In this document: one piece after another, positions 1 through 64,000 of the stretch
Layout of the letters: each line of letters starts with the position of its first letter
Position numbering within the stretch: position 1 is the first letter of the stretch
Assembly (NCBI GenBank): GCA_965637545.1
Contig: OZ281500.1
Coordinates: 16,492,001-16,556,000 of the forward strand
Reading direction: 5' to 3'
DNA: 64,000 bases
From: Phallusia mammillata
Lineage: Eukaryota
The notes under the pieces: model-generated
Database searches by the model: none
What the model was told of the DNA's origin: nothing
Seen by the model: only the letters and a program-made list of their open reading frames with translations
Translations under genes and position numbers: made by a program

Positions 1-224
1 CTGCAACATTATCCAAATATAAGACATCAAACGCCAAAGAGGCAATGTTTTTGATTTTTGTAGTTTAAGCCCAAATATTTACCTAAACTGAACTGCAACT
101 CACATCTTTTTCAACTGTTTTGACCCGGATATATACGAAACCGCCTTTCAAGCGATCGCCAAGAAATGTTTACATGTGAGTTCCTCATTTTCAGTTGTAG
201 GTTTTTTGAAAAATTTCGTTAACA

Positions 225-835
225 ATGGCTTCACCAGTCAAAGAGGAAGACCTTCTAGTTCCAACCTGCATTCACTGGACCACCGACGATGTTGCCAATT
301 GGATTGAAGAGCTCGGCTTTCCCCAATACCGAAACTGCTTCACCACAAATTTAATAAATGGACGAAAATTGGTGTTAGTTAATTCAAGGTAGACATACAA
401 TTTGTTAAAGTAAACTTTACAAAACTTGAAACAGTATTTTGTGAGAAATCTCTCATGATAAACAGTAAATTGAATGTAAAGTGAATAGTATAATCTACTC
501 TTTCTGTAGCACTCCCCAGTATATCTGTACTTAATTTCTCTGCAGCAACAAGCTCGGAAAAAATATTAAAACTATTAACTTTCTACATATTTATGTCAAT
601 AATATGTTAAAAACTTTTTTGCAGTCTTTTGCCAAGACTTGGCATAACAGACTTTGACCACATTCTTTTCATATCTTCAAATGTTCGACAACTTCTTGGA
701 CTTGAGAAACCATTTTGGAACCGAAGTATTGCTGACCCCCCAAACACCCCAATGGGATCGTACTTGGACAAAATCAGCAGAACTGGGCCTTCTGTGGAAA
801 AACTGACTTATTCACAATTTTTAAGACATTGCTAA
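225..835 (+). CDS. SAMD15: SAM-domain protein, SAMD15-like (2 coding exons: 225-388, 625-835)
   Basis: ATG at 225 reads MASPVKEEDLLVPTCIHWTTDDVANWIEELGFPQYRNCFTTNLINGRKLVLVNS. Donor AG|GTAGAC at 389 and acceptor tttgcag at 624 are both phase 2, giving ...NSSLLPRLGITDFDHI...FWNRSIADPP...YLDKISRTGPSVEKLTYSQF. This aligns with recalled SAMD15 ([42 protein letters not shown]). AATAAA near 1170 and 1378. Confidence 0.88.
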
Positions 836-3784
836 CTGTCCTTATTAGTTTGAATTGTGTATAATTCAATTTGTGTGTGGTGCAAATTGAAAACACTAGT
901 TTTGGCCTTGATCTGCATTAGAGATACTAGGTGACATGCAGCAATTTATATTTTATTTTTGAAATGTTTTCTTTGATACATGTCCACTCTATTACAACTT
1001 ATACTTGCACCGACATTCAAACAATACTGCTTTGAATCACTTATTTATTTTATTTCCATCTGCCTATTAGCATAATCTACTATCCGTCCATCACAACATA
1101 TTTTTATTGCACTTTTGAGTGTTTGAATATGTATTGCTGTGAATTCTGTGAACTGTGAATGCCTAAAAAAATAAAAGTTTACATTGCCAAAGTGCTGGTT
1201 TGGACAGGTTAAATCTTAGGCATAATTACAAAACTAAAGTCTAATACAAGTAATTATGCTTAACATTTAAAATTTCGTAATAATGTAATAACTATGGTTT
1301 TACAGGAGTATATTTCACACTGTATTTTTGTTATCACCAGTTTATGCACATAATAACAAAACAGAACATTTAAAAGCAATAAAACAGTGAAAGATATTTA
1401 ATACAGATATATATATATATATACAACCCAAACTATCTTAACATTTTTTATTACCTGTCGATACCGCACGATTCAAGCACGATTGTCCTACCACAGTATA
1501 TGTTAAACGTTGATAGTTGCAAATCGAACCCTACCAGCAAACCAGCATAGCACGGTATCCACTAGATGGCGGTGACGGTCGCGCAGAGATGCACCAAACA
1601 TTTTGAATGACATTTTCCCACACCTGTTGTGGTTCCACGCCGCTGCACCTAATCATGGGAAAAAGGGCGTCCGCCGAATTACACGTGTGTGCGTGACGAA
1701 GCGTGCTCAAGATGCCGCCACTTCGCGACTTCTTGAGGACAGACGGAGCTTTCCAGCTGAGTGCAGAGCTGTCTGCGCGCTTTTTGCTGTGTTTTGCCAC
1801 CGATTAGTGTATAGTGCTAATCACACCACCTCTGCAGTGTTAAGTTCAACAACGTGACAGCAACTGGTCAAACAGCAAAGACAACAACAGCTGGAGATTT
1901 GTACCTTTCGGTATAAAACCCAGTGTTTCGGTTTTGTTTATTAGAGACGTTGATAAATGGTACCTTGGCTTTGACGTTTGTTTTAGCGTGTCACTTGATT
2001 GTGGTCTAACGTAATCGATTTTAATTTATTGAGCGGTTTGAAAGCAGTGTTCGTAGTGTTTTCTAAGCAATTGTTACCAAAGTAAACAAAGAAGTATGTG
2101 AACGCTGACTTATCGTTTTGTGTCATGTGTGACAAGCAAACTTGAAATTGTAACAGACTTGATAAACCAGCTTTTGATTGTATAGAAGTGCAGTCATTAT
2201 TTGTTCTCTGGAGATTCTTACACAGTCTGTTGGCAATGAATGAGCACCCCGCGACCACCATAACAAAGTCACACCAAGAAGTTTTATGTGTGTGATTGAC
2301 AGTTTTTTTGAGGTGAACTTTAAAAATAGTCCATCGCAAAGTTTATTAGAATAACAGCGCCCTAAATTTTAGTGTCGTAAGTCACGTCTGGTCCGTTGTA
2401 AACTGTGCTTGTAAACTGCGTCAGTAAAATTTGATGATCATTTCCCAAAACGTACAGGCAAGGGTTTGAAAGCATATAACTTTGCACCGATTTTGTTGTT
2501 TGAGCGCAACCGTTGGTTGTTTGTGTATGCGGTGGGGCAAAATGCCGTGGGTTTAAACCCACCAAACTGATAATTTTAGAAGTTGCATAGGCGTGCTGGT
2601 TGTGACTAGCGTGCATGTAATGACGGCCGGTGCACATCGCTATGAAAATAAGGCCTTGTTGATTTTGCGTGGGGATGTCCTATCCAAACTCAACCCTAAT
2701 CATAGCAAGAACTGTATAGCTTAAACATATTTCATACAGACAGACAGTTGGTGATCAGTCTTTTAATAAATGGGAAGAAGTTTGGGTTGCAATTTAAACG
2801 GGATTCAGGTGCCTAGAAAATATTTCAAGGTATATTTTGAAAGTGTAAGATTTTGAATTTGGTCTATGTTATTTCTTTAGTGCACAAAAACCTCTTTCAC
2901 AAAAACGAGCGTAGATATTAACTCATAGGTAATTGGGCTCATGATAATAATCGCGTTTTGAGTTTTCTTTGTTTTTACCTTACATACAGCAGACAGCACG
3001 AACATCCGTTTATAGTTTTTTTTCTAATAATTGTAATAATTCTATTAACGTACGTAGTTTCCGTGGCAAGTTATATAAACGTTGGCACGAATACTCTAAC
3101 CTGCCAACAAAGTCTAACTTACGGGATACGGTGGTAACACAAGATTTCCTGACTGTGTCTCACCGCAAGGCTGTATATATTGCTTCCTTGCATGGAGGCC
3201 GTACTTTTGAATTCTTTTAGCCTGTCGTATTTAACACTGGGAGTTCGCGAGAAAACTCGGCAAGGCTGTTATATTAAAACGACGGTTGGAAGTGGACTGC
3301 GCATAAATTTCTGAGTATAAGTTTGGACCCTCGATAGAAATTGTCGTTGAAGCAGTATGGAAAACACCGATACTATTTTGACGCCTTTTGATGCCTTTTG
3401 ATGCCTACGAAGTATGAGGTAGATAAAAATCACCGTTACACCATCTAAATTGTAACTGAAGAATTCCGATTTGGTCAGTTTGTAGTTTAAATAAAGATAA
3501 TTTTGGTTACTTTAAGATATATGTGTGTATATATTGCCAAGAATCATAGATAAAAAGTATAATATCATGAGTTACTTGGCAATGTCCAACTTTTATTTCC
3601 TGTCATTAAAAGTATAGGTAAAGCATTTTGCATTTGCGCAATAAATAAGGTTGTATAAACCAGTCTTTTGTCCTCCAAATACCTGTGAAAGGTTGACCTG
3701 TTTGGTCAAATCAGTTCTTCAGGTGTCAGGCTCGATAACGACTGCAATTATGTGGACAGCCGCTTTAGTGTGAGTTGCAGGCGC

Positions 3785-3850
3785 CGCAATCAATCAGCCC
3801 ACGCCGGCTCGGGCAACGACAGATTGGTTGAAAGGCGATAAAAAGGTAGC
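3785..3850 (+). promoter_or_regulatory. candidate promoter region upstream of RBM24
   Basis: GC-richer patch with an inverted CCAAT box (ATTGG 3823-3827) and TATA-like GATAAAAAGG at 3837-3846. Motif inspection only. Confidence 0.3.
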
Positions 3851-5889
3851 AACTGTAACGCACCTCCGCTCTTTAAAATCCCCTGGTCTAGACGAAACCT
3901 CACTCAGTTGCTGTTAGTTAGTTGTTGGCTGGTGGCTTGCTTAAATTTGAATAGTATCCGCTTATACGTGTGCTGCGTTTATAGGAGGACTTTGTGTCAC
4001 TCTGTTGTGCTATGAAGCATGGTTTTCAAGTAGTGAATAATAATTTTTACTACTGGTTGGCTGTAAAATCGACTACGGTATTGATTTTTTGCATTACTTG
4101 CGTCGTTTCACAGCACATCTGATTGGAGACTGTTTCAGATAATTGACCGTGTTTGTAAACAAAATACAGAATATAGCAGAGGTAGTGTAGCACCTGGTGT
4201 CATAATAAAGCTTTGTCGATATCGCAAATCGACTGTTTTCTCTGTGGTTATTGTTGTAACCGGTTTAGTTTGCAGACGTATAATAGTTTGATCAAGAGAT
4301 GCACGATCTTATCTTGACATATGACAATGTCAGCGATTTATAGATAATCTTAAATAAACTCAGCAAAGAGTACTCTGTGCAACTTTCAAACACAAATTTA
4401 GGTACCTTTTAAATAGAATGCAAGAAATCTATGTATTAATCTGAAAAAAGAAAATTTTGAAATCGGCGATCTTTTAGTATTTAATAAAAAAATTACCTAC
4501 TTAATTTTGTTCTGGTTTTTTTCATTTTAAAGATTTTAGTACCGGGTAAAACCAAATCAATATCTCAATGCTTTTGTTTTTTGGTTTATTGAATGTTGTT
4601 AAAGCAGCGCCAAATTTGGCTTAAATCCTATTCACTGCTTGCTTTATTAATTATTAAAACAGTGAGCTGACGTTCGACCAAAGCCCTGGTGTTTTGTAGG
4701 GACAGGTTCATTCGTTCATCATGTTTTGTGTACTGGTATGTCAGATATATTATTCATGAACCTTTCGCTTATGCGGTAAAGGAAGTAAAATTAGGTCTAA
4801 TGTAAACAGGCGATATAATAACGTTATGTTGTTTAAAATATGGTCTGCGTCAGTTCAGTCTACTTTTGAAAAGGTAACATTTGTGGCCATTAGGGCTATA
4901 ATAATGTTAGACTGCAAGGTTTCCACAAAGCGATTTTATTCCAAAGAAAATACTCCAGGGCATCAAAATTTCTGTGTAAAAATGTTTATTGTCGGAATTG
5001 GACTTACAACAATATGTTATATTTTATTATTTTAGTCTAAAGCTTTGCTGATAATGCTGTAGTGCATCGATCTAGCTTTAAGCCTTCAGTCTTCCTAATT
5101 TGTGAGAGCAGCGCTTCACTGATACGGAGCACCACGGCTCTCGAATCGGCCATTTCCCTTTCTTTGTCCGCTTACCAAGCAAAAGTGGATCTTCTTTCGT
5201 CGCCAGTAGCATCCACTGCCCTTCAATCAGTGAAGGTCGAATTTGAACCGACCAGTAATCTGGACAGCGAGCAGCAGGTCTCAGCAGCGGTAAACCACCA
5301 AGCCGCCATTGTGGATAGTTCTGCCCGTAAACGTAAGGCAAGTCCATTCGTAATCACGTCTACCGAAACCAGCACCATTCCCAACAACGTAACTGAAAAC
5401 GGTTCTCTTGACAACGCGACCGCCAGCAAGATTCCTCGTGTGCTGGCAACGTCACTTGCAGTCACGTCACTAGGCTTGAACTCGCCGACGTTCGTTACGT
5501 CTCTAGGAGCCCAAGCGTCTCTTACTCCTCAGCAAGTCAGCGCTGTGCAGGCGGCGAAACCCCTTAACGCAGCAACGGCAGGCCTAGGCGGTCTCCTTGT
5601 TGCTAGGCTACCACCTGGACATCCTCAGTCCGCACTAGCGTCGCCCGGAGGCACGCTTCTGTCGTCTGGAGCAGTCGGAGCCGGCGGTTTACTTCGTTCC
5701 CAAGCGATAGGTTCGCAGGTTCTTCCCCAAGCCGCTGCCGCCCAGACCAACCTGCTCGCACAGCACCAACTGCAAGCGCAGTTGCTTCTCGCCAACGCCA
5801 CTTCAGCAGCAACGGAAACGGCAAACGCAGTACCTGCAGTAGCCTCGGCATCGCACACCGTCATTAACAGCGCCGGTAAACCGACCAAT

Positions 5890-8800
5890 ATGTCGATCCA
5901 ACAGAAAGACACGACCTACACCAAAATCTTCGTCGGGGGACTTCCCTATCACACTACCGACTGCTCGTTGCGAGATTACTTCGCAGTTTTCGGGGAGATT
6001 GAGGAGGCTGTCGTCATCACAGACCGACAGACTGGAAAGTCGAGAGGTTACGGATTTGTAAGTACTTTGATATGATTTATTTATCGAAATGACTGCGTCT
6101 GGTGTTAAGTGATATATGTCTGTGCTCTGGTGCTTCAACGATGTAACAAAATTGCTGTTACATGGGTGGTTGAACGTTTATTGAGAGCTAATTCTCGTTT
6201 AGGGTTTACAGTAAAACCAAAACTATTCACGAATAATTTTAAGTACCAACATAACCGTGGTTGTATTATAAAGCGATGTACCAGACCCATCAATAACTTA
6301 ACAAGGCTGTAAAGCAAATGATTAGATAAAATGTATAGATTATCAAAAGACACCTCGAGTTTGTTCACTTAACATTATGTATGGATTGGCCTATCCAACC
6401 AATCGTGTTTTAATATCACATTCAACATAACGTGTGGTGTATGCCTGCGCTTCTCTGTGTTACTAGGAAACGCAAGATCACTGTGTTGTCTGGGACACAG
6501 TGTCGTGTAAAACAACCTTTTCGGCGTCTGAATTTTACATATCCTTCTGGGTTGAGCAGCATATACGGTGTATGACTCCAATTCTGACGCCACGTATTCG
6601 GTCTTGGTGCCTGTCTTCTTCAATCGAGAAGTGACATTTCACAATGTGTATTATGTTGAATGGCGTTTGATGCCGTCGTTTTAGTATCTGCACTTTGGAC
6701 ATAGGACTTTTCGGGCAAAAAATATCTGTTGAAATACGGTCGTAGTTGTTTTACCAATCACGTCAACGTAAAACAAATTAACTCCAGTGGTTTGGCAGTT
6801 TGAAGGATGTTTGTATTTGCAACGCACTGAAGTCAAGTACTTCATACAAGTCAATGAATGATTGACAAAAACCGATTGGATTCAAATCTACTCACTTTAG
6901 TAGGAGCGGCTTTAAATGCAACTTTTGGGAAAAGTAATGCTCTGGTGTCCAATGAACCACGTTAGAAGTTTGATATTTAAGTCACTGATCCTGAACGTTG
7001 TACATCGCTTATCGACCCCTTGTCCTCCTAAAAATCGAACTACAACGTACTAAAAGTGTTGTGCGTGTTAATTACTTGTCTTGTCTGAGCCAACAAACAA
7101 GTCGATTACGGTTGGCGTAAAACCATCAGCTCAGGTTAGATACATAATTAAACCGCGTGTCATCGGCCACAGGGCCTTACTTCCAGCTGATGACTCGAAT
7201 CGCTTGGACACTCTTGCCGTACTGTCTGCAAGCCCACATAGATGATTAACTCATGAGCTGAGCAAACAAAACACCCAGAAGTACGCTGTTGGCCTCGCTG
7301 TGTGCTGTACCCTACTGAACATTGTAACAAATTAACCAAAGCGCCCCACAGTGCTTGCGTGTGTACATGTAATGTTTGTGTATAGATCGTACACGTTACG
7401 AGAAGGATTTGAAACACGTTTTACAGCCTTGTAAAGCAACGTTACGGGCGAAACTGTAAAATGGCCAAGACATGTATAAAATTGCAGTTCTATGCATGTT
7501 TTAGAATAATTTTGATACTGTAACGAACCGTACAAAACTTGTTTAACTAAAAATATTGCATCTCCCACCAAGCCTATATGTACTAAAACAATTTGGTCTC
7601 CGTTGTACCACGGACGTAACGTTTGTTGCTGTTTTCACAGAAAAGTAAACCATTCTTTATCTCTTAATGATGTCAAAATAATATTTGTCAGGTAACAATG
7701 ACAAACAAAGATGCTGCAGAGCGAGCTTGCAAGGATCCGAACCCAGTGATTGATGGAAGAAAGGCCAACGTGAACTTGGCCTACATCGGAGCCAAACCTC
7801 GTATTATGCAAACCACAGGTGCGTAAACTAAAAGTCGACTAAACCATAAGGGTGATATTTGAAACCAATGTTCAAAAACAGAAATATACAGACATTAGAA
7901 ACGTTTGGCGTTCTTGGAAACATTTTCTCTAACGCGATGCAACACAACTGCACTGAGGAAATTCTATCCTTATAAGCCACTAAGCCTCTTTTGTGTCTGC
8001 GTTCTGTTTATGCAATGCACAAAATTTGATGATAAAATTGGTCAATTTAGGAATTGATGTGGATTTCGACTTGTGTTTTGTCTTCTCGTTGTGTTGGGAC
8101 GCGGGTATTGAAATGTTTCTTTGTTCTAACATAATCAATAACAACAAGATCCCGGATTTTTGATCAGTTGACTTTGCATTAGGCCACTGGTAATCTTCTA
8201 GATAAAAGTCCCAAAAAATCGATTGAGCTATTCCCACGATGCCTATCACGCACATTAGGAAATGTATTTTTTAATAGCAAACTCATTACTTTAATCTGCA
8301 TCAAACCCCTTTTGGAAAAAAGAGGCAAAGCATGGTGGTTGTAGGCTGTCACAACATATTCTGAAAACTGTATGGTAGAACATATCTTAAATTAAGGATT
8401 TTAGGTTTCGCGCAAGAAACTTGTGATAAAATGTTGCAAAAGCCGTGGATTAAAGCATTTCAATGACAGATGAACTCCGGTTTACAGACCTTCTTTTGCC
8501 TCATCTTATATATCCCGTGGGAAAAGTCTTGTGACACATGTTTGTACGCCGTTTAGTATACGTCAATCGTCGAACAGCTGAAAAGCTTCCATGCACGGTT
8601 ATCGGCTGTTATTCATAAGGACGTATGGCCTACTGGGATCTCACCCACACAAACAAAGCGTTATAGTCTATCGAATCTTCATCTGAAACTCAATTTTGCA
8701 TTGAATTTGTGTTGAATTGTTTGGTCTGTGTCTTACCAACAGCTTTCGCCTTGGTGTATCGCTTTGATACTGCGTAAAAACTGCAGGCAAGTAAAACGGT

Positions 8801-11800
8801 AACGCATTCGTTTTCCTCAAAAGCTATCTAACGAATAGATATCACGTTATGTCATGCGTATTGGTTACGGTCTCTTTTGTGCATTGGTAGTAGGGATCAA
8901 ATAATCGATATTTAGTATCTAGTTAGGTTTCACGTCATTTTTGCCACGATATACTCGTTTTTTACTTGCCGTGGTGTTATTGTAAGAACGTGTAAATTAT
9001 GGGTTACCAAGATGTTGTTTTGCTGCAAACATTCATAATTTTATGCGCTGATACGCTCGGTATGTTAAATGTTAATTTTCGGAGCAAACTGTTTTCCGGC
9101 TCCTAGTTTTTACCCTGCCACTGGCTTAGTCAAGTGCCACAGTTAAATGTTTACTCATAGCTACAGTTTACACTCCTTTACCCGCTGCTTGTGAAAAACC
9201 GTTTAATTTCTTGAGGACTTGGTGCTCGCTTTCTTAGCATGTTGAGAGCTAGCTGGTTGATTTTTATGTACTGAGCCCATCGCGTCAGTCCTTAACTGGT
9301 TTTAAGTGGGGTTCTTCAACCATTTGCACAATCTATTGGTACTAATATTGCGAGTGTAGTATTTTCCAAACCAAGTTGAAAACTACCCTTCAAAATGCCG
9401 AAAAGTCACGTTTAAATGTGCGTCGTATTAGCTTAGTCTTTTCAATAAGAACACATAACTTGGTTGAGGTCAACTAACCACCCAAAGAGTCGATTTATTT
9501 TAGTTTATCAAATTGACTAAAGGCAGTGAATTCGTGATTTATTTCAAAGTACAGCATACGATCCCATCAGTAACTAGTTCATGGCAGGCATCCTTCGCTC
9601 TCTTGTCATTTGATATCATGAACGCTTGATTAGTTACGAAATCACTAACCGTGACACTTGGCAGTTTTAAACCATCGATAGTTTTGGTTTTATTTCTTTT
9701 CGTATTAACTTAAACATAACTCGCTAACTGGTAATAATTAGATAATCAACAGCATCTTTTGATACATTTCAACCAACCATGACAGGGGTACTTAACATAA
9801 AACGTTGCGAAAGAGATGATCATTGACCATTTCGTTTTCAGATTTACGATTATTTCAACATAAACGCGACAGTATTAATGCTTCCGAGTGCACTGGTAAT
9901 CTTATTTTGATCTTGCCGCGGTAGTTTTAATTTTTCCAAGCCCTTATAGCATACTGTTTAGTCTACATTAAGACCATTGTTGCCTGTATAAACAGGTATT
10001 ACCTGCGACCCCACCAATGGGAAATGTCAACAATTTAGCGCGTCAACAAAACATGAATGTTGACCTTGCTGCGATTCACTTTGCTGTTTTTAAAAGACGG
10101 TGGCCTTATTGGCCAATCAAAACAAGTCACGTCCACGCTTGTAACGAAGCCTGCTGGCGACTACTAGTATACCTATCAACTGAAATTATGTGAGGCTAGT
10201 TGAGTTGTAAAAATACACGTTTTTGTCCACCTCCAAAGATCTATTTGTAAGGAGTTTTGATGCATTAGGTATAGATGTCGGTAATAATGTGTAGTACTCC
10301 ACTATACCGACATGGCCTTCTGCCCTGGCAGACTATTTTGGGATGCGAAACTTACTAAACAAAACCGCAGGTCTCGTTCCTCAGTTGGAAATTTAAACTC
10401 GCCTTGTCAACGAAAATTCGTTTTAAACATGAGATTGGAATTCTAAGCATATTCGGAAAAGGGACAACAAAGAACATTAGGGGGTCCCACAGACCGCAAA
10501 AGGCCCGAAAGCGTCCGTTGGTCTCGATGCCGCCTGGAACCGTGTAGGACGCATAAAGATGGCACTTGATGAAACAAAGACTTTCCTAACGCGACAATTG
10601 TTACGAGATAACCTAAGCTGCCTTGCCACGCATGTAAAGGCCGCTATGCAATTCATCTGCTTTATTGTATGTCGCACAGAATGGCTGACAGATTTTGTTA
10701 CGCATCGGGCTTTTATATCAGTCACATAAGGATTGTAGCTTGACTTGTGAAGAGCCTTTGTCACCAGTTATTCGACTGGTTCGCCGTCGGACGTTCAGAG
10801 TTTTAAGTTACGTTTCCACAGATGCTACCTCTTTGTGTTAGTCAGGCGTTCTTTGTGTGTTACACTTTCTCACTGCTGCTAATAGACAAGAGGCCAGCGC
10901 GGGCAGAGGTTTTGTGTCTTGCCTTTTGTGTCGCCCGGTACTGGTTTTACGATAGAGGGCGTGCTTGTTTGTTATTTGAAAGTGTCCGTTGTGTTTTTGC
11001 GACAGTTTGAAAAACAAAACCGAGTTAGTTTATTACTTTTCCAATATTGGAGGTAAATGCATTTTAAAGCTGTCGGACCTGCTTTATGATCGTCTATTAG
11101 GGTTTACGTAACTTTGCATGTGTACTTCGTCTGTAACCTATAGGTTAATTTAAGGTTTCATAATTCCACAAGTCTAGAAATACTTCGTTGTGTAGCAAAC
11201 TCGTTTAAACAACTTATTGGTATTGTGTTGTTTATTGACATTATTTTTGCTTGTTTTGCAGTTGGACTACGTCAGATTCCTCAAGCCTACGTCCCAGCAA
11301 ATCAGTACGTGTAACTTTTATATTTTTTTAAAACCGTAAGCAATCACTTTTCATAACTTCATCGAATCTTAAACCGCCTTGCATGGGAATATTAAATATC
11401 TTTTGCAATATTAAAACGGCGATTAAACACTAAACGTGCAATGAAAACATACTTATTGAATGACACATCCACTTATGTTTCGCAAGTGCTTACGTTTAAA
11501 ACGTTAACTGAAATATGTGTAGCTTGCTCTACCTTTTAATTGAAAATAAATCAGTCAAACTTAGCACAGCTTTAAAGGTCAGTAAATTGCTTGTCCTCCT
11601 TCTATAACGTGCTGGTTTGTGCTTAAATCACCTTGACGATATCCACAACTCGGCAATAATCGTTTCGTTGCTGACATTTATGCCGTGATAAAACACACTT
11701 CACCCTCTAAACATAATTATGTGCAGTTAAATTTAACGTATAGTCGCCTAATTTTGATGTGCGCATGATAGATCGTGATGCAAAACAGAAATATGAATGC

Positions 11801-14800
11801 GAACAAAATAGGATAATACGAGGTTTTTTTTGCAAAACTTGTGAAAATTTTCGCGAAATTCCATTTTTAAACGCATTAGACCAGTTTACCACAATTTAGT
11901 AATTTATCTCCCGTTTACCGAATAAGTCATGTTTTTAAATTTTGCTAACCTCTCGCGTTTTGCTATGTGGTTTGGGGAGATGGTATTACTTCCCTAATCA
12001 CACATCTGGCGTGTGTCATTTCGGGAGGAAACACATTTTAAATATCATCCCTTACTGTCAAAACAAATATCTGTCGCACAATGAGTTTTTACGCCATGCG
12101 TTGTCAGCACATTAAAAAGAAAAACTTTGCAAAAACTTATCTAATTTAGGGAGTTTTCTTTAAACCACTCTGGCTAACACTCCGTATCACAGGTCGTTTA
12201 ACAGATGGCAGCCTAAGGCTGGGTTTATCACAGGTAAGCCAAAAAAGTGAAGGTTGTTTTTTGCTGGTGTGGAGTTTTTTCCTTGCTAGCTACTGTGGCA
12301 ACCGTGTCGTGACATTCTTTAAATGGAGCTGTTGTCGTGCGTGTGGCGCCGTTCAACGCCCAGATTATGATTTCGATGGGTTTGTCGTGTGCTGCAGTGT
12401 ATCGATGACAAAAAAGGCGGCCCCTTTCACCCAGCACATTTGTTTGTGATTTTCGTGATTCTTTGGTCACTGATCGGCGCCTTTTACGACGTCATAGTCA
12501 TTTGTTTGTTGGCAATCGTGAGAGTTTTGAATTGTTTGAGTGTGGCGGGTTGGTTCAGATCACAATTTTATGTTTTCGGATGGATTATTTTTTGAGATCA
12601 TTGATCGTATTTTGTACAAATCATCATTTTGATATCCACTTTAAGACACCAATGGCCAAGATTTAACAACGCGCTTTATTGTGCGTGATCAGTTAATGCA
12701 AAAAATTGCGACAAAACGCGCCTAATCAATTGGCGTTGTACGTTAAAATGAAAAAAAAAGTCAAAAAGGTCTTTCACTTGTAGTTTTTTTGTATTGTCAC
12801 GATTTACCGCACTTAAGCCACACAAAACTTTTCTCAAGGCCTGGTAGAATGCCTAAATGAGCATTTCGTAAAACTATAATGCACGGCATTAAAACATAGA
12901 TGATAACTTTGGGTTGTTAACACCAAAAAAAAAATCGTAACAAAATTCCCTATGCAAGTAGCATTGTCTTTATCTGAAAGCACATGAGTCATACGAACCT
13001 TGATCACAAAAAAGATTTTGTCAATCATTGATTGATTTGACCTTGAGTTATTGCATGGCGTGCAGTACGTTGTTTCAAGACATGATGAAGCAATCGAAAA
13101 TATTTGACAGGATCATAATTTAGAACATGCACGTAGAGTTAATGCATAGTTGTGTGTTTAGAAAGTAGCTAATGTTAATTCACATTAGATTTTTACCATA
13201 ATCACGATGATTTTAGCAGTAAAGAAACTTGAAATATTTGTACGTTGTCACATTTTTGCTTTATTATCCATATGGTCAAACGTTACGCATTAAACAATAA
13301 TTTTTTCCAAATTTCCGCTCAGCAACTTTACCACGAGTGACAACGTATATCTAATTAAGCGGTGGAACAAACACTAATGTCCTTGACGAAAGGAATATGT
13401 CACACGTGAATTATCTGCCTTAAATTATTCATGACACAAATAACATTTTTGTGCCACAACCTTGGAACATTCAAGAAAACGCCACCTAATTAGACGTAAC
13501 CGCTTTATCATAGAGTGCAGAATTTGAAATCAGTCGCAGGTTAAACCGACATTTTCTGGAACGCGTAATTGATTAGGTTTAAATAATCAGTGTCCAAATT
13601 GATTTTCCGTATTTTTCTTAAAGTCCTAATAGAAAAAAAAGCTTCAAAATTTGGGCCGGAATGGCCAATTGAATTTTACGGGTTGGGATTAGATTTCGGC
13701 GGAAATAAAATGAAGTTAACCTTTGGCGTAAAAGCTAATTCACTCACATGGTTCCTGATAAATTCGCTTGACCGATTTCACCCTTGGCACTTTGCTACAG
13801 GAACCTTTAAATACTAGCTACGTCCAAGTTTATCAGACTTGATGTCATGGAATGGTTACAAAGTGATTTCGTTAATTTTAGTCGACTTTTGGGAAATATT
13901 TGGTATCATTCTGCTAGCATCATAATTCAAACATTAACACAAACGCAAATCGAGACGTAATTTGTTAATTGTTATCCATGTGCTTCGATATTTTAGGTTA
14001 TTCCTTTGTGGAGGCTAACATGGCCCTCATAGGGTTGCGATAACTCCGCGAAGTGATATATTTGCCTTCACCGTCATCAAAATTTAAAATGCGCCTTTAA
14101 ATGCGAAACTCGTTTCATTTTATAACTTGTGGTTGCAATAAGATACTGAAATAATGATAACCCCTTAAAACAAAGAAATATAGCTCTTTTTATTGCATTT
14201 AGTGTAGTGTCTGCATTTAGTGTAGCAATATTTTGGGTTCGAAACAACTTTTCTAGGACCTCCTCAGTTATTTTGTCATAAACTTTCAAGAGGTGTGGAC
14301 CTGGCAAAAATGTAGTCGCCTTTGCCCAGTGATTAAAACGCCAACGATATTTTTTGTCACAGTAGCTTCTGGTCCATTCAAACTCACTCGTCTATGAAAC
14401 TGCGCAAAGTTGTTTCGTCCACAAAAAGTAGCCTACCTTCCTTGCTCCTAGAGCTTGGGGTTAAAACAGTCCTAAAAAGAATGCTTCTTTCAACGAGCCA
14501 GACACAATAATAAACACCAAAACCGGAATATATTGTATGGATTTGCGCCCACCTCCCGTTGTGTATTTGTTGGCGACCAAGTTGATCTTGTTATCTTAGG
14601 ATTAGACCAATTATAAACATATGTTGTACAAATATGCCTCCGATTATTAATCAACATAAAAATACTGCCATCTTAGTTACTTTAGACAAATTTTTTAACC
14701 CTCCCAAAACGTTGTAGAACGACGGTTCATCGAAAAACTTGTAAATAAATGTTAGTTTTTACCGAATTCTTAAGAGAGCTTTAGCGCCACATTGTGTCCA

Positions 14801-17750
14801 TTCCACACTAGCATTTTTTCAAATTTTTTGTTGAAAATCTTGGTTGCAGTCGGCATGTATCAATGGGGTTGCCGTGGTTACAGTGACGTGTTCATTATTT
14901 TTTGTCACCTTTCCCACCCAGGAGGTCCTACCCCAGGGTTAGTTGTTGGTGTTTGTGTGCGGGGTGCCAAGTGTGAACAAACAGAGGCGAGTTTTTGTTT
15001 GATTTCGTGACATAGGAGCGGTGGCGGTGTAGGAACGACAAACGATTTTAAAACTCAGTGACAGTTGATATGCGAAAATAACATACAACACATGTGCAAA
15101 TTAGTTCTATGCACTGTGCATTCGAAAGTCATGTAACTAGGCCATAGTAATAGTATTGTTTATGACACTGGTTAGAATAATCCCATTTTTCTCCCATTAA
15201 AACACCCAAGCTAATACGATAATATAATATTTTTCCACAAAGCAGTATTCAACACACACCATAACTTATTCAAACAACACATACTGCAACATGTTGTACG
15301 TAGCCAGTAATCAGGTTAATAATTAATTGTCGTACACGACGATATGCTGTAAGTTATTTTCGTCTTGCCCAAGTCAACGTGGCAAATATACGGTGCCAGC
15401 CTGTCAGGAAGGAATTAGTGTAAAGCTAAAACGTAGCGCAGGCACCCAGCCAATCGGGAAGGAATAAAGGCTTTTATATTTTCCGTTAATTCCCGACAAA
15501 CTTTCAGGGCTGCCATACGGTTTTGGTTTATTACAAAAGTAACGTTTGGTATTAAAATTAAGAGCGTGGTAATTAAATGGTTTGAGATTTCCAGTGTTAA
15601 AAATTTGTCTGGTGGTAATTTGTTGTGCAAATGTATAATGTAAGTAATTGGGTCCCATCAACCGAACGCTCACTACAGACACCGACGCAATTTGCACGAA
15701 GAAATAGGGCTTTTTACCAAAATGTACAAACATGTAACAAGCTGTTTTTTTACAGAGCCGTCCCAGCTGTTTACACCCAATACCCCCAGCATGCGGCTGC
15801 TTATGTTACAAACAACGGTCTCCTAATTCCAGCCGCTCATACAGCTCAACCTACATCACCTTTCATCGATTACTCAGCGTACTTTGCCCAGCTATCAGGG
15901 GCATATGCAACTGATGTTGCGGCCACGGCGGGAAACGGTAAGCCATGGTTGTCAATAGTTCTTATCAGAACAAAAAAATCCCTTTTGAACGTAGTCCTAA
16001 TGGTTGTTTGGTCTTGAAAACACGGTTGCTATGTGTCCAACACAAGAAGCGTCTATTTCACTCTTCTTAGCATTTCTTGTTTTTACTTTGTATGTAGAAT
16101 GAGGCACAAGTTGTAATGTCGAAGTGCTTTATTTAACTAACATTACTATAGCATATTGAGCCACTCCATGTGTGACTCAATGGTTTACTGAAACATCCAC
16201 GAAAAATCCAACCTTACACGTTTCATATAACATGGGAAATTAAACTTAATAGTTTCCACGTCCTGGAAACGGGGTATCGTTTGTCTCATTTAACACCTTT
16301 TCATCAAATCATAGTCGAACAAACAAAACTAAACTACCGTAACAACAAAATGTTTTTTTTGCTGTTTGCTGAGTTTATCTATTTCATTCAAGTCGGCAAA
16401 GAAAAAAACGTACCATAAACTTGCAACCATTGCTGTGACATTTTTTTAGGTGGGCTGTCATTATACTTTGATAGTAGAGCTATTTTGATTAGGTTTTTAA
16501 CAATGGTTGTGACGTCATCTGCGCAAAACCACTTTTACATTACGAGGTAAAAATTATTGTACCAACTGTGGTTATAGCAAAAATGCTTATGACAAAAATA
16601 AACAATGTTTAATGGAACTGCCGGATGAGTTGTAACGAGTCGAAGGCAACAAGGTATGTTACATGTAAATGCAGGAACGAAAATAGTAAAACCGGAAAAG
16701 GCACCTCATATCCTTGATGTATTATTCCCTGCCAGTAACCGACACACATAATGCACATAGCCCCAACGAGAGTATAAACTTTGACAACAACTAAATGTGT
16801 TAGTATCCGCAATCAAAACGTTTGTTCTGTGCTTCTCCGTTCAACTGTTTTACTGCGTACATGTGGTACAACACTAAAGGACTACCGTACATACGCTGGG
16901 GAGGTCGTTGTCGTTTCGAAACAACTTCCTCATTAGTACCCAGAAATTACCTACAAATTTCAGTTCAGAGCTGATATAACATTATGTTTCCACTACGCAT
17001 ATTGTGTGGCTTTTTGTGCACACAATTGTGTTGTTAATATCCACTGTATTGTTAATCTTGTTTAATCTTTGGTTAAATATGTTTGCATTATAATGTGAAC
17101 TCTAAAAACGCACAATTATACGACACGAAATAGTTGTGTTAATAAATTGGAGCCCGAACCTTTTGTTCCAGGTGTCAAATTGAAGTCCAGAACAACAGTT
17201 TGACTTGTACTTAAATTAAATTTTTGTTATCAAAACAAACACAGTTGTAAATGATTTGTGCGATGTTGTCCGTCATACCACCAAATTTGTTATTATCAAA
17301 GGAGTATATAGAGTCACTTATGACATTACCTTTAGAATTTTTGCTTGTATTTTTGTGTGAAGATTTGTGCTTCTATGTAGCTATGTAAAGTAAAGTTAAC
17401 AAACTATCGGAACAAAAAACTTATCGAACGCTATGCAGTAATGACACGATTTTATATTTCCAGCTTCATATGCGAACGCATACGCTGCAGCGCCTTTGCA
17501 TCACCACGTCGGTCAACACCCAACAGCAGCCGCTCTTACGCCCACTAGCGTCACTGGAGCAGCTCAACTATTTGCCGCAGCCGCAGCGCCAAACCAAGCC
17601 GCCACCATCAACGCTTATCAGGGACTTCCAGGCTTTCCAGCGGCCAGTGTTGCTGCGGCTTATGCGGCAGGGAACTTGGGCGCCGGCGCTCCGACCCCGA
17701 TGACCCAGCTGACTGCACAGCTGCAACAACAGGCTGCTGACCGACTGTAA
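5890..17750 (+). CDS. RBM24: RNA-binding protein RBM24/RBM38 (single RRM); exons 5890-6057, 7692-7818, 11262-11310, 15756-15937, 17464-17750, with an in-frame upstream extension from about 5041/5185
   Basis: [24 protein letters not shown]...[20 protein letters not shown]|[37 protein letters not shown] is the RBM24/38/SUP-12 RRM. All junctions are GT-AG with consistent phases (0,1,2,1). The Ala/Tyr-rich tail contains 'SPFIDYSAY' and ends [10 protein letters not shown], compared with vertebrate QLQTDRMQ. Confidence 0.93.
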
Positions 17751-19204
17751 GCGGATTTCTCTGCTATACCACTGTGCACTCATGGTGAGGAACATGTTTT
17801 TGCTGATGCAACGAACACTGGTGACGTCTATCGTATTGTTTCTGCACAGGGATATATACTCTATGATTGGTGAAGTCACGTTTTGTGGGGGTAACGGGTT
17901 AACGTTAGATGCGCCTAAGATAAAGCCAGGCGAAAAAGGAAAACTGCTAGCAATGATTAATAGTCGCTCCTTTCGTTAACATATTTGATGTCCCTGTCCA
18001 AATGCGTATAATTTATTATCAATTCTATCGCTCTATTTTTCTTTTCCATGGTATCACGTGGTATATAGAATCTAATTCATGAAATACTGAGGTTCTTGCC
18101 AAAGTACGAAAAAATATCAGCCGCAAAATTATTTTCCTTCGGGTATGTCCTGTTCTGATGTCACTATTAGCCTTTTCTTGCTTCGTAGAAAAGCTGTTAT
18201 TTTTCGTTCCTTATCCCACTTAGTTGCAAAATGGGCTATCGTACGCAACAGCACGTTTAATGCGTCGCATTTGTTCTGTTCATTTTTCATTCGTATTTGT
18301 TTCGGAAAGTAGGTAAATTGTCATGTGCCTCCGCTACCTATAAAGGTCTTTGACTTGTGCTTCGCTGTCTCGGAGAAGACTCTTGCTTCTCAGTGTTTCC
18401 CATTCGTTTATTTTTCAGGAGGCCCAGTGTTTACCGCGCAATTTTTCGCAAACTTTGTTTTACATGGCTTTAGTTCGGTTCAGTCGCATCTTATTGTTAG
18501 GTTTAAGCCTCATTCGATACTAACTTCAGTAATTTAACCTACTTTGGTTTTCTATTCATTATTATCAGTTGATATTTTGTTACTGTTATATTCACTATCT
18601 ACTCGACGTAAGCCATTGTCCTTGTCACACTATGCACGCAATGCTGTCTCGCCACTATCGGCGCCATTTCGCTTGAACTCTCATGAATCCCCGACTTGTT
18701 ACATCTTTACTTGTAGGTACGATGTTATATTAGGACGACATAGTATTTCATTAGGCACGCTAATTGTGTTTGGTTAGTATTTTGGAGGGAAACCCCGGGT
18801 TAAAGACTCCGAGGCTAAACTCCGAGGTTAAAGGCTAAACATGTATTGAGAAAAATCTTGTGTAATTTACGTAGATGTAAATAAAACTTACCCGCCAAAC
18901 TTTGTGGTTTTACTGACAGAGCAGATTTTGGCCCGAAAACAAAAACTTGTTCCTTACAGAATGTGTGTTTACAAAAACTTCTGCTTAGCAGTAAACAATA
19001 AAGCGGTATTGCTACAATCTAATAAAACCCCAACCAAAAATCGTATCCAATTTGTTCGAAGCAAAACAAAATGAACCACAAACGCCACTTCTGCCCATCT
19101 ATTGACTCTAAAGTCTAAACTGTTCAGTTGGTAAATCTTTTCTTATTATTGAAATCTCCTTGCAAGTAAAACAACCGCGACGACTCAGATCAAGACAATT
19201 CAGT

Positions 19205-19495
19205 GTGAAAAAGCACTAAATCTGTCGCTGTGTTTTATTTGTTTATCAAAACAAATGCCTATCGCTTTTATAAGCATCATCAGTGTCTAAAAACAAAATA
19301 AAAAGCGGGATAAAACCAATAAATCAAGCAAAAAAATACAAAAAGTCCACACCCCCGGACCAACCGCAAGAAACCTCTCTTCTGCCTTACATGACTACAA
19401 ATGCAGACCAGCAGGTATGATGATGCTTATAAATGCGAAATGCATTTGTTTTGATAAACAAATAAACCACAGCGACAGATTTAGTGGTTTTTCAC
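19205..19495. repeat. inverted repeat (arms 19205-19282 and 19418-19495) with degenerate hammerhead-like cores; probable Penelope-like element termini
   Basis: Two ~78-bp arms are reverse complements with a few mismatches. The consensus CTGATGA-T-GCTT-ataa-AAGC-GAAA-TGCAT is followed by AATAAA. Confidence 0.7.
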
Positions 19496-19737
19496 GCTTA
19501 ATTTTTCTGTTCAGTTGGTGTTATATTTTGGCCGCAAATAGGCAGTATGGAGGCGTCGAGCAGCAAACTTGATAAAATCGTAGATGGAATAATGTTTAAC
19601 CAATCCTGTAGAATCCTATTCGACCTTACCTGGGAGCTTTGGATTTTTACACTGGTTGTCTGTAAGTTGAAACTCATTGGACCTTTGTCAAGAAATCGCA
19701 CAGATTGTAATATTTCGGCACGTCACCCACATTATTT

Positions 19738-20021
19738 GGTAGAGCTACTAACACCATAACGAGAATCACACCCCAAATTTGATCGGTTACATCTCCAAAA
19801 ATGCTCTCCGTTAGGGCTATTAGGGTCGTGGTAAAGTATTAGCACTTAAAATTCAAAAAAACTAACCCAAAAAATTAGTTACTAATGTAAAAATTTTATG
19901 TAAATATTTCCCAACCCATTTATAGCCGCTAAATTTCAGCTCTTTTAAAAAAAATTCAGCTCTTTACGCCCCCTTGTGAAAGCGAATTTGTGATTCTCGT
20001 TGTGGTGTTAGTAGCTCTACC
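19738..20021. mobile_element. MITE, probable Mutator/MULE superfamily
   Basis: TIR GGTAGAGCTACTAACACCA(T/C)AACGAGAATCACA at both ends. Perfect 9-bp target-site duplication ACATTATTT at 19729-19737 and 20022-20030. Confidence 0.85.
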
Positions 20022-20100
20022 ACATTATTTGGCACTGGTTAGAAAACGATCTACACTGGTTTATTATGAGCAATACAAAATACCACTAGACCCCATCGAG

Positions 20101-20164
20101 TTAGTCTTAGAAGTTAGCCATTTATGACGTACTTTAGTCTTAGAAGTTAGCCATTTATGACGTA
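20101..20164 (+). repeat. 33-bp tandem duplication
   Basis: TTAGTCTTAGAAGTTAGCCATTTATGACGTA occurs twice with a 33-bp period. Confidence 0.9.
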
Positions 20165-20654
20165 TTTATGACCCAACATTGTGGTGCAACTTGACTGTGG
20201 TAAACGGCGGAAAACGTGAAATAAATCAGAAAATTTTAAGATACTACAAAGAAAGTTTACTTTAATCAGTTGGCTCAATCAAAGTAGAAAAACATTGATG
20301 TTTGCTTTTGTTTGATGGTGTCATCATAGTTGTTTAGCAAGTGAAAGCGGGCTACCTCGCAGTTTTCCTGTGTTAAGGTTCAATACCACACCGTCACAAT
20401 TCTTGACCTGATTCTGCAGCGACTGCGACTTTAGTTTGTGCTCATTTTGCAATATTGCTAACGAAATTACCTCGTTTTGACTTGTCAACTCAAAGCTCGC
20501 AAGAAAGTCAATTAGTCAACCGGATCGCCAAATCAAGTTTGAACTTTGGGATATTTCCTGTCGCAGTTAAGTAGGATAGGGTTTCGATGTGACTTTGTGA
20601 TCTGGTGTTTACGTGGTTAGTTGGGTAGAGCTACTGACGCGGTGCCTCCTAGGA

Positions 20655-20969
20655 CAGTGGTTCTCAACTCGTTTCGGGCCATGGACCACCGGCCCAGTAA
20701 AAATAATATCGTGGACCATTTTGCTTTTGAACAAGATTGAAGTACGCATACGAAACAACCATTTGGGCATGAATCATAAACTTAATTCTTTAAAACCGAT
20801 TTTCAAGAAGTGAGATACAATTATTAAAAGCTAAGATTTTGATACTCTTTCAACATGTAAAATGCAATCATCTCTAGTTTATCACTACATATAGTGGACG
20901 TCCTGTGGACCACCCAAAAAGTGATCATGGACCACTGGTGGTCCATGGACCACCACTTGAGAACCAATG
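20655..20969. mobile_element. hAT (Charlie-like) MITE nested in another repeat
   Basis: TIRs CAGTGGTTCTCAA / TTGAGAACCAATG, 8-bp TSD TCCTAGGA (20647-20654, 20970-20977) and internal GGACCAC repeats. Confidence 0.88.
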
Positions 20970-21105
20970 TCCTAGGAGATCCAAAAGTGCCTAATTTTTA
21001 AAACGGTATATCTCAAAAAATGCTAACGGTTAGGGCTATTAGGGTCGGGGTAAGGTATTAGCATTTAAATTTCAATAAAACTAACCCAAAAAATTAGTTA
21101 CTAAT

Positions 21106-21547
21106 GTAAAATTTTTAAACATTTGCATCCTAAACCAACCCTCTTTAGCCGCTAAATAAATCATTCAGCTCTTTACGCCACCTATCGAAAATTAAGCACT
21201 TTTGGATCTCCTAGCTGGTAGAGCTACTAACACTGAGCTTGGGCTGGCCCCCGGCCTGGGAATTTCTGGTAGGTGGCGCTAAGGAGTATTGGCGTTTATG
21301 GTGCTGTTACAGCAATTTGGGTTTATAGTAAGAATAATTGCTGAGTCAGCACCATAAACGCCTATGCTCTTTTGCGCCACCTACCAGAAATTCCCAGGCC
21401 GGGGGCCAGCCCAAGCTCAGTGTTAGTAGCTCTACCAGCTAGGAGATCCAAAAGTGCTTAATTTTCGATAGGTGGCGTAAAGAGCTGAATGATTTATTTA
21501 GCGGCTAAAGAGGGTTGGTTTAGGATGCAAATGTTTAAAAATTTTAC
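21106..21547. repeat. ~440-bp near-perfect palindrome containing a GGTAGAGCTACTAACAC-TIR element (21217-21436)
   Basis: Arms 21106-21279 and 21374-21547 (174 bp each) read as exact reverse complements. Pairing continues with a few mismatches to a loop of about 18 nt. Confidence 0.9.
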
Positions 21548-23801
21548 TTCTATTTGACTTGTGCTAGCTTATATCAACGTTTCTTCTTTTGTCAAGAAGC
21601 AATAAACAAATAAAACGTAATGCAAGACACCTGTGTAAAGTTTCCAGGACTTTGAAGGACGTACGTGGTACCTGTTTAATTTGTGGTGACGCGGTTAACC
21701 TTGAGACTCATTAGCAAACATAACACAAACCTATCTCGATCACGCACACTAAAATAGTTTACTCGGTACGGCCATGAGTATAACAAGGCCCCTTTGTCTG
21801 TAACGTAATAAGTGCTGGTCTTTATTATGTATATATGCATGATCTACATGCTAACTTTTTGACAAGAAGTGTCGTACAGAGGTCCCTGGTCGGAACCCAG
21901 TGGCGCCCAATTGAATCGAACCAACGGCTTTAAAGAAACAAGGAAACACACAACTCACGTGGTCAAAACCCACTGATCAATTATAATCGACCTCGGCTTT
22001 CTTTGGTTGGTAACACCACAAATTTTAATTGGAATGCTGCGAAAGGCAAAGGCAGGGGAGAAATTAAAAGTTAATACTTAATGCGCCGGGGGTTAATTTC
22101 CTCACCTTATAGTGGAAACAATGTGCCAAAAAATTAAACACTTGGAACGTAAACGTGAACGTTACTGATATATGTGAAAAATAGTAAACGCGTATAACAC
22201 GAAAAACACAGCATGGGTTTAAGATATACATGGTTAAGCATACTAAAAACAATTTATGACAAACCTAGTAAATTGAAGAAACTTTAAGGTTCACGAACAC
22301 AGACGGCTAATATAAAACAAGATGATAAAGTGGCAACACAAATAGTATGGCAACAGCCCTGTCAGTCAAAAACAGACTTTGGATTATATTTCACAACCAA
22401 TCAAAAATAGATGCAGACATTTATTACCCGAGTTTAGTTTACACGCATTACAAAATATCATGTTTTTCTCAAAATCTATCTGGACAAAATTTCTGATTCT
22501 GATGTCCACTAGCAAGCTTTACTTTCGAATTTCCAACTTCTGACTGACTTTAATTCAAGAAAGCCCATTTGATCCGATTAATTCAAGTTACTTCGCTTTA
22601 CTTTGCTGCCTGAAACTAGAACACGACAAGAAACTTTTTAATTAAAGATTGCAGAAAAAAGAAAAAAAACGAACAAATCGCTTATCACGCCACGAAATGT
22701 TTCTTTGAATTGGAATAAAAGAGCCGAAATTTCATTGTCTGGTGAACAATGTAGGCCTACTTCATATGCTTAAAAGGACACTGAAAGAGGCTGCTCACTT
22801 TCATAAATATACAGCATAATAAGCCTAGGTTTAAGTGATAAAAAACGATATTAGGTCGAAGATTTATAATCCAGCATATATTAAGTCGGCTTTTAACTCC
22901 CACCATCAACTCATATGACAACAATCTCAGAAAGAAAGAAAGAAAATTGAAAACGAAAAAGGACTGTCACGCTTAAGTGGACATGAGCCAGATAGAAGAC
23001 TTTGGTGAAAGCGTTTGTATACATTTCAGATTCAATGAAAAGAGGGCAAAACTCAAGCAGTACTTGTTGACTTATAATTTCATTTTAGTTTGCTGATTCT
23101 AAAGCAGTAAAGTGATTGTTCCAGTGTTGTTACTACGCTTAGTTGTACTTGTATGAGTTTAGTTTAGTTATCTGGTTGTGTTGAGTTAAATTAAGTTTAT
23201 TTCGCTTGGAAAAAGACAACACAGCAACACAACTGCATACTATCAGTTATTTTGCTAACTGATAAAAAAATGAGATTTTAACTTTTATATCTCCTAATTA
23301 GCAAGATCAAAAATTGTAGTTATTGACATCCAAATGATTAGAATACCTCGTAACAGGTGTGAAGACGGTATTGTCGCTGTTCGTTTTGACGCGAATTTTA
23401 CAAACGACCAGCGTGGTAAAGCTTTTTAGGACACATTTTAGATCGGTCACGACCCTAACACGAGTATAACCTGCACAAGTTCAGTGTGCGTCGCAGGAGA
23501 CCGGCATTTTTTGTTTAAAACTGAAACGGGTACTGGTTTTGTTAACCAAGCCTAAGTAACTTGTTAGACCTAAGTAAATTATTTTCTTATCGTGCTAAGT
23601 ACAGCCTATTTTCCCAATGAGTTGATTTCTGAGCAAGATAACTCTTGAAATTGTTACATGGGATCTGGGCAGAAAGACGAACAAAAACAAAAAAACTATT
23701 TTTAGAAAACTATCACATGATTTACTGCCAACTTTTCGTTGCCAACGGTGTCGACAAAAACATACCAAATATTAATTTGCAGGTTCGAAACAAAAATCAA
23801 C

Positions 23802-26800
23802 ATGACGATAAATGTGCCTGGTTTGGTTGCAATAATTGTGTTTTATCTTCTGATTGTCGCTGTGGGTATATGGGCGGCATGGTACAAAAGAAACAAAGGA
23901 GCTGGAAAGAAGACTCAATCAATCATGATTGCCGGAAGAGACATTGGACTTTTTGTTGGCTCTTTCACAATGACTGGTGAGGATTATGAGCCCCAAATTT
24001 AATGGAAACTACATTTTTTTTTCAATATCGTACATGTGGCAAAACAGTTGGATAAACTATAATTCCAATTTAATTAAACGGTTTCGTTGACAACACCTTT
24101 TATAATCACTGCGGTTATTTTACATATTTACATTTGCAGGTAAAGTATTTGGGCTTATATTTTATTGGATAAAACCATGCTAAATTTTTGAAAAAGCTAG
24201 TAGTTTTTAAGTTTGTTGTGTACGTTCTGTCCATTGGTGCAAGCAATTGTGATGGATCGCCGGCAAAACACGTTCATGCAGTTCTGCCCTTGGTAGAGCG
24301 AAACGAGTAAATAAATCGCTTGAATAAATATTTTTGGCGTTAAACTCTATGGGACGGCTGACTATGAGAGTTTTTGGTTATGCCAATGGATCGTATTAAT
24401 TTAAAGAAAAGCTTACGTTTCTGACAAAAACAACATGATTCACCCCACGATCACGAAAAAGACTCATCGAGAATGACGTCATCGCCGTAAGCACAATTGC
24501 GTCACAAACTTTGGGGCAAAAACACGTAAAACTTTATTCCATTAGCAACTTAAATTTCTTGTTTCAAGTCCACTTTAACACAAACTGGAAACATTAAAAC
24601 TTTGAAATGTCAATATACAACAGTGCGGATTTGGAAAATATTTTATTGCATCAAGTTGGCAAGTTCTGAAACTATTATGCCATGGGCAAAGTTATGTTTT
24701 ATTTAATACCGCTTGGGGCTAGTTTATTTTGGACGGGTCATGTTCAAACTGTAGTAATCATAAAACCAGTCAAGCCAGGCTGACGAAAGCCCTAAATTAA
24801 ACGCATTACAATAAGATATATCTTGCCTTCGGCATTAACTGTTGTATTTACGACTTTTATTGAATGTTGACAATTGTTAAGCGCCTGAAAGGTATTTGTA
24901 GTTTGATGAGTGCCGACTTTTTTTTATGTTGACGTCTTGTGACTGTTTAATTATTTTCCAATGTTAAAATAATTTGTCCCTTAAACCGCCAGACAAAGTC
25001 CTGCAGACAGTTGTGTATTCACCCTCAAAACTCAGTACACACGATTCGTTTTACGCTTCGGTTCTTGCAGGTGTTGTATAATATTTCAGCAAACATGTTG
25101 TCACCAAACCTTTTAAAAAAAATTGTTAGACGAGTTTGAAATTGTTAGACGACACGAAGCTAGATAAAGTCTGGTAGGATTTTCAATTCAATTTGACATT
25201 TCGTAAATCATAGTGTATAGTGTTACATGCAAGAAAATTAATCAAGTGCAAAAACGTTTTTTAGCCAAAAAACTAAGTAATTATTGCGGTCTACTGACTA
25301 GCTCCATAATTAAATGTTTATCTTTCCAACTGAAACCAACAAAAAATAATGTATAATTTAAAATTACCCATATACATTACTTGCTGCATTACAAAACAAG
25401 TTGCTACGTTTTTTAGACAATTTGTTACTTTATGCTTCTCGAGGACTTTTCAATTTTGCTATTTTACTTTTCTAGCTACTTGGGTTGGTGGAGGTTACAT
25501 TAACGGAACTGCCGAATACGTTTACACTCCCGGTTTTGGTCTACTCTGGACCCAAGCACCTTTCGGTTACTCGATCTCTTTAATACTCGGCGGGTTGTTT
25601 TTCGCCAAGAAAATGAGAGAAAACGTAAGATCAAATCGTATTTCTGAACATGTGATTCATGTATTTACCCGTTACCCTGGGTACTGATACGCATTCGGTT
25701 GCTAAAGTTGTTTTTTAAAGGGTTTATCAACACTTCTGTGATTTAAATAGTTTAAAGGTAAAATTTTAGCACATTGCATAGAAACTCCTCCACACTAACC
25801 TTTGATGGCTGGCGGCATTTGTATTGTTGTCCCGTGTTTATCGAATTCTTCCGCCAAGTAAGGCACCTCCTTGTTTTTAACCGCGTTTTACGTCACAGAG
25901 ATACGTCACAATGCTGGATCCTCTTCAACAGAAATTGGGACGGCCGATGGGGGCGCTGTTGTACCTTCCAGCATTGTTGGGGGAGCTTTTCTGGTCAGCA
26001 GCTATATTGGTAGCTTTGGGTATGTTTTAGGTTGTACTTAGTATTCTTATTTTATGACCACGTAAAAATATGTATCTATAACAGTTTAAACACTGCACAA
26101 TGTTTTTAATTAAGGTGGAACGCTGACAATTATAGCCGGATTAGATGAGAATATTGCGATTGTAATATCAGCTTGCATAGCGGTTTTGTACACATTGATC
26201 GGTGGAATGTACTCCGTAGCTTATACGGATGTCGTGCAACTGATTTGTATTCTCGTTGGCCTGGTAAGCAAATGATTTTTGTTTTGGTTCGTGGTTTGGT
26301 TTGTAAAATTCGTTGTTTATAAATAAATGTTTGAACGTTATTAAAGCATAAGTGAGTCAAATCATTATACTCCAAAATTGGACTTGGTTAGACGTAAAAC
26401 AACGTTGTAAGTTTTGGTTGTTAAATTCGAACCTTTTACCCCTTGGTGACTTTGCGCATAGTTGTGTGTGGAGTATTAAACTCGAACCGCGACTTACAAA
26501 TCTGACTCCCAAGACAGTCCAATGTGTGTTGACTAAATAAACAAAAAAACATGTGTGAAAAGTATTTACAACTTTATGGCATTTTTGCAATATGCTAACG
26601 ATAAAATCTTACCAAAATGTATAAAAAAACGCTTATTTTCCAGACCGTTGCATTACCATTTGCTTTCACACATGAAGCGGTATCGAGTATTTCGGAAACC
26701 GCATATGATAACGGAACGTGGCTCGGTGTCTGGGACAACAATTCTGCTGGTTTATGGGTTGATTCTGCTTTGCTACTGGTATACTGAATAAACTAACTTT

Positions 26801-29001
26801 ATTTATATCGGAAATAAATTCCAGATAGCTTCAATAGCGACCAAACCACAGATTGGATGTTTTTGTGATACGGTCATATCAACGTATCACAAAAACAGGT
26901 TTACAATATATCATAAATCTTCGCGCTTACTGTAGCTTTTGCTAAAATCTTACAATGTTGTGATTTGTTTATGTATCATTCGGTAACATTGGATTTTGAG
27001 ATCATGTTCGCTATGTCAACTATAGATCTTTGGTGGAATTCCGTGGCAAGTTTATTTCCAACGTGTCCTTTCGTCAAACTCATCACGAAACGCCCAACTT
27101 CTTTCCTTCGTCGCGTCAGCTGGATGTCTTATAATGTCTGTCCCTTCAATCTTAATCGGGGCGGTCGCTGCGTCTACAAGTAAGTCGTAAAAAAACATGT
27201 TAAATATGAAAGCAAATATAAATATTGAGGAGTGTAAAACTATCGTAGCAGTGCAGCTTGTTGGTTGATCATCATTTTAGACATGGTAACACCGAGACTG
27301 TGTAGTTATGTTAGTAGAGCGCTAGACCCGGATAGGCTTCTCTGGGTTTCAGCTTCCTTTTGACATTATTTGACCCCTTCAAATGGCATTATTGTTTTGT
27401 ACAGTGACTTACACCAGAGTGTGTCGTTGAAGTGGACCAATATTAGAGTTTCAAGGGCAGCACTAATAAAAATCCCCTTAAATTTTGTATTTCTACTATA
27501 ATCCAAATTTTAAAATCAGTTTGTATTAGCTCAAAGGTTTACAGGAACAATATATAACTCGATTTTGCAAGCGTTGGAGGATATAGTTTGTAAAAAGAAG
27601 ATGAAGATTAAGAGTTGTCTTTGTAGAAACGTGTTCGTTTTTTGACATAGATTGGACAGCGACTACATACGGCAATGTGACTCCAGCAGACAACGGACAA
27701 GCTCCACTGATTCTACCGATCGTTTTGCAACACTTGACACCTACAGCTGTTTCGTTTATTGGCCTTGGTGCGGTATCGGCTGCTGTGATGTCCTCAGCCG
27801 ATTCGAGCATCTTATCATCATCCAGTATGTTCACCAGAAACGTCTACAACAAGCTGTTTCGTCCAAGGGTAAGGTCATCTTTCCAGTTGAATTTACACGT
27901 TTTGACTAGTTTTAAATAGGTGCAGATTTGCTCAGATATTTGAGTGTACTAGAATTTTGGTATCAGCTGCGGTCTTTGCAATATACGTGCTGCACTGAAC
28001 GATAATTATAAAGAAGTTCTTAACCAATCCCCGTGATAATAATGTCATCATACACAAATCAGACTACAACTTGTTGACGAGAATTTTGCAATTCCAGTGA
28101 CAAGATTTTTAGCCGGTTTTTTAAACTGAATTCTGCCTCATCATTGGTGTTGTTAGTCTTTAGGAGTTTGGGTTTAAAATTGATTGTTAACATAAATGTG
28201 TAGTCGAATACCTCGTAGATATAATGCTTTTATCTACGAAGTAAAGGTTTTTTCCATACCAGGCATCAGAGAGGGAACTGGTTTGGGTGATGCGGGTGAC
28301 AGTTATCGTTCTGGCTGCAATCGCAACTGTTCTAGCAATCACCATCAAATCCATATACGTTCTCTTTTTTCTTTGTTCTGACCTGATATTCGTCTTGCTC
28401 TTTCCCCAGGTGAGCATTGCACTTTCACGAAAATTGTAAACAATACAATTTGTTTCGCAAAATGCTGTAATTTAGGCGCATAATTTTCATCTAAAAAAAA
28501 TATGTCTTGTGATGCGAACAGTATAGCTATTTAAATACATGTTGGTGCTTTAAACCACACGTAACATACTCGTGCACAAACCAAAAGTTCTTTTCTCTAT
28601 TTCAGCTTCTATCGGTCCTGTATTTTGATCCCAACACATACGGTTCTATCCTTGCGTTCATCATTGGTCTCCTTTTGCGAGTTGGCGGTGGCGAAGCGTT
28701 AATTAACTTTCCACCTTTTATACCTTACCCTGGAAACAACGGAACGACTACCAATTTTCCCTTCAAAACCTTCTCAATGTTAATTTCACTCATCACTTTG
28801 CTTCTGGTGTCGTACATAGCAAAAATGCTGTTTGTAAAAGGGTGGATTCCCGCGCGTTATGACGTGTTTCAGTGCAAATTGGCCGAAGGAGGGCGTTCTA
28901 TTGCACAAAAAGATGAACCTACGGAGATTGACCTTGGAACAGGACTGGAGAAAGAGGGGATTGATAACACAGCTTTTCCAGAAATGACAACAAAAACCTG
29001 A
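23802..29001 (+). CDS. SLC5A7: high-affinity choline transporter 1-like (SSS family); exons 23802-23976, 25476-25624, 25899-26019, 26115-26263, 26644-26778, 27026-27179, 27651-27868, 28263-28409, 28606-29001 (547 aa)
   Basis: Motifs [89 protein letters not shown] and FPFKT match CHT1. All 8 introns are GT-AG with consistent phases. Confidence 0.95.
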
Positions 29002-30560
29002 ACGGTTCATACTTTATCTGGTTATTCAGAACAAAACAGAGTACTTATCCGTTTTTTTGCACACTGACCACTAATTTCAAAAACACATAAAACAGTTTGA
29101 TTTGTCGGTATTAAGTTTTTTGGAGCGTTGAAAAAAAGTTGAAATTTGTGTTTAGTTTCTTTCGTCGCCAGTCGTTTTAAACGACCAATAAATATATGTT
29201 CTCGGTCGCTAAAAACGTGCAAATTTTTACAGTTTGCCGAAACTTTGTTTGAAAAAATGAATCCTCATTTTGCTTACTAATACAAAATATCTAAATTTCA
29301 GTCAGAAATGAACATAAATGTTTGCGTCTTTAGCTCGAATATAATGTGTTTTACTTATCTTGTATTAAAATGGGCTTTTCGTGACAAGCTTTTTACCTTC
29401 ATACTAGTCTCTCTCTCTCTCTAAAATATTCATCAACGCTACAAAGTGGCGATTTTTCATTTTCTTGAGCTATCCTCATTTTAAAGACTAAACCTTTTGA
29501 GAATAACAAAACAATAAAAGCTTATCAAAAAAAAAAATTCGTGGACATTCATGGTACGAATTTAGTTTAAAACCGTCACACCTTGCCCGTTACATTTCTG
29601 TACTTGTTAAAACTAATTTTGGTTTTACCCTTTTACATGGTGTTTTTTACATATTGCGGCGTAACTGAATTGTTATCTTTTCTATACACGGCTTTTTCTT
29701 TTTACCTATAAGTCAACGGTAATACTTCGTTACCCTTTACAATCGCAAAGAAAAAAAAATCACTCTCAAAAAAGCAAAAAAAAGCAAAAAAGATTTTGCT
29801 GTACATGTATCGTCACTTGTTTGACGTGTTACTACAAAGAGTACAAAAGATACGTCGGCTGATGTGGCGAGTAGCAGTCACGCCAAGTTAAAACATTGGG
29901 GTTAATTTTGGGTGAAAGGTTTTACATGAGGTGAAATTTAAAAACAAATTAAAAGAAACAACAAAGCAGAAAATTAAGTCTTTACAAATATGAATTCTAA
30001 TGCAAATTACTAGCACATCGTCATTAACGCAGCAATATCATAATTAACCACAATAGGTCAATGAAAACGCCAAACAAATCTGTGTCTTTGATTCAACCCT
30101 ATTTTTATCATGATTTTAAAAATTTAAACTTTTTAGCCAATAAAACAACGTTTTCCAAAATACCGACGACGTCGCAGTAAAAACAACAAAATTAAGGTTT
30201 TGTGTGTGTGTAGTAAAATAAAAATCGCCCGTGGTAACAGATTCATGGCTTGCGTGCGGGAACAGCAAATGATCATCAGCTAAAAGGTGCCTAAAGCACG
30301 AAATTACCCCAAGTATACATGTGTCCCAATGCACTTAAACCGAGTATATACACGTGTTGATGCTGAGATCGCAGTTAGTTTTCAGGGAAAGGTGTATTTT
30401 CTGTCTAAAAACCAACTCTTCAGGCAGGGGGTTGGGGGGTCCAGTAGTGGTTTTAAATTCACAAAAAAGGAAAAAAATAGCTGTGACATCGGCAAAAGGC
30501 CGTGACCGCACCAAAAATGTTGGAAGGGGTTAGGTAAGGTGGAACAGGGGTAGATACAAA

Positions 30561-33500
30561 TTAAAACGCAGTGTTCGGATAATTTTCCACAGTGTCGTAC
30601 GCCGGGGGGTCGCTTGCGTGTGAGCTGTTTTCACCCTCGTTGAAATCGAATTTTGGTTGGATCGACTTAACAGTGATGGCATGTACCACTTCTTCATCAT
30701 CAGAATCGAATGAATTCGGGTCGCAGGAACCAAAGACTTTACGCAGCTGGGAGTGACCTTGTGCCTTATCTTCCCGCCCGTAGTCAATGTGACTTCGACG
30801 CAGTTGAGGGGTAATCAACATGTTAAGCCTCTGTTAGTTTACAAACAAAAAATAATTTGAGAATCACTACTTTGAAGTAATCAATCGCATACTATGACAT
30901 CAAGTAAACAAACTCGCGTTTTCCAGCAACTAAATTAAAATGATTTCTAGTTTTTTAAACACGTCGCACTCATTTGTACTGCTACATACGGATTGGTCCG
31001 TTCTGAGGTGATAAAGTGCATTTCACCAAAAAAATAATGTACAAAAAGATTTCTGGTGCGAAATAGTTGGGAACTATTGGTTTATTTGGTCGTTCCACTT
31101 GGTACTTACTTCAGTAAAAGATCCAGAAGCGGTGATAAATCGGTAAACAGCGTATATAGGGATAATAATCATGGAACTTGCAGCTAACACAAATCCGATG
31201 GCCGTTCCCCATTCCGGATAAACGTAAGTCTTATTGTAAACCAATGGCTCGAACTTGATTATGGCGTAAAAGAAGGTTGCCTGGACAAACGTTCAAAAAA
31301 TTGATGAATTTTGATAAATCAGGAAAGCATATTGGTAAAACAGTCAATAAAAGTATTATGGAACTTAAAAAATCAGGAAATTATGTTGTTTTTATTTACA
31401 AACAACAATTTGTTTACGTACGGTGGTCAATAGGGGAGTCCCCACGATCCAGATGTATTTCATGATGGGGATTGGACGGTATCCGATCATACGAGTTACG
31501 TTCACCCACATTCGTTCGGCACCTACACAAAAACAACATGAAATGTTACCAATCAATGTGAACTTTGCTCAAACAGTGATGTTAACTTAAATCTCAATTC
31601 TTTTCTTGTATAATTTGTCTTATTGAGATGAACGGATTTACAAAATGCTCACGAATGCACTTTGACAAAATGAAGTGTTAAAGAATTTGAATAGACAAAC
31701 GGTGATTACTTACCATAAAGCCAGGCAATAGTAAATGTTTCAAAAAATGCAACCCATAAAAGACAGACACCGCTAGCTGCGTAATAGTCAAATAACTGGA
31801 AGACGTACATTCCACCCTGCAATGTAACAAACATTTGTATTCACGTATGTTCAAAAAAGCACTTTAAACACCAAGTCTGTTAATTAAGAGTGAATCATCG
31901 TGTTTTTATTTACAATGTACGTCTTTGTATGTCACTTGTTTTCTTGGTTTAAAGTGTAATTTATAAATCGGAAGCCAAGAGAAAAGTAACACGGGACTTA
32001 TAAACTACCGACACGAGTAATAACCGCTGGCTAATACCGATCTGTAGTTGCAGTAATTTCAGAAACCTATTTGTCATCAGGAGAAGTTTGAAGAACTTTT
32101 CCTTCATCGAAAGTTCAAGGCAAAACACGGATTAGGCAAAATAAAATTAATATATTTCGGCAAGGTGACCCATAATAATCAAACCAAAAGGGATTAATTC
32201 AAATAATGAATAGACTCTTACATTAGTAACCATCGTCAGCCCTATCAGATAAGAAACCGCACACGTGATGGCGATAAAGATCTCCCGGTTGTAACCTCTA
32301 CGCAGTTGCCTTGGAAACAGATCGACGAATGATGTAATAAAGCCCTCTGTTTCGACAAACTGCAAATCACATAACAGATTTAAGTTACCACAGCATATTT
32401 TTACAGCATATTACCACAGTATATTTTTTAAGAGAATTGAAGTAACAATTCCTTTTCGTCATATTGTTTTTATTTTGGAAACGTCAATGTATTTCGGAAG
32501 TTACGTAAGAAAAATTAAAGATGTATAGCTAAAGTACAGTTCGATCATTTGGTGAATATCTATGTGTTTTCTACATTAAGAAAAGCACATAAAGATTCCT
32601 TGTCCCACCAGATAACGTAAAAAAATTCAAAAGAAAAGATTCAGCCAGCAGTCTTACACGATTTAAACCAATGTCAGTAAGAAAAGGTTAAATCCAACAA
32701 CATGCATCATAATTACCTGGCTGTCGAGACCCAGCAGTAGAAGCATGACGAAAAATAAAATCGCCCAAACAGTCGATGCAGGCATAAGTGTGATGGCCTT
32801 TGGATAAGCAATGAATGCTAAGCCGGGTCCTACGTTTGAAAGCAAAAACACTGTTATATATAACTGTGCAAATTAGCAAACGAACTTACGTTTGTTCGAA
32901 CTTTCGGAACGTTTGCTTTACACAAAATGGGGGGACAACATTAACCAACTCCGTTACCCGTATTTGATGAACAAGACATTACCCTAACTTAGAAAAAAAG
33001 ATCGACTATAACATGCATTAGTTCCGCACCATCAAGACAGGCAAATACAGAGGCTCATGGCATGGGCTACAGTGTCAACAAGGCGTTGGTTACAAAATGC
33101 GCTTTTATAGGCTTAAACCAGCAAAAAGGTAAACAAGAAAACGGGGAGTATTTTAACAAACATTTTACGCTAGCCAGTGCTGTACCGGAACCCAAAACAA
33201 ACTCATAAAATGATCGTGGTACCGCCTGGGTAATGATTATACTGACCTGATTCTGCTACTTCCGAAACATCGACCCCTTGTTCCTGGGCCATGAAACCAA
33301 GGACACTAAATATCGCGAATCCACTGATAAAACTTGTTCCAGAATTCACTAAACTAAGGATGACGCAATCCTAAAAAGTAAATTTTTTAAGCCTATTGGA
33401 AAGTTAGAACACACGTAAGTGACCAACTAAACTCGTTGATAACACAGTAATTCTCACGAGAAACAAACAAGCCAGTATATTTGCATACAACATGACGTTT

Positions 33501-36500
33501 CGACAGCAACTTGCGTCATTATCAAAATGTTGCTGTCGAAACGTCATGTTGTATGCAAATAAAAACTGGCTTGTTTGTTTCTCTTCAGAATCTTTAAAAC
33601 CGTGAATTGTGTACCTAACACAGTAATTCGTTTTTGAATATTGTTTATCAAAACTGATAAATTTAAAAGTTTTCCCCGGGCCAAAGTAAAAAAATGTTGT
33701 ATTGGTGTTAAAATCAGGAATTTTTGTTACCCTATAGCAGTTGTTGTTGAACTTATTGTAGCTTCCAAGAGAAACGAGTGCGCCGAGACAGATGGCAAAC
33801 GAGAAGAAGATTTGGGTCCCGGCATCGATCCAGACCTAGAGGATACACAATGTGACGTAATAATTACAACATAATCTAACCAGCGCTTTCAATCATTTGT
33901 CAGTCCTGTTTAAGTAAAATCGATTGTGAATAGGAAAGGCTTAAGTCTTTTAAAAGCTAAATTACGCTCCCACAAAATTGAATTGACATTTTAAACCGAC
34001 TTTTTTTTCGTTTTTAAATCTACTTAGTGAGTAGTAATTAAATGTTTGTGTTGCTTTATCGATTCTACATTTAAGGTCATTGAACAAAATGCAAAATTGA
34101 AGACGATTAAAAACGAATGCAGCAAATGCCCTACAGCAAGTCAGTAGGCCAACATGCGTCAACTTTCTGCGAAATCACAGCATACTAATTCTATAGATAT
34201 TTAGTCGACTACTAAAACATCATTGCATTTCACTGTACAAAAATCCTGTGATTTTGCCCTACGTTTGCCGCACACTTACGAAGGTCAAATAGGATTTCGC
34301 GTTTGTGGCAATCACAGACCACAAAGCAAGCTACATTACTAACAAAAACCACAAAGGAGCCAATGTTCCCAGAGTGCAATAAAGATTAGTCGGAACTAAA
34401 TCGTTTTGAGGCCAAAGCTATAGGCGTGGGATATTTGCTGTGTTCTTTAACAACGTCAGCTTAAAGCAATACTTCATCCACAACAATGTAGCATTGAAAA
34501 TCCTGTAATAGACTTGAATGTAGCTACGTTTTGGCACCACAAGAGGCAATTGTCTTGCCCTAATCCATCACAGTGACGACACAAACACTTTCAATGCGTG
34601 CATTGTTGCGTGTTTACTGTTATTTGTCTTGGTTCAGCGACCCGAGATAACCTGTGGTCGTGACCTTCACAGTGACCTTTTTATGGCGTGACAGATCACT
34701 GCAATTAATAAGTTCATTTGAAGGACGATTGGTGCTTCGTGTGAAAGATGTAAGTATTAATCATGGTGCCAAAGTACAGTGGGATTATCTCAAATGAATT
34801 TCCAACGATTGCTCATTGCTGTTGAGTCGGTGTTGTTTTCGCGCAGTTTGATTTGCAGTGTTAAATGATGATCGAAAATGCATGCCTGGTCGTTTAGCTG
34901 AACGAACCTTAACACGGGGCAGAAATTTAGGCAACACTGCAACTGTTATTCACACGTCAAAGGCCCTTTTTTACATTATTAAACACCCACAGGTGGTCTT
35001 AACGCGCTGATTATTTTACAGTTGGCAGCATTTATCATTCTTTCTTACTAAGATATGTTTGTATAAATGCCCAAAGGTTTGATTAACAGCTGTTTAGCTC
35101 ATGCCGGCTTTTAAAGCAAACAGGCACGATTCAGGCCTGACTTTGTATTTCATCGATTTGTATCGTTATTTCAAGTTGGTCAAGGTAACTTTGGCGCCTA
35201 AATCAGAACTGCTTTTTTCAAATCGGGTTTAGGCCTGGTTTTAGGCTTGTACTTTGGATTTCATGCCGAGATCAGGCCTGCTTGCAACAGGTTTGGCTGC
35301 ATTTGCGGTTTCCGCCAATCATGGGAGGAAATTTGTGGCATCGAACATTAGACTTCGCACGGGAAATGTGTGATAATTGATCGTTTGCTGTGCGACATGC
35401 AACGGTCGGGTTTGTTTAGAATTATTTGATTTTTTTTAAATGTCCATTGCGTTTCATCGTAATGTTGACACTTCCTTGCAAGAACACCAAAAATTGTAGC
35501 CTACTTCTTGTAAAAGGAAGTGCTTAAGAACAGTATGTCTATTTTAATATTTGTACATTATTAAAAGGTAGAATCGAACCGCTGTTTAATTAAAACAACA
35601 TGTACCTGCTGGAATTAATACATAACGTATTTCCAACAGGTTTGCATTGGAGAACAATTACATTTTTTCAAGTAAGTAATTGTTAAAACAATATTTGGGT
35701 TCTGCTGGCCTTGGTAAAAAATCTAGCAGCATAGCAAACTTTGTAAAAGATTTAAGGACCTCAGTTTAATACTGAATAAGAATTGGCATTCAAATATTTG
35801 GGTTTCGGTGATATATTGAAAATCTACACCCTAAAAAGCAAACTTGTAACTGAACTTACCTGGGGGTCGGCAAGTTTCGACATGTCGGGTGTCAGATAAA
35901 AGCGGATGCCATTCGCAGCTCCGGGAAGTGTCACACCGCGAATGAGAAGAATGATCAGCATCAGAAAGGGAAAAGTTGCTGTGAAATATACCACCTAGTG
36001 GAAAAAAGTCACAAGTTAGATTTAAGCTGATATCTGGTCTTCTCACTGTAAGTGGCTCTACGGTACTATAGCATTTTTACTTTCGCTATTAACTTGCCTA
36101 ACGCAGCTAGGAACAATGTTAGGCAGAAAACGGCAGTGTTGGGTTGTTTCGTAACACTGCCTTTGAGTCAAAAACAATATGTGACGCAAACAAAAACGGA
36201 AACTTGGGCGTCAAGCTTTAAAAAATTTAAAGCATTTGTAACCTAATTTAAAAGGAATCGATTCTTGTTTTAATTAAAACATCTACAATTTTAAATCAAA
36301 AACATCAAAATATTTCAAAACAAAAAATTGGCAATGTGGAACCAGTAAACAGTCGTGTAATGAGGAGCAGTTCGCGCCTCGGCGGATCGTTTTTTTTGTA
36401 ATTCGAAAACACGCGCGGTTGCTTCGTTAGAGAAAGTACTTGGAACCCTAATTCTGCAACTCGTGTTCCAAAATTTCCAAGTATTTTTTAGATACGTACT

Positions 36501-39500
36501 CTTTATTAGGCACGTACTGTTTGTATACTTTAAGCAAGAAACGATTGTGCATATACCGTGCACGTTATAAAAGTTGAATGTTGGTCTGCAACTAGGTTTT
36601 CGTCAAATTAACTGTTACTAGCATGCACACTACGTTAACAATCGTCGCTCTTTCAGCAACTTTATAATGTTGTAACCAACGTTTCAAAATGTTTTGGGTA
36701 ATTTTGTTTGGTCGTTATGTTTTGGGTATAGAAACGGTTATCGGTCGGTTGACGGTTTATTCGTCGGTGTCATATTTTACACATTAGGGGAAGTCATAAG
36801 CCTTCCTACAGGATGTAATTTGAAACATGCTAGGCAGCGGGAACTAAAACACGACAACAACCAACTAAGTGTAGTATTACTGGCTGCTCGATCTTACTTA
36901 CAGTCAAACACAAAAAAATAACTAGAATAGTGGTTGATATATATATATATATATTGCCAGTTTATATATACTACATCATATTTAACGATGTATCACATTA
37001 TGTGATTCACATATACCATTTACTACATTTATAAAGGATATATATATGGCACCTACATTTCATTGGGTCCCTATCTTTTTCCTGGCACTTTATAACATAA
37101 TTGTTTCTGCAAGCATAATCTAATGGGTCCCCACACATATGCACATGCGATTTGGTAACAGATAAAATAGGGCACAATCATTGTTAAACTGGAATAGTGG
37201 TTTTTCTATATATTCCATTTTACAGAAACTGTGCTATATTTGCGCACCATTCATTATAATTGTAAGGGATATATATTTGATAAATAAAATTCAGTATGGT
37301 ACCAATATTTTTGTGGCCTGTTATAACATAATTGTTTTTGCAAGCAAAAACCAATAGGTCCCCACACACATATACATTTTGAATTCGTAACAGGATGAAT
37401 GGCGCATGCATATGGTAGGTAAGAATTTGAATTGCACAGATGACATTTGTCGTATTTTCTACATACCAACAATATGATTGCTTAGCTGGGCTTTTTATGT
37501 CCAAAACCTGTTCTGAAACAGTTTTATTAACGCTTTCAGTTTGAGAAGTCACGTTACACAGGTGTAAGAAATCGTGCTGCGTTGTCGCTCTGCGTTTCGA
37601 AACACGAATAAGTTGACCTACATTAACAAAATACTTTAAAATACGCTGCAATGTTCCAATCAAAAAAGTATGAAACTACAGAATCATCTGCTTTAACAAG
37701 AATAGCCGTTTTAAATATTTCACGTTTTGGGTGCCTGTAGTTGAACCGAGGGATCAAACGGGGTCAAAATTCACATGGACCATCTTTAGACCAATATCTA
37801 TAATGTGTGTAAATTTGAAAAAGCCATTTCCTTTGAACCATTCCTTCTTGACCAAAACGTGGGAACAAATCCGCGTTAGACGGGGAAAAAAGAAAAAAAT
37901 ATATGTAGACAAAAACAATATGTGTCCCCTTCAGGGAAGGGGACCCATAATATTGAAAGCTGTGGTTCCTAAAGCTCACATATGTTTTGAAAAAACTTAG
38001 CTTGGTGTAATGTGCAGTTTCCGTTTTTGATAACAGACTGCTGTTATAAAAAGTAACTTTTAAAGCTAAGCCAATCGTTGACGTTATTGTTACAACGACA
38101 CCAAAAGGAGTTCAACTTTAAAACGGGTAGTCAATGTTTGCCTATATACTGTAGAATAGGCATTATGTGGTTGGCCAAAACAGAAAAATGCATGTTTCGG
38201 TTTCGACCCTTTTTCGAAAAAAAAACTAGCAGAACTGATCGTTTTTTTAAAACGCCCTATAGTCCCAACCGGCTGCAGGTAACGGAATAGAATAACAAAA
38301 CACAGGAATAAAGCATACAAAAACCAACCTTTCCGGTTGACTTTACTCCTTTCCAGATGCAAAAGTAACAAATCACCCAAGCGAGCAGAAGGCAAAGAGC
38401 CAATTCCCAACGAACCGTCCCGACTTCGTCAAGGCCCTTTGAGAGACCAAGGACTCTTCGTCTGCTCATCCAAAACATTCGCGATTGCACATAGAAAAAA
38501 TGAACATAAAAAACTAATATTAGACAAAGGTTCCCGTAAACTAAGGCTTTGCGAATACAAGGCCTAAAACAGAAGACATTTCGATTTCGTTCTTTATGGG
38601 GTTCCAATGATATTTCACCACGACGTTTTGATTTCTTTACTGTTCGATGGTTTCTTTAATTTTTGGCACTCATCAAGAGGGAATGTATGGGAAGTCGGCT
38701 TATATGCCACAACCCGATAGAGAAAAGTGGATCCAGGTATTTCATAGATTTCAAGGTTCCCACGACGTAACACAGGTTTTGAGCACCGAGGGTGGAAGTG
38801 TCAGTGAATTAACCAATGGTTATCCAGTTATTTATGGGGCAAAGTAAGTATATGTACCACGCGGAGTTTTCCCAAATAAACCTCGGCATTTTGTTTCACT
38901 ATTATCGAAAGTGGCCCAAACGATAATCGATTTTTTGGAATCTAGTGTAAAAACGCTTCAGTGTTAATGTGAAATACAGTTATGCTTTGCAAACGTCGTA
39001 TACCGAATTTTAACAACCATGCGCATTTTTGATTAAACTTTTGGTTAAAATTTGGCATTTTTTAATTTCCTATTTGCTTTAAACCGGCGGAAGGGCGGAA
39101 AACATAACTAATTGGTTGGTAAAATGACAGAGTGCCAGATATTAGTTACATTTTGTTTGCAAATTAACTCATTTTGAAAGGAATAAAAAAACGCTTGCAT
39201 TACCCACAACTATTCACTGCAAATTACATGCGAAAAACTGAAACTAAGCAAATTGTGTAAACAGGCAAGCATTTTAAAAATTAGAGTTTTATCGATTTAT
39301 AAGCAACACGTTAGTTGCATAAATCCATCCACCCTTCCGCAAGGAATATAGAAAGATCAATCGCAAATAAATGTTAAAATTAAAGCGGCAACTTTTCGCA
39401 AGCTAGTGACCTACAACAACAAAAAAAGTAAAAGGCTTTAATTTTCAAGCAGATTTGCTGGTGAGCAAGACGCAAATTTTTGTTTCTACAGATACTGACT

Positions 39501-42500
39501 CCCAATATTCGGTTTCGGGCGACGTCTTGGTTCCGTTGCATAGAGTGGCGTTGTAGGTGGGAGTGGCGGCTGTGGTGAAGGTGGCTGCAGTGGTAGCAAG
39601 TGTAGAGGCCACTGTGGTAAAATTGTCGCTGGTATTGTTGGCGACTGATTTGATGTAAGTGTCAACGCAACAAGGCGTATTCCAGTAGTGGCCGCACTTT
39701 GCCCACGGCAGCTCCGCGGTAAAGCTTTGGAAGAGGTAGAAGATCGCCCAGGCGAGTATTACAATGTAGTAAATGTTCAGCAGGGCCACAATCACCATGG
39801 ATGCGTATCCAATACCTGGAAACATCTCATGGTAACTGATTGTGCGTGTTTGCATGCGCACTTCCATCGTCCTACCTGACCAGAAACACAAACCCTACAG
39901 GGATAAGAAATGGAAAACGGACCAGATTGCTTAGGCCAGTGGTTTTCAAATCGGGACAATTTTCCAATGCTTTGGATTTATGGAAAGTCTTCGTTATCGT
40001 AATAGCAGTGTTTCGTTCTAAAACTGCTGCTCTTTGGGGATTGGGCAGTAATATACAAAGAAATTGTGATGGGAAAGTACATGGTGGATTATTATCAAAC
40101 GTATAATGAAGCATGAAAAACACTGGCTTAGGCAGGAGCAGATAGGGATCTAAACGTGAGTTAGAAATTTTTTCAGGTCAGAAACGCAAAAAATAAAAAT
40201 CTAGGCTATAAAAATGTGCCATAGAGGGAAAAAAATTCTTTGGCTTATCTTACAATAGGCTTAACTTTCCAACATAAACATAGGAACAATGTATTGTTTA
40301 TTAACAGTAAGAGTTAAAGTATTTTTCCCCATTTTCCCAATAAGTCCAAGTTTTAGCAAAATCAGTAAGCAGAATATCTCGGCAGGACGAAAGAATCACA
40401 ACAATGCACACATAATTTATTTTCTATGACAATAAAAACGAAACACACAAACTTACCGGAATTGGGCGTCACCTACAAACAATGTTTACACAAACAGAAA
40501 AGTACAACAAACACAAAACACTGTACGATTGTCTGATATATTTAACAGGAACCAAAATGCCATGAACTAGTGAGTAAGCTAATAATCTTTGCGGGCGGGC
40601 GGTAGTGTAACGTGTTGTATGCCGAACATACGATAGGTGCTTGTAGCTCATGAATTGGACATGGGTTAGGATTATGATACTAAGGTGCATTTTACACTAC
40701 ATTGGAACTGCCTCGATAAGACCTTTTGACAAGATGGGGGCATTTAAAACGTGTTGACCTTAATTTTGGGAACAGAAAGCTAATTTTGACTAAGCAAACA
40801 CCAACACATGTTTCAATATCTTCTTTATCAGTTACACGGACTGTAGTTACAACTGAAACTCACCAGTTCCAAGTGGAACAAGTCTCCAGCTAGTGACGCC
40901 ACCCTCGCTCATATACTGACCAAGAGAAACTTCCAGAAAGAAGATGGGAATTCCGCCCAGTACCAGAAAAATAGCATACGGAATAAGAAACGCACCTGAA
41001 CATAAAATGGTCTATCACTTTAAAATTTAAAGTGTATTGATGATAGATTAGACTAGATCGTCAACTTATGAAGCTAAAAGAGCTTTATTTTTCGTAAATA
41101 TATCTGTATATATCTGTTCGCAAAATGAATGCAATTTCACTTGCAAAGTTACAAGACTATATGCCCTGAAATGGTCAAAAACCTTTCAGTGTCACATCTA
41201 TCACAGCGTCAAATGAGTTAATATTTACTGGTGAAACGTCGGTAATTGTTACACAATAATGAGACGAAGTAGAAACAAACGAATAGTTCCAATAGGTAAT
41301 TATTTGTCTGTGCAACCGTTTTTTGCTAAATCACGATTGTAACATAGTTAGGTGTCTCTATGAAACACACAACTAAATAACAGATTGTCGTGTTTAAGGT
41401 GTAACTTAAAAGATTATGTGCACTTTGTTACAATACACGGGTGATGCCAAGCAAATTAGTTAACGTTTTATTCAGTGAATACGCCCCAAGATTTTTACGA
41501 TGATATAACCGCACAAGTGTCCTAAAAGAAACAATTGAACTAGGGAATGTTGTCAATTTGAATGGGAGTGTTGAAGCCATAAACGAGTTTTACAGGCATG
41601 AGGTACTCACCACCTCCATTTTTGTAACAGAGATATGGAAACCGCCAAACGTTGCCAAGTCCGACGAAACCACCAGCGACTGAAAGAATAAAGTCCATCT
41701 TTCTGGCCCACTTCTCTCGCTGAATAGGAGCCTCCGAGTCCACATCACTGTCTGATCTCTTCACCTTCACTTCAAGGTCATCCGGGGAGGCAAATGGAGG
41801 ATTACTGTTCGCCATATCGGCGTCCTGTGAAAAAATAAGTCGATATTATGACATAAGCTTGTAGTCGCTTTACGTCGCTTCCAACAAACTTACCCCCTTT
41901 TACAATATTTTAAAACAATTTCAAATCGTGCCTTTAGGTAATACATACGATGTTAAATTGAAAAACTGGTCATTATTCTACGATATACATTTTATTAGGC
42001 GCTGTGTTTGGCACCGACAGTTAGCTAAAGTTAACAACGGGAATGCAGCAATAAATTTACAGTTTTACATTCACAGGTCAAAGGCTACGTGAGTTGTAAA
42101 AACCTGTCCCGAATGACTGTAGTTGACTGTGATACATCTGCAAATGCTAAAATATTTTGTTTACCCTAAACATCAAACCTTTATGATCAAGTTTTCACGT
42201 CTTTTAAATAAACAATAAACACACCTGGTACGTCTGTACCTCATTTGCTGGCAAAGGCATTGGGGTGTCCATGTTACAGATGTTCGGTTACTTTATAACT
42301 AAAGAAACTGAAACAGATCACAACTGCTAAATTACATACTTTCAAAAGTTTAAATGCGGTCTTCGACTGTTTTTGACAACAAATACACAGCCCAAATTGC
42401 CTTTTCCTTTGCTAAAACCGGTTACAAAACAACGAGAAGTCCAAATTACTTCAAACAACTTGGCATGAACGGCTAAATAAGTAATGATTTGCCGCGCGGC

Positions 42501-43817
42501 ATTTGCAATGGACAGTCTGTTACGTTTCGTATGACTGGGGAATCGATTGAAGACCTTTTTAACACGCGGTTAAGAATGTAGGCCAGGTTCCAGTTTGGAA
42601 ATCTGCTACAGACACAACGAACGGGGTCAGACGAGGGGCAAACTTTCCAGCGAGGTTGAATAAAGAGCAAAAAAATGAACTCGGTTGAACCCCGGAACCA
42701 AGGGGGCTTTAGATGACACAATTTTCAAGATTTTGTTCACATGGTACACTTCGGCCGAATTGTGCCAAATAAACAAATGCATCGTTTTCAAAAAAAACTT
42801 TAATTGGAGCATATACGTTTGAAGCTTGATAGCGCGATGAGGATTTAATCTTTTTACATTCAGTTTACATAAAAAAGTGTTCTTTCATGTCAAATAATCG
42901 TTTTATGGTTTCAGATGAATAACACTAATTGCTTCCAAAACGCATTTGCCTAATATGTACTGCCAAGCAAACTCAGCTCATTTGACGTTATCAGTTTGTG
43001 TCAAATATTCTTCCATCTGACCTGCCTACCAGATGACACCCCGACGCTGCTGTTTGCCAAATACTGGCACCTTACGCGAGTTTCTTGAATTTAACTTTAC
43101 ACGAATCGGCAATAATTCTTTGTGAACTTATATATCAATCGATCTTCTTCGTTTTACAGCGACAACATGAATGGATTCTGGTGGGCAAGCAGAAGCATGT
43201 TTTCAAAGTAGGGGGTGAAGTGTTTGACTGGTAGACATCCGTCATGCTGTTCAAACCATTGACCGATTTGCTGTTTTTGTGACTTTTGTTTGAACAGCAA
43301 AGTTGTTTACATGGATTTTCACAATGCAAAAAGTAAGTCAGGTCTTGGGGCTCACATAACAGACCCTTCTGAACCCGGTTTGGTACTTTATTGGAAGACG
43401 GTTACCAATTCTGCATCACACAAATTTGCTGACAACCACGTTGTCTTTCCAAAGCTCGATCGGAAAACCACATCCCGATTACAAATTTGTACTTGTCAAC
43501 ACGCTTACTTTCAGGCGTCGTTACCTGTGGCATCAGCAAAATCTACGCTAAACCTAAGATTAAGTTATTTACTTTTTTGTAGTTCTCCGCATGTGCTAAA
43601 CGCTTGCCTATGTGGTAAACACGCGCCTTTTCGACACAGGACACACATAACTGCATCTTATCAAATGTTCACTCGAACCGATTTTTGTTCTTTCAGATAT
43701 GACGGGAAGAGTGTTTATACATACCTCGGCTAAAAGCCTCTTTTCTGATTCAGGATCAACCATTTCTATTGGCTCGTTGTTTTCAGAGGAGTAGCTGGGA
43801 GCATTTGGGGAATCCAT
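30561..43817 (-). CDS. SLC6A6: Na+/Cl- dependent taurine transporter-like (SLC6 GABA/taurine subfamily); exons 43817-43725, 41824-41611, 40995-40864, 39815-39500, 38461-38329, 35994-35860, 33835-33731, 33370-33247, 32829-32717, 32359-32222, 31816-31714, 31522-31422, 31280-31110, 30830-30561 (715 aa)
   Basis: TM1 [35 protein letters not shown] has the TauT-type 'AGGFVG'. TM8 [20 protein letters not shown] keeps the TauT-type FVE. Also [24 protein letters not shown] and [16 protein letters not shown]. All junctions are GT-AG with consistent phases. Confidence 0.93.
33458..33583. repeat. ~53-bp-arm hairpin in an SLC6 intron containing a hammerhead-like core; flanked by 14-bp direct repeat TAACACAGTAATTC (33440-33453, 33616-33629)
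   Basis: Arms 33458-33510 and 33529-33583 are reverse complements apart from a 2-nt indel and a mismatch. Confidence 0.85.
33488..33532 (-). ncRNA. candidate minimal type I hammerhead ribozyme, U3-A8 variant
   Basis: Minus strand reads caacat-t-UUGAUAA-U-GACGCA agu UGC u GUC-GAAAC-GUC-auguug. Confidence 0.5.
39937..40125. mobile_element. hAT MITE in an SLC6 intron
   Basis: TIRs CAGTGGTTTTCA / TGAAAAACACTG and 8-bp TSD GCTTAGGC (39929-39936, 40126-40133). Confidence 0.85.
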
Positions 43818-46800
43818 TGTTCCAGAGTCGTTTAGGAAAAAAACAGCTCGATTTTAAATTTAACTGTGGTGTTTTACAACAGTCGTAATCGTAAAGAAGA
43901 GCAATAAGCCTGTCAAAATACGCAAAACTTGTGCATTAGTTTTGTTTGTACAACCTCTGTGAAGTTTTAAAGACAGAACGGTGGCAAACAGAACGTTCTG
44001 GAGCGCAAATATTGACTGCAAGCCGGTAAACTTAATGGCTGCATGGGGGTTGGCAAAATAGGGGTTTGGCTTGTTTAAAAAAAGGATTAAAAACAAACAA
44101 AAGTGGGACTCAAATTTATTTGTTGTTTATGCATGGTACGCTATTACGGAGTGTTTTCACGCGTCAACAAGTTTCGCATGCGTGTAGCTTAATGTAGTTT
44201 TTAACTAAAGATACTTATACTCGCCCGTTTTAAACACATTTTTTTAGATCGTGCCTGATCATCCAGTAAACAACTTGTTTCAAACCACAAAACATAAGTG
44301 GTTAGCTGGGAAAGCATTATCTCGCCCTTCAGGTAGGCTTTATTGACATTAGGTGACCTAAGTACACTGATATTTAAGAGAAAATGTAATAACGTGAAAA
44401 GCTATGCTGCCTCCATCTATCTTTAGACACATGCAAAAGGCGTGGTTTTCCTGAGGTTGTCTTTTTATATCCCTCATCCACTGTTACCTATTCATGGCAA
44501 ATGTCACTTCCAATAATTTGAACGGATGTGTATTATGTACACTAGCTTTTCGCAACAGGTGGGACGCGCCCCTGGAATGCTGCAAGATCTTGCTTCTACA
44601 TAAATTTCGGCTAATAGGCTAAATGGGTTTTTAATCTAGCCCTTGCAACTTTGTACTTTTACCTATAGGATCTTCTCGTATTAGCAATGGTACACGGTAA
44701 TAAAGATAGGATGTTAATAAGATGTTTTGGCCAAAAAAAGCTAAGAAGACAAAATATACATCGACCAGCATCAGCCGTTGCCTTGTAAGTGTGTTCAGTA
44801 AAAATACGTAGCAAAGGCGCTATCACCAACGACGCATTTACTTTATTCAGACATATTACGTTACAAGCTGTGGGCAATGTGTTTGTGTTGATCAATGAGA
44901 CCATCCCTGGCCGTAGTTACATTTTCAAAACAACTATGTTTTGTTGATCAATAAGACTTTACACACATCTGTAATAGAATTTTGATATCACCTGAATATT
45001 CCACAGGGAAACAACAAGTTGCAAGTTTTGTAAGTGGGACAGGTTGGATGATGAAAAGCTTTTGTCTTTTTTGGTCTTTGATAATTTTTTTAATGATAAC
45101 ACCCAAGAATTAAAAAAGAAGCATTAACGGCTCCGATTCAGCCAACATAAAGAGGTATCATGAACGACCCGATAACCGGCTGTTCAAAGTCGGCGGTTTT
45201 GTAACGGCTGCTATGCGTGGCGTTGCGTTTTTGTTGTAAAAAGTTGGTGGCGGTTAAAACGTTTGTTTAGAAAATTAATGAAAGCGATGATTTTTGCTGT
45301 ATAATGTGACTGACAAATCGTTTAAAACATGTAGACTAAATCCATACACAACGAAAACACAAGCTAAAAGGAAAACGAATTCAATTTCCGCTGTGGATAG
45401 CACATACGCCGTAATTGGTAATTTATCGACATTGCGCTGTTTTCAGTGGCCTTATAGTTTGGTGGGAAGAGGCCCTGAACAATATTAATGTGCATTTCTA
45501 TAAACGTTCAGCGAGCCTTTCCTTTTTCTGCACTATGTAATTTCGACAAAGCATTTGTATTTTGCGATTTTGATTTAATGGTTGATTGACTCACTGTATT
45601 CCATTTAACGTCAGACCAAACCAATGCTGATAACTGTATGGGTCAGAGACGCAAAACATGTTTTTCAAGCTATAATCGCAGACATGTTGTTGACAGGCGA
45701 TCAACGACTACCTCTAGAGACAAAACCCGATGACTTAAGAGATTGGCGCATTTCCAACAGCGTGAAGGTTGGGTTGTTTGAAGAAGAATGAAACACCATC
45801 GCTAGTTTCACACCTAAATGGCTTTCTCCTGTACATGCGCATCAATGGAACAGACTTTTTGAATGGGGGCTCTTATTTTTACCTAAACACTCATGTATGG
45901 AAAGCTGCGTTGCCAACACATTGTTTAAAAGCGTCGCGGCAACCGTTCCCACGGCGCGGGCTAAAACCAAATTAAAGTCTCGTCCAAGCGTAATAATTAC
46001 GACTTTCAAAATAATTTTACTGTAATATTTATAAAGTTTGTAAGAATTTGTTGCATTTTGATCACGCTTTTTTACATAGCAGTAGAACAATGCTTTCAAA
46101 AGTGCTCCTAGTTAATATATACAATACAGGTTTATTGACCAATATTACATTAAAATGATATGTTTTTTCATGTTCGGTATCTATGGTTTAGATAAGAATA
46201 AACATTGGTTTTAACCTAAAAAATCACGTTACAGCTACTGGACTCTTTTCCGTTGGTAAAATCTCTCTACCTTCGAAACAGAACGTTCAAAAAACACCGT
46301 TCGCTTCTTTCTGATCATAACACGTGCGCTGCTAACCTTTACAACAACAATCAACTGTTTGTGTGCCGCGCACGAATCAAAACACCAAGTAGAGTTGCCT
46401 GGCGTGCTGAACGACATACGGTCTGCAGGCGATCGACAGCTTGCCTGATCGGGCGTTTTACGACGATTATCCTTCGTCTTACTTGTATGTAGGACACCGC
46501 TTTCAATGCTTATCTCTGCTTAGGCCTTAGTGGGAGAAGGGAATTTCCCAGCTTTCCAGGGTTAAAGCTGATTAAATCTAATAATACTGTGCGGCGAACA
46601 TTTAATTTGAAATTACTACTGACAAGTGCAGACATCGGCTGCGCAAAACCTACATTGATACTGACCCACAAATCATTTTGCATGGAAATTTTTCGTTCGA
46701 GGGGAAGCTTTCCGGACTGATCAACGTTACGACATTAACACTACTAGCATTAAAACTTTTTTTGTCCCCAAGCCAACGATCCTTATCCATCACACACGTT

Positions 46801-49142
46801 TCAGAAAAGGCTGTTGCTGCGAGGCATGTGCGGAAAAAAGGCAAAAACAAAACGCATTTTTTTAAAGCGATGATTCGACACATTGTTCTTTCTGGCCTTC
46901 AGTACAAGTAGTCCAAGCCTATTTATGAGATGCCCAACAGTTTTGCAAGAAGAAGTTTATCAAGTGCGCGCAGTAAAAGTAGGCTATTGTAGTGATCTCC
47001 CTCGCAACGTTACTTGTTTTAGCCCTAATGATTACGACCGAAAGGCTACACAGTAATATCTACCACCAACTAAGCTCATTTTTTTTAAAAAAACCCATTG
47101 ACTGGTTTGTTTCAAGGAAGTGCAACAGACCATTACACGGTAATATTGATCAAGCTTTCAGTATAGCATCTTTCGGCTGACTGACTGAATTGCATGGTTC
47201 ATTACCCTCACACTGACTAACTGTACAGTTTAAAACACTACACTAGCACCATTCAGCTTCCATCCCGCGCCCAGTTAAGGAAGTTGCAACGTGATTCATG
47301 CTTTATGTAACGTTCAACGCCCGTGTGTTACTAAACCTCGCCATAACGACCACAGGGCAACTAATATGTATTATGAAGGCAGCCTTTGTTTGAGGCTCCC
47401 TTGCGGTCTACAAGATGCTACGACAAAGCTTATAGTGTGCTTCTTGTGACCATTCAAGCTCAAAGCAAAACGTGAAGTTGACCACATTGCGTTAAACCTT
47501 TTTTGTCCGGTGCTGTAACACCTTGACTGAGCCCAAACGACAAAACCTAGTCTAAGTCTAGAATATACTGATAAAAACATGAAGTGTGTATTTTTCGGTC
47601 AATAAATTCAAAGCGCAAACAATGGCGTCATTCAGTCACTTGTTTTACTAAGTGTTCAAGGGCGCTGGGTTAATAGCAGCCACACCCACGTCAGATTTTA
47701 CACTGTTTTTTATGTTCCTGTGTGAAATAATAATTAGCCAGTGTATCAAGGAACCTTACGTCGGGTTCGGCCCATATATAGTCCATTTGCAATTAAGATA
47801 AAAAGTAGATACTGCGAAACAGTTCATTAAGATAAAAAACGACATGAGTTAAAAAGGACGTCACATAGAATTAATGCATTTATCATCTTCTAAATTTGGA
47901 ACTACTATACAGAACCGTTGCAAGAAATCACTGCATTACGCTATCATACGATTTCTATGTACTGTTTTACAGTGCTCTCTGACGTGATTCATTCATGGCA
48001 AACTGTTTTGTGGTTTAACACAGTCATTCAAGGTTGGAACTGAGTCGGATGATCGCAATAACGGTTAACAACTTTCTTACAAGCTTGTGCTAAGCTAAGG
48101 TATTGTGTATGTATGGTACTCTAAACACAACATATTCACACGACAAACTTAAATCTACATGGTGATTCCCACTATACTGGTTATCAAAAAATATGAATGT
48201 GTAAATAGATACAGTGTCGTCATGTGTCAAATACGCTGCCAATATTTGCTTACACGTAAAAAAAGAGTAGTGAAAACTGGTAGTAACTGTGTAGATCGAG
48301 AACACGTGGTTATGAGCAACTATTTGTCTTTAGAGATCATGCTTCCAACACACCAAAAAACATAGTTTATAATTTTGTAACAGAATTTTCAACATGTTTT
48401 AAACATAGTCAAACAAAATCCACCCTCAAAATGTGTCAGTTTTACTTCAGTACATAAAACCTTACTATTTAGCTGTTTGAAGAAGAAGGTATTTAGTTCA
48501 TAACAAAGCTGATAAAATTTGACAGAGCTTTAGGTTATAACATTGTGGCGCAACATATATCTTCTGCATAGCCTTGTAGTAAACTCTGTCAATCACTGTT
48601 TTCTGATTTGTACTTAGCTTGCCAAAACCGATCGGCCACTTAACTACAGTCACAGTTAAATTCAGCTAGGTCAACAAATTAAACCACTTCACGACTTTAA
48701 CATTCCAACATGCTTGAAAAAGTGTCACATAGATTAAGCTGCGGCAATCTGCAGGTGTACGCTGCGAGCTAGCACTTGAGACAGACTAACGTTAACGTAA
48801 GGCTATCCTTGGTTACCGATCTCAACCACTGCTGCTACGGGAGTAAGAAATCGCTACAGTCATAGTGATACTCGAGACGTGTTTACCAGCTCACATTGAT
48901 CATTATATTTTCAACACAAAAATTTCTGCTGGTTTTGATTACACGCGCTGTTGTTAAAAAAATATCCGATTTATACTTCACCAAAAAAAACTTGTTTCGG
49001 AAATTGTATGTATTGAAATTTAATAAAACAGCAACAAGATTGTGTCCTTCAATAACAAACCCGACGGCCAAAATTCTCATTAGCGAGATTGAATTAGGAT
49101 ATGGATAAACTGTTGCTGCCTTTATTAGCCTTTATTAAAGTA

Positions 49143-49185
49143 TGCCAACGTTTCGATGTACATACGAGACACCTTCATCAGGGCA
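49143..49185 (-). ncRNA. minimal type I hammerhead ribozyme (Penelope-like element type)
   Basis: Minus strand reads UGCC-CUGAUGA-A-GGUGU cucguaugu ACAUC-GAAAC-GUU-GGCA, giving stem I UGCC/GGCA, a 5-bp stem II and an intact core. AATAAA follows twice just downstream. Confidence 0.72.
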
Positions 49186-50717
49186 ATGACATAAATTGCA
49201 AACATAAGTTATTGTCCCTAAGGCACCTATGGTTGAAAAAAAGGGTGCATCTTGTGTCTCACAATCGTATGTCTTAAATTAACGTATTCCGCAGTTGGGA
49301 AAGGACGTTGGGTCCGTACAGACCTTTGAAATATGCTGCCATAACCTATTTATATTTTTAAACAGTAGATTGCTTACATGGTTATAAAGCCTTTATCGCG
49401 TTTACATGAATATTGCTTTGTAACTTATTGTTTTTCCTCTAGTTTAGTTTATCGTATGTTTGGTAATCACGAAAAAAGAGTGCGTGCATTCTGTCTCATA
49501 ATGCTCTGTGGCGTAAGTCACAACCACCAAACAAAAAAGAATAATGGTAGGCTTATACATTCTTCAGGGTTGGACTTCATTTTATGAGAAAAATATACAA
49601 AACTTTATTTTATATTTTATAGAACACATAAGAGTCCAAAAAATCTGTTTTTTGGTCTTCAGTTCAACTGCAAAAGTTTTCAAATGAATGAAAAAGGAAA
49701 GAAATTCGAAACCCAACAGCTGTATTACTATAGTATACAAGTCATTTTGGAATGCAGCTAAATAACCATCCAAAGATATTACGTGCAAATGATAAAAAAA
49801 ATCGATACCTGTAGATTGAGAAACTCAAGTGAATTCAATTTGTTCCCCGAGTCTCTAATTTGATCGATAAATTATTAATGACCAAGGTAAATCGCCCAGT
49901 GGAAATTTTCTGGATATTTTTGACCTCTTCTATATAGACTCTATTATACACGCTCTGCACTCTGCAGTATGTTCATTTTAATCTGCAGGCGACGGCTTGG
50001 TATCAGTTATAGCCAACTTTGAAATTTGTGTATAATTTGCACTAATCGTTGTGATTTATTCATTTTGCAAGTTGGTTTAATCGTCCAGTGCAACATGATT
50101 ATTGGTTAACGTTAAACCATTAAAACAAATCGGCATTTCGGAAGAGTTACAAAAATTACTCACATCAACAAAGTGCAGGTAGGTGACGTAAATCCTGGTT
50201 GTTAAACTACCGATAACATAGGCTTATAGGTTGGGAACTTGATTGTAGGCTACAGTTACTTCTAATTTAATTGATTACAATACTTCACCTGGACCCAAAT
50301 AACCCCAATCGTTGGCAGTTTTAAAAAAGTTTGTTTCCAATGACGACAGTGCTCATTTGCACCACCAATCGATATTTTTTCTGATTGGAGTTATAGTTTT
50401 GAAAGCATTTTTGTGGCATTAAACCTGTAGCATTTTTGAACAATTACACCATATGTACAGTTTGTTTGTCTAGAGGCGTGATTCAAATTATTCTTTACAC
50501 ATTGTTATCAGTTGCCACGACTCTCAGTTGCCACATAAAAATGCTTGATATAAGGCCGATTCGATTCTGACATAATGCTTCTTCCAGGCCTGATGTACTG
50601 TGTTCTAAATTTGACATAAACGTCGTCAACAGATGTTTTATGCACATATGACCACAAGACAAATATTGGCATTGTTTTACTAAACCATAAGATTCTCGAG
50701 TTTCTTTGTTTATGTTT

Positions 50718-51899
50718 TTAATCCTGTTCGTTTGTGGTTCCATCGCTTTCATTTTCCTGGGTACGAAAAGTAAAAAGAGTTAAAATGAAAAGAAAAACAC
50801 TACTTGACTCATAAACACCCTTATTTACTCGCTCATTGACAACCTCATCACTCACATCCCCGTGTACGCTTTCATTCTCATGGTTGCTTGTGCCCTGCAG
50901 GGCATATGCTACTGCTTCCTCGTCAGTGGACGCCTGAAATAGTCGGAAGCTGATTCTTTAACTTTAACCAGCCTAATTAAACTTTTGACACCACCTCTAA
51001 AGATTTATATTTGGGATGTGAATAGCTAGCTTGAAACTACAAAGCTAGAATTTTGCAGTAACCAATTTACAAGTCTACCCCATTAAATAAACGCCATTGT
51101 TTACAGCCGACGTTCAACTAACCATAATAATTTGATGCAACACTTCAATGTCTTCTTCTGAATCAGCAGGTGTCGGTCCTTCAGAATGCCTTTCTTGTTC
51201 GTCGTCCATAATCATCAGTAGCATATCATTGTTATCGTCATATTCTGGGTATTCATCGGCATTCCAACCATCGCCTGATGCTCTATTAGACAAGTGTTAA
51301 TTGATTACAACACAAGGAATACTTTAACACATATGAAATACGTATATCAAAATGCTTACAAATTATGAATAAATTTAACACATAGTAGGTACATTTAGCA
51401 GTAAACCGTTTTTGTTTGTTAATAAATCTCGGTTACTTGCCTAATATCATCTACTGGTCCTAGGCCTTCAAGCTCACTACCGCTCCCTCGCGGCCGCTGC
51501 CCCATGACATTATGGTTTATATCTTCGTTTGGGCGTCCTAAAACTTGAGGACAGGGAGTCTCTTCGTTTTTATGTTTTAGAAGGTGAAGCAAAACAAACG
51601 CTAAAAACCTGTCAAGCGACATGAACAAATAATAACCCTTGAAATGATACGCAGTGCAAAAAAGGAGTTTAACAGTGTTTTACCACATACTTTTTGAGAA
51701 TATAAGAAATGATCTATAAAAATTACCATGTCCACACACAAAGTCCCAAAAAGATGATCGAAACGTAAATATCATCGTACACACAAGTAAGATCACCGGT
51801 AAGTAATCGTCCAAAGCTTGCTGCAACAACAAATAAGGGGTGAAATGTAGAATTAAAGCATTCTTGGTCCCCTGCATCACACGGAAAATCTTCATCCAT
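50718..51899 (-). CDS. uncharacterised single-pass membrane protein with acidic disordered tail; exons 51899-51727, 51608-51441, 51282-51123, 50933-50856 (or -50829), 50756-50718 (~205-214 aa)
   Basis: Five phase-compatible exons (2,2,0,0); intron 2 has the GC donor AG|GCAAGT. The product is MDEDFPCDAGDQECFNSTFH...IYVSIIFLGLCVWTWFLAFVLLHLL-KHK followed by a D/E-rich tail. No family recognised. Confidence 0.62.
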
Positions 51900-52076
51900 G
51901 CTGAATTCCATTAACACAACATAATTTTAGATAAAATCCAACTCCATTTTGTTTATACTGCTGCACAACGTTCACCCAATAACAAAGATATTTTTCAAAT
52001 GACGCAACAATGGGATTTGTTACACAACAAGTTTACTTTATTGCCGACTTCAAAATAACAAACATCAGTGCAAAAA

Positions 52077-55000
52077 CTAAGAGCGAAACTTTTGTCTTAT
52101 TTTCTGAAACAATCTTTTAAATGCGGAATGAAAGTCCCTATTAAAGGCAGCGTACAACATGGGATTTACTAACGAGTTGCAGTAACCAAGCCATAACACA
52201 ACACTAAGCAAAACAGGTGGCATTGAACATGAGCAAAATGGTGCGGCAAGAGTCACAACAAAAAACGGCAACCAGCAGAATACAAAAGCCCCAACAATTG
52301 TGCCTAAAGTTTTAATAGCGCGAACTTCCCTAGCCTTTAAAACTTTAATCTTTGCTCTCATACTAAGTGAATGTACCAACATAGGACTTGAATTTGACAC
52401 ATGGGATAATCGACGAGAAAAAGTTTTCTTCTTTTTAGGAAAACAACAACCCTTTTTGAAACAAGTGTCTTCCGATTTTAATGACGTAGCCGATGACGCA
52501 CAAAACACGTCATCCTTGGAATTTTTTTGGCTTGTGAGTGGCTCGGTTCGGTGGGGTCTGGTCACTTTAATGTCGCGACGATCAGCAAAATGCACGTGAC
52601 CTGCTGTTTGCGTCCTCCTACGGTGTGACGTGGCGGCGATGACGTCTTGTGATAAACTTTGTTTTGCCAATTTGGAAACGTCACTTTCTGAACGACTCTT
52701 GGTATGCAACTTTGGCTTTTCATTTAAACTCCTGTGGCAAAAGAACACTGTTACATCACAAAATAAAACATAAAACGGAATTTTAGTATATACCTGCTTG
52801 GTGAGAACATGCTCCACATTTTGTTGTCAGTGTCTTCGCCTATCGAGCACTTTTGGACGGAATACTGGATGCAGGGTGGCGCACTTCTTCGCTCACTTTC
52901 AAAATCACTTATTTGGTGTTCAGTAATCGCCATCTGGCGGCGCTGAAACGAACGTCTTTTGGTGCTTGCTCTTAAGTTGTTCCAACCGGGTCGCTGTGAA
53001 TCAGTTTCGGAGGTGTGGCAAAAGCCGGAACCGCATCTAGGGTCTTCACTCGACAAACTTAAAAACCTTTGGGATTCGTTATCACAAGAGGACCCGCCTA
53101 ACTTTCGTGTTACGCAACTTACCCCAGTCGGTGTGCGCTTTTTAGGGTCGCTTACTCGTTTTGAAATGTTATAATGATAAACGTTTCCCATTCTCCAGCT
53201 GTAAGACTCTCTCAGATTCTGATTTCTACTTCTATTCTTCCATGAAAAAAATCTGTTGGGAGGAGAATGCTTGGAACGGATGGATAGAGAATGGCGATCC
53301 TCCGAAGAGCAGGAGATAATCCTGGATCTTGACTCCGACCTCTTGATGTGCTGATGAATGAGAAGGTAGATTCGAGTGTAAACCACCAGTAAGAGAGCCA
53401 GAGGGATGTAAAATGACCCCAAAGTGGCGTAAACTGTATACCCGGGATAGTGACCCACCTGTACATTAATTAAACCGGTTAAAATTGTTGAAACGACTAA
53501 AAGTTTACAATGGTGCAAAACGTCGTTTTATTTGTTTTCATGTTTTACAGCATTTTCTTTTTACAGCAAAAACGTCAGAAGCAGACAACAAAAGGAAAAC
53601 AAATCGTGGCAGGCAGAATATCAACCAAAGAATTTGTTTCTTACAAATAAGTTATATGCCTAAACGTGGGGGGAGAGCGTATGACTCACCTTACATTGCT
53701 GCATTGGCAATGAGGAGTTATAAATGCCACTACGATTTCGGTTTATATCGTCGTAATCTTGAGTATGACGTGATGGCTTCCACCCGAGAATTGGGGGAAC
53801 ACTGATACAGAAAGCCAACATCCATACCACCGCTATTTTAGGGGCAACACTGAAAGAATAATGTACTGATGTAAGTTAAAGACAAATATTAGCGATCTGA
53901 CGATGTTATATTTAAGATGTATGTTTTTTGTTGTTTATTATGTTTAAGAAATGTTGTTGTTGGTAGTTTAGGTTTAGTATTGGGCCCTATATTAAAGTCA
54001 ATTTTTCTCTAACAAAGCCATTGCCAATTCATGCCAAAATCTAATCATTTTTTTTAATTTAAAGTTAACCAAGCACGAATCGAACTAAATTACAACTGTG
54101 GCTAATATATTGATCGTAGATCATAGTTCTTTTAGGAGTAAGCTTCAAACCCACGATCGTGAAAAGTAACTATACTTTAAATACACAGACTGTAACAGTA
54201 CTTTAGACTTAATTGTGTACAAGTTAAAACATAAATTACGGGAATACTAATTAAAGGTAATGAAGTTTTGAATAGTGAATTGATTTTCTATTCATTATTT
54301 TGTGGGAGTTTTATGTTTGACACAACAGTTAATACCGAGTTTATGATGTCAATCTATATCGTTTCCCTTCATTTCCAATTCACAGTAAAATATTACTTAC
54401 GTTCGTCTCATCCGCTCAGAGAAGTAATGCACGGCATTAGTGATCGATTGGTGTCGCTCAAGAGCAATAGCGCATAGATGTAAGATGGATGCTGTGCAAC
54501 AGGCGATATCTGTGGCTGTCCATATCTCACAAACAGTGTTGCCAAACACCCAATTGCCTAAAATCTAACATACAACTTTGATCTTATTATTTGTTGCAGT
54601 CACAAAGTAAAAAATATACCGTATATGTGTGTGGTGTGGTTGGCTAAACACACCGCCCAAACATTTCGAATTCGCTGCTTTGCCTAAGTATAGTTCCTAA
54701 GCTTACGACACATTTCTTAAATTACATTTAATAACTGGTGGTTTTGTATGATGTCAAGGTTGTTATTGGATAACTTAATTTTGTGTGTCTTAGTTTCGAG
54801 TTCGACAAAAAAATTTTCCAAAGTGTTGTAAGATGCATTTTTTGTACAGAGCGGTCCTAAATGTTGTTACAAATGTTGGCTACATGCAAAACTATCAAGT
54901 CCCATGCAGAAGCGCTGAATTTAATGCGAAGTATACGAATATGGTTAATTTGTCACAAGAAGGTACTCAAACAAAAAGACGATGATAGTTTGTGACACCC

Positions 55001-55316
55001 TTTCATTCTGTTGCTTAGGTAAAGCATGAACAACAATAAGAAATGTGCTTAAACAGAGCATAGGGAAAAATGTACGCACCTGGTACAAAGCACTAAAAGG
55101 CATAACCAGACAGGCCACCAATAAATCCGTGACGGCAAGAGAACAAATCAGAAAGTTTGCTGGAGATTGCAGGGTTCTGTCGCTACGGATAGCGCAAACC
55201 ACAAGTATATTGCCTACAACCGATCCAACGATAATTAGGAAAAGCACCAAAGCCGCAACGACACTTTCTGAAAAAAAGAAAGGTTTTGTTACAGTACTGT
55301 TACATACTTCTATATT
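52077..55316 (-). CDS. HTR1-like: serotonin receptor, 5-HT1/5/7 clade, class A GPCR; exons (55316 or 55267)-55080, 54564-54401, 53849-53690, 53458-52794, 52731-52077; N-terminal exon unresolved
   Basis: TM1 GNILVVCAI, TM2 LICSLAVTDLLVACLVMPF, TM3 WTATDIACCTASILHLCAIALERH (D3.32, C3.36), TM4 WMLAFCISVPP, TM5 GYTVYATLGSFYIP, TM6 KTLGTIVGAFVFCWLPFF and TM7 WLGYCNSLVNPMLYAAFNRDF. AATAAA on the minus strand at 52042-52037. Confidence 0.9.
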
Positions 55317-57677
55317 CTGAAATGGCAAATTTCTCGAAAACTACTTGAAATCGCGTGTTGTTAAGCTAACACCTCTTTTGTTAGTTATTTTCACCAGCTT
55401 TAGACATTTGAGCACATCTGTTTAAAACTTAAAATGTAATTTTAGCAATAATAAACTTTCGTTATTGTAAAAACGGAGTAAAAATTGTGGTAAAACATGC
55501 GTATAGGAAAAACATAATTATTTGCAAACGTCATGAACATTTTATACTTACCCATATTCACCATGATTGATTTCAGATTCGGTTCAACATAAAAATCGAC
55601 AACATTTGCCAGTAGTAATTCTCACAAGCTTTGTTTAACCTATTCTTGCCAAAATTTTCTATTTATGTAATCATACGTCAACAATGCCATAAGAATTGCA
55701 GCTACTTTTGCAGCAAAATAATCCCAGGCGACGTGGATCTTTGCATTACAACTAAAACCGAAATATGACTGGCAAAGCAGACATTCAATTGAATTTATAC
55801 CCAATATCACGCACGTATCAAAAAGAGATGGAGTATGGACAAAAAGAGATTTCGGTCGATGCTTGTATATCTATAGGCATTGGCGAATATAAATATTGAA
55901 AAAGGCCCTATTGTGATGCGTTTACGAATTTCTCCGTTGGTATTACTGGTCACCACATGCTCACATTTGCCCTTTAAAAACAAAAACATTCACATTGAGA
56001 TGATGTGCGAGCGCATACTAAAGCGACATCTGTAACTGTTATTGTTTTGGTGTTTCTGTTGGAGGCGTAGACCTTGTTATTCGTAAATACCGAAGCCACA
56101 ATTGATAAGAAGGTGTGTAGCTTTAAACTGTGTAAATGTTCTACTAATTTAAGTACATTCAAATGATTGTATTGGAATTTCGTCATGTTGTAAGTTTCTG
56201 CCAAAACAAAAAAATGGCACGAGTTATGTGATATGTTGATGTAAAATATTAAATTAAATATCGATTTCTTTTTTATTTCAAACCTAACCAGAGGTAAAAT
56301 CCTATATCGAAACACCTGCAACAACGGTTAAACTTGCAGTACATAGTATCATGAACCTAATTTTTCGATATACTACGTCAACGGAAATGTTTACCAAGAT
56401 ATTAAGGTGGGGTAAAAACAACAAATTCTTTTGGGAAGAATCACATGTTTGTGACTCAACATAACAAAACCACCAGAAAAACGAACAAATTCCTCATGTC
56501 AGGTGTACGAATAAATCATTCAACACTTTACCCACTGATCGCCCAAAAGCTGATATACACATAGAACCTTCGTGCTGCAGCTAGTATGTAACCTAAAGAC
56601 ACATAATGAATAAAATCAATTCGTGTTGCCATTAGCTACTTAGATTGGTGTCTTATCAGTCAATTAGGTAAAATCCAGACTCATTTCTTTAAAATAGCTA
56701 TTGGAAAACAAACAGCGTTATCATTGAAAAATACCAAACTCCCTGTCTCCTCCAGTGGAGTCGATACAAAACACCTGCCAACGCTAAATTGCCATTGAAT
56801 GACGTCACGTTATAGAATGGTGGATCTGTTTATTGTGATTCTTGTGTGAACGTCAATTGTTTTCAACTGGTCGTAAAATCAATACTGTATCAACAGGGTT
56901 CATTTAACGTAAATATTATTTGGGGCTATATTTTGTTCGAGATAAATAAAAAAGGATAGGCACCAACGCCAATTTGTTGTTTAGAATGCATAATTGACCC
57001 AAACATAGGTTTAGTGAAAATCAGAGCACAAAAGCAATGCCAAAACAGAAAAAATAGGGAAACAAAAAACAGTGAAAAATAGACTCCAAAAATAATGCCC
57101 GAATACGAAAACAGTTTTAAATCCAGATAAGTTTACTATCTTAAATTACAAAAATACTTTACAATATAAATCGCAGTGATTACCAAACCTTTTCTACTGG
57201 CGTACAACTTGGAGGTTTGGTGCAGTGTTTGCGTACCAAGTATAAAAATGTTGTTACGTAGTCTGCCACTTGGGGGCCCAAACCCGAAAGTAAGCTGTTG
57301 GTCTGCGTTTCTCATACTTTTTTCTGCACCGTCCTCGTAACGATTTAAAAATCTTACCTTAATAGTAAGAACTGACGTTTTATATAGGCTCATACAGTTT
57401 ATTACCTGTGTATGTCAAGCTAGAACTAGTTAATATTAAAAAAGCATTTTACCAACCAGCTTATGTTGGACGATTGATAAGATAAACAAACACAGTTCCG
57501 CTGTCGCGGTATTTTGTTGTAAGTACCCGTCAGATCTTTTCAACGCCTGCCCAATTGCCCATTTATTTTCTAGGGCACAAATAATTTTCGCAAATGACTC
57601 CATATAAGGCTCTTTGGGTTCACTTTGAGAACCAATGGGCTGCAAATACAATCGAAATCGTCGGTTCAGTAGGCCTA

Positions 57678-58090
57678 CCGTATTTGCTCGATTGTAAGCC
57701 GCCCTCGTTTATAAGCCGCCCTCGATTGTAAGCGGCATGTTGAGGTGTTAAAAAAATAATGTAAGCCGCCCTCGATTGTAAGCCGCACGCTGGAATTTTA
57801 GATACGATTGTTTCCTAATACATCTTTCTGTAGTTATATGGCATGACTATTTGCCCATATCTGTTAGTTACGTTGGTAGCTGTACCCGACAGAACGTATA
57901 TCGACGTATAATCTGTACACGCATACATGTTTTGAACCCCAAATAATTTAAAATGTTGGAGTGTAGAAATGATTTCGGTATAAAATTAAAATATAAGCCG
58001 CTCTCGATTGTAAGCCGCCCTCGATTATAAGCCGCACAAACGGCAGCTAAAAAACAATATAAGCCGCGGCTTACAATCGAGCAAATACGG
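57678..58090. mobile_element. Tc1/mariner-superfamily (pogo/Tc2-like) MITE
   Basis: TIR CCGTATTTGCTCGATTGTAAGCCGC at both ends, TA flanks (57676-57677, 58091-58092) and many internal ATTGTAAGCCGC repeats. Confidence 0.88.
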
Positions 58091-58495
58091 TACTCTTTTT
58101 ATTGCACTTGCAGGATAAACAATCATCTGAAAGTGAATGCTGATTAAAGTATTTTTTAATCAATTTTTGTCCAGTAAACTTAGCTTACGCACCACCTGAA
58201 ACGCCTTCGTACCACTGTTTGGGACCCACTGACGAAAATGTTTTATTCGACCTCTAGCGGAGATGGTTGGGGGAAATTACCTATTCAATACTCGCGGGAC
58301 ACAGAGTAAAGTTTACTCAGTCAGTAAACGTTGACAGAACGTAATTTCACGTTGTAGTTGATAGTGCTTTTCTTGTTGTACCAGATGACAGAACAGGTGA
58401 GTTACGGTTATGTACACTACAGCGTATTGTATGATAATAAGAAGTCCTTTTCCATAAAACTCACCAGCCTCAGTTACTCAGACTTGAGTCCTGTG

Positions 58496-58752
58496 CCAGT
58501 CTGCAGAGTGTGGCAGCTGCACGCGCGAGTTTTTTTTGAAACAAAATTTTTGCACGCCAAGTTTTGGGGTTTGCACGCGAAAATTTTGCACCAAAGGCAT
58601 TTAATTGGGCTGTATTGACCTCTTTTAGTTGCTTTGCGCCTGCTGAAATTGGTCTTGCACGCGAACTTACGGGTCGTGCACGCGCGCACGCGGGACATGT
58701 AGGTCCTGCACGCACGAGATCTCGTCGGGAACTGACATGTTCTACAGACTGG
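58496..58752. mobile_element. hAT-like MITE
   Basis: TIRs CCAGTCTGCAGA / TCTACAGACTGG, 8-bp TSD GTCCTGTG (58488-58495, 58753-58760) and repeated internal GCACGC motifs. Confidence 0.85.
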
Positions 58753-59152
58753 GTCCTGTGGGTTACTTTCTTTACTTAACGTCATAAACTCACAAGTGGT
58801 TTCGCATGTGATGAAATATACGTTTATCACTGTATTATGTCACACACAACGTCGTCGCCGCTACACTACGTTGTTAGTTGGTACAGAATAGAATGATGAA
58901 CCCAACTCATACAAAACTTAACATGTGATGTTGGTTGGGTGTTATCTGTTATGTTACCATTCTTAGCTGGTCCACTATATTTTGTTTTTGCAAGGAATAT
59001 AATAACACTAGAAAGATATTTTGTCACAGCAAACTTGTGTAAGTTAAATAATATCTCTTTCTAATAATGACAGTATGACACAATAACAGCTGACATTTAT
59101 TGAAATTGTCTTTACGGCAATTTAGACTTTTTTGCAGATGTGAAATTAAACA

Positions 59153-61472
59153 ATGGCTGAAACCAATACAGAGGGTTTTAATTCCATTTTGGAAATGACC
59201 AAACAGGCTAAAAATGACAGCGAAAAGTTTGCTGCACTATTGGTTGTTTCAAAACTGTTAAAGGCAGATTCACTTTCTACAGAAATGAGGAGACAAATTT
59301 TTCAAGCTGTTGGATTTTCATTTCCTATTCGCCTAATTGGATCAAACCAAGTGGATGGTGCCAACAGTAGTATAATGGTGTCTCTTGGCTTCTCTGTTTT
59401 ATCTTCATTCGCTACTGATCCTGAACTGGTTAGTTCACCAGAAATGGTTCAGGCTTTACCTACAGTTTTATCAATATTAAGCAGCAGTGGACAATCATTT
59501 GGAGGCGAGGAAAAACATGTGTTACATGATTGCCTTCATATTCTTTCAGCCATGGCAGAAGAAACTGTTTGTTGTTCTTCTATCTTGAGATATAGTGGCA
59601 TCAAAACTCTTTGTCAGTTTTATGTTCAAACTTCAGACAATGATGCTAAAAAGTTGATGTGGCATACTCTGTTGTCTCTGATAAAGAATAATCCAGATGT
59701 TACTCTACTTGAAAACAAGACATATGTTCTGGCAATATTACAAAATTTGTCAGAAACAATAAATGGACTTCATAACGAACAAAAGTTTGAACTTTTTCAT
59801 CATTTGTCTTTGTTTCTTGATGTTTTACCAGAACATTTAAGTGAAAGTTATTTCTGTGAACAATGGATCTCAATAATTGCTGATTCACTTTTTGAGGTTT
59901 TAGCAAGTAAAGTCAGCCAAAAGCAAAGAAGCCCAACAATAATGTTATGTAGTAACTTGACCAGGGTGTACTCCTTAAAATGGACCATGCTTAATAAGGA
60001 CAACGACAAAAAATTGGTTGTTCTTTTGACAAGACTTGCTAACATTGAGGTAACTATGGCAATATATGAAAAATCTGATGTCAGTGAATTTTCTGCAAGC
60101 CTTTTCAGTAAAGAGGAAATGGCTTTATTACTGGCTTGTTTCAACATTCTAGAAAATGTCTGTTCAGATGTGGCAGTGTTTGATCAAACTAAAAATGACA
60201 ATGAAATTTTTACATTTGAAGATATTAAATGCTTTGAGCCCGCTTTAAATGATACTGCTAAATTAGTAGGTGAATTTCTGTGTAAACATCTGGGTGACAA
60301 TAAACAAGAAGACTTTTTACTAGTTTGCTTAAGATTTCTTGGAGGATGGTTAAATGTAGGAAGCTTTGCAGAATCTAAAACTGGAGTAAACATTGCTACC
60401 ACTTTCATTTTTGCTTTTGAAAAGAGTATTAAAACCTTTAACCAAGAAGTAATTCTCAACATATGTATTCCAGCCTTTATGAATTACATTGAAATCTCTG
60501 AAACACTGCCAGTGATCAATGATAGTCAAGTCATTGCAACTTTGTCCAACTGCATTCTTGACCCAACACTTCAGAAAGATGTGGTTATTTTGGTTTCCCA
60601 GTGTCTAATTCAATTCATTATTGAGTCAAATCAAAGTGATATATTACGAACAATTTTTTCAGAGTTTTGTCAGATTGCATTGAAAGAAAATACACCACAA
60701 AATATTGATTTGCAACTGACAATTTCCACTTTGGTTTTGCTCATTTGGAATAAATCAAAGCTGAAGTTTGGAGAGGTTATTTGTGGTGAAAGATTTTTTC
60801 ACAGCATTTTTTCTGTGTTACATGGCTTACATGCTGTAAATCGAAATACTGTTGGAATTTCTAAAAGGTAATGATTGTTACTGTGGCACTGTTCAGAATT
60901 TAAAATACACACACACTGCATTATTTACATTAAGTTCAACAAGCAGTAAGCATTTTGCAGGGCTTCAACATAGCAGAATGCTAGAGTGTCTATATTTTCA
61001 CATTTTCCTGAGTCCAGATAGTCTGGTGATTTAGATTTGAATCCCACAACACCTGTTTTATGTGTATGTAATGCTTGGAAGGCTTATGTCTTCAGACCCC
61101 TTAAGTTTTCCAATAAACATGTGATGGTGTAAGTCCAATCAAGCCTGATGATTTTCACTCACTATGAATGAGAAAAATTGATAAAACATGGATTTTTGTT
61201 TCAAGATCACTATACATTTTGACATTCATGATATTTTTCCTTCTTTCAACAGATACAAGGAACACCCAGAGACTATCGAACAATTTTTTCCTATTCTATT
61301 GCAGGAGTTGACTAAAGCTGCTCAGGAAAATGAAGTTTTGCAGTTAATTGAAAGAAGTGCCTTTCCCTCTAAAGTTGAAACTATTGTCAAGTTGTGTGGA
61401 AATGAATCAAATGACACAATTCATGCATATCATAATTTTCACACTTGTGTTTGCAAAAAAATAGTAAAATGA
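59153..61472 (+). CDS. NCDN: neurochondrin (norbin); exons 59153-60867, 61253-61472 (644 aa)
   Basis: AKNDSEKFAALLVVSK...RRQIFQAVGFSFPIRL...FATDPELVSSP matches the NCDN N-terminus (AKNDSEQFAALLLVTK...IFDAVGFTFPNRL...FCSDPEL). AG|GTAATG and ttcaacag|A are both phase 2, and exon 2 aligns with the NCDN C-terminal region. Confidence 0.92.
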
Positions 61473-61622
61473 TACACAGGGCAGTGTCCCTAAATGCAAC
61501 CTAGCCAAGTATTGATTGAGTTAGCCTTATGTGGCAAACAAATAGAGCCTTTAAAATATTGAAAATGTTAGAGTAAAAACAAAATCTTTTGACAAAATTC
61601 ATTGCCAATTTTTAATTGCTGC

Positions 61623-62004
61623 TAGTGATGGGACGAGTAACTGGTACTGGGTATCGATACTCAGTATCTCGGACAGTTTTCGATACCAAGGTGCGAGTAC
61701 CGAAGGCCGATTTACGCCATAAGAATACGGGCAACTTTTTGACAAAATTTGCTTCGGACAGCACAAAATTGGAAAAAAGTTATAAATTTTTTTTTACGTA
61801 TATCTTATTCGCTATCACACGGAGATTACATTTTTCGGCATGTGTGTGTGCACGCCTGTATCCCGACCATGGCTGATAAATTAGCCAGTGATATACAACT
61901 AAGTACAATACTACACCTAAGTACTCGGTATCGAAGGTATATACATGTGGTACTTGTACTCGGTATCAGTACTTGCTTCAAAACCTGGTATCGTCCCATC
62001 ACTA
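61623..62004. mobile_element. hAT MITE
   Basis: TIRs TAGTGATGGGACGA / TCGTCCCATCACTA, 8-bp TSD ATTGCTGC (61615-61622, 62005-62012) and subterminal GTATC/GTACTCGGTATC repeats. Confidence 0.9.
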
Positions 62005-62675
62005 ATTGCTGCTATAAAAATATTATTTTTGTTCCCTATATTTTCCTTTAAATGGTGGATTCTTAATACTGTTATGCCACATAGTGTTACAAAGTACACA
62101 TTTCATTTTGTGGTCGATGTATTTGTGCAGATAAAATCACTACAAACTCAGTTTTATCTGTCAATTGCACCTCCATCTTTAATGCAAGAATCAAAGTTCA
62201 CATTTTTAGGAAATCATAAAATGTGAAACAATTACATCTTCAAATAGTTCAAAGGCCCAAATAACAGTGAACAAATACAACACATTTCAGGGTTGTTTGG
62301 TTTTCTAAAAGTCCAGATTTTTATTACTCTTAAGTTTACATTTTTGACAAGATGGTAAAATGCTTTTTCCCAATATGTCTGTGCCATGGCATACACATCT
62401 CATCAGGTAGATCATAAAAATAAATTACACATCAGCAAGGAATATGAATAATTACTCAGCGTACCTGATAATTACTCTATACCACTAAAAACTGGTGGCA
62501 ATATGTGGTGACAAGTAGATGCACAAATTATATACCCAAGTATATAAATCAGGCTGGAAAATAGATGATACACATACTAAAGAGGTTTCTTAATCTACAA
62601 AAAATACATCTATAACGATTAATGTGGGCACTGTGCATTATAACAGAATAAACACTTTATGCCTATACACATATG

Positions 62676-62849
62676 CAGTGTTTTTTTTTAAGGTGTCAAA
62701 TTTCTCCAGCGGTTTCCCAAAATTTGCCAGTAGCCTAATAAATAATTCGTTTAAGCAAATATGGCTATTTTTTGGTATTTAAATGAAACACTTGCGGTCT
62801 CTTAAAACTGCTTAGCGGTCACCCAAACCAAACCTTAAAAAAACCCTGC
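62676..62849. mobile_element. hAT MITE
   Basis: TIRs CAGTGTTTTTTTT / AAAAAAACCCTG and 8-bp TSD CACATATG (62668-62675, 62850-62857). Confidence 0.82.
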
Positions 62850-64000
62850 ACATATGGTCGAAAGTACAGTTTACTATTTATAGATTTTGTAGTACAAAAG
62901 TTTTTTTTCCCAGCTACAATGCTCAAGCATGGAAAAATGCATTGTGGCTGATTTTCCACATAATGCTTACAATGTGCCAACAGCAGGGGGGAAAGAAAAG
63001 GATTTGGTTGTAGCAAAATCACATAGACAACACAAATTGCAACAAACCCGGAGAAAAGGGTGGAAAATCACCTAAAGCGAATAGAAGTTTATCACCAGCA
63101 ATAAAACTAAGAATAAGAGTAACTCAACCGCACATATTTACAAGCAATATATGAAACCAAAAAAGGCTACAAAATAAGGTGCCACCAGTCCTAAAGATAT
63201 GGTTTTAAAAATTTGTAGTGATAGTGGATCATTTTTTTTTCTCCTGGCTCAGATAAAAAGCAAAATATATGTATGTCATGTCTTAATGGCCATTTGAGTG
63301 CATGTAAAAATCAGCATTTTAACCAATCAGAAAAAGACCAATGGATTGGCATTTAACCATGTGGTTTTAAAAACAAATGTCATGTTATAACCATATATAG
63401 CATATAACCATCAGGATGCTGTTACAACCACAAACATTGTTATATGCCTAGGAATTAATACAATTTACCCAGTATAAGGATTTAAATCATTATGAACAGT
63501 TTAGACTTTAGACTACAACTTAACACGGCTTATGACTTACTAGTACGAATGCAAATCACAATTCACAGGATTATGATGTACATTAATACTTTAAATCACT
63601 ATTAAAAGATTGTTTTTTATTATCATTTTTTTATCTTGCATTGTTAAACTTGCTGATCATTTTGTTGTTTTCTAGATGCCTTTTTATTTGGAATGCAAAG
63701 ATTTTTATTTATTTTTAATGCTGTGAGATATATACTATTTGGAAAATTCTTAGCACCAACACCATTAGTTTAACAACCTATATATTTTGGGCAGTGAAGT
63801 GTTTTGTAAAATCTTAAGATTTGGACATTGGTTTCATCTTGTGTGGATAAATTTGTCAGATGGCAAAACGTGAGATGAATTTGCTATGCTGGCCCATTTA
63901 GAAAATTTGGAAATAAAATGGTAGCACCCTATTTCAGAGGTCGGCATTGTACCAAAGATGCCAAGCCACAGACCAATTTTTCATCAAGGAGGCATTCCTT

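What the first reader, a model, noticed from the sequence alone, without database searches (positions are those of the whole stretch)
5041..5892. AUG-free ~280-codon in-frame extension of RBM24: probable non-AUG (GUG) initiation
Seen: the RBM24 frame is open from the stop at 5038-5040 to the conserved Met at 5890. From 5057 to 5889 there is no ATG in any of the three forward frames; my rough estimate is that 10-13 would occur by chance. The region is GC-rich and coding-like (Ala/Ser/Thr/Gln-rich). A strong polypyrimidine acceptor (tttccctttctttgtccgcttaccaag|, 5179) is followed by CAAAA-GTG-G at 5185, in frame with -3A/+4G. Other near-cognate codons in good context are ACG 5134, CTG 5260 and GTG 5311. 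Known: all-frame AUG depletion in a translated leader is the signature of leaky-scanning non-AUG N-terminal extensions, whereas an ordinary internal exon would carry out-of-frame ATGs. Inference: one mRNA makes a long GUG-initiated and a short AUG-initiated RBM24.
Basis: partly seen in the sequence, partly recalled or inferred. Interest (0 to 1): 0.88.

Follow-up and report, generated by a model that had tools for sequence, protein, structure and literature searches.

The report
GUG-started long form of tunicate RBM24
In this sea-squirt genome the muscle/splicing regulator RBM24 carries a conserved, unannotated 235-codon front part with no AUG start; it most likely begins at a conserved GUG codon, so one mRNA would yield a long and a short protein.

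Summary
The frame of Met 5890 is open from 5041, and no ATG occurs in any frame from 5057 to 5889. Alone this is weak: 1.2-4 ATGs are expected once composition and coding are allowed for, not 10-13.

Relatives settle it. Ten tunicate species carry the same in-frame extension. It is protein-coding: third-position changes exceed first and second, and there are no stops or frameshifts although synonymous sites are saturated. Together they hold 0 ATG in 7,497 nt, against about 32-55 expected. Amino-acid conservation starts at an invariant AA[A/G]GTGGA (window 5182-5189, GTG 5185, A at -3, G at +4).

Four spliced mRNA contigs from relatives have an in-frame stop 15-51 nt upstream of that GTG and no AUG. 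Two have no other near-cognate codon in between. So an upstream AUG exon is ruled out for those transcripts.

In the window the best acceptor is at 5035|5036, with the stop TAA 5038-5040 inside the exon.

The genome is an ascidian, probably Phallusia mammillata, whose UniProt RBM24-B entry starts at the AUG. This is a new member of a known kind. Translation itself is untested.

The parts
5018..5035 (+). T-rich tract plus TAG: the best 3' splice acceptor upstream of the extension. It may be cis or a spliced-leader trans-splice site. The exon would start at 5036.
   Evidence: It is the top-scoring acceptor in the window. An equivalent site lies at -149/-148/-179/-187 from the GTG in four species. 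18 RNA-like runs hold all sampled words from 5041 on. The junction itself was not seen in reads.
5038..5040 (+). In-frame stop codon TAA that closes the extension frame on the 5' side, inside the predicted exon.
   Evidence: Relatives have equivalent in-frame stops inside the exon or mature mRNA.
5054..5062 (+). Minimal upstream ORF, ATG CTG TAG. It is the only ATG between the acceptor and Met 5890.
   Evidence: Tiny uORFs of 1-5 codons sit at comparable places in 8 of 9 species with enough leader. Two of these are in mature mRNA contigs L016 and L017.
5036..5184 (+). Probable 5' leader within exon A. Its amino-acid sequence is not conserved across species. It contains ACG 5134 in good context, shared only with the closest relative.
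5182..5189 (+). AAAGTGGA: the proposed GUG start codon (5185-5187) with A at -3 and G at +4.
   Evidence: It is the only position-conserved 8-mer shared by four species across exon A, including the 95%-identical RRM part. AA[A/G]GTGGA is present in 10 species. The chance that a conserved Val is GTG in all 10, given each species' own Val codon usage, is 4e-8.
5185..5889 (+). The 235-codon N-terminal extension. It is predicted disordered, rich in Ala/Ser/Leu/Gln, and free of ATG in all frames.
   Evidence: 59% amino-acid identity to P0001 over 332 aa. Differences at codon positions 1/2/3 are 77/60/132. AlphaFold2 pLDDT is below 50. No Pfam domain.
5326..5337 (+). Invariant basic cluster RKRK within [10 protein letters not shown], which resembles a nuclear localisation signal.
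   Evidence: Invariant columns in alignments A2 and A3. The function is inferred, not tested.
5890..5892 (+). Conserved AUG (context AATATGT): start of the annotated short RBM24.
   Evidence: UniProt Phallusia mammillata RBM24-B (P0021) and the Ciona entries P0022 and P0023 start here.
5890..6057 (+). First half of the RRM, up to the donor TTT|gtaagt.
   Evidence: Pfam RRM_1 E=1.8e-11. Splice sites checked.
7692..7818 (+). Exon B, the second half of the RRM.
11262..11304 (+). Micro-exon encoding [15 protein letters not shown].
   Evidence: Found through P0021.
15756..15937 (+). Exon C.
17464..17750 (+). Last coding exon, with stop TAA at 17748-17750.
   Evidence: The assembled CDS is 1,512 nt. 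The long form is 503 aa and the short form 268 aa.

Best explanation
Exon A of the RBM24 gene of this ascidian starts near 5036, probably at a cis- or spliced-leader acceptor. It carries an in-frame stop (5038-5040), a 3-codon uORF (5054-5062) and then about 830 nt without any AUG.

The proposed mechanism is as follows. Scanning 40S subunits meet GUG 5185 in a strong context (AAA GUG G). A minority initiate there with Met-tRNAi and make a 503-aa RBM24. Its 235-aa N-terminal part is disordered, holds conserved short motifs and includes an RKRK cluster that resembles a nuclear localisation signal. The rest scan on, unhindered because no AUG exists in any frame, and start at AUG 5890. That gives the annotated 268-aa protein.

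Shown: the sequence anatomy, the coding conservation, the conserved GTG and its context, the conserved ATG avoidance, and the in-frame stops in relatives' mature mRNAs. Inferred: initiation at GUG itself, the ratio of the two forms, and any difference in localisation or function.
For: 1. The frame is open and ATG-free as described.

2. The extension is protein-coding. In four deeply diverged species the frame is kept through indels and there are no stops in 232-253 codons. Differences by codon position are 77/60/132. Synonymous sites in the adjacent RRM are near saturation (38 of 56 third positions differ).

3. A profile search found the extension in more species, including full-length spliced ORFs of 485-572 aa.

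4. Mature mRNA contigs L016, L017, L020 and L022 have in-frame stops at -30, -51, -48 and -15 from the conserved GTG. They have no ATG between the conserved GTG and the conserved Met (894, 792, 855 and 666 nt). In L020 and L022 no near-cognate codon lies between the stop and the GTG.

5. AA[A/G]GTGGA is invariant in 10 species. It is the only positional 8-mer shared across exon A, even though the RRM is 95% identical in protein. The chance of GTG in all 10 under their own Val codon usage is 4e-8.

6. There are 0 ATG in 7,497 nt, against 31.7-54.6 expected.

7. In the window and three genomic relatives the best acceptor lies 148-187 nt upstream of the GTG, with the in-frame stop inside the exon.

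8. 18 RNA-like runs from 5 studies hold all sampled words of 5041-6058. Two of the four runs laid show spliced contigs of the neighbouring gene, so those two are RNA.

9. The ascidian 16-nt spliced leader has no AUG and occurs 3,860 times in this genome.

10. The pattern matches the published criteria for leaky-scanning non-AUG extensions (PMC3105428).
Against: There is no direct evidence of translation: no ribosome profiling, peptide or western data.

For the window species the 5' end of the mRNA was not seen. Read laying placed no contig on 5041-6149, probably because of its filter for human-like conserved sequence. The exon start at 5036 is therefore predicted, not observed.

Weaker acceptors exist downstream of the stop, at 5063, 5090 and 5180. 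A minor isoform with an upstream AUG exon cannot be excluded.

One relative (L023) has AAA GAA GAG where the others have AAA GTG GAG, yet keeps the extension and an 823-nt ATG-free run. So GUG at this exact site is not obligatory.

No stabilising hairpin follows the GTG.

L020 has a 25-codon out-of-frame uORF starting 56 nt upstream of the GTG and overlapping it.

GUG is usually an inefficient start, so the long form may be scarce.
Confidence: 0.8

Rival explanations
1. The extension is translated, but from an AUG in an upstream exon that splices in frame into an internal acceptor of exon A (5063, 5090, 5112 or 5180). Under this view, 5036-5889 is ATG-free because in another transcript form it serves as the 5' UTR of the short protein.
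For: Acceptor-like AGs lie downstream of the in-frame stop in the window. RNA contigs lie upstream at 4058-4347. A promoter-like GC-rich region lies at about 3780-3900. The window's own mRNA 5' end was not observed.
Against: Four spliced mRNA contigs of relatives carry the in-frame stop 15-51 nt upstream of the GTG and no AUG.

The internal acceptors are weak and not conserved. L001 has only TTCAG|A, with a poor pyrimidine tract, in its 75-nt open stretch.

Amino-acid conservation does not continue upstream of the GTG.

All 18 runs hold the words of 5041-5184.

That fits none of the better acceptors; only a poor donor paired with a poor acceptor (5111|5112) would be in frame (own reading).

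The ascidian spliced leader has no AUG.
Confidence: 0.07
2. Non-AUG initiation occurs, but the main start in this species is another near-cognate codon. Candidates are ACG 5134 (51 nt upstream, -3A/+4G, shared with the closest relative), CUG 5260 or GUG 5311. Several may be used together.
For: ACG with A at -3 and G at +4 lies at exactly -51 in both the window and L001. Their peptide similarity reaches back to it. GTG 5311 (IVDSS) is in good context, and its counterpart is the first called start in the distant clade (L019). L023 lacks the GTG at the main site.
Against: Only GTG 5185 is conserved in 10 species, including at its synonymous neighbours. ACG is absent in L004, L005 and the mRNA contigs, where the in-frame stop lies closer than -51. 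The residues between 5185 and 5311 are conserved in frame.
Confidence: 0.1
3. The extension is not translated. It would be a long 5' UTR whose open frame and conservation reflect RNA-level constraints or a relic of a former coding exon.
For: All database annotations (UniProt Phallusia RBM24-B, NCBI Ciona RBM24) start at the AUG. There is no Pfam domain and the predicted structure is disordered.
Against: The codon-position pattern (third > first > second) holds, and indels keep the frame. There is no stop in 232-298 codons in at least 10 species at saturated synonymous divergence, while the other two frames hold 15-17 stops. Invariant peptide motifs are present: RKRK, AGLG.L.V.RLP and SHT.INSAGKP.
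Confidence: 0.03

Closest known systems
Conserved non-AUG-initiated N-terminal extensions with leaky scanning (Ivanov et al. 2011, PMC3105428). From my own knowledge, examples include PTEN-L, FGF2, MYC, WT1, BAG1, NELF-B and TRPV6.
   Same: An in-frame extension upstream of the annotated AUG, delimited by an in-frame stop. It is under coding selection. A near-cognate codon in Kozak context sits at the 5' edge of conservation. No out-of-frame AUG lies before the main AUG, so two C-terminally identical proteins are predicted (for the criteria).
   Different: The gene (RBM24) and the lineage (tunicates) are not on those lists. RBM24 and RBM38 do not appear in the main text of PMC3105428 or PMC9789052. 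The extension is long, at 235-298 codons. It is conserved at saturated synonymous divergence. No species has an AUG at the start site. The mRNA probably starts at a trans-splice or cis acceptor, and a minimal uORF precedes the GUG.
EIF4G2 (DAP5/NAT1), exclusive GUG initiation
   Same: A conserved GUG serves as the start codon of a cellular mRNA (PMC3105428).
   Different: In EIF4G2, out-of-frame AUGs downstream prevent use of the next in-frame AUG, so only one protein is made. Here every AUG is avoided, which predicts two proteins.
Vertebrate RBM24/RBM38 (SEB-4 family) and annotated tunicate RBM24
   Same: The same RRM ([18 protein letters not shown]...GKSRGYGF), the same exon layout and a similar Ala/Gln/Tyr-rich C-terminal part. 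The window is 100% identical to UniProt Phallusia mammillata RBM24-B over 173 aa.
   Different: Annotated proteins start at the AUG. None of the annotated entries in the profile search covers the extension. Vertebrate Rbm24 changes its subcellular localisation during development (abstract of PMC7463526) without such an extension.
N-terminal isoforms made by alternative promoters or first exons
   Same: Two proteins that differ only at the N-terminus.
   Different: That mechanism needs an AUG-bearing alternative exon. Relatives' mature mRNAs show a stop and no AUG upstream of the extension.

Membership tests
Non-AUG-initiated N-terminal extension with leaky scanning | An open frame continuous with the main CDS upstream of its AUG, bounded by an in-frame stop, with no in-frame AUG. 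| tested here: met
   Window: stop at 5038-5040, open to 5890, no ATG. The same holds in 10 species.
Non-AUG-initiated N-terminal extension with leaky scanning | The extension evolves as protein-coding sequence. | tested here: met
   59% amino-acid identity with frame-preserving gaps. Differences by codon position are 77/60/132 against 2/1/38 in the RRM. Invariant motifs are present.
Non-AUG-initiated N-terminal extension with leaky scanning | A conserved near-cognate codon in a strong context at the 5' limit of conservation. | tested here: met
   AA[A/G]GTGGA in 10 species. It is the only shared positional 8-mer. P=4e-8 under each species' own Val codon usage. One exception is L023.
Non-AUG-initiated N-terminal extension with leaky scanning | The mature mRNA contains the extension, an upstream in-frame stop and no AUG-bearing exon. 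| tested here: inconclusive
   Met in four spliced mRNA contigs of relatives. For the window species the evidence is only indirect: runs hold all words of 5041-6058, and the acceptor at 5035|5036 is predicted. No contig could be laid on the exon.
Non-AUG-initiated N-terminal extension with leaky scanning | No out-of-frame AUG between the near-cognate start and the main AUG, which gives two isoforms. | tested here: met
   0 ATG in 7,497 nt over 10 species, against 31.7 (codon shuffle) or 54.6 (Markov-1) expected.
Non-AUG-initiated N-terminal extension with leaky scanning | Initiation observed at the near-cognate codon (initiation-site profiling, N-terminal peptide, two protein sizes, start-codon mutants). 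| not testable with these tools
   No ribosome profiling or proteomic data could be reached. The single read-laying run gave no coverage of the exon.
RBM24/RBM38 (SEB-4) RNA-binding proteins | A single N-terminal RRM with the family's signature sequence, followed by a low-complexity C-terminal part. | tested here: met
   Pfam RRM_1 E=1.8e-11. Hundreds of RBM24/RBM38 hits at 81-95% identity over the RRM. The assembled CDS is identical to UniProt Phallusia RBM24-B for 173 aa.

The most novel reading that the evidence does not exclude
The leader may be a conserved start-codon-stringency switch. It consists of a minimal uORF, then a GUG in perfect context, then about 700-900 nt kept free of AUG, then the AUG. 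This arrangement would set the ratio between a long RBM24 with a nuclear-localisation-like motif and a short RBM24. Changes in eIF1, eIF5 or eIF2 activity during development or stress would then shift RBM24 between nuclear (splicing) and cytoplasmic (mRNA stability and translation) roles. Vertebrates achieve this shift by relocalising a single protein.
Probability: 0.2. Interest if true: 0.78.

Novelty: new member of a known kind. Interest (0 to 1): 0.62.

Why it matters
RBM24 is a key post-transcriptional regulator of muscle and heart differentiation, and ascidians are a main model for chordate cardiopharyngeal development. If the long form exists, half of the tunicate RBM24 protein is missing from current gene models. 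This includes an invariant basic RKRK motif and several other conserved short motifs. Knock-downs or morpholinos aimed at the AUG would also not remove it.

The locus is an unusually clean natural example of selection for leaky scanning. It shows zero AUG in 7.5 kb summed over ten lineages, and an invariant GUG context at saturated divergence. It could serve as a reporter for start-codon stringency in a non-vertebrate chordate. It also shows that AUG-only annotation loses conserved proteoforms outside mammals.

Tried and rejected
- Read laying on 150-6149 with four runs laid no contig on the exon. The likely cause is the tool's filter for human-like conserved sequence.

- A search for the window species' own long protein in the protein collection found none. 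Only the short UniProt form is held.

- The idea that relative P0001 starts with ATG was wrong. It is a TTG chosen by the gene caller.

- Reading AAAAG|TG as a conserved 3' splice site with a split A|TG start codon is rejected. It has A at -3 and T at +1 in all species. The mRNA contigs run through the site unspliced with upstream stops.

- Reading AAA|GTGGAG as a 5' donor is considered unlikely, because +4 and +5 are poor and the mRNA contigs are continuous across it.

- A TATA box with a transcription start near 5049 was considered. The same T-rich element is better explained as the acceptor tract, because three of the four species show a canonical YAG there.

- A stabilising hairpin downstream of the GTG was not found (z from -0.3 to +1.3).

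- No retrocopy or paralogue with the extension exists in the genome.

- Pfam and AlphaFold2 on the extension gave no domain and a disordered prediction. The protein atlas search was uninformative.

- A spliced-leader-donated AUG is excluded, because the ascidian leader has no AUG.

- Papers: no report links RBM24 or RBM38, or Ciona, with non-AUG initiation.

- Scripts that imported numpy hung and were rewritten without it.
Full report
**1. The observation**

The frame of the conserved Met at 5890 is open back to 5041, just after TAA 5038-5040. The last upstream ATG is at 5054 (ATG CTG TAG, frame +1). No ATG occurs in any forward frame until 5890. This 836-nt gap is the longest ATG-free stretch in the window; the next longest is 336 nt. 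The other two frames hold 15 and 17 stops.

- A mononucleotide shuffle gives 9.5 and a first-order Markov model 4.1.
- A codon shuffle gives 2.35, with P of zero 0.058.
- Permuting synonymous codons on the fixed protein gives 1.16, with P of zero 0.21.
- TAT and GGG are also absent.

Taken alone, the window shows an odd lack of Met codons and of a start codon. It does not show a significant all-frame depletion.

**2. What organism and gene**

It occurs 3,860 times in this 240-Mb genome, against 0 for the reversed control.

A profile search returned UniProt A0A6F9DQL2, 'RNA-binding protein 24-B' of Phallusia mammillata, at 100% identity. My assembled coding sequence matches it for its first 173 residues. 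After that the database entry reads into the intron following 15937. The window is therefore very probably Phallusia mammillata RBM24.

The exons are:
- ...-6057
- 7692-7818
- 11262-11304
- 15756-15937
- 17464-17750

All have canonical splice sites. The annotated protein, and those of Ciona intestinalis and C. savignyi, start at the AUG. The gene is single-copy and has no retrocopy.

**3. The extension is coding and old**

A search with the extension alone found three genomic ORFs from marine metagenomes and Logan assemblies: P0001, P0002 and P0004. The frame is kept through many indels. Identity is 59% over 332 residues to the closest.

In codon alignments the extension differs at positions 1/2/3 by 77/60/132. 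The adjacent RRM differs by 2/1/38 over 56 codons. So synonymous sites are close to saturation and the lineages are effectively independent.

A profile search added four more genomic ORFs (P0005-P0008). It also added full-length spliced ORFs of 467-572 aa from RNA assemblies: P0009, P0011, P0012, P0015, P0018 and P0024.

AlphaFold2 predicts the extension as disordered, and Pfam sees only the RRM. Invariant motifs include RKRK (window 5326-5337), AGLG.L.V.RLP and [12 protein letters not shown] just before the Met.

**4. Where translation can start**

In all four genomic sequences first examined, amino-acid conservation begins at K-V-E/D. The nucleotides AAAGTGGA (window 5182-5189) are identical in all four. 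This is the only position-conserved 8-mer shared by all four anywhere in exon A, even though the RRM part is about 95% identical in protein.

With the further loci, AA[A/G]GTGGA is present in ten species. Given each species' own valine codon usage (GTG 6-43%), the chance of GTG in all ten is 4e-8. The context, A at -3 and G at +4, is the optimal Kozak context.

The four spliced mRNA contigs are decisive against an upstream AUG exon in those species.

| Contig | In-frame stop relative to the GTG | ATG-free distance from the GTG to the conserved Met |
|---|---|---|
| L016 | -30 | 894 nt |
| L017 | -51 | 792 nt |
| L020 | -48 | 855 nt |
| L022 | -15 | 666 nt |

In L020 and L022 there is no near-cognate codon at all between the stop and the GTG. 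In those two, the GTG is the 5'-most possible start.

**5. ATG avoidance is conserved**

In the ten species the stretch from the GTG to the Met holds 0 ATG in 7,497 nt. The expected number is 54.6 under a Markov-1 model or 31.7 under a codon shuffle. Synonymous permutation alone, run for the first four species, gives 3.65 expected with a product of P0 of 0.007.

ATG is the only trinucleotide absent in each of the three relatives tested. It is also the only one absent in the pooled count of the first four species, where the next rarest is GGG at 6.

This is the configuration that Ivanov et al. describe for extensions in which ribosomes that miss the non-AUG codon reach the main AUG by leaky scanning and produce two isoforms (PMC3105428).

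**6. The 5' boundary in the window**

The best acceptor upstream is tattttattattttag|TC at 5035|5036. Equivalent strong sites lie at -148, -179 and -187 from the GTG in L001, L004 and L005. In all four species the in-frame stop lies inside the exon so defined.

Eighteen runs from five studies hold 100% of the sampled 31-mers of 5041-6058. Their contig sets are small, and two of the four runs laid show GT..AG-spliced contigs of the neighbouring gene, so those two are RNA. This fits an exon reaching back to about 5040. It does not fit a major acceptor at 5180.

No contig was laid on the exon itself, probably because of the filter for human-like conserved sequence. So the junction at 5036 is a prediction. 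The ascidian spliced leader has no AUG, so trans-splicing cannot supply a start.

**7. Alternatives**

- An in-frame AUG exon joining a weak internal acceptor remains possible as a minor isoform in the window species (about 7%).
- Other near-cognates may contribute. ACG 5134 sits in good context at exactly -51 in both the window and its closest relative. GTG 5311 is also conserved in a distant clade. One species (L023) has GAA in place of the GTG yet keeps the extension and an 823-nt ATG-free run.
- A non-translated leader is very unlikely given the coding signature.
- No hairpin follows the GTG.

**8. Comparison and novelty**

This works like, and meets the sequence-level criteria of, the known class of conserved non-AUG N-terminal extensions. 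Direct observation of initiation is the one defining feature that could not be tested.

RBM24 and RBM38 are not mentioned in the main text of the two catalogues checked. No paper in the library links RBM24 or Ciona to non-AUG initiation. The database proteins are the short form.

I rate it a new member of a known kind. It has unusually strong comparative support and a plausible, untested functional angle: a nuclear-localisation-like motif present only in the long form. Vertebrate Rbm24 is reported to change its subcellular localisation during development (abstract of PMC7463526).

Noticed in passing
window 5054-5062; L001:350-364; L004:519-524; L005:398-403; L016:89-100; L017:54-65; L024:1417-1425; L025:1668-1673: The last ATG before the GTG opens a tiny uORF in 8 of 9 species with enough leader. 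Its peptide is ML, MLVK, M, M, MSV, MSF, MK or M, each followed by a stop. Two are inside mature mRNA contigs. This may be a conserved minimal or 'start-stop' uORF. L020 instead has a 25-codon out-of-frame uORF overlapping the GTG.
   Followed up: partly
L023:1591-1608: One relative (P0006, ENA contig of 485 kb) has GTA GTA AAA GAA GAG AAA where the others have AAA GTG GAG. The GTG is missing, yet the extension and an 823-nt ATG-free run are kept. Its start codon is unknown.
   Followed up: partly
L018, L019; P0017, P0020: A more distant clade carries a related extension (TVESL.RKRRASP ... [12 protein letters not shown]) with a different N-terminus. It has an extra in-frame Met (MTSAATTNFF) about 30 codons before the conserved one. 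The mRNA contig L019 has no ATG at all in its first 808 nt.
   Followed up: partly
window 5134-5136 and 5311-5313: ACG 5134 (-3A/+4G) lies at exactly -51 from the GTG, as it does in L001. GTG 5311 (IVDSS, -3A/+4G) aligns with the GTG called as start in L019. Both are possible secondary starts.
   Followed up: partly
window 3780-3900 and 4058-4347: A GC-richer stretch with CCAAT-like and TATA-like elements lies about 1.3 kb upstream of exon A. Short RNA contigs in two runs (X13, X15) lie at 4058-4347. These may be a promoter and outron/pre-mRNA of RBM24, or an independent transcript.
   Followed up: no
window 150-942 and 1734-1943: An upstream plus-strand gene is expressed. Contigs show GT..AG introns at 176-237 and 387-622, and a further contig lies at 1734-1943. 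One T>C difference at 808 appears in run X5.
   Followed up: no
window 15938-16017 (P0021): The UniProt Phallusia RBM24-B entry (199 aa) ends in [26 protein letters not shown]. This is the translation of the intron after exon C, so the entry is an intron-retaining cDNA and lacks the true C-terminus.
   Followed up: yes
window 11262-11304: A 43-nt micro-exon ([15 protein letters not shown]) lies between the RRM exon and exon C. It is easy to miss in ab initio models.
   Followed up: yes
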